34,564 bases of DNA from a virus (lineage: Duplodnaviria; Caudoviricetes), in the IMG/VR virus record IMGVR_UViG_3300045135_000767, positions 1-34,564 of that record; one strand, 5' to 3'. The position numbers and the translations under genes are program-made. The notes under the pieces are model-generated. The model had not been told where the DNA came from and did no database searches. It saw only the letters and a list, made by a program, of their open reading frames with translations. This document shows positions 1 to 34,564 of the stretch, in pieces. Position 1 is the first letter of the stretch; each line of letters opens with the position of its first letter.

Positions 1-151
1 CCGCTTGAGTCTTTCGCTTCTTGGGATTGGCATCGAGCCAACTCTCCATCTTCGACAACTCCGCGAAAACGTCAACGGCTGGATAGGTCTTCTGCCATTG
101 TATAATGTCTGCTTCATCTGCTTCCCAGTCCTCTCCAGTATTTAAAATCAT
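1..151 (-). CDS. 5' part of the 117-aa replication-protein-like ORF (full copy at 31762..32115), cut by the window edge
   Basis: Identical to 31965..32115. Confidence 0.8.
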   Translation of the reverse strand, partial: MILNTGEDWEADEADIIQWQKTYPAVDVFAELSKMESWLDANPKKRKTQA

Positions 152-162
152 CTAGTCACCAC

Positions 163-441
163 TCATAAAAGCCAGTTAATTTTTAGGGTGCGATGAATTT
201 TGATTAAATCTTTAAAGTCGAAATCGCAGTAAGCGCAATCAATTAGTGAGACTGTAATCCCTTGCTCATCGAATACTTCAGAGATTGAGATTGCTGCAAA
301 CCCCTCATCTCCATCGGTATATAAACATGTGCTTTGGTCTTCGTTGAATCTAAAATCAGCAGATAGTGTTTGAGTCCATAATCTGATTTCATCGTGATCG
401 TTAAACCCAAATTCTTTTGGTGCTAAATTTTCTGCTTTCAT
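163..441 (-). CDS. Hypothetical protein (92 aa, AT-rich)
   Basis: ATG at 441 overlaps the upstream TGA (ATGA coupling). Confidence 0.7.
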   Translation of the reverse strand: MKAENLAPKEFGFNDHDEIRLWTQTLSADFRFNEDQSTCLYTDGDEGFAAISISEVFDEQGITVSLIDCAYCDFDFKDLIKIHRTLKINWLL

Positions 442-641
442 AATTTCCACTCCGCAATTTTTACTTTTTCACCGTAGCGATTAAGGATAGTTTTAAATCC
501 AGTCTGTATGTTATGGCCTTTGCTTCTGAGTTCAGATATTCGTGCTGGCGCTTCTAGGATTCCTAGATTATCCCAGGCGTTTAATCGAGTCAGAGTTTTC
601 CCTTCCTTCAAGTATTCTAGGATTCTTTCTTGTTGTGTCAT
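438..641 (-). CDS. Small winged-HTH protein (HTH_39-like)
   Basis: MTQQERILEYLKEGKTLT...ARISELRSKGHNI pattern; GGAGGGAG RBS. Confidence 0.8.
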   Translation of the reverse strand: MTQQERILEYLKEGKTLTRLNAWDNLGILEAPARISELRSKGHNIQTGFKTILNRYGEKVKIAEWKL

Positions 642-656
642 AACTCCCTCCAGAGT

Positions 657-830
657 TTAGTGCAATGTACTAACGTCTTTCTGCTGCATGATGATCTCGG
701 TTAACAGGTAACTTAAATCCTCATATTCTAAAGAAGTGAATAGATCAACACCGTCATCAGTAATTAAGATAGAGACGTAATCAGTGTCTTTGTCTTTCAT
801 ACCATTAACAATCTTTTCATAAATATCCAT
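657..830 (-). CDS. Hypothetical acidic protein, 57 aa (not in ORF track)
   Basis: MDIYEKIVNGMKDKDTDYVSILITDDGVDLFTSLEYEDLSYLLTEIIMQQKDVSTLH*; AAGGGT upstream. Confidence 0.7.
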   Translation of the reverse strand: MDIYEKIVNGMKDKDTDYVSILITDDGVDLFTSLEYEDLSYLLTEIIMQQKDVSTLH

Positions 831-842
831 CCACACTTACCC

Positions 843-1075
843 TTTTGATGTCCTATCGGACAACAATAAGTTAATTAGTAATGACGAGCAATGATTACCG
901 TATCGAATCTTGACATCTATTCCCGTTACCTGCTCTCGGCACTGGGAGGCGCATCATGGAGAGGGTCAACTCCGCTCCGAGGTTCTAGTTCCTCGGCCTA
1001 ACGCCCGATAATCTCTGCGATTCAATGTTGTAGATAGGTAGGGTCTTACTTACACTTACTACATCATTGGTCGCA
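843..1075 (-). ncRNA. Candidate structured leader or ncRNA
   Basis: No ORF. Hairpins CCGAGG/CCUCGG (977-996), GGAG/CUCC, UCCC/GGGA and UGUCC-GAUA-GGACA (849-862); GCGUUA/UGAUGC pairs via G-U only on the minus strand. Confidence 0.45.
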
Positions 1076-1080
1076 ACCTA

Positions 1081-1110
1081 ATGATACTCCCCCGCACCCC
1101 TCCAGTGCAA
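1081..1110 (-). promoter_or_regulatory. Putative sigma70 promoter TTGCAC-N18-TATCAT
   Basis: Partial consensus match just upstream of the structured leader. Confidence 0.4.
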
Positions 1111-1111
1111 T

Positions 1112-1142
1112 AGACACCCCCCTTAATTGGGGGGTTTCTTTT
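1112..1142. terminator. GC hairpin CCCCCC-TTAATT-GGGGGG; U-tract only on the plus strand
   Basis: agacaccccccttaattggggggtttctttt, right after the XRE gene stop. Confidence 0.6.
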
Positions 1143-1362
1143 AGTTAATAGTGATTTTTAATTCCAATCCTAGTGCTTCGCAGATCTCAGCAAGCCTTGC
1201 CAGTTTAATATCGTCGATATTCTTAGCCTTCCGATAGTTGCTGACTGATTGCTGTGTTACACCTAAACGCTTGGCTAATTCCTTGTTGGTAATCTCTTGC
1301 TCAAGCTGTGCAAATCTTATCATCTTGCCAACATCTACATCAGAAAGGGATATCATCTTCAA
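1141..1362 (-). CDS. XRE/Cro-like HTH regulator without a peptidase domain
   Basis: [20 protein letters not shown]...LAEICEALG. Confidence 0.85.
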
Positions 1363-1594
1363 AATCCTCTTGTACCACTTGTTTGGCCTGCTGGATAGCT
1401 GGCTGCGCTACTGCGTCTTTAGCCTTGACCGATAGAGAGAAAAACTTCTTACCCTGTTTACTCTCTTTAACCCAGGCGGATAGGTAGTGGTCAACGCCGT
1501 TAACATCTATCGACCCTGTAAAGTCTGGGTGTGTCTCTTTCTCTTTCTTGTCATTGCGGAATAGTACTCCGCGATTCGTGTTATCGTATTCCAT
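1340..1594 (-). CDS. Phage single-stranded DNA-binding-like protein
   Basis: [17 protein letters not shown] core, acidic C-terminal tail FEDDIPF, adjacent to ERF. Confidence 0.75.
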
Positions 1595-1597
1595 GAT

Positions 1598-2233
1598 TTA
1601 CGCTCCTGTTGCTGTACGGAATTCGGTTGATTTCATGGTTGCGCGTTCTTCCGTAGTAAACACACCGCCTTTGCTTGGGGCTTTCCATAACCCAACTTTT
1701 TCTTCTTCCGTGAGTTCGTCCCAGGCTTCTTTGGCCATCACTAGATCGCCAATCTCAATACCTGTTTTAATTGCCTCGATGCTATCCGCTAACTGATCGA
1801 CCAGCTCGGCGTATTCATCTTTGACTGTTGGCTGCTCGCCGTTACGTAGCATTGCAGACTCACTATCGTCATCCACGCTCGGGATCGAAAATAGGCTTTG
1901 CAAGGCATAGCGACGCGCATAACTAATCGCGCTACCCGCTGCTTGTGGATCTCCCTTGACCATCGGCAAAGTAAACTCATGCTCTAGCCACTGGCCTGAC
2001 GTGTGCATCAGCCTAGTAACAACGCCGATTGAGTTACCATCGCGATGCGGTAGCTGTACGTAACTTAAACCATTGTCAAAGCATGGTTGCTTGATCGCCT
2101 TGATCACGCTTGTAAGGTCTGCGTAAGACGATTTGAAGAAAGGGTTGGCGCTACCCTTAACAGCGCCCCCCATTGCTCCCTGTGCTGCGCATAGCGCCAG
2201 CGATAACTTCTCTAACTGATCACTTGATTTCAT
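1598..2233 (-). CDS. erf: ERF-family single-strand annealing recombinase (allele A)
   Basis: NPFFKSSYADL and PQAAGSAISYARRYAL ERF motifs. Confidence 0.92.
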   Translation of the reverse strand: MKSSDQLEKLSLALCAAQGAMGGAVKGSANPFFKSSYADLTSVIKAIKQPCFDNGLSYVQLPHRDGNSIGVVTRLMHTSGQWLEHEFTLPMVKGDPQAAGSAISYARRYALQSLFSIPSVDDDSESAMLRNGEQPTVKDEYAELVDQLADSIEAIKTGIEIGDLVMAKEAWDELTEEEKVGLWKAPSKGGVFTTEERATMKSTEFRTATGA

Positions 2234-2502
2234 AACTTACCCTCCATTGCTTTTAATACTGCGCCACTGAACGCATCCAGTATCGCATCGAACGCCTTAT
2301 CTGAATCGTTAGACTCCCAGGCATATAAAATTTTATCCAAATAGTCATCCATGTTAGCCACATACTCACCGACCACAATCTCGGCTAATAGCGTTTTGTT
2401 CTCGCGTGCCATGTCCAAGATGCGCATTTCTGCACACTCTGGGCATGACATGTGGTTAGTGATTAAAAGTTCTTTACCGCAGTAATGACAGTCTTCATGC
2501 AT
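2230..2502 (-). CDS. Hypothetical protein with N-terminal Zn ribbon (90 aa)
   Basis: MHEDCHYCG...CPEC; GAGGG RBS; changes between repeat copies are mostly synonymous in this frame. Confidence 0.8.
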   Translation of the reverse strand: MHEDCHYCGKELLITNHMSCPECAEMRILDMARENKTLLAEIVVGEYVANMDDYLDKILYAWESNDSDKAFDAILDAFSGAVLKAMEGKL

Positions 2503-2656
2503 TTTTGTGTCCCTCGCATTCCAGTTCTGAATATCGCTCTGCAAAGCCAGCCAAATAGTCTGGGTCATTGTCGAGCGGGTTGGTGTAAAGTTCAGCATCA
2601 ACGTAGCCACACCAGCGCAGCCACTCTGCATATTCAACTTGGGTTAGTTCATCCAT
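2495..2656 (-). CDS. Hypothetical protein (53 aa)
   Basis: MDELTQVEYAEW... with RBS CTGGAGGGACACACT. Confidence 0.7.
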   Translation of the reverse strand: MDELTQVEYAEWLRWCGYVDAELYTNPLDNDPDYLAGFAERYSELECEGHKNA

Positions 2657-2682
2657 AGTGTGTCCCTCCAGATCACAACTCA

Positions 2683-2711
2683 AGATTAATGGTTTACTTA
2701 TACAGTGTCAA
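2683..2711 (-). promoter_or_regulatory. Putative sigma70 promoter TTGACA-N17-TAATCT with A-tract
   Basis: Perfect -35; upstream sequence shared with the promoter at 4890-4917. Confidence 0.6.
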
Positions 2712-2872
2712 ATGTTTTTTTTATGTTTATTAGATTTTCTTTCGCAATCATTACAGTAGTGCTCTACGTCTTTGTGTCGAAATCCGTAAGCCAGGATGAT
2801 TCTGCACCCGTTACAGAGTAGTGCACCAGTACCGCCGTTAAACTTTATCTGTGCGTGCTTGTACTCTTTCAT
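2708..2872 (-). CDS. Small Zn-ribbon protein, 54 aa (not in ORF track)
   Basis: MKEYKHAQIKFNGGTGALLCNGC...YCNDCERK; TGATG coupling with the upstream gene. Confidence 0.75.
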   Translation of the reverse strand: MKEYKHAQIKFNGGTGALLCNGCRIILAYGFRHKDVEHYCNDCERKSNKHKKNI

Positions 2873-3126
2873 CACTCAACCTCTAAATGGAAATCAACAA
2901 ACACTTTCAGTGTTCGCCCATCGTCCTGATACGATAGCCAAACAAACTCGTCTTCTTTGAGATGATTTACATAACTGCGGCCGTGACCATCGATCACTTC
3001 AACACGATTGACCAACTTGCAGTTTGCTTTCCGCTCCATATCACACAATTCTTTGTACCAACCCCAAGCAAGTTTCTCAAGGGTGTCACGGTCACAGTTC
3101 TTGATACTGTTTGGAATGTTCATCAC
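2872..3126 (-). CDS. Hypothetical protein
   Basis: ORF track; VNRVEVIDGHGRSYV...QDDGRTLKVF resembles a recurrent small phage protein. Confidence 0.75.
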   Translation of the reverse strand: MMNIPNSIKNCDRDTLEKLAWGWYKELCDMERKANCKLVNRVEVIDGHGRSYVNHLKEDEFVWLSYQDDGRTLKVFVDFHLEVE

Positions 3127-3130
3127 TCAC

Positions 3131-3511
3131 TCGCTTATTGTGTTGTGCTGTTGTTCGCTTATTGTGTGCAGGCACTCGCTTTCGCTTTATCCTGCGTTAT
3201 CTGCCCTCCTCGAGGTTGGGTAGCTTATGGAACTAACCGTGGGGCTTACAGAGTGGTTCTTCTCGGGCTAGGCGTGCGGGGTGTTGTTTGTAGTAACCCC
3301 GCTTGATGCGCATCACCGTGAATTCTTTAGAATAGACACTCGTCTTTATCGCCGTTATCCATGGTTTGGCAGGGCCTGTCGAGTTCGTCTACGGGATAGC
3401 TACTTCCCTGCGACTGGCTAGGACAATTACCGTTCACGCTTGGGCGAACCACACTGAACGCAACCCTGAGTGCCTATTCTAAAAAATTGGGACTGTCTTT
3501 ACGGCGCAGTC
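3131..3511 (-). ncRNA. Candidate multi-domain structured RNA
   Basis: 21-bp stem 3321-3341/3468-3488 closing a branched domain, at least three more hairpins, and a 13-bp direct repeat; no credible ORF. Confidence 0.55.
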
Positions 3512-3645
3512 ATTCCGTTTAAGTATACTCCAATGTCCAATTTTGGCGATTTTGTGTACACATAGACACCCTCATGTCTAAAAACTGGGACTTTATAAAC
3601 ACTTTAATGCGCCACATAAAGTGTCGCGATTACACTTATCTGCGC

Positions 3646-3867
3646 TTAGTCTTCGATGTAATCCTCAAACATATCTTGCTTCACTGGGTCTATGTAGTCG
3701 GCCTCGAAGTAGCTAACCCGAGGCACCAGGCTAACAGGCGCGACTGCTTCTTCAACCCAACTCGCATAACTAGCGTGCTCGTTATCGGTATATACACCGA
3801 GTATATACTCACTCTGTCCTGTGCTCTTCTGTACCATCTCTACCACGTACATAATGACCTCCGTCAC
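3646..3867 (-). CDS. Hypothetical protein
   Basis: ORF track; overlaps the upstream gene end. Confidence 0.7.
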   Translation of the reverse strand: MTEVIMYVVEMVQKSTGQSEYILGVYTDNEHASYASWVEEAVAPVSLVPRVSYFEADYIDPVKQDMFEDYIED

Positions 3868-4064
3868 TTGTCGTTAGCAAAAACCTCTATGCCAAATTTT
3901 TCATAAACTCTATCAAAGCGTGACACTCTGCCAACGCTCATTGATAGTTTATAACCAATCGTTTTATATGGATACCCCTGATCCCTTAAATTGCGAATCT
4001 GCTTGGCTTGGCTTTTGGTGCAGGTGTGAATCAACACACCCACTTCTGACTCGTCCAGGTTCAT
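3864..4064 (-). CDS. Small HTH-like protein
   Basis: QIRNLRDQGYPYKTIGYKLSMSVGRVSR. Confidence 0.7.
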   Translation of the reverse strand: MNLDESEVGVLIHTCTKSQAKQIRNLRDQGYPYKTIGYKLSMSVGRVSRFDRVYEKFGIEVFANDK

Positions 4065-4219
4065 CAGAATATGCTCCGATAGATCATGCCGTGACGGGCG
4101 CGGTAGATTGTATTCTTATGCACGCCATACTCTTTGGCCTGCTGCTTATCGGTCTTGCCGTAGCGGTTGATGCGAATTGCACGAACCTGGTCGGGCGTTA
4201 GCTTGTAATTTCTCGCCAT
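4064..4219 (-). CDS. Small HTH protein, 51 aa (not in ORF track)
   Basis: MARNYKLTPDQVRAIR...QAKEYGVHKNTIYRARHG; GAGGA RBS; TGATG coupling. Confidence 0.8.
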   Translation of the reverse strand: MARNYKLTPDQVRAIRINRYGKTDKQQAKEYGVHKNTIYRARHGMIYRSIF

Positions 4220-4221
4220 GG

Positions 4222-4443
4222 TTATTCCTCGTGTTCTGAAATAATTTGATTTCGGTAATCTAAAAGCGCCTTTCCCCTTAACATCGAGCTTTGCTTTTTA
4301 TCCTTCTTGCGCTTGGCCCAAATACTTGCGTCCTTCTTTTTGGTGCTGGGCGCTAATGCGTCAAAGCCAAACAGGTCTTTACCAATTAGCTTGTGCCAAA
4401 CATTGATATCCCTCATACGCCTAATTGACCGCATACCTAACAT
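4222..4443 (-). CDS. Hypothetical basic protein
   Basis: ORF track; fills the gap in the early operon; start uncertain. Confidence 0.55.
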   Translation of the reverse strand: MLGMRSIRRMRDINVWHKLIGKDLFGFDALAPSTKKKDASIWAKRKKDKKQSSMLRGKALLDYRNQIISEHEE

Positions 4444-4455
4444 CTAATTGCATGG

Positions 4456-4605
4456 CTACAACCCCAGCCAAGCGCCAGCCAGCCCGATGCCGCCAACAAC
4501 CATAAAGAACACTGCGCCGATTGACCAAAGCGCGTTCTCGATAAACTCGCGGCGTTTGCGGATTCTGATTTGCTCGTATGTTTCTGCCATAGGTTTCTTT
4601 TTCAT
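4456..4605 (-). CDS. Small membrane protein, 49 aa (not in ORF track)
   Basis: MKKKPMAETYEQIRIRKRREFIENALWSIGAVFFMVVGGIGLAGAWLGL*; CTGGAGGGT RBS; C-terminal TM helix. Confidence 0.75.
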   Translation of the reverse strand: MKKKPMAETYEQIRIRKRREFIENALWSIGAVFFMVVGGIGLAGAWLGL

Positions 4606-4630
4606 TGTCGTACCCTCCAGTAAGAGCCGC

Positions 4631-4843
4631 TTACGCGGCCAATTTGTTTTTCATAATTTGTGACATAACCCACTTAGCTTTGTTAATAAACTGGCGGGCT
4701 GTCTCGGTATCTCCGTAAGCCATGACGTGTTGTGCGTCTGACATGATGCCCATTGCAAGCATTTCATAGCTACCAATTGAATCTTCGAGCATCTCGATTA
4801 AGTCAGCCTTGGTGCATCCGTACATTTCGATTTCTTTTTCCAT
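4631..4843 (-). CDS. Hypothetical protein, first gene of the early arm
   Basis: GAGAGGG RBS; ends in hairpin GCCGC-GTAA-GCGGC. Confidence 0.8.
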   Translation of the reverse strand: MEKEIEMYGCTKADLIEMLEDSIGSYEMLAMGIMSDAQHVMAYGDTETARQFINKAKWVMSQIMKNKLAA

Positions 4844-4889
4844 TGTGCTTCCCTCTCAGTTAGTGGCGCTCCCTGCGCCGATGAGTCCA

Positions 4890-4917
4890 ATTATAAGAAT
4901 ACTTTTTAATGTGTCAA
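4890..4917 (-). promoter_or_regulatory. Consensus sigma70 promoter TTGACA-N16-TATAAT (early arm)
   Basis: Perfect hexamers, upstream A-tract, GGCGC/GCGCC hairpin at 4865-4879 in the leader. Confidence 0.8.
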
Positions 4918-4956
4918 ATGTTTTTTATATCTCAATAGATCAATTTGTCATAAGGT

Positions 4957-4985
4957 TTGTGGTTTATATAACTAAGATATAGAAT
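4957..4985 (+). promoter_or_regulatory. Putative late-arm promoter TTGTGG-N17-TAGAAT
   Basis: AT-rich divergence region; partial consensus. Confidence 0.4.
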
Positions 4986-5011
4986 TGGTAGACACAAAGG
5001 AGGGCCATACC

Positions 5012-5167
5012 ATGTCTGACATGCGGCACAAACTCGACAAAGATACACGACAAAGACACTTCCCTGAATACGATGGCGGCAAAGGCTCTAAACCAAGAAA
5101 GAGCACAGTCGAGTCACGCGATAAGTTTAAAGCTAACTACGACCGCATTAATTGGGGTAATAAGTAA
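5012..5167 (+). CDS. Small basic phage protein (51 aa)
   Basis: AGGAGGG RBS before ATG 5012; GGKGSKPR...FKANYDRI. Confidence 0.75.
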   Translation: MSDMRHKLDKDTRQRHFPEYDGGKGSKPRKSTVESRDKFKANYDRINWGNK

Positions 5168-5457
5168 TGGCTGCCAACAATCCAGCCAAGCAAAGGGCAA
5201 TGCGCCAAGAGCAACTCCGAACCTACTTATCAGAGAAATGCCGACTTGAGCATGTCATTGATAACATTATTAAAATGGAAAAGGAGGGGGCATCAATGGA
5301 AAGCAATGAGCTAAATGCTATTAAGTATGCCACTGATGCTAGGCTAAGGCTGATTAACAAGTACCTACCTGAGCTTAAAGCAACCGAGATGACAGGTGAA
5401 GGCGGTGCTGATCTGATCGTATCGGTAATCAAGAAGCGATTCGATGGCAACGATTGA
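5167..5457 (+). CDS. Putative terminase small subunit
   Basis: Immediately upstream of and overlapping TerL; C-terminal KYLPELKATEMTGEGG. Confidence 0.55.
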   Translation: MAANNPAKQRAMRQEQLRTYLSEKCRLEHVIDNIIKMEKEGASMESNELNAIKYATDARLRLINKYLPELKATEMTGEGGADLIVSVIKKRFDGND

Positions 5458-6904
5458 GTACCACTTAAAACCCCAGGGGCAAGTGCTGCAAGAGTTTGCA
5501 GACTGCCGAGAGCGTAACAGCTTTATCATGGGGCCGCTGGGTAGTGGTAAGACAGTCCAGACTATCCTCAAACTTTTTGACCTAATGTGTGAGCAGGCTC
5601 CAGTAAAGAGTGAGCAACATCCTAATCATGGCGTGCGACTCTCTCGAATCATCGCTGCACGTAATACGTATTCAGAGCTATTCAGCACAACCATTAAAGA
5701 CTGGATCGAGATACTTGGCGACCTAGGTGAGTTTAAACAGGGCAACAAGGAACCGCCTACACATCGCCTATCGTTCGGGCTGGACGATGGCACGAGCGTA
5801 AGGTGTGAAGTGATCTTTATTGCGTTCGATAGGCCCGATCACGTCAAGAAAGCACGAGGCATACAGACAACATGGGTATGGCTGAACGAGGCTAAGGAAC
5901 ACTCTAAGGCCGTAGTTGATATGCTTGACCTACGGGCAGGACGATACCCCAGTCCTAAGGAAGGCGCCAGACCTACTCACTATGGCATAGTAGGTGATAG
6001 TAACGCACCCGATGAAGACCATTGGTATTACAAGCTAGCCGAGGAAGAACGGCCTGAAGGCTGGGCTTTTCACAGACAGCCAGGTGGCGTTTTTAAGGAT
6101 GGTGAGACATGGCGTGTTAACCCTGACGCTGAAAATCTGGATAACCTGCCCACTGCTTATTACCACCGAGGTTTGCAGGGTAAGACTGACGACTGGATCA
6201 AGGTTAACCTAGCGAACGAGTATGGCTTTGTATCTAGCGGCAAGCCAGTGCATCCCATGTATGTGGACTCGGTACACTGCCAGCCTATCGACTTCACGCC
6301 TTCACTTGATATCCCGATAATCCTCGGGTTTGACTTCGGGCGTACGCCTGCATGTGCATTCCTACAGCGTACAAGCATGGGTAGGTGGGTTTGCTTCGAT
6401 GAGTTCTGTTTGACGGATAGCGGTGCGGTAGACTTTGCACCACAGCTTAAACGCTATATAGATGCTAACTACCCGAACCATAAGTTCAAGGGCTGGGGCG
6501 ATCCATCGGGCGACAACAAGAACCAGGCTAACGCTGATACGCCTTTTAAGATCATACGTGCCGCTGGTATCCCATGCTCACCGACTAGTACGAACGACCC
6601 TGCGATGCGAAGGGCTGCACTTGAAATACCCATGAAAGAAAACTGCATGGATGGCAAGCCGAGATTCCATGTACTGCCCAAGGCTAGGATGATCCGCAAA
6701 GGTTTACAGGGTGGCTTCTGCTATCGGCGTATACAGGTATCGGGTGACCGCTACACCGATGAGCCAGACAAGAACGAATACTCACACCCCGTAGAAGCTC
6801 TTGAGTACGCGTTACAGGGCGAAGGTGAAGGTAGACAGGCGCTGACTAGGGCGCAGGGCTTTGATCGCCCTACGACTGCGAGGGTGGCGTTCAGTGTCTT
6901 CTGA
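5444..6904 (+). CDS. terL: Terminase large subunit
   Basis: Walker A GPLGSGKT, Walker B WVWLNE, motif III DSNAP, nuclease GFDFG and GDPSG. Confidence 0.95.
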   Translation: MATIEYHLKPQGQVLQEFADCRERNSFIMGPLGSGKTVQTILKLFDLMCEQAPVKSEQHPNHGVRLSRIIAARNTYSELFSTTIKDWIEILGDLGEFKQGNKEPPTHRLSFGLDDGTSVRCEVIFIAFDRPDHVKKARGIQTTWVWLNEAKEHSKAVVDMLDLRAGRYPSPKEGARPTHYGIVGDSNAPDEDHWYYKLAEEERPEGWAFHRQPGGVFKDGETWRVNPDAENLDNLPTAYYHRGLQGKTDDWIKVNLANEYGFVSSGKPVHPMYVDSVHCQPIDFTPSLDIPIILGFDFGRTPACAFLQRTSMGRWVCFDEFCLTDSGAVDFAPQLKRYIDANYPNHKFKGWGDPSGDNKNQANADTPFKIIRAAGIPCSPTSTNDPAMRRAALEIPMKENCMDGKPRFHVLPKARMIRKGLQGGFCYRRIQVSGDRYTDEPDKNEYSHPVEALEYALQGEGEGRQALTRAQGFDRPTTARVAFSVF

Positions 6905-7226
6905 TGTGTATATAGTCTTTACCGAGGATAGCGGGCACTGGTGGTCGCCTTTCCTGCATCCGATTATTCAACACTGCTATGTGCTGATACCTGATAGGGG
7001 CCGCTGGATCATCTACGGCAAGACTGAGCAGTACTTCGATCTTTTTACTTTGGACGATCAACCATTTAAACTAGAGCAAGTGATTGTTTTAAAGGCAGAA
7101 CGTAAACAAATTAAACGCGGTCTATTCATGTTAAACACGTGTGTAGGCCATGCTAAACAAATACTTGGGATAAATGACCCGTTTATCCTAACACCCTATC
7201 AACTCTATAAGAGGCTGAAACCGTGA
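6894..7226 (+). CDS. Hypothetical protein, possible permuted papain-like peptidase
   Basis: GTG 6894 with GAGGG RBS; HCYV...NTCV...ILTPYQLYKRL. Confidence 0.65.
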   Translation: MSSDVYIVFTEDSGHWWSPFLHPIIQHCYVLIPDRGRWIIYGKTEQYFDLFTLDDQPFKLEQVIVLKAERKQIKRGLFMLNTCVGHAKQILGINDPFILTPYQLYKRLKP

Positions 7227-7525
7227 AGAAACCAAAGGCACCTAAGAAGTCGGCACAAGAAGTAGCAGTAGAGCGCCGTCAAACTATCATGCTCGATAAA
7301 GAAATCGAGGAGCAAGAAGACCGATTCCGCGCTATGTCACGCGGCAAACTGGGTAAGTCCAGTCTGCTAGGTGGTGCGCCTAGGACTCGTGCTGAAGCTG
7401 CTGGGCGTGGTGCTACTGCTGGTGGCGGTGGTGCTACTGGTGGCCGCACGTCTATGGTCGGTAGCATCCCATCGATGTTCGGTGGTGGTCGTTTCTCTAT
7501 GCCTTCGGGTGGCCAGCAAAGGTAA
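7223..7525 (+). CDS. Pre-portal protein with Gly-rich C-terminus
   Basis: Position before the portal; coiled coil then SLLGG. Confidence 0.75.
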   Translation: MKKPKAPKKSAQEVAVERRQTIMLDKEIEEQEDRFRAMSRGKLGKSSLLGGAPRTRAEAAGRGATAGGGGATGGRTSMVGSIPSMFGGGRFSMPSGGQQR

Positions 7526-7531
7526 AAAATC

Positions 7532-9094
7532 ATGCAAATACCTGATCACTTGGGGTCGTTTAACGACATCGTAACCCGTGAGAAAAAGGCGTTCGATAGT
7601 GAAGCCATGTGGCACACACAGCTATCTGACGTGTACGAATACTTTTTGCCTCAGCGCAACCTGTTCGACCGTGAAGATAAAGGCCAGAAGAAGATGGATC
7701 GCATCTTTGACTCCACTTCACTGACGGCTATTCAACAGGGCGCTAGTAAGCTGCAGGAAAACATCGCACCGATATGGGCGCGTTGGGCTACGTTCCAGCC
7801 GAGTGAACAGGTACTCAAGCTGTTAGAGACTGGTGACTACGGTGTAAGCGAAACCGATATACGCGAGAACCTAGAAAGCCAGGCTGAGATCGTCTTTGAC
7901 TATATCAACCGTTCTAACTTCGGCACGCAGTTCTATGAGGCTGCACTTGATCTGCTGGTGGGTACTGCCACTTTGCGGATAGATGAGACAGACGAGGACG
8001 ATATGCCGTTTGTCTTTCACGCTATCCCACAAAAGGGCATTGCGTTCGAAGAAGGGCCATACGGTACGATTGAAACCCACTGGCGTAGGATGAAGGTTAA
8101 AGCCCGATTACTTGAGCGCATGTACAAAGGGTTTGAGCCGAGCGAGAAGATCGCCAACCTAATCAAGTCTTCACCTGATAACGAGGTGGGCGTGCATGAA
8201 GGTGTTGTGTACTGCCCGAAGATGAAACGCTATTACGGCATGTTGTGGTGTGATGGTGAAGACTCAATCTCATGGTTTGAAGACTTCGGCGTTACTTCGC
8301 CTTGGGTAACTGGTCGATACACCAAGGTGGCTGGTGAAGTTCGTGGTCGTGGGCCTGCTATGCAAACACTGCCCGATGTACGGTCACTTAATAAAGCTAA
8401 AGAGTTTGTACTGCAAAAGGCTGCCATTGATCTAGCGGGCATGTATACGGCCACAGATGATGGTGTGACTAACCCGTACAACATCACTATCAGCCCAGGG
8501 ATTGTTATCCCCGTAGGCAGTAACAACACATCTAACCCGTCTATCCAGCGTTTAGACACTGGCGCTAACTTACAGCTGGCGCAGTTCGAGATCATGGAAT
8601 TGCAGAACGCGATCAAGGTGGCGCTGTTTAATGATCTGCGTGACCCTACTGGGCCTGTTCGCTCTGCTACTGAGATTGCAATCGAGGCAAGAGAGTTAGC
8701 TAAGCGTATCGGTTCAGCGTTCGGTCGATTACAGACTGAGGTGCTTGTACCTATTCTCAAGCGTGTTGTATCTATCCTGACCCGTAGGGGCTTGATTACG
8801 CCTTTACAGCTAGAAGGTAGAGACGTAGACATCAAGTTCACCAGTCCACTAGCGCGTGCTCAGGATGCTGAAGACCTAATGGCTGTACAGCAAGCCGTTC
8901 AGTTTGTGCTAGGTACTGCTGGTCCTGAACAGGTGATGATGGCGTTTAAGACTGAAAACTTCGGTACATGGGCGGCTGAGAAGACGGGTATGTCTAGCGA
9001 GTTAGTGCGGTCTGAATCTGAGAAACAGCAGATCATCCAGGCTGGTGCTCAAGCTGCGCAGATGGGACAACAACAACAACAGGCGGTTGAATGA
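7532..9094 (+). CDS. Portal / head-tail connector (T7 gp8 / BPP-1-like)
   Basis: 520 aa; SNFGTQFYEA..DL..GT, GEVRGRGPA, RSATEI, SPLARAQ. Confidence 0.93.
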   Translation: MQIPDHLGSFNDIVTREKKAFDSEAMWHTQLSDVYEYFLPQRNLFDREDKGQKKMDRIFDSTSLTAIQQGASKLQENIAPIWARWATFQPSEQVLKLLETGDYGVSETDIRENLESQAEIVFDYINRSNFGTQFYEAALDLLVGTATLRIDETDEDDMPFVFHAIPQKGIAFEEGPYGTIETHWRRMKVKARLLERMYKGFEPSEKIANLIKSSPDNEVGVHEGVVYCPKMKRYYGMLWCDGEDSISWFEDFGVTSPWVTGRYTKVAGEVRGRGPAMQTLPDVRSLNKAKEFVLQKAAIDLAGMYTATDDGVTNPYNITISPGIVIPVGSNNTSNPSIQRLDTGANLQLAQFEIMELQNAIKVALFNDLRDPTGPVRSATEIAIEARELAKRIGSAFGRLQTEVLVPILKRVVSILTRRGLITPLQLEGRDVDIKFTSPLARAQDAEDLMAVQQAVQFVLGTAGPEQVMMAFKTENFGTWAAEKTGMSSELVRSESEKQQIIQAGAQAAQMGQQQQQAVE

Positions 9095-9366
9095 GTTGGG
9101 AGCAATTAGAAGTAAACCAGAAAGACGCCGAAGCAAAGAAGGCAGAAATAAGAGAGAAGCAAGTAGAGTTAGCAAAGGCGTATAGTCGGTGCTTCTCTAC
9201 TGAAGACGGTTTTAAAGTACTGGAGGACTTACTCAACCGCTTTGTCATGGATAACGGTACTGACTTCAATTCTCAGAACATTGAGTATGAGGCGGCCTAT
9301 CACAATGGTGAAGCGGGAGTGGTTAAGTTCATTATTCACTTAACGAAGCAAGCGGAAAAACTATGA
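9091..9366 (+). CDS. Bbp19-like post-portal protein
   Basis: Y.RCFSTEDGFKVLEDL...AYHNG...VV pattern and synteny. Confidence 0.7.
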   Translation: MSWEQLEVNQKDAEAKKAEIREKQVELAKAYSRCFSTEDGFKVLEDLLNRFVMDNGTDFNSQNIEYEAAYHNGEAGVVKFIIHLTKQAEKL

Positions 9367-9674
9367 CCGAAACAAAGCGCGGGCGTAAAGCACAGCCCAA
9401 ATACGATGTTGTGTGTGATGAAAAGCCATGGTTAGAAAGTTCAGGCTTCAAGTTTGAATGGCTAGACAAGTTACACGAACAATATGGATTCGATAAGTTC
9501 CAATACCTGCACAAGTTCCGAGCATTCCGATGCTACAAGGAAGATAAGCATTTAGATTGGATCGACGTGAATGACTTGGCGCTGCTGAATGGTGAGCGCC
9601 GAATCATGCAAATCCTGTTGAAACACCAGCAGGTCAGTCCCAAAAGGGCTGTTATTCAATATCCATGGAGATAA
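9363..9674 (+). CDS. Hypothetical protein
   Basis: ORF track; ATGA coupling. Confidence 0.7.
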   Translation: MTETKRGRKAQPKYDVVCDEKPWLESSGFKFEWLDKLHEQYGFDKFQYLHKFRAFRCYKEDKHLDWIDVNDLALLNGERRIMQILLKHQQVSPKRAVIQYPWR

Positions 9675-9676
9675 TT

Positions 9677-10423
9677 ATGGAACAGGCCGTAGAGAGTAAC
9701 GAAGTTACACAAAACGACACCCTGACTTCACTGGTGGACGCTGCTAATCCACAGTTGGGAGAGGGTGAGTACTTTTTAACTGAAGGCATTAAGGGCACAG
9801 GGGACACCCCCGAGTGGTTTAAGGCTGATAAATACAAGTCGATTGCAGACCAAGCCAAGGCGTATACCGAGCTTGAGAAGCGTTTCGGTGGGTTCAAGGG
9901 TGCGCCCAAGGATGGCTACCAAGCCCCAGAAGGTATCGAGCAAGACGATGCTTTGTTTGCTGAGCTAAAGACGTTTGCCGAAGAAACGAACATGTCTCAG
10001 GACGCGTTTGATCGTGCATGGGAGATACTGCAAGCCCAGTCTGAAGCTGTCGAGGAAGTATCTTTAGAAGCTGAGATGGCCAAACTCGGTGACAACGCCA
10101 CTGGTCGCATCAAACACGTTGAGCAGTTCATGAAGAACAACCTAGACCCTGATACCTATGAGCGCCTGCGTTACGCTGTTAACAGTGCTGAGTCGGTTGA
10201 ATTGGTCGAGGCTTTAATCAAGTCTACTGCGCCAGCCAAGCTACCCATTGACGGTGTTGTACAGCCAGGCGGCGTGACTTGGGAAGCAATCGAGGTTGAG
10301 ATGTACAAGAAAGACAACAACGGAAACTTACTTCGTTCGGTTGATCGCAACCATGAAGCTAAGATTCAGCGGATGCTAAAGGAATTTGGTGGCGATAAGC
10401 CATATATTCAAACATTTGGCTAG
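9677..10423 (+). CDS. Capsid scaffolding protein
   Basis: Acidic and helical; PEWF...QAKAYTELEKRFG; precedes the MCP. Confidence 0.8.
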   Translation: MEQAVESNEVTQNDTLTSLVDAANPQLGEGEYFLTEGIKGTGDTPEWFKADKYKSIADQAKAYTELEKRFGGFKGAPKDGYQAPEGIEQDDALFAELKTFAEETNMSQDAFDRAWEILQAQSEAVEEVSLEAEMAKLGDNATGRIKHVEQFMKNNLDPDTYERLRYAVNSAESVELVEALIKSTAPAKLPIDGVVQPGGVTWEAIEVEMYKKDNNGNLLRSVDRNHEAKIQRMLKEFGGDKPYIQTFG

Positions 10424-10424
10424 T

Positions 10425-10576
10425 TTGCTTTCTTATAACTAAATGTTATTATTGATCTGTCGGATACCCGTTTTGGCCTGACAGATTTAAATAAGGTTGT
10501 AGGCTGACCGATCTGTCGGGCACTCAGTCGAAAACCTACAAAACTTTTATTAATTACTCGTTTTGAGGGTTATCAC
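10425..10576 (+). promoter_or_regulatory. Putative promoter (TTGCTT-N16-TATTAT, extended TG) and structured capsid leader
   Basis: Repeat GATCTGTCGG at 10454 and 10510, its complement at 10477-10487, outer TTGTAGG/CCTACAA stem. Confidence 0.55.
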
Positions 10577-11410
10577 ATGAGTAAGAATCTATCTGCTGTA
10601 GCAGTAATTGAGTTTGACAGTATGGTCAAACATGCCTATCAGGGCATGGGCCTGCTGAAAAGCGCAGTAACTGTACGTAATGGTGTAGTCGGCGACACCT
10701 ACAAATTCCGCCGCATGGGTAAAGGTCTTGCTAACCAGAAATCAACTTCTGATCTAGTAACGCCTATGGATGTGGGCCACGAGTTCAAGACTGCTACTCT
10801 TAGCAACTGGAACGCGCCTGAGTACACAGACATCTTTGACGCTGCCGAAGTTAACTTTGACGAGAAGCAAGAATTGGCTAACACCATTGCTGGTGCATTG
10901 GGCCGCCGTTCTGACCAGCTTGTCATTGACGCGATGGACGCTTCAACTCCTTTGACTACTGCAATCGCTGAAGGTGGCACTAACCTTACTATGGCTAAGG
11001 TAATTGCTGCTCAAGTTGCATTGCGTGATCAAGGTGTGCCTAACACTGAGCTATTCGCTGCTATTGAAGCGCAAGGTTTGGGCGGTCTGTTGAACGATGA
11101 GAAGGCTACTTCTGGCGACTACCAGGCTATCAAGGCTTTGGTCTCTGGTGAGATCAACACTTTGTGTGGCTTCCAGTTTGTGATCATCGAGTCACGTACT
11201 GAAGGTGGTTTGACTGAAGCTGCTAACATTGTTGACTCTTGGTTCTTCCAGCGTCCTGCTGTTGGTTTGGCTATCGGCATCGACATGAAGACTGAAATTA
11301 ACTGGATTCCTGAGCGTACCGCATGGTTGACCAACGGTATGTTGAAGGCTGGCGCTGTCGTCCGTGACGAAGGCGGTCTGGTTAAAGTTCAATACGACAA
11401 AACTGCGTAA
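10577..11410 (+). CDS. Major capsid protein
   Basis: Podovirus MCP-like (FDSMVKHAYQ, ALGRRSDQLVIDA, GAVVRDEGGLV); synteny; biased codon use. Confidence 0.9.
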   Translation: MSKNLSAVAVIEFDSMVKHAYQGMGLLKSAVTVRNGVVGDTYKFRRMGKGLANQKSTSDLVTPMDVGHEFKTATLSNWNAPEYTDIFDAAEVNFDEKQELANTIAGALGRRSDQLVIDAMDASTPLTTAIAEGGTNLTMAKVIAAQVALRDQGVPNTELFAAIEAQGLGGLLNDEKATSGDYQAIKALVSGEINTLCGFQFVIIESRTEGGLTEAANIVDSWFFQRPAVGLAIGIDMKTEINWIPERTAWLTNGMLKAGAVVRDEGGLVKVQYDKTA

Positions 11411-11423
11411 AGGAGACTGAATC

Positions 11424-11681
11424 ATGGCATTTTCAAGAAGCGGTCTTTCACGCATTGGTGGTTCTGGTGATGCAAACGCTGTATGGGTTTACTCATCTAC
11501 TGAAGCACCTGCAACTGTTGCTGGTTCTGGCTACTTCAACAACGCAAGCGCTGAGCTTACTGTTGGTGATGTAGTTCTGATTGTTGACACTGACGCACCT
11601 GCCGTCACTGTATCATTCGTTATTTCTAATAGCGGTGGTGTAGTTGACTTGGCTTCTGGTACGGCTGTAGGCAACGTATAA
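11424..11681 (+). CDS. Small virion protein, probable capsid decoration
   Basis: Follows the MCP with a strong AAGGAG RBS, before a hairpin. Confidence 0.7.
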   Translation: MAFSRSGLSRIGGSGDANAVWVYSSTEAPATVAGSGYFNNASAELTVGDVVLIVDTDAPAVTVSFVISNSGGVVDLASGTAVGNV

Positions 11682-11689
11682 GCACAATC

Positions 11690-11714
11690 GGGGGCTTCGG
11701 CCCCCATCTATTTC
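11690..11714 (+). terminator. Hairpin GGGGGC-TTCG-GCCCCC after the capsid genes
   Basis: C(UUCG)G tetraloop; weak U-tract suits partial read-through. Confidence 0.75.
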
Positions 11715-11725
11715 AAAGGTGAGTT

Positions 11726-12283
11726 ATGGCTTCTAAGATAGACCTAATTAGTAATGCTCTCATTCTAATTGGCGATACTCCTATTAACTCCCTGACTGGT
11801 GGTACTCGCGCACAGCAAGTAGCATCGAACCTGTACGACAACATCGTGCAGAATGAATTGACGAAACATCGCTGGGGCTTTGCTAAGAAGAAAGCTCAGC
11901 TGTCCTTAACGACCGATGTGCCTGTCGATAATGAGTGGAAAAGCATATATCAATTGCCCACTGATCTACTGTTCTTAATCAAGCTGTACCCATCTACAAA
12001 TTACGCCCTGTACGGTGACAAAGTGTATACCGATACAAAGGACGCGCTGTACGCTGATTACATTTACAACGTCCCTGAGTCTGAATGGCCTGTATACTTC
12101 TCTAAGATGATTGAGTATGCGCTGGCTAGAGACTTTGCAAGCTCTGTTCGTGATAGTGATTCTGCTAGACAGACTATGTCGGCTGAATACATTAACCAAT
12201 CACGTATGGCCCGATACACCGATTCCCAACAATACCCCGTGGTGCCTGTAGCGTCTAACCCATTCGTCAACGTGAGGTTCTAA
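11726..12283 (+). CDS. Tail tubular protein A / adaptor (T7 gp11-like)
   Basis: KIDLISNALILIGDTPI, H.WGFA, YQLPTD. Confidence 0.85.
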   Translation: MASKIDLISNALILIGDTPINSLTGGTRAQQVASNLYDNIVQNELTKHRWGFAKKKAQLSLTTDVPVDNEWKSIYQLPTDLLFLIKLYPSTNYALYGDKVYTDTKDALYADYIYNVPESEWPVYFSKMIEYALARDFASSVRDSDSARQTMSAEYINQSRMARYTDSQQYPVVPVASNPFVNVRF

Positions 12284-12936
12284 TGTTTGATAACGAGAGC
12301 TTCTCACACGTAGGCGGTAGCTCACCAGCACCGAGAATCTACACATACGAGACTACGGAAGACCGAACGATTGTTCTGGGTTCAGGTTACTTCAACCAGG
12401 CTTACACTAAGCTGCAAGTTAAAGACCTGATCATTGTTAACAACTCGGTTGAGGTTTACACAGCCAAGGTTACAGCGGTATCGAAGAACAGCGTAACGGT
12501 ACAGAAAACGTCATTCCTAGATCGGGAATACGCTTACTATTACTTGGATACTGAAACCATACTCGCCCTAAATGATGATGGAGTGACGTATATCCAAGTG
12601 CCCAATATGAGCGCCAATCCTGTTCGAGACTTTACGATTGATGGCGATACCCTGACTTATACGGGTGTTGGTGGCTTGTTCCAGTTTGTTGGCTCGGTAG
12701 ATATGAGTTCACAGAAAAACGCCGATGTGACTATTGCTTTAGCGATTAACGATGTGATTAGCCCTCAGTCTATTGTTCGCTCGTTTACGTCTGCGAATAA
12801 GAGAGGCTCTGCATCGTCTAACGGGATATTCCAGGTTAACTCTGGCGATGAGTTTAAGGTGATGATGAAAGGCGATGGCACTACGTCACTGGTGGTTGAT
12901 ATCTTCTCTATGAACGTGACATTTATGGAAGTCTAA
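12283..12936 (+). CDS. Virion protein: decoration-like N-domain plus beta-sandwich C-domain
   Basis: N-terminal ~75 aa align with the 11424..11681 protein (GGS, TE, GSGYFN). Confidence 0.75.
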   Translation: MFDNESFSHVGGSSPAPRIYTYETTEDRTIVLGSGYFNQAYTKLQVKDLIIVNNSVEVYTAKVTAVSKNSVTVQKTSFLDREYAYYYLDTETILALNDDGVTYIQVPNMSANPVRDFTIDGDTLTYTGVGGLFQFVGSVDMSSQKNADVTIALAINDVISPQSIVRSFTSANKRGSASSNGIFQVNSGDEFKVMMKGDGTTSLVVDIFSMNVTFMEV

Positions 12937-15416
12937 TGGCTAAGTCTAGGTTCATTCAAAGTACATTTGTAAGCGGTGCATTATCCCCACTGTTAAAAGG
13001 TCGCATTGACTTACAGCAGTACTACCAAGGCGTGGAAACCGCTAGGAATGTGGTCATTGTTCCACAAGGTGGCATGAAGCGCAGGGGTGGCACTGAGTAC
13101 ATTGACACGTCTTTGAGTAGACTGGCCTACCCTGCCCCTGTAATGACTACACCAAACGGTGGAACGCCAGGTAATTTGCGAGATTTGAACGACTCGACTG
13201 TATCTGTAACCACTACGGGCGTCAGTACTACGAACAATTATGTGGTTGCCCAAGCTGATGTTAGTGCATACAGCTTAACTGACATTACTTTTATTGATGT
13301 TAGGGGCATTCTATTAAGCGCAGGAACGTCTACCGAGTTTGATGTTGAGTATTCAGACGATGGTTCATCGTGGACTAAGTTCGTTGATATCCCTTTAATT
13401 GGTAGTAATCCACAAAACTTTCGGTTCTTGGTGGGCTTTGCTAAACCATATTGGCGTGTTGTTCGTGTTGGTACGACTGATCTAGGCACTGCCGTTGTCA
13501 CAATGTCAGAGTTTTCTGTCGTTACCCAGCAAGCGGTTGCATCGAGCGTTAAGCTGATAGATTTTAGCGTTGAATCGAGTCGTCATTACCTACTTGTATT
13601 GTCAGATCAAAACCTACGGGTGTTCACTAAGTCTGGCGTTTACAAGGCTGATATCAAAGTACCGTTCGTTTCTGATGAGGTTCCTGACGTTCGTGACACT
13701 CAGGTTGAAAACGTGATGCTGTTGTTTCACGAGGATAAGCCATCACAACGTCTTATCAACCTTAGTACAGATGAAGACTGGTTCTTAGATGAGATACCTT
13801 GGGTAAATATCCCACAATACGACTATAACGATGATCTTAGTCCTACCCCTGTCGCTGACGTTCAGAGAATGACGCTAACTTCCTTTGTGGCTGGTGATAC
13901 CTTCCAGCTAGACATTGAAGGCGTGTTATCTAAGAACATTACCTATGCTGGTGACGCTACTGCTGATCAACGGGATTCAACTGTATTCAATATCCAGAAG
14001 AACATCCAAGACATGCCTGTTGTCGGTGATACTGGTGTAAGCGTCTCATACGTCTCTGCTGGTGTTTTCGACATTACGATAGGCGGTGAATCGGCTAAAG
14101 ACTTTGAATTGTTCTCAGGCTTCGCTACAAGCGGTACAGCGAGTAAGACAATTGCTTTTGCCAAGACCGCTAATGGCTCGCCAAGAAAAGAAGATGTGTG
14201 GAGTTCGACTAGGGGCTACCCCAAAATGGGCTGCTTCTTTGAAAACCGTTTATGGCTAGGTGGCACCAAGTCTAAAACTCAGAGTTTATTCGGCAGTAAA
14301 ACTGGTTCGTTCTTTGACTTCGACATTGATGATGGTGATGACGATGAGGCAATCTTTGCGACCATCTCATCACGTAAGTTGAATGAGATTATTGACGTAT
14401 TCCCAGGCCGTAACCTGCAAGTCTTTACGTCTGGTGCTGAATTCTCTGTATCGGCTAAACCGATTACCCCTAGCACGATTGATATCTCACCCCAAACGTC
14501 ACACGGTGCCTCATACATTGAGGTTGAAGAAGTGGATGGGGCGACCATGTTCATTGATCGGAATGGTAAAACGTTACGCGACTTTGTATACAGTTTTAAC
14601 GAAGACGCTTACATTACTAATGACAAGTCTGTTCTTTCATCCCATTTAATTAAAACCCCAGTAGATATGGCATTACTAGGTGGTACTCGTAGTGAGGATG
14701 CTAACTGGCTGTTTATTGTCAACAGTGATGGCACTCTGGCTGTATTAAACACCTTAAGGTCTCAGGACATTAACGGCTTTACTGAGTTTGTGTTTAACGG
14801 AAACATCAAATCGTTATGTGTGGTCGATGACGATCTTTTTATAATCAATAATGATTCTGGCTCTCGTGATTATCGGGTCGAGCGATTCAGCTTTGATTAC
14901 CTAATGGACTCCGCTATTAAAGTTAGCCCAACACCAACTCAAACGGTTATCACTGGGCTAGACCATTTAGAAGGTCAGACAGTACAGATTGTAGGTGATG
15001 GCATTGTCCTCACGCCTAAGACGGTAGCCAGTGGTCAGATCACTTTAGAGGCCAATGAGATTGGGTACAGTGAGATTGAGCTAGGTATAAACTTCGTACC
15101 ACAAATTGTACCGATGCCGATCAATACGTCTATTGGATCAGGTCAGAATGCGATGAGATTGAAGCGCATCGTGAGAGTGAATATGCGCGTGTATGAGACA
15201 TATGGCGTTTATGTGGACGGTAACCCTGTTCCGATTAGAACGTTCGGCTCAGTGCCAACTACGCCCTTAGATTCTGCACCAACGGCATTAAGTGGTATTA
15301 TTGATGACGTGTATGATATTAACGGTTGGAATCGTGATGTGATGCCGACCATAAGTGTACCAGACCCAACGCCTTTCCATATCCAGGCGATTGAATACGA
15401 GGTTGAATCATCGTGA
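12936..15416 (+). CDS. Tail tubular protein B / nozzle (T7 gp12, P22 gp10-like)
   Basis: FVSGALSP...N.VIVPQGGMKRRGGT; RGYP...FFENRLWLGG; LQVFTSGAEF. Confidence 0.88.
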   Translation: MAKSRFIQSTFVSGALSPLLKGRIDLQQYYQGVETARNVVIVPQGGMKRRGGTEYIDTSLSRLAYPAPVMTTPNGGTPGNLRDLNDSTVSVTTTGVSTTNNYVVAQADVSAYSLTDITFIDVRGILLSAGTSTEFDVEYSDDGSSWTKFVDIPLIGSNPQNFRFLVGFAKPYWRVVRVGTTDLGTAVVTMSEFSVVTQQAVASSVKLIDFSVESSRHYLLVLSDQNLRVFTKSGVYKADIKVPFVSDEVPDVRDTQVENVMLLFHEDKPSQRLINLSTDEDWFLDEIPWVNIPQYDYNDDLSPTPVADVQRMTLTSFVAGDTFQLDIEGVLSKNITYAGDATADQRDSTVFNIQKNIQDMPVVGDTGVSVSYVSAGVFDITIGGESAKDFELFSGFATSGTASKTIAFAKTANGSPRKEDVWSSTRGYPKMGCFFENRLWLGGTKSKTQSLFGSKTGSFFDFDIDDGDDDEAIFATISSRKLNEIIDVFPGRNLQVFTSGAEFSVSAKPITPSTIDISPQTSHGASYIEVEEVDGATMFIDRNGKTLRDFVYSFNEDAYITNDKSVLSSHLIKTPVDMALLGGTRSEDANWLFIVNSDGTLAVLNTLRSQDINGFTEFVFNGNIKSLCVVDDDLFIINNDSGSRDYRVERFSFDYLMDSAIKVSPTPTQTVITGLDHLEGQTVQIVGDGIVLTPKTVASGQITLEANEIGYSEIELGINFVPQIVPMPINTSIGSGQNAMRLKRIVRVNMRVYETYGVYVDGNPVPIRTFGSVPTTPLDSAPTALSGIIDDVYDINGWNRDVMPTISVPDPTPFHIQAIEYEVESS

Positions 15417-15787
15417 ATCTAGCCTTGCAAAACAATATCTTTAAGCTGCAAGAGTTGATGTTAACTCAAGAGCAGGCCGAGACAGAGACGTTTCATCACT
15501 TCTCGGATGGGATATACGCAAGGGAATTACGAATACCTGCGGGTGTTTGCATTGTTGGTGCATTACACAAAACGCGTCACTTTATGATGGTGTCTAAGGG
15601 TAAGTGCTCGATAGCTACACATGAAGGTTCAGAGATTATTGAAGCGCCTTACATGGTAGAGACACAGCCAGGTATTAAGCGTGTTGTGTACGCTTTTACG
15701 GATACGATCATGACAACGTTTCATGTTACGAACGAAACAGATATTGATAAAATAGCAGAACAGATACTTGTTCCAGAGGTGGAATAA
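15413..15787 (+). CDS. Cupin-like protein
   Basis: HHFSDGIYARELRIPAG..IVGALHKTRH. Confidence 0.7.
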   Translation: MNLALQNNIFKLQELMLTQEQAETETFHHFSDGIYARELRIPAGVCIVGALHKTRHFMMVSKGKCSIATHEGSEIIEAPYMVETQPGIKRVVYAFTDTIMTTFHVTNETDIDKIAEQILVPEVE

Positions 15788-16230
15788 TGAGTTGGTTAAT
15801 CACTGCAATGGCAGTAACGGCAACAGCAACGGCAGTAAGCGCAAGAGGCCAGTATGTTTCTGGTCGCATCCAAGAGGATGAGCTGAAACGTCAAGCTGAG
15901 CAGGAAAAGTTAGCCGCACAAAGCCGAGAGTTACAACGTAGGCAAGAATTAAACCGAGCATTAGCCGCCAATGTTGTTGGCTTTGGTCAGATGGGTATTG
16001 CTGGTGAAGGTACTCCCGCGAGCATTGCGCTAGCAAGTGCTGAGCAGGCAGGCATAAGTGAAGGCGCATTAAGCCTTACGGAAAAACTACGGCAAGCACA
16101 GTTAAGACGACAAGGTTCTGCGGCTGGTCAAATTGGTGCCTTACAGTCTGCCTCTACTTTATTGCAAGGTGGCGCTCAAATAGCATCGCTTGGATCTGGC
16201 GCACAACAAACACAAACACCAGGTGGTTAA
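15787..16230 (+). CDS. Small internal virion / ejection protein (gp14-like)
   Basis: Hydrophobic Ala-rich N-terminus, Gln-rich coiled coil, synteny. Confidence 0.7.
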   Translation: MSWLITAMAVTATATAVSARGQYVSGRIQEDELKRQAEQEKLAAQSRELQRRQELNRALAANVVGFGQMGIAGEGTPASIALASAEQAGISEGALSLTEKLRQAQLRRQGSAAGQIGALQSASTLLQGGAQIASLGSGAQQTQTPGG

Positions 16231-16234
16231 ATAG

Positions 16235-18310
16235 ATGGCGATTAAGCGCATAGATTATTACGGTAGGTTTGAGCCAACGCCTGTTGATGAATCTGCTGCG
16301 CGTAGGTTTCAGGCTCTTGCTGGGCTAGCTAACACGGTTAGTGAGACAGCTATTAGGATTGGCGAAAGAGCACTAGAGAAGCGCGCGATTAAAGCAGAAA
16401 AAACTGGTATAGAGGCTGGTGAGTTAGCTGTTGGCGAAGCCGTAAAAACTGGCAACCTAGAGCTTAGATCAGGCGGCACCATATATGATGAGTCGTATAA
16501 CGATGCGCTAGAAGCTGGCTACCTTGCCCAAGTATCTACTGATGCTAAAAACGAGTTCACTAAGCTTATTGCTCAAGCGCCCGATGATACTGCGGCGTTT
16601 TCAGAATTGGCACAAAAGGCAATTGCTGGAATTAAAACAGGTGTAGACCCGCGTTATGTAGACGTTATTGACTCTACACTTAATAACTATTTATCTACCG
16701 CACAAACTAAAGTGTTTGCGGCAGAGCAAGCCAAGAACCGCAGAATAGCCAACGAAGCCAGGCTAGAGGCTATTCAGTCTGCCAGTGCTAGAGCTGCTAG
16801 TTTATCACGTGAAGGTAACCGCCAAGACGCCATGGCCGATGTCATGGAAGCTGAGGTTACTATTGACTCAATGGTGGCCACTGGTGATTTACCTGCCGAC
16901 AAAGCGGGTGAATTAAAGCGAGCCAATCGCCGCGAAGTCTTAGAGCAAGATTATAAATTCCAGCTAGACCAGAAGGTAGAGGCCGAAGGTTATTCTGCTG
17001 CATTCCAGGCTTTAGACAAGTTTGAGCGTGACCAAGACTTTACACCCGATGAGTGGGCGGCCTTCAAATCTAATGCCGCTACTGAGTTGAGTCGGGCTAA
17101 GTCTATTCAAGATGCAAGCCAAATTGCTGCCGACAAGCAAGCGAAGAAGGCAATAACTGATTACGAAAACTCCGTGTCTTTGGGCGTTGATGTTGACCCC
17201 GAGGTAAAAGTCCGTGTTCATGGATTGGTTGAAGGCACTGAGTATCAAGCGCAGTTTGAGCGAGTTAACACGGTTGCTACTTACTCCGTAATGCCGACTA
17301 AAGATCGCAATCAGGTCTTACAAAGGGCAGGTGAGGCGGCAAGCAAATTGGAAGGCATTGAAGATTACGCTGCCTTACTATCTGCTGAACAAAAGATTCG
17401 TGAAAGACTCAAGAAAGACGCGTTCCAGTTTGGCGTAGATCAGGGATTGGTTGAGTTCAAGCCATTTGATTACGCAGACCCTAACAGTTTGACTGAGCGT
17501 GTATCGCAAGCTGATACACTTGCCGAGCATTACGGTGTTCAGGTATCGCCATTAACTGAGGTTGAAGTATCTAATCTAGCCAACGGCATTAACAATATGA
17601 CCGTTGACGAGAAGATGGCTTTGGCTAATACCTTGTCACAAGCGCCTAGTTTGTGGGGCGAGCTAGACAAGAAGAATCAGAAAGCCTTTGCTATGGCTGG
17701 CGCTATTGGTGACCCAGAGGTAATGCGAGCAGTATTTCAAGGTCAGGAAATGATCCGAGAGAAACTGGTTCAGGTTCCAAGCAAGCAGGACTACCTCGCT
17801 ACGTTTGAGGATTACGTTCAAGACGTTTACGGTACTGACGACAAAGCGGCGATTATGCAAGCTGCCATTGCACACTATTCTGCCGTACAGATACCAGGCG
17901 AATTGTTTGATGGTGACCTGTTTGAGGAGTCATTAAACGCTGTTGCTGGTACGATGGAAGAAGTGAATGGGTTTAGGACTGTCATGCCAAGAGGCGTTGA
18001 CCCCGATCAGTTCGAGACATTCATTGATAACATTGACGCTGATTACATTGAGTCTATTGGCGGTGTTGCCAATATGACAACCGAAATGGCCGTTGATGTT
18101 ATTAAGAATTCTCGGCTATATGCTACTGGCGAAAACTTCTACGAGGTTCGCGTTAACGGTATGCAAAGTCTAATGAAGAAGGACGGCACGCCTTTGGTAA
18201 TCTCATACACGCCCGAAGCTGCTGGTGGCGTATCTGCGAGAGACCAAGCAAGACGGCGCAAGGCACAAGAAGAAAACCTAGCCACTATTAGAGCGTTGAG
18301 AGGTCGATAA
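16235..18310 (+). CDS. Internal virion / ejection protein
   Basis: 691 aa, helical and Ala-rich; synteny. Confidence 0.7.
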   Translation: MAIKRIDYYGRFEPTPVDESAARRFQALAGLANTVSETAIRIGERALEKRAIKAEKTGIEAGELAVGEAVKTGNLELRSGGTIYDESYNDALEAGYLAQVSTDAKNEFTKLIAQAPDDTAAFSELAQKAIAGIKTGVDPRYVDVIDSTLNNYLSTAQTKVFAAEQAKNRRIANEARLEAIQSASARAASLSREGNRQDAMADVMEAEVTIDSMVATGDLPADKAGELKRANRREVLEQDYKFQLDQKVEAEGYSAAFQALDKFERDQDFTPDEWAAFKSNAATELSRAKSIQDASQIAADKQAKKAITDYENSVSLGVDVDPEVKVRVHGLVEGTEYQAQFERVNTVATYSVMPTKDRNQVLQRAGEAASKLEGIEDYAALLSAEQKIRERLKKDAFQFGVDQGLVEFKPFDYADPNSLTERVSQADTLAEHYGVQVSPLTEVEVSNLANGINNMTVDEKMALANTLSQAPSLWGELDKKNQKAFAMAGAIGDPEVMRAVFQGQEMIREKLVQVPSKQDYLATFEDYVQDVYGTDDKAAIMQAAIAHYSAVQIPGELFDGDLFEESLNAVAGTMEEVNGFRTVMPRGVDPDQFETFIDNIDADYIESIGGVANMTTEMAVDVIKNSRLYATGENFYEVRVNGMQSLMKKDGTPLVISYTPEAAGGVSARDQARRRKAQEENLATIRALRGR

Positions 18311-19833
18311 TGGCTTTTGTTTCACTAAGAGACAAGCGGTCAAGAGCACAACAACTGGTTGCTTATGAGCCAGTGGAAACGCCTGAATTCGAAGAAGTCT
18401 TTGATGCTGCTGTCGGTCAGGTTGTGGACGAAGAAATGTCAATTTCTGCCTACCTTAATATGGAAGAATTTGACGATAGAAAGCGCAAGGTAAAACAATT
18501 AGCTGACGATGGTTTCGATATCAATAAATACACCAGCATTACGGGTGTTATTGATTACGACCGAATCGCTAGGGATACAGGGCAGGTTAAGACAGACGAG
18601 GAATTATTCCAAAGACGCAATGACTTATTGGCAAGACGAAGACAGTACCGAGAAGAAGTATTTGAGCGTGGTAATGGCATGGCTCAATTCTTTGGCATGG
18701 CTACTGGTTTCATGCTTGACCCTATCAACATTGCCACACTGCCTGTTGCAACTGCTGGCGTTTCCCTAAAATCTTTAGGCACTCTCGGTGCCGCTATGAC
18801 GGTGGCAAAAAGAGAGGCTGCGCTAGCAACTGCTAGTGAATTGGGCATTCAGGCGTTTGTCTATCAACATAAACACGACATTAATTCACCATACAGCGCA
18901 GGTGATGCTATTGCGAATATCGCTATGGCCGCCACTGGTGCGGCTGTTGTTGGTGGTATTACGGGTGGATTGTCTGGCTACTTTGGTAGGGTTCGAGAAG
19001 CGGCGCTAGACAATGCTGATATCAAACCTAATTCGCCAGAGGCATTGGCTGTAGAACAACTCCAAAGAATGGAAGGCACCATTCGCATGGCGAAAGAATC
19101 TGGTGAGATTGATATCCCAGATTTTGCACAAATACGCCAAGAGTTTTTAGAAGAAGTCAGGGCCGACCTAACAGCTAAGGCTGGTAATAAATTAGACCGA
19201 GGCCAGCGCAAGCAGATAGCTGCCGAGCTTGCAGACCTAGAGGGAAGATTAGGTAGGGTCACTGAAGAAATAGAGCCTGTAACACCTAGAAAAGGTGTGC
19301 CCGCAAGACAAGCTAAGCGTGAAGCGGTAGAGGCTGGTCAACGAATAGCGGCTGAAGAACGCAAAATAATTCAGGATCGCATTGATATTTTAAGTCGCCA
19401 GCTAGATGCGGATAAGATTGCTAGCGAGGCTGAGGCCGATTTAACGAGAATCTCTCAGGATGTTATCCCCGAGACCTATCAAAGACGCCTAGATGAGTTA
19501 AGACTTCAGCGCGAGGTTGAGGCAGACGTTAACTTCTTGCGCGAGTATGAATCGCGTTTAGAGACATATAACGAGCCATCACGTAAAGCTGAAAACTATG
19601 TACAGCCACAGCCACAAAAAGCGGCACCTGCTAGCGTTACTGCTAGAGAGCGTGACATACTAGAGCGTAATGGTTGGGCAGAAGATTATGACGCTGATAT
19701 CCAGGCATTTAAGAATTTAGAGACCAAGCAACTTGTGGTTGATGGTGAAGTGGTAGATGCCGAACAGATCATGAAAGAGCTTGATGACGAGATTGAAGGC
19801 ATAAACAGCGTATTGGAGTGTGCTCTTGGCTAG
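18310..19833 (+). CDS. Internal virion / ejection protein
   Basis: 507 aa; DPIN motif then hydrophobic Gly/Ala helices and coiled coil. Confidence 0.7.
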   Translation: MAFVSLRDKRSRAQQLVAYEPVETPEFEEVFDAAVGQVVDEEMSISAYLNMEEFDDRKRKVKQLADDGFDINKYTSITGVIDYDRIARDTGQVKTDEELFQRRNDLLARRRQYREEVFERGNGMAQFFGMATGFMLDPINIATLPVATAGVSLKSLGTLGAAMTVAKREAALATASELGIQAFVYQHKHDINSPYSAGDAIANIAMAATGAAVVGGITGGLSGYFGRVREAALDNADIKPNSPEALAVEQLQRMEGTIRMAKESGEIDIPDFAQIRQEFLEEVRADLTAKAGNKLDRGQRKQIAAELADLEGRLGRVTEEIEPVTPRKGVPARQAKREAVEAGQRIAAEERKIIQDRIDILSRQLDADKIASEAEADLTRISQDVIPETYQRRLDELRLQREVEADVNFLREYESRLETYNEPSRKAENYVQPQPQKAAPASVTARERDILERNGWAEDYDADIQAFKNLETKQLVVDGEVVDAEQIMKELDDEIEGINSVLECALG

Positions 19834-22126
19834 CTTTAACGAATGTATTGATATCGCTTTAAAGAACAAGCGAATCTCAAAAGATGTTGCCCAAGCCATA
19901 TTGGATGCTGACGATCCCAATGCGGCTATTGATGATGTCTTAGGGAATCTATCAAGACAGCGCAGAGAGACTGCTATTCAGGCTGTACGCTTTGCCCAGG
20001 CTATGGACGATATACGCTCACACCCACAAGGCATGTACTATGGGTTAACGGCTCTTATGACCAAAGACCCAAGAGGCGTGTCTAGCTATAACAATGTCGA
20101 ATATCTTGGTAAGTTTTACGAGGGTAAGTATCACTCTAAATTTGCCGATGCGCTTAGTAAATTCAGAACGAAAATGTTTGGCCTAACTCAGGATGAAGAA
20201 GGGTTAAATAAATTAGTTCGCGCTATCTATGGTGAAGCGGTAGACGATCCTGAGATTGAGAAGTTTGCCAAACAGTGGCTCGACCTAACCGATGAGATAC
20301 GTGCAGACTTTAATGCGCGTGGTGGCTCTATCTCTAAGAATGAGCGGTGGTTTATGCCGCAAAAGCATGATGGCGTAGCCATTGAGAAGCTAGGGCGCGA
20401 GACTTGGAAAGAGGAAATCAAGCCCCTGCTAGATCGTCAGTTTATGCTAGACGATACGGGCAAGCCGTTAGGTGATGCCGAGTATGACGAAATGCTTGAT
20501 TATGTTTATGAAACCATTACCACTGGTGGACTAAACAAAGTTAAAGAAATGACCGTACCCAGAATGGGCAAGAAGCTAGCTAGGAAAGGTAGCGAGCGGC
20601 GCGTTTTGTATTTTAAAGATGCCGAGTCTTGGATTGCCTACCAGAATAAATTCGGTAAAGGTGATGTTTTCACCACTCTAACAGACCATATTAATGCATT
20701 TGCTAATGATGTAGCGTTGATGGAGCGGTTCGGCCCAAGCCCTGAGACTACCTACCAAGCACTGCGCGCTATGGTTGATCGCGAGGCTAGATTGACTGGC
20801 CCACAAAAGGCAATGTCTGACGCTATTTTTAACGTGGTATCTGGCAAGTTAAACCAAGGTGAATTGACTGGCCTAGCTGATTTCATGCAGACCACCAGAA
20901 ACCTGTTAACTGCTGCCACATTAGGTAAGGCGTTTTTATCCGCAATATCTGACGTAGGCTTTCAGGCAATCACCGCTAAGTTTAACAACATCCCTGCATA
21001 CAAGGTGATAAGCAGACAGCTAAGTTTGCTAAATCCTACGAATGAAGCAGATAGAATCTTTGCCACTAAAATTGGGTTGATCTCTGAGGCCGTGAATCGC
21101 GCTGCGGCGGCGAATAGATACTCTGATATCTACGGTACTGGTAAAAGCACAAAGGTCGCTGAATTCGTTATGAGAGCGTCTCTGCTAGAGCCATGGACGG
21201 ATATGGGCAGAAAGGCATTTGGTATGGAGTTTTCATCCATGCTGGCCGATAACTTCGGTAAGACAGTAGATGAGTTAGACCCTATCTTACAAAACCGATT
21301 TGAAGCGTACGGTATTACGGCTGACGATTGGAATGTATTTAGAAAGCAAAAACCCGTAACGCACAAGAAGGCTAAGTTTGCCGATATGCTGCAAGAGCGT
21401 GGTGAGAAGTTTCACCGAATGGTATTGGCTGAGACTGATTACGCAGTGCCTTCACCTGACGCTAGGGTTAGAGCTATTACCACTGCGGGACAAGGTAGGG
21501 CTACGGTAGCAGGGCAGGGCATTAGAACCATTATGATGCTTAAATCGTTCCCTATTACTATCGCTTTGACGCATTTGCATAGGGCGGCGTTCCAGGCTAC
21601 TGCTGGCCAGAAGCTGCAATACTTGGGCTTGATGATGACCACTACTACGGTATTGGGTGCTCTAGCGTTACAGGCTAAAGATATTGCGGCAGGCCGAGAG
21701 CCAAGACCGATGGATAACAAAGAGTTTTTCGCTGCGGCAATTGCTCAAGGTGGCGGCATTGGTATCTTTGGTGACTATTTATTTTCTGACGTTAACCGCT
21801 TTGGTGGTGGCCCAGTGCAAACTGCATTCGGCCCTACTGGGCAATTAGCAGAAGACACATTCAGATTAACCATGGGCAATATCCAAGAAGCTATTAAGGG
21901 TGAAGAAACAAACATACTCGGTGAGTCCGTTAAGTATGTGGAACGGTATACGCCTGATATATGGCAAACCCATTTATTCAAAAACGCGATGTTTGATCAA
22001 ATAGAAATGTTGGCTGACCCAGATGCGCAAAGGAAGTATAATCGCATGATGAGGAAGCGCCAGCGCGACTATCAACAAGATTATTGGTGGAAACCAGGCG
22101 AACCATTACCAGAGGCTCTACAATGA
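19826..22126 (+). CDS. Large internal virion protein (gp16-like)
   Basis: Likely TTG start after GGAG; MLKSFPI, QAKDIAAGREP, GGGIGIFGD, YWWKPGE. Confidence 0.75.
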   Translation: MASFNECIDIALKNKRISKDVAQAILDADDPNAAIDDVLGNLSRQRRETAIQAVRFAQAMDDIRSHPQGMYYGLTALMTKDPRGVSSYNNVEYLGKFYEGKYHSKFADALSKFRTKMFGLTQDEEGLNKLVRAIYGEAVDDPEIEKFAKQWLDLTDEIRADFNARGGSISKNERWFMPQKHDGVAIEKLGRETWKEEIKPLLDRQFMLDDTGKPLGDAEYDEMLDYVYETITTGGLNKVKEMTVPRMGKKLARKGSERRVLYFKDAESWIAYQNKFGKGDVFTTLTDHINAFANDVALMERFGPSPETTYQALRAMVDREARLTGPQKAMSDAIFNVVSGKLNQGELTGLADFMQTTRNLLTAATLGKAFLSAISDVGFQAITAKFNNIPAYKVISRQLSLLNPTNEADRIFATKIGLISEAVNRAAAANRYSDIYGTGKSTKVAEFVMRASLLEPWTDMGRKAFGMEFSSMLADNFGKTVDELDPILQNRFEAYGITADDWNVFRKQKPVTHKKAKFADMLQERGEKFHRMVLAETDYAVPSPDARVRAITTAGQGRATVAGQGIRTIMMLKSFPITIALTHLHRAAFQATAGQKLQYLGLMMTTTTVLGALALQAKDIAAGREPRPMDNKEFFAAAIAQGGGIGIFGDYLFSDVNRFGGGPVQTAFGPTGQLAEDTFRLTMGNIQEAIKGEETNILGESVKYVERYTPDIWQTHLFKNAMFDQIEMLADPDAQRKYNRMMRKRQRDYQQDYWWKPGEPLPEALQ

Positions 22127-24426
22127 CAGTATCCAGCACAACAAGCCGTAACCAGTACACTGCAACCAGTGGGCAGACTGTATTCCCATATAGTTTTGAA
22201 ATTTTCGATAAGGATGATGTCGCTGTATTACAGAACGGCACACTCTTATCTGAGGGTACAAACTATACCGTATCGGGCGTGGGTAATAACTCAGGCGGCA
22301 ATATCACATTAGTGGTAGGTGCTACGGCTGGTGATGTCCTCACTATCTACCGTGATATGGCGTACCAGCGTTTGACGGATTATCAAAACTCAGGTGACTT
22401 CTTAGCACAAGAAGTGAACGACGACTTTGATAGATTGTGGCTAGCTGTACAGCAGAATGAGCAAGGTACAGATCGAGCCATTGTTAAGCCGATTACTGAC
22501 GCACCGTCTATTGATATGACGCTGCCATCTGCTACTAGCCGAGCAAATAGCTTTTTAACTTTCGATTTAACTGGTGCGGTAACCACTACCCCGCTAGCAA
22601 GCCCACTAAGCCCATCCGTTATTGCGCGTCAAAAATTTACAGGTAACGGATCAACAACTGTATTTACTCTAGCGGCTGATCCAGGCTCCCCTGCTGCTGT
22701 TGTTATATACATTGACGGCGTGTATCAGGAAGAAGGCACTTATAGCATAACTGGGACTACTCTAACATTCACAGAAGAACCACCTGTTAATGCAGGCATT
22801 GAGGTTGTTAGCTACAAAGTATCAGCGATTGGCACAACCGATGCTAACTCTGTTACCTATACACCCGCTGGCACTGGTGCTGTACAGACAAGCGTACAGT
22901 CTAAGCTCAGAGAGACTGTATCGGTCAAAGACTTTGGTGCAGTGGGTGACGGTGTTACTGATGATACAGCGGCTATTCAGGCTGCTCTAAATACACAAAA
23001 ACCAATAATTTTAGAAGATGGTGCAAACTATAAAATCACTAATACGTTAACGGCATATAACTCCATAACAGGTAAAGCGACAATCACTCTTGATGCAAGC
23101 TCTACAAATTGCATTGAAATTACTTCAAGAAGTGAATTTGAGTTTTCAAAGTTTTCTATTATTTCAACAAACACAAGCGATCTATTTAGCAATGTTGCTC
23201 AAGGTATAGAAATCAACTCTTGCAGTAATTTTAAAATTGATGGTTTGTCGGTAACTTATTTTACTGATGGAATATCCGTATCGACTAGTGATGCCTTTAT
23301 AATCGAAAACAATAAAATTAAAGAAATCGGCCAAGAATTAATTGCCGTCAGATACTGTGCTGGCTGGTCTGTTATCAATAACTATGGATATCACCATAAT
23401 GGTGATGGCATTTTGATTAAGGGCAATGCGTTACATGGCGGTTTAATTGAAGGCAATACAGTTAAACTTGGTGTCAATACTTATGGGTATGCAGTAAAAG
23501 GCGGCGGTATTACTTGTAATTTAGAGGGTGGTGATATTACCGCGATACGCGGATTAACAATAGCTAACAATATTGTATCCGAAACAAGCTACGGCATAAG
23601 TCTTGTTGCCCCGTTATTTTTTACAATTACTGGGAACAAAATACTAGATCTTGTTGATGGAAAAGGTATTGATCTTGTTGAAGCTACAACATACAACCCG
23701 AATTCTGTTCCGGGTGGACGAGGCGTTATATCTAATAACGTGATTAGCAATATTGCTGATGATGAGGGTATAAGAGTTAGACTTGATGGAACTGTTACTA
23801 ACTTACCGTGCATTATAAGCAATAACTTTGTTGATATTGTCAATAGTATTCAAAACTGCATTAATGCTCAGGGTTGTGTTGTATCAAACAATATGACTCG
23901 GAATGGAAGAATTAGTTTAACCGCTGAAGATTGCGTTATTGAAGGTAATATTTTTCAAAACACCGCTTCTACTGCCGATGCTGGAATCAAATTATTTGGA
24001 AATACAGTATTTGCAAATAACCTTATGAATGGATGGAATAATTACATTCAGGTTAGGGCTGATTTTGACGGGTCAATTACTGGAAACGTCATTAGCACCA
24101 CATCATCTCAAGCTGCTATTACTATTTTAAGTGGTGCCAAAGGATCGGCTTCAGATAATAACATTGTTAACTCTGGGGCTGGGCCATCTATTACTCAGTT
24201 TGATGGCTTGTTTAGTATTGATAGGTTTACTCAAAGACGCTTAGCGCACCAAATTAGAACTGCCGCGCCGACCGCTGGAACATGGCAGCTTGGCGATTTT
24301 GTTTGGAATGCTGCCCCTGGGGTTGATGCAAATAGCATGACAATATTAGGTTGGGTTTGTGTGACAGCAGGAACTCCAGGAACATGGGTTGCCACTAGAA
24401 CATCTACTGTAAGCCCAGCGGTGTAA
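22123..24426 (+). CDS. Tail fibre/tailspike 1: gp17-like anchor plus beta-helix
   Basis: YTATSGQTVFPYSF...DFDRLWL anchor; VSVKDFGAVGDGVTDDTAAIQAA; Asn-ladder repeats. Confidence 0.88.
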   Translation: MTVSSTTSRNQYTATSGQTVFPYSFEIFDKDDVAVLQNGTLLSEGTNYTVSGVGNNSGGNITLVVGATAGDVLTIYRDMAYQRLTDYQNSGDFLAQEVNDDFDRLWLAVQQNEQGTDRAIVKPITDAPSIDMTLPSATSRANSFLTFDLTGAVTTTPLASPLSPSVIARQKFTGNGSTTVFTLAADPGSPAAVVIYIDGVYQEEGTYSITGTTLTFTEEPPVNAGIEVVSYKVSAIGTTDANSVTYTPAGTGAVQTSVQSKLRETVSVKDFGAVGDGVTDDTAAIQAALNTQKPIILEDGANYKITNTLTAYNSITGKATITLDASSTNCIEITSRSEFEFSKFSIISTNTSDLFSNVAQGIEINSCSNFKIDGLSVTYFTDGISVSTSDAFIIENNKIKEIGQELIAVRYCAGWSVINNYGYHHNGDGILIKGNALHGGLIEGNTVKLGVNTYGYAVKGGGITCNLEGGDITAIRGLTIANNIVSETSYGISLVAPLFFTITGNKILDLVDGKGIDLVEATTYNPNSVPGGRGVISNNVISNIADDEGIRVRLDGTVTNLPCIISNNFVDIVNSIQNCINAQGCVVSNNMTRNGRISLTAEDCVIEGNIFQNTASTADAGIKLFGNTVFANNLMNGWNNYIQVRADFDGSITGNVISTTSSQAAITILSGAKGSASDNNIVNSGAGPSITQFDGLFSIDRFTQRRLAHQIRTAAPTAGTWQLGDFVWNAAPGVDANSMTILGWVCVTAGTPGTWVATRTSTVSPAV

Positions 24427-24427
24427 T

Positions 24428-24817
24428 ATGAACCTAAAAGACTTCACAGAACGCTACGTCTACAGGTATGACCCAAAGAGTTATGACCAGTGGCGCATCC
24501 CTAAACTAGAGGATGGTAAGTACCAAGACGATTGCGATGGCTTTTCATTGGGCGTTCTATACTACGTAGTCTGCGATGAGTCTTTATTCACCTTCTGGTA
24601 TCAACTTATTTTTGGTAAGGCTAAAATCCACTATGTTGATAACAATGGTGGTCACGCTGTTCTACAATTAGACGGCATGTACATAGACAATTGGACGAAA
24701 GAATGGGTAACTAAAGAGCACATGGAATCTCTAGGTCACAAGTTTCACCCGTGGATGTTTAACACATACCAAGTAGCAGTTAAGATGCTAATTACGAAAA
24801 TACGAGGAATATTCTGA
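24428..24817 (+). CDS. Transglutaminase-like cysteine protease (BTLCP-like)
   Basis: DDCDGF, GHAVL and YIDN give a Cys-His-Asp triad order. Confidence 0.6.
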   Translation: MNLKDFTERYVYRYDPKSYDQWRIPKLEDGKYQDDCDGFSLGVLYYVVCDESLFTFWYQLIFGKAKIHYVDNNGGHAVLQLDGMYIDNWTKEWVTKEHMESLGHKFHPWMFNTYQVAVKMLITKIRGIF

Positions 24818-26175
24818 TGGCATTAACGAAAGCACACAACCGAATGATTGCAGGGGCTATTACAAATGTCCTTGATTATGGTGCGGTCGGAGACGGTGCA
24901 ACGGACGATACAGCTGCGATACAGGCTGCGATTGATGCTGTTGCTGTTGCTGGAGGTGGTGAAATATTTTTCCCTGCTGGAGAATATAAGTGCAATGTAA
25001 CCCTAAAGAAATATGTCTCTTTAAGGGGTGAAGGGCCATTGGCTAGTATTTTAAAGCCGCAATCTGATGATCATGTAATTACGTTTGATAACACTGATAG
25101 CGTGCAATACTTAAAAATCGAAAGTATTGGAATTGAAGGCGATCAAACATTTACAAGTCAAGACGGCATCCACATGACTCCCGGTGCCGGAGATAGATAT
25201 AATTTTATTGTCTTTGACAATCTGCGGATAATAAATTGCGGGCGCTATGGAATCAGAGGCGTTGCCGCCGCAGACGGTACTGGCTTCCCATTTATCCAGT
25301 CAATTCACATTGAGCATTGCAGAATTGAAGGTTGTCTCAATGCTGGGATGAGTTTTGATGGAAGAGTATTGGAGTCAAGCGCTAGAGATACCGCGATAGT
25401 GCAGAATGGAGGCACTTCTGGAGCTAACAACAACGCTGAGTTGTTGTTGAATGCGACATTTGGCGGCGGTCCTCGACGATTCCTGTTTAGCAATTGCGCC
25501 TTAAATCATTTTCAAGCTATTTCAAGTGGCAACACTGGAACCGCTTTAAAACTTGAAGGCACTCAGCAAGCAATGGTTCAAAACTGTGATTTTGAATCTG
25601 CCGATCCTTTTATATCAATACTTAATTCTACATCAAGAGCAACAACGATTATCGGATGTAAGTTCCAAACATTGTATACCATTTCAAACGGCATAGATAT
25701 TGATGCAGGAAAAGGCATTTATATTGAAAACAATACGTTTAGCGCTACTGGCACAGCAACAAATGCAATCAATTCAAATGTTGTTGAAGGCCAAGTTTTA
25801 AATATCAATGTGGGATCGGCTAACTTTTTCTCTGGATACGCTCAAGCATGGGTGGATAATCCTGAGACAACCATTAGCTCTGGTGCAATTTCAATTTCAA
25901 GAACTACATTCACAGTAGATACGGAAGCAAATGCCGCAACAGATGATCTTGATTACATCAGGAATTCTGTTGGAAACAAAGCAATACCTGATGGACAGAT
26001 TATTGTCTTTGGTGCCGCTAATGGAGCAAGAACAGTCGTGGTCAAAAATGGCACTGGGAATATTAATTGCGGATCAGACATCACGCTTGATAACGGTCAA
26101 GACCGGGTAATGCTGTCATATAGCTCCGCGTCTGAAACTTGGAATCTGATATCTTTTTCAGATAATGGACCGTAA
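24817..26175 (+). CDS. Tailspike 2, pectate-lyase-3-like beta-helix
   Basis: NVLDYGAVGDGATDDTAAIQAAID...IFFPAGEY; short N-terminus. Confidence 0.85.
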   Translation: MALTKAHNRMIAGAITNVLDYGAVGDGATDDTAAIQAAIDAVAVAGGGEIFFPAGEYKCNVTLKKYVSLRGEGPLASILKPQSDDHVITFDNTDSVQYLKIESIGIEGDQTFTSQDGIHMTPGAGDRYNFIVFDNLRIINCGRYGIRGVAAADGTGFPFIQSIHIEHCRIEGCLNAGMSFDGRVLESSARDTAIVQNGGTSGANNNAELLLNATFGGGPRRFLFSNCALNHFQAISSGNTGTALKLEGTQQAMVQNCDFESADPFISILNSTSRATTIIGCKFQTLYTISNGIDIDAGKGIYIENNTFSATGTATNAINSNVVEGQVLNINVGSANFFSGYAQAWVDNPETTISSGAISISRTTFTVDTEANAATDDLDYIRNSVGNKAIPDGQIIVFGAANGARTVVVKNGTGNINCGSDITLDNGQDRVMLSYSSASETWNLISFSDNGP

Positions 26176-26222
26176 TTAATTAGGAGAGATTATGAGCATT
26201 ATTTTATTAATTGGAGTACAAG

Positions 26223-26738
26223 ATGACTGTTAAGCATTTAGGCGGTATTTTTGGCCGCAATCCAACATTTAACGATGTAACTATTGATGGCGGAATTTAT
26301 TTTGAGGATGGGCAGGCAGGTAATCTTCTTAATGACTATGAAGAAGGCACATTCACTTTTACACTCCGCGATGCAACATCAGGTGGCAATGTTTCACCTA
26401 CTACAGGAACCGCTAGATATACAAAAATAGGTCGAATAGTTCATATAGAGCTTCAATCGGCTGTGGGGAATATAGATACGACGGGGATGACATCAGGAAA
26501 TACCCTGTATTTTGATTTACCTTTTGCTAAAGGAATAGGGTTAGCAACTGGTAGCTGTGTATTAGGTAACTTTACCTTCCCAGCTGGATTCAGTGTCTTT
26601 ACGCCAGAAGCGTTTAGTGGCTCTGTAGGATTAATCAGAATGAGTGGAGATAATGTAGGCACGTTAGGGTTAAGGGTTAGCGATATTACGTCTGGAGCAA
26701 CAGACATTATAAGGCTCACATTAACTTATACAACTTGA
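26223..26738 (+). CDS. Tail-fibre-associated protein
   Basis: GGIFGRNPTF, LNDYEEGTFT, YTKIGRIV. Confidence 0.7.
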   Translation: MTVKHLGGIFGRNPTFNDVTIDGGIYFEDGQAGNLLNDYEEGTFTFTLRDATSGGNVSPTTGTARYTKIGRIVHIELQSAVGNIDTTGMTSGNTLYFDLPFAKGIGLATGSCVLGNFTFPAGFSVFTPEAFSGSVGLIRMSGDNVGTLGLRVSDITSGATDIIRLTLTYTT

Positions 26739-26749
26739 AGGGTGAAATA

Positions 26750-26962
26750 ATGTCATTAAATGAAGAGATAGTAGTGAACAAAATTGAAATAGTTGAGACA
26801 GAGGACGGCGTTTTTGTACAAGTCCGATCTACTGTTCGAGAATTTGACGGCGATACTTTGATTGCACAATCGCATCATCGTAATGTTATTAGTGCAAACG
26901 ATGATTATTCGTCCGAACCCGCAAACGTACAGGCCGCTTGTTTAGCGGCATTTGGAGAGTAA
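26750..26962 (+). CDS. Small tail-associated protein
   Basis: KIEIV..VQVR...SHHRNV...VQAACLA. Confidence 0.7.
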   Translation: MSLNEEIVVNKIEIVETEDGVFVQVRSTVREFDGDTLIAQSHHRNVISANDDYSSEPANVQAACLAAFGE

Positions 26963-26964
26963 TT

Positions 26965-27270
26965 ATGTCAGGCGAAGTAACAAAGAGCATTACTGCTCAA
27001 AACACATTCAGCGATGAGATCAAGGTGCAGGGCTACTTTAACTTGTCTGTCTCTGGTATTGCTGGCGGCTCTATTGTCACAGTACAAAAGCAGTCAGGTG
27101 TAGACGGTACTACTTGGACTGACGTTGATACATTCACTTCTGATATTGAAACGTTCGGCTTTGATCCTGAACGTAAGAATTATCGAGTAGGTATCAAGAC
27201 TGGTGAGTTTGGTTCAGGCACTACTAAGGTTCGACTCGGCTGCAAGTGGATTGATTACTTGTCGTCATGA
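26965..27270 (+). CDS. Hypothetical beta-rich protein
   Basis: GGAG RBS; ORF track. Confidence 0.7.
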   Translation: MSGEVTKSITAQNTFSDEIKVQGYFNLSVSGIAGGSIVTVQKQSGVDGTTWTDVDTFTSDIETFGFDPERKNYRVGIKTGEFGSGTTKVRLGCKWIDYLSS

Positions 27271-27545
27271 GTAAGTCGCTCTTAAAAAGGATAGGTGTGT
27301 CTGGGTATAACAAGCCCAAGCGCACACCTAATCACCCTACAAAATCTCATGTTGTTGTAGCCAAAGAAGGTGATAAAATTAAAACCATACGTTTTGGTCA
27401 ACAAGGCGTAAGTGGTTCACCTAAAAGAGAAGGTGAGAGTGATGCGGCTAGAAAGAGGCGCGAGTCTTTTAAAGCACGTCACGCAAAAAACATAGCCAAA
27501 GGTAAGATGTCTGCGGCATTTTGGAGTTCGAAGGAAAAGTGGTAA
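27267..27545 (+). CDS. Basic phage protein
   Basis: KSHVVVAKEGDKIKTIRFGQQG...SFKARH...SAAFWS. Confidence 0.8.
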   Translation: MSKSLLKRIGVSGYNKPKRTPNHPTKSHVVVAKEGDKIKTIRFGQQGVSGSPKREGESDAARKRRESFKARHAKNIAKGKMSAAFWSSKEKW

Positions 27546-27549
27546 GCGC

Positions 27550-27702
27550 ATGAAGAAGCCAAAGAAAGGGTTGTACTACAACATCATGAAGAAGCGCGAG
27601 CGCATTGCTGGTGGCTCTGGTGAGCGTATGCGTAAGCCAGGCACAAAGGGCGCACCAACTGCCGCTGATTTTAAAGCTGCCGCCAAGACGGCTAAGAGGT
27701 AA
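27550..27702 (+). CDS. Small basic protein, 50 aa (not in ORF track)
   Basis: MKKPKKGLYYNIMKKRERIAGGSGERMRKPGTKGAPTAADFKAAAKTAKR*. Confidence 0.8.
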   Translation: MKKPKKGLYYNIMKKRERIAGGSGERMRKPGTKGAPTAADFKAAAKTAKR

Positions 27703-27705
27703 ACC

Positions 27706-27957
27706 GTGGAACAATCCTTTATCAACATGCTCGCTGGCGCTGTGTCGATCTTATTCGGATGGATACTTAAGACGGTATGGGACGCAGTTAAAGACTTACA
27801 GAAAGCCGATGACGAGCTGATTGATAAAGTGAATAAGATTGAGGTCTTGGTTGCTGGTGAATACGTTAAGCGCGAAGACTTCAAAGCCGATATGGATAGA
27901 CTGTTTAACAAGCTAGATGCGATAGATAAGAAGCTCGATACCAAGGCTGACAAGTGA
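27706..27957 (+). CDS. Membrane protein (N-terminal TM plus coiled coil), lysis-associated
   Basis: TM helix then heptads; position. Confidence 0.7.
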   Translation: MEQSFINMLAGAVSILFGWILKTVWDAVKDLQKADDELIDKVNKIEVLVAGEYVKREDFKADMDRLFNKLDAIDKKLDTKADK

Positions 27958-28385
27958 TAGCAGAGCTTGCCGCGTTCAATGCCGCTTTTGGAGTGGTTAA
28001 GGAGTTTGTAGCGAACGGCAAAGACCTGTCTGATTGTTTTGGTTTCATCGGTCAGATGACCACAGCCAAAGAAGATTTAAAGTTACGGCAAGCAAAGAAG
28101 AATGGCTTTACCAGTGACGCTGAAGAATTCGCCGCACTGGAACAGATAAAGCAGGCCGAAGACGAGTTAAGAGAGTTGATGCAGTATTACGGTCGAGCAG
28201 GGCTGTGGGAGGACTTCGTTAAGTTCCAAGCTGAAGCTCGCAAGGCTAGGCTGTTAGAGCGTAACGAAAGAATCGAGAAGATCAATCAACGATGGCAGTA
28301 TGCAAGTCTTATAGTCGCTGGCTGTCTTGGACTCATTGGTGCGTACGCTATCTTTATGGTCGCGCGAGCAATATCAGGAGGCTAG
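27954..28385 (+). CDS. Hypothetical protein with C-terminal TM
   Basis: GTGA coupling; hydrophobic C-terminus. Confidence 0.7.
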   Translation: MIAELAAFNAAFGVVKEFVANGKDLSDCFGFIGQMTTAKEDLKLRQAKKNGFTSDAEEFAALEQIKQAEDELRELMQYYGRAGLWEDFVKFQAEARKARLLERNERIEKINQRWQYASLIVAGCLGLIGAYAIFMVARAISGG

Positions 28386-28386
28386 T

Positions 28387-28731
28387 ATGTGGCAGGCGTT
28401 AATAGCACCAGTCTCAAACCTTGTTGGCGGTTACTTAAAGAACAAGGCTGAAGAAAAACAGGCTGTACATGAGCGCAAGCTGGAAGTTATTAAACACGAA
28501 GCAAACTGGGACAATATCCAAGCCACTAACTCAGCGACAAGCTGGAAAGATGAGTGGTTTACCGTGTTATTTTCTATCCCCTTGATTATGGCATTCGTAC
28601 CAGAAATGGTACAGATCGTCCGAGACGGTTTCGATGTGTTAGAGGGTATGCCAGACTGGTACAAAGGCTTCTTAGGTGCGGCGGTCGCGGCATCGTTTGG
28701 AATACGGACGTTATCTAAATGGAAAAGCTGA
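28387..28731 (+). CDS. Putative holin
   Basis: SWKDEWFT..FSIP, MPDWY...AAVAASFGIR; two TMs; precedes the lysozyme. Confidence 0.7.
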   Translation: MWQALIAPVSNLVGGYLKNKAEEKQAVHERKLEVIKHEANWDNIQATNSATSWKDEWFTVLFSIPLIMAFVPEMVQIVRDGFDVLEGMPDWYKGFLGAAVAASFGIRTLSKWKS

Positions 28732-29138
28732 TCGCTCAGTTAAAACTACACGAAGGCTCACGCACTCACGCCTACGACTGCCCTGCTGGTTATATAACTA
28801 TAGGGGTCGGCAGGAATATCGACCCTAACGGCGGTCTGGGGCTGTCTGAGGACGAGATCAACTATCTACTCAGGAATGACATCGAGAGGTGCTATCGAGA
28901 GCTTGATCGCTTCTCGTGGTTTGAAGACCTAGACCAAGTGAGACAAGAGGCATTGGTTAACATGCTGTTTAACCTTGGCCTACCCACATTCTTGGAGTTT
29001 AAGAAGACTCTAAAGTTTGTGGCCGAGGGTAAATACTCTCAAGCTGCTGAAGAAATGCTCCGTTCCAAGTGGGCTGACCAGGTTGGAGACAGAGCAAAGG
29101 AACTAGCATACATGGTGGACACTGGATGCTATATGTAA
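28719..29138 (+). CDS. Endolysin, GH24 (T4-type) lysozyme
   Basis: HEG.R...Y.CPAGYITIGVGRN; NMLFNLG; SKWADQVGDRA. Confidence 0.9.
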   Translation: MEKLIAQLKLHEGSRTHAYDCPAGYITIGVGRNIDPNGGLGLSEDEINYLLRNDIERCYRELDRFSWFEDLDQVRQEALVNMLFNLGLPTFLEFKKTLKFVAEGKYSQAAEEMLRSKWADQVGDRAKELAYMVDTGCYM

Positions 29139-29518
29139 CTCTGGGGTTTGTACTCTGGGTTTTCGGTTAGCTTCTTCAGCTCACCTCTGTAATGCGCTGA
29201 TATTTCTTTCTTAACCATATCGTTAGCTTTGAATACCTGATTGCGCTTTTCTCTTAGCAAGTCCATGTGACCCTCTCCGAAATACTGATTAAGCCAATCC
29301 GAAAACTGCACTGGGTTCTCCGTAAATAACCTATGGCACCAATGGCATAAGCATACCGCGTTATCTAATGACCACCTAACAGACTTTAATCTGCGTCCGT
29401 ATATGTGGGCACACTCCATTCTTGAGTCTGTCTTGTGGCAATGCTCACAAGTATAACCAGCCTTTAACCTAACGACATCACTGAAGTGTTTGTCGCACGC
29501 ATCCCTCTTGATCGCCAT
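29129..29518 (-). CDS. ninG: NinG/Rap-like recombination endonuclease
   Basis: FSDVVR...CEHC...ECAHIYGRR..SVRW..DNAVCLCHWCH. Confidence 0.75.
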   Translation of the reverse strand: MAIKRDACDKHFSDVVRLKAGYTCEHCHKTDSRMECAHIYGRRLKSVRWSLDNAVCLCHWCHRLFTENPVQFSDWLNQYFGEGHMDLLREKRNQVFKANDMVKKEISAHYRGELKKLTENPEYKPQSYI

Positions 29519-29675
29519 CTTTATCCTCCATTGTCCACTTCTTCTCACGCCCGACTGCTGGCGCGAAAGTTAAACAGCCTTCACACATCCAGCCCTTTAG
29601 CCTGAAGTTTTCGGTTGCTGTAAAAATCTCAGTCATCTGCTGGTTGCAATCATCACATATCATTATCGCGATCAT
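29478..29675 (-). CDS. Small Zn-finger protein
   Basis: CDDC...CEGC; GAGGAGG RBS. Confidence 0.65.
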   Translation of the reverse strand: MIAIMICDDCNQQMTEIFTATENFRLKGWMCEGCLTFAPAVGREKKWTMEDKDGDQEGCVRQTLQ

Positions 29676-29877
29676 CCCTCACCTCCTCAATTAAAAACTC
29701 CAAGTAGTGCTTGGCCTTTAACAAATCGTCAATGCCGTTCTTGTCTCGCCATCTGCTGACGTACTTGACTACATTGCCTTCGCAAAAACTTAGCTTATTA
29801 GCCATAATGTATTCAATGGGCTGGATGCCTTTGTTTTTATAGTGGCTGCCGCCGATCTGGTAATCCTTTGCGCTCAC
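29653..29877 (-). CDS. DUF3310 family protein
   Basis: QIGGSHY...IQPIEYI...FCEGNVVKYVSRWRDKNGIDDLLKAKHYL. Confidence 0.88.
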   Translation of the reverse strand: MSAKDYQIGGSHYKNKGIQPIEYIMANKLSFCEGNVVKYVSRWRDKNGIDDLLKAKHYLEFLIEEVRDDRDNDM

Positions 29878-31040
29878 ACGCTCACCTTAAAGCGGCTATG
29901 CTCACCTGCTTCTTTGTGTAGTAGTACGCTGGTCATTGATCTGCTAGATCCGTAACCACTGGCGGCGTGCCAAGCGTCTTGGGACGGAAGAACATTCCAA
30001 TGTTCCAGGAGCATACCACCGATTTCTTGCGCTTGTTTATGATGTATATGACCGAGCCATGCGAAACGATGCTTAGACTCACCCCATTCTTTCGCCAGAT
30101 TCCGAGTAACCGATTCATAAATTCTCTGAGCATTGATTCTGTCTCCATGGTGCAAAGCTATTAAGTTTTCACCCCACACAAAGTGCAGGAATTTATTGTA
30201 ATTATCAAAGGTCTTAACTCTTGGCTCAGACTCGTAATACATCTTGAGCATTTCATTCAGCCACAGTGAGGCATCGGGATCGTGGTTACCGCGCACATTA
30301 ATAATCCACACTTCATCGTGCGACTCTAGCATCCGAGTCACCAGGCGTTTATACAATTTACCTGCTCGGTTGATAATGCGTCCAGCCCTACCATCCACAT
30401 CTAAGGGCGTATCGTTACCCGTAGTACCCTTTAGGCTATTGGCGTGGAAGAAGTCACCTAGATTAATGAGACACCCTGTACCTGCGTGGTTGCTCGCATG
30501 AGCCAGTGTATCTACTGCGTTAAATAGAGTAGTGCAGGCGATGTCTAAATCCCAAGCAGGCCCACCAGTTTCGGGAGGCCATGCAAGCATACCCAGGTGA
30601 TGGTCACCCAGTAAATAACAGGCCAATAGGTCTTCGTCTTTCTCATGCTTTGGTTTCTTGGTAGGCTCTGCCTTACCCTGAACATCTTCTATTAAACCTT
30701 CTTTGAAGTCTTCTAGCGCCTGCTGGAACATGCTCTCAGTATCTGCTTGGCTCTTAACCCACTGGCCTACTGGCTTGCCTTCATCGTTATAGTAGGTGGA
30801 TATACCTTTAATGGTATGGCCTAGCGGTACAGTGTGGATCATGTCGTGACTGGGTGAGTAGCCTTGCCTGACTGCTGCAAGGTTTACCTTTTGAAGATGG
30901 CGCTCAACTACGCGCTCATTGATTTGTAGTTTGTTAGCAATCTTAGAGTTGCTTAAGCCTTGGATTTTGTAATCAATGATTTCTATCTGTCTATCTGTGT
31001 ACGCGTACCGCCTTAGTATTTCCCATTTGCTTTCTGTCAT
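29874..31040 (-). CDS. Calcineurin-like metallophosphoesterase with N-terminal LuxR-like HTH
   Basis: GDHH, LGD, GNHD, HHGD and GHIH motifs; TDRQIEII..GLSNSKIANKLQI. Confidence 0.85.
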   Translation of the reverse strand: MTESKWEILRRYAYTDRQIEIIDYKIQGLSNSKIANKLQINERVVERHLQKVNLAAVRQGYSPSHDMIHTVPLGHTIKGISTYYNDEGKPVGQWVKSQADTESMFQQALEDFKEGLIEDVQGKAEPTKKPKHEKDEDLLACYLLGDHHLGMLAWPPETGGPAWDLDIACTTLFNAVDTLAHASNHAGTGCLINLGDFFHANSLKGTTGNDTPLDVDGRAGRIINRAGKLYKRLVTRMLESHDEVWIINVRGNHDPDASLWLNEMLKMYYESEPRVKTFDNYNKFLHFVWGENLIALHHGDRINAQRIYESVTRNLAKEWGESKHRFAWLGHIHHKQAQEIGGMLLEHWNVLPSQDAWHAASGYGSSRSMTSVLLHKEAGEHSRFKVSV

Positions 31041-31050
31041 AGGTCACCCC

Positions 31051-31377
31051 CTAAGTTTGCGCCCTGTTAGCTGCTCGCTCTGAGGCTTCCACAGTGCGCC
31101 ATGCGTCAATGTATGCTTGGGCGGCATGATAGCATACCTTTGCCTTTATAGCCTCTGTACGGGCTTCTATGGCGGCCTGACGCGCCTCTTTGTATTCGTA
31201 GTCGTCTTCGGCTCTCATGTCTGCTTCGGACACACCGCACCCTGAGTCTTTATGTTGTAGTGCGATCTTTGCTTTGACCGATTTGAGACTACCTTCTAGT
31301 AAGTTGGCGGCCTGCTCTTTGTCAGCCCAGTCCGTTCCTACTCGAACGAGTTTTTCGTAAACGCTTTGCGGATTCAT
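31051..31377 (-). CDS. Hypothetical helical protein
   Basis: ORF track; ends DAWRTVEASER. Confidence 0.75.
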   Translation of the reverse strand: MNPQSVYEKLVRVGTDWADKEQAANLLEGSLKSVKAKIALQHKDSGCGVSEADMRAEDDYEYKEARQAAIEARTEAIKAKVCYHAAQAYIDAWRTVEASERAANRAQT

Positions 31378-31504
31378 AAGCTATTTCCACATGCTTCTTG
31401 ACTAGCGGCCTGAAGTGCTCTGGCACGTTTGCTAACATCTCGCGCCGATTGTCCCGCGATTTCTCTCGGATAATCTCTAGCGCATAAGTCCTCGGCCACT
31501 TCAC
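31322..31504 (-). CDS. Possible small protein overlapping both neighbours
   Basis: WPRTYALEII...LANVPEHFRPLVKKHV reads as a real amphipathic protein; GGTGG upstream. Confidence 0.55.
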   Translation of the reverse strand: MKWPRTYALEIIREKSRDNRREMLANVPEHFRPLVKKHVEIAYESAKRLRKTRSSRNGLG

Positions 31505-31772
31505 TGATCCACCTTTGTCTTAAGACTTTACTGCCAGGCCTTCGAAAACGTACAACATGGTTTTGCCCTACTCTATCAACTAATCCCTGTGATTGCATCT
31601 CAATTAGCAATTGCGAGATTCGCTGCTTAGTGGTAACTCTCTGCGCTGGCCCGTCCAATCGGTTTAATCTATCAAGCATATCTGAGGCGGTAAACTCATC
31701 ACCCATTTGATAAACTTGGGTAGACATGATCTGCGCTATTTGTTCTTTGGTGGTACCGTTCTTACGCGTCAT
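31374..31772 (-). CDS. Winged-HTH-like hypothetical protein
   Basis: EFTASDML...QRISQLLIEMQSQGLVDRVG; start 31772 or 31784. Confidence 0.65.
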   Translation of the reverse strand: MTRKNGTTKEQIAQIMSTQVYQMGDEFTASDMLDRLNRLDGPAQRVTTKQRISQLLIEMQSQGLVDRVGQNHVVRFRRPGSKVLRQRWISEVAEDLCARDYPREIAGQSARDVSKRARALQAASQEACGNSL

Positions 31773-32115
31773 ATGCCTGCCCATATTTATGAGTAAAGTA
31801 TTGGCGCATGCGTTCTTTGACTGCGCCTTCTAGCCAACTGATGTCTGTAAGTTCGTCCAGATTTGATCTATCACGTACTGACTTCTTCTGATTGCTTTTA
31901 AACGGCGAAGACCCGCCTCGATCCTGCGCCCTCGCCAGCCAAGAATTGACGAATCGCTTAATCCCCGCTTGAGTCTTTCGCTTCTTGGGATTGGCATCGA
32001 GCCAACTCTCCATCTTCGACAACTCCGCGAAAACGTCAACGGCTGGATAGGTCTTCTGCCATTGTATAATGTCTGCTTCATCTGCTTCCCAGTCCTCTCC
32101 AGTATTTAAAATCAT
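31762..32115 (-). CDS. Replication-protein C-terminal-like domain
   Basis: WQKTYPAVDVFAELSKMESWLDANPKKRKT..GIKRFVNSWLARAQ. Confidence 0.6.
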   Translation of the reverse strand: MILNTGEDWEADEADIIQWQKTYPAVDVFAELSKMESWLDANPKKRKTQAGIKRFVNSWLARAQDRGGSSPFKSNQKKSVRDRSNLDELTDISWLEGAVKERMRQYFTHKYGQAYDA

Positions 32116-32126
32116 CTAGTCACCAC

Positions 32127-32405
32127 TCATAAAAGCCAGTTAATTTTTAGGGTGCGATGAATTTTGATTAAATCTTTAAAGTCGAAATCGCAGTAAGCGC
32201 AATCAATTAGTGAGACTGTAATCCCTTGCTCATCGAATACTTCAGAGATTGAGATTGCTGCAAACCCCTCATCTCCATCGGTATATAAACATGTGCTTTG
32301 GTCTTCGTTGAATCTAAAATCAGCAGATAGTGTTTGAGTCCATAATCTGATTTCATCGTGATCGTTAAACCCAAATTCTTTTGGTGCTAAATTTTCTGCT
32401 TTCAT
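32127..32405 (-). CDS. Copy of 163..441
   Basis: Identical translation. Confidence 0.7.
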   Translation of the reverse strand: MKAENLAPKEFGFNDHDEIRLWTQTLSADFRFNEDQSTCLYTDGDEGFAAISISEVFDEQGITVSLIDCAYCDFDFKDLIKIHRTLKINWLL

Positions 32406-32605
32406 AATTTCCACTCCGCAATTTTTACTTTTTCACCGTAGCGATTAAGGATAGTTTTAAATCCAGTCTGTATGTTATGGCCTTTGCTTCTGAGTTCAGA
32501 TATTCGTGCTGGCGCTTCTAGGATTCCTAGATTATCCCAGGCGTTTAATCGAGTCAGAGTTTTCCCTTCCTTCAAGTATTCTAGGATTCTTTCTTGTTGT
32601 GTCAT
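32402..32605 (-). CDS. Copy of the HTH_39-like protein
   Basis: Identical translation. Confidence 0.8.
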   Translation of the reverse strand: MTQQERILEYLKEGKTLTRLNAWDNLGILEAPARISELRSKGHNIQTGFKTILNRYGEKVKIAEWKL

Positions 32606-32620
32606 AACTCCCTCCAGAGT

Positions 32621-32794
32621 TTAGTGCAATGTACTAACGTCTTTCTGCTGCATGATGATCTCGGTTAACAGGTAACTTAAATCCTCATATTCTAAAGAAG
32701 TGAATAGATCAACACCGTCATCAGTAATTAAGATAGAGACGTAATCAGTGTCTTTGTCTTTCATACCATTAACAATCTTTTCATAAATATCCAT
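32621..32794 (-). CDS. Copy of 657..830
   Basis: Identical sequence. Confidence 0.7.
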   Translation of the reverse strand: MDIYEKIVNGMKDKDTDYVSILITDDGVDLFTSLEYEDLSYLLTEIIMQQKDVSTLH

Positions 32795-32806
32795 CCACAC
32801 TTACCC

Positions 32807-33039
32807 TTTTGATGTCCTATCGGACAACAATAAGTTAATTAGTAATGACGAGCAATGATTACCGTATCGAATCTTGACATCTATTCCCGTTACCTGCTCT
32901 CGGCACTGGGAGGCGCATCATGGAGAGGGTCAACTCCGCTCCGAGGTTCTAGTTCCTCGGCCTAACGCCCGATAATCTCTGCGATTCAATGTTGTAGATA
33001 GGTAGGGTCTTACTTACACTTACTACATCATTGGTCGCA
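32807..33039 (-). ncRNA. Copy of the candidate structured leader 843..1075
   Basis: Identical sequence. Confidence 0.45.
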
Positions 33040-33104
33040 ACCTAATGATACTCCCCCGCACCCCTCCAGTGCAATAGACACCCCCCTTAATTGGGGGGTT
33101 TCTT

Positions 33105-33326
33105 TTAGTTAATAGTGATTTTTAATTCCAATCCTAGTGCTTCGCAGATCTCAGCAAGCCTTGCCAGTTTAATATCGTCGATATTCTTAGCCTTCCGATA
33201 GTTGCTGACTGATTGCTGTGTTACACCTAAACGCTTGGCTAATTCCTTGTTGGTAATCTCTTGCTCAAGCTGTGCAAATCTTATCATCTTGCCAACATCT
33301 ACATCAGAAAGGGATATCATCTTCAA
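33105..33326 (-). CDS. Copy of the XRE/Cro-like regulator
   Basis: Identical translation. Confidence 0.85.
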
Positions 33327-33558
33327 AATCCTCTTGTACCACTTGTTTGGCCTGCTGGATAGCTGGCTGCGCTACTGCGTCTTTAGCCTTGACCGATAGA
33401 GAGAAAAACTTCTTACCCTGTTTACTCTCTTTAACCCAGGCGGATAGGTAGTGGTCAACGCCGTTAACATCTATCGACCCTGTAAAGTCTGGGTGTGTCT
33501 CTTTCTCTTTCTTGTCATTGCGGAATAGTACTCCGCGATTCGTGTTATCGTATTCCAT
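33304..33558 (-). CDS. Copy of the SSB-like protein
   Basis: Identical translation. Confidence 0.75.
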
Positions 33559-33561
33559 GAT

Positions 33562-34197
33562 TTACGCTCCTGTTGCTGTACGGAATTCGGTTGATTTCAT
33601 GGTTGCGCGTTCTTCCGTAGTAAACACACCGCCTTTGCTTGGGGCTTTCCATAACCCAACTTTTTCTTCTTCCGTGAGTTCGTCCCAGGCTTCTTTGGCC
33701 ATGACTAAATCGCCAATCTCAATGCCTGTTTTGATTGCCTCGATGCTATCCGCTAACTGATCGACCAGCTCCGCGTATTCATCCTTAACTGTTGACTGCT
33801 CGCCGTTGCGTAATACTGCTGCCTCTGCGTCATCATCGACCGCAGGAATTCCGAACAAGGCCTGTAAAGCGTACCGTCTTGCGTACGTAATCGCGCTACC
33901 TGCTGCTTGTGGATCGCCCTTAACCATGGGTAAAGTAAACTCATGCTCTAGCCACTGGCCACTGGTGTGCATTAGGCGAGTGACTACACCGATTGAATTA
34001 CCATCGCGGTGCGGTAGCTGCACGTAACTTAAACCGTTATCAAAGCATGGTTGCTTGATTGCCTTGATCACGCTCGTAAGGTCTGCGTAGCTTGATTTGA
34101 AGAAAGGGTTGGCGCTACCCTTAACAGCGCCTCCCATTGCTCCCTGTGCTGCGCATAGCGCCAGCGATAACTTCTCTAGTGATTCACTTGATTTCAT
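33562..34197 (-). CDS. erf: ERF recombinase (allele B, 10 aa differences from allele A)
   Basis: GSAITYARRYALQALFGIPAVDDDAEAA. Confidence 0.92.
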   Translation of the reverse strand: MKSSESLEKLSLALCAAQGAMGGAVKGSANPFFKSSYADLTSVIKAIKQPCFDNGLSYVQLPHRDGNSIGVVTRLMHTSGQWLEHEFTLPMVKGDPQAAGSAITYARRYALQALFGIPAVDDDAEAAVLRNGEQSTVKDEYAELVDQLADSIEAIKTGIEIGDLVMAKEAWDELTEEEKVGLWKAPSKGGVFTTEERATMKSTEFRTATGA

Positions 34198-34466
34198 AAC
34201 TTACCCTCCATTGCTTTAAGTACTGCGCCGCTAAATGCATCTAGCAGTGCATCGAACGCCTTGTCTGAATCGTTAGACTCCCAGGCATATAAGATCTTGT
34301 CTAAATAGTCATCCATGTTAGCCACATACTCACCAACAACAATTTCCGCTAATAGCGTTTTGTTCTCGCGTGCCATGTCCAATATGCGCATTTCTGCGCA
34401 CTCTGGGCAGACAGTGTGGTTAGTGATTAAAAGTTCCTTACCGCAGTAATGGCAGTCTTCATGCAT
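34194..34466 (-). CDS. Allele B of the Zn-ribbon protein 2230..2502
   Basis: Same frame; NHMSC becomes NHTVC, DAILD becomes DALLD. Confidence 0.8.
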   Translation of the reverse strand: MHEDCHYCGKELLITNHTVCPECAEMRILDMARENKTLLAEIVVGEYVANMDDYLDKILYAWESNDSDKAFDALLDAFSGAVLKAMEGKL

Positions 34467-34564
34467 TTTTGTGTCCCTCGCATTCCAGTTCAGCGTATCG
34501 CTCATCAAAGCCAGCCAAGTAGTCTGGGTCATTGTCGAGCGGGTTGGTGTAAAGTTCAGCATCA

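Follow-up and report, generated by a model that had tools for sequence, protein, structure and literature searches.

A mobile four-module cassette of non-coding RNAs in a phage genome, with a covarying new RNA in an RNase III-type carrier stem and an orphan permuted abiF motif

Anti-defence factors made of RNA are known from few cases, such as pseudo-ToxI and viral guide-RNA mimics. Among the described systems closest to the locus analysed here, the abiF RNA (RF03085; RCd22 of C. difficile, AbiFr) is the antitoxin of the Abi_2/AbiF HEPN toxins, a toxin family that the available parts of a review and of 10.1101/2025.04.15.648962 tie to the origin of Cas13. The available text of the latter further reports that an RNA with the abiF motif neutralizes AbiF in cis and in trans, that helix-breaking mutations abolish this neutralization whereas compensatory ones do not, and that the AbiF homodimer binds two RNAs. 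According to PMC3475682, pseudo-ToxI of phage PhiTE is a non-coding RNA that resembles a type III antitoxin, comes without the toxin and consists of a tandem repeat of one mimic directed against ToxN. The rnaC and rnaD RNAs of T4 (species 1 and 2 stable RNAs) are structured, 120–140 nt long and located in the phage tRNA region, where they adjoin tRNA-Arg; PMC9697503 lists them as RNAs without a known function. GOLLD, ROOL and OLE are each one large RNA that assembles into dimers or cages, with palindromic loops that covary as palindromes and kiss between molecules, and GOLLD and ROOL lie near phage tRNAs (10.1101/2024.12.08.627333, available sections). DUF3800-associated RNA motifs are described in the accessible text of Weinberg et al. 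2017 (PMC5737381), and the non-coding RNA arrays of UG27 reverse transcriptase (RT) are prophage arrays of structured RNAs that gain and lose units (10.64898/2026.09.22.753630, in the part available).

The cassette described here resembles each of these systems in some features and departs from it in others. Its module B shares with abiF RNA both halves, the helix/bulge/helix geometry and the flanks of the bacterial copies, but carries the halves swapped on a new basal helix, has no toxin gene and is accompanied by unrelated RNAs; the resemblance to abiF does not extend to the other modules, A, C and PK. In contrast to the repeated single mimic of pseudo-ToxI, it is a row of different folds, one permuted and one closed by a carrier stem, and concerns another toxin family. 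The T4 RNAs are unmatched by our models of module A, no long carrier stem was seen in their sequence, and their setting differs, as no tRNA genes were found in the phage studied here. Compared with GOLLD, ROOL and OLE, the units of the cassette are small (30–150 nt), interchangeable and unmatched in Rfam, and unlike the UG27 arrays, in which a single fold is repeated next to an RT operon, they have unrelated folds; no RT was matched among 56 ORFs scanned against PHROGs or 23 scanned against Pfam.

The window, that is, the whole stretch of DNA analysed, is a 34.6-kb virus record (34,564 nucleotides) containing a repeat whose copies lie 31,964 bases apart. Its genes include those for a podovirus-type head-tail adaptor, a major head protein, tail proteins, Erf, SSB, a NinG-like nuclease and an endolysin. 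The nearest portals of isolated phages, from Methylophilales, Pelagibacter and Vibrio phages, are 28–33% identical, and the host is presumably a proteobacterium. The two copies of the terminal overlap (1–2600 and 31965–34564) differ at 109 of 2600 positions, from 1739 (in the Erf gene) onward, and the record may be a join of two strains. A 486-aa ORF at 5444–6904, ahead of the portal in the place expected for the large terminase, has no PHROG or Pfam match. The cassette itself occupies a 519-base gap separating two leftward early genes of unknown function, the upstream one at 3646..3867 and the downstream one, phrog_10600, at 2872..3126 (both minus strand); the latter is also found in relatives that lack the cassette. 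The initial annotation of this DNA had seen no credible gene, tRNA or known ribozyme in the gap, and our searches agree: minus-strand ORFs inside it reach at most 41 aa, none of its three overlapping plus-strand ORFs (71–114 aa) has a PHROG match, and ARAGORN and Rfam give no tRNA, tmRNA, Y RNA, known ribozyme or GOLLD/ROOL match. Run over the window, Rfam assigned no family, its single match being a chance one at E 3.7.

The same annotation had proposed one large structured RNA. Instead, the 380-nt span consists of four independent minus-strand modules, named PK, A, B and C in their order along the strand, and it is virtually certain that their structures are real. All three hairpins that had been noted as flanking a central domain exist, but they are parts of other modules: GACUG/CAGUC is a stem of PK, GCGGGG/CCCCGC is the outer helix of a permuted abiF motif and GCAGG/CCUGC is a stem of module C. 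The order PK-A-B-C of the window is replaced by PK-B-C-A in L012 and L167 and by B-C-A-PK in L024, A occurs alone in L069, L155 and L158, and PK occurs alone in L001, L021 and L027. The flanking genes of the window recur in L001 with only PK between them, L002, a close relative with the same downstream gene, has no module at all, and the cassette is nearly identical in L005–L007 despite differing flanking genes. In blastn searches of isolate phages and plasmids with the region or its homologs, no real match was found for A, B or C. RNA-library runs X1–X4 contain 5–10% of the words; contigs of relatives from run X1 match segments of PK, the carrier, B and C, without strand, ends or level, and in one of their joints A is skipped while in another the cargo is replaced. 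These contigs agree with modularity and are not proof of transcription. The feature is a mobile four-module cassette of non-coding RNAs: a covarying new RNA sits in an RNase III-type carrier, and an abiF motif is present in orphan, permuted form.

A perfect sigma-70 consensus promoter (4890..4917, minus strand, 12/12 match) precedes the leftward early genes, with the cassette downstream on the same strand; its function is putative, because four sites were observed in comparison with 4.9 expected in shuffles. Directly upstream of the cassette lies a candidate local sigma-70 promoter (3522..3549, minus strand, 9/12 match), whose two hexamers recur in L009, L012 and L195 at another spacing. A 27-nt repeat (2698–2724 and 4904–4930), with 85% identity between its copies, overlaps the −35 box of the perfect-consensus promoter; the second copy may mark a further early promoter or an operator. 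Between the cassette and the next gene is an A/C-rich tail (3131..3167, minus strand) that contains a 13-nt direct repeat (3131–3143 and 3155–3167) and is kept in L001, L005 and L027; no terminator-like site was called from the cassette to that gene. The position within the early operon, the missing terminator-like site, the RNase III-type stem and the pseudoknot at the predicted 5′ end would all suit a role in cis, in which an RNase III site and protective folds process, stabilize or antiterminate the downstream mRNA. Such a role is nevertheless improbable, as close relatives keep the downstream gene with PK only or with no module, and as it would leave the abiF motif and the palindromic loops of the cassette unexplained. 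Because the modules are reordered, missing in relatives with the same gene and placed between tRNA genes in larger phages, we also disfavour the antitermination RNA that had been considered initially.

Module A, the stem-enclosed domain (core 3342..3467, minus strand), is built of a three-way junction of P1, P2 and P3/P4, followed by hairpin P5 and an A-rich linker. Scanning viral and metagenome contigs for the pattern yielded, with chance rows removed ahead of counting (3/9, 5/16 and 6/18), 19 distinct cores; one of the scans returned 122 loci, most of which were dropped for want of a partner arm. In an alignment of 17 homologs, 98% of the cells are paired and 25 of the 47 pairs have double changes, although these counts overstate the number of independent events, because the homologs are related. 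No shuffle out of 500 reached as much covariation, and control structures slid along the alignment were 26–46% paired. The five inner helices first noted in this domain (AGGGUU/GGCCCU, CGUUCA/UGAACG, UGUC/GACA, GGGA/UCCC and GCC/GGC) all appear in the minimum-energy fold, the GCC/GGC hairpin showing no double-sided change, and the junction core is invariant. Neither the enclosed domain alone (z +0.57) nor the predicted 150-nt product (z −0.94) is unusually stable, so homologs were needed, and the support comes from covariation and not from energy. These sequence comparisons make module A a new RNA family with a covarying structure, matched by no family in Rfam.

In bacteria, the searches for A covered samples (151 and 401 genomes; 58 DUF3800 loci) or used exact patterns. 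The exact-pattern scan of 185,579 genomes gave no real match, its single match (L169) being judged chance, and none was found in the 58 DUF3800 loci. A chance match was likewise the only one returned by the A-core model over the 151 genomes (L213, 23.8 bits), which is AT-rich, leaves several helices unpaired and overlaps the start of a histidine-kinase ORF; the two matches in the 401 genomes (L214 and L215) equal the control rate, with two in controls. Inspection by eye suggested that the P3 internal loop might form a pseudoknot with L5, a pairing that fails in L155, L157 and L165 and was set aside. Rfam gave no support for a relation of A or PK to group I introns, RNase P, 5S RNA, Y RNA or small ribozymes, and this idea was dropped. 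At L168:2150-2655, two divergent copies of A stand in a single array within different carrier stems, which suggests variants for different targets.

The stem around module A, formed by 3488–3468 with 3341–3321, had been described as fully paired over 21 bp on the minus strand, and indeed it has 19 Watson–Crick and 2 G–U pairs; it tops the list of 48 inverted repeats within 2600–5500. Relative to dinucleotide shuffles, the stem-closed segment 3321–3488 folds with a z-score of −3.96 on the minus strand and −3.03 on the plus strand, and the whole gap (3127–3645) with −2.93 and −0.85, respectively. RNase III is predicted to cut the 5′ arm (3468..3488, minus strand) at 3479/3478 and the 3′ arm (3321..3341, minus strand) at 3329/3328, giving a 150-nt RNA (3478–3329) with a 2-nt 3′ overhang. 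The window arm matches 7 of the 8 specified positions of the published RNase III half-site, which in the available text of PMC4357697 is the weak E. coli consensus. At least 6 of the 8 positions are matched in one register by 15 of 17 distinct carrier arms of A (mean 6.24 in that register versus 2.1–3.7 in others), a level reached by 2.1% of genome 12-mers, and the arms of L069 and L175 miss the half-site at that register. Across the 17 distinct homolog arms the carrier is 14–23 bp long.

At least eight unrelated cargos, 40–145 nt long and sorted into families by eye, are closed by nearly this stem in L024, L043, L053, L069–L071, L074, L114 and L141, and module A is conversely closed by stems of very different sequence in L155, L158, L165, L168 and L175. 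The long stem is a generic, reusable carrier common to unrelated cargos. Of the initially proposed RNase III-type site freeing about 130–170 nt, the long consensus-fitting stem and a product of about 150 nt stand, with cleavage as a prediction, and release of module A by RNase III is in our judgement quite probable. A symmetric RNase III site made of two adjacent stems was rejected: out of 22 rows, among which 4 are reverse-strand readings, only 6 show it, and it is absent in the window. The units could also be separated by a new self-cleaving or self-ligating ribozyme in at least one module, most plausibly C or A, and the compact pseudoknot of C with its nearly invariant joining strands and the invariant junction core of A would fit this explanation. 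We consider it very improbable, since Rfam gives no ribozyme match, the RNase III signature of the carrier makes self-cleavage needless for A, and the DUF3800-I RNA is reported in the accessible text of PMC5737381 to be without self-cleavage.

Module B (3260..3322, minus strand) is a circularly permuted abiF motif on a basal helix, as indicated by a profile scan, its fold and covariation. In two related phage loci, Rfam scores an unpermuted abiF RNA over its cut-off, with 45.4 bits for L074 and 55.1 bits for L166, and these RNAs resembled module B with its halves swapped. In a sample of 151 bacterial genomes of the class of G001, 8 had an abiF match, with 6 places over the cut-off; of five ORFs scanned downstream of these places, four were Abi_2 and one an HTH protein, and no ORF of at least 120 aa lay directly behind the sixth. 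Profiles of the 5′ and 3′ halves were built from the six bacterial RNAs, and for each of them module B is the top-scoring of about 63,900 genome sites, with the 3′ half (3314–3294) standing first and the 5′ half (3281–3270) following 12 nt apart on the minus strand. The joint score in this permuted order is 34.4, compared with 17.2 ± 2.1 (maximum 22.0) in 20 shuffled genomes, whereas the native order scores at most 15.5 in the genome. The free-energy fold shows the same geometry: an outer helix, a bulged A opposite a 6-nt bulge and a 3-bp inner helix, in permuted order, with the loop that links the abiF halves in bacteria replaced. The inner helix is paired in all 14 homologs, as GCG/CGC, GCU/AGC or GCC/GGC (GC in 8, UA in 5 and CG in 1), the bulged A is kept in 13 of 14, and 6 of 14 pairs covary. 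RF03085 does not match window B at the gathering threshold or at E ≤ 10; Rfam thus leaves it unscored, and its link to abiF comes from the profile scan of this analysis.

A six-frame search of the window phage gave no match to an Abi_2 or DUF3800 gene, the Abi_2 search control being positive in 3 of 14 genomes, and no Abi_2 was found in the records of L074 and L114, which are 29% and 15% complete. With no toxin gene adjacent and a non-native order, B stands outside the AbiF system, as an orphan mimic. Because abiF RNA neutralizes in trans and no toxin gene was found in this phage, the orphan copy is best read as a decoy, comparable to pseudo-ToxI. The decoy or antitoxin RNA that the initial annotation had suspected is accordingly represented in part: an abiF antitoxin motif is present, but in B, which had been listed only as a hairpin, and not in the stem-enclosed domain A. 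Elsewhere, the DUF3800 gene of L209 has two abiF-like motifs with long loops ahead of it (L209:1146-1298), and one abiF motif precedes a non-Abi_2 HTH gene at L207:1501-1537. As abiF motifs also stand ahead of HTH and DUF3800 genes, the target of B is not fixed; on the motif that it carries, B probably binds a protein of AbiF or DUF3800 type. Our literature search, largely outside subscription papers, returned no orphan or permuted abiF RNAs in phages and no arrays of carrier-stem RNAs.

Self-complementary loops are a further property of the modules. In A, the terminal loop of arm 2 contains a self-complementary hexamer (3397..3402, minus strand), with a palindrome of at least 4 nt in 17 of 19 cores, and loop L5 contains another (3359..3364, minus strand), a predicted kissing loop present in 19 of 19 cores. 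The L5 hexamer is CCUAGG in 17 cores, CCAUGG in 1 and ACUAGU in 1; both departures from the common version are double changes that preserve the palindrome, as do 9 of the 135 possible double changes. The hairpin of module C is palindromic in 14 of 14. Such palindromic loops are unable to pair within one strand, and the available sections of 10.1101/2024.12.08.627333 report that palindrome-preserving changes revealed the loops of OLE and GOLLD that kiss between molecules. Because these loops keep their palindromes through double changes, A and C are likely to form kissing dimers. The same double changes, which keep pairing and palindromes in the L5 hexamer and the inner abiF helix, argue against the cassette being a decaying, functionless relic of a tRNA-region array from a larger phage, as does its near identity in L005–L007 with differing flanking genes. 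Its absence or partial presence in the close relatives L001, L002 and L027 and the loss of the terminal hairpin sequence in window C would agree with decay, which we regard as scarcely credible.

Module C (3168..3255, minus strand) is a compact pseudoknotted RNA in which 3255–3251 pair with 3177–3173 and 3195–3191 pair with 3172–3168, with its palindromic hairpin at 3215–3208. Among 12 homologs, 14 of 24 pairs are double-changed, the pseudoknot helix being fully swapped in one sequence only (L074a), and the unpaired joining strands are nearly invariant. In L114, the terminal hairpin of C shares 20–21 identical nt with the hairpin of a bacterial RNA beside DUF3800 genes (L223) and with one in L210, and a strict descriptor of the C hairpin matched 4 of 58 DUF3800 loci as against 0 of 58 reversed ones. 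Window C differs in carrying a GNRA hairpin there, the shared 19–21-nt hairpin being lost, and the whole C model against L223 is not significant (E 0.24); the link between C and DUF3800 is a lead, not a result. The DUF3800-side RNA, conserved in bacteria at L223:1270-1340 and in L227, L228, L231, L251 and L210, is an observation in its own right: it consists of a purine-rich strand, a 7-bp hairpin, a short helix strand and a terminator, and differs from the published DUF3800-associated motifs in that it has no Rfam match, the DUF3800 families included, in the four of its loci scanned (E ≤ 0.5).

Module PK (3491..3518, minus strand; 12 distinct versions) is a covarying two-stem pseudoknot with 28–38 nt between the outer pairs. 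Stem 1 pairs 3518–3515 with 3504–3501 and stem 2 pairs 3511–3507 with 3495–3491; ACGG/CCGU of stem 1 changes to UCGG/CCGA in L012 and to AAGG/CCUU in L160 and L168. The H-type pseudoknot of type III antitoxins is about 35–45 nt long, and PK has the H-type pseudoknot that characterizes the ToxI, CptI and TenpI antitoxins of this type. It is present as a single copy without tandem repeats and has no Rfam match to a known antitoxin repeat. PK was found neither in 401 bacterial genomes nor beside DUF3800 genes (58 loci), and a 9-nt PK word near DUF3800 genes (4 versus 1 in the control) was discarded as too weak.

In larger phages these RNAs belong to tRNA regions: a tRNA gene lies in the fetched locus of 13 of the 19 A cores, and the tRNA-side loci are often long arrays of more unannotated stem-closed RNAs. 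This setting is shared with stable phage RNAs of the T4 rnaC/rnaD or GOLLD/ROOL kind, which would serve kissing assembly or host translation or RNA metabolism, the abiF motif then being a captured brick. The position of T4 rnaC and rnaD beside tRNA-Arg, the palindromic loops like those of OLE and GOLLD and the want of a bacterial partner for A and PK in our searches point in the same direction. However, B keeps the bulged A and the paired inner helix, permuted and unpermuted abiF RNAs both recur in these phages, units of 30–150 nt are far smaller than GOLLD and ROOL, and the A core model scores only 11 bits on the T4 tRNA region, outside rnaC and rnaD, so that we hold this explanation to be unlikely.

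The arrays offer several further observations. In L071, L043, L053, L157, L158 and L160, a short ORF, a strong hairpin and a T-run, noted by eye, precede the RNA/tRNA arrays and are like a translation-coupled attenuator. The first unit after the promoter in L071, L043 and L053 is conserved and has a G-rich word, which we take to resemble the complement of part of the type I-E CRISPR repeat. Array cargos of L158, L160, L157, L165, L183 and L114 have, by eye, one or two tRNA-like T-arms and no anticodon arm, like mimics of the tRNA elbow. An array module at L024:904-947 is common to 15 Vibrio phage records (84–94% over 31–44 nt), including L170 and L171; in the two copies inspected it is near tRNA genes, and these phages offer cultured hosts.

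We lean moderately towards reading the four-module row as a set of RNA decoys, made early in infection, against RNA-regulated abortive-infection toxins of the host. The minus strand would be transcribed from the early and local sigma-70-type promoters, and host RNase III would cut the 21-bp carrier, as predicted from its match to the consensus, freeing A as the 150-nt RNA 3478–3329 and splitting PK from B and C. Module B would then present the abiF surface shown by its sequence and covariation, namely a helix, a bulged A plus 6-nt bulge and a 3-bp helix, and, by analogy with published abiF RNAs, could bind an AbiF-type HEPN nuclease in trans. The self-complementary loops would join two RNA molecules, an arrangement that would fit targets with two-fold symmetry, for example the AbiF homodimer. 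Module A would most likely be a further decoy in this scheme; taken by itself, its assignment as a defence decoy is tentative and is suggested by its company. A decoy of the retron/DRT non-coding RNA kind is possible for A, in that a terminal inverted repeat encloses a structured RNA, but the carrier also encloses unrelated cargos. More speculatively, the small RNAs of phage tRNA regions might form a modular anti-defence arsenal of RNase III-released cartridges, each a dimer-forming mimic of the RNA that partners one family of host toxins. On this doubtful but conceivable extension, the partners could be AbiF for B, DUF3800 for C and an undiscovered RNA-regulated defence protein for A, and the units might be traded between unrelated phages like anti-CRISPR genes.

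In summary, if the permuted orphan abiF RNA is a decoy, it represents a phage counter-measure against AbiF, and the cassette bears on the old question of what role stable small RNAs have in phage tRNA regions. The carrier stem provides a handle by which many more such RNAs can be sought; module A, as a new RNA family on comparative sequence evidence, is an RNA whose partner can be fished directly. If the arsenal reading were true, each cargo would point to a host defence system and to its RNA ligand.
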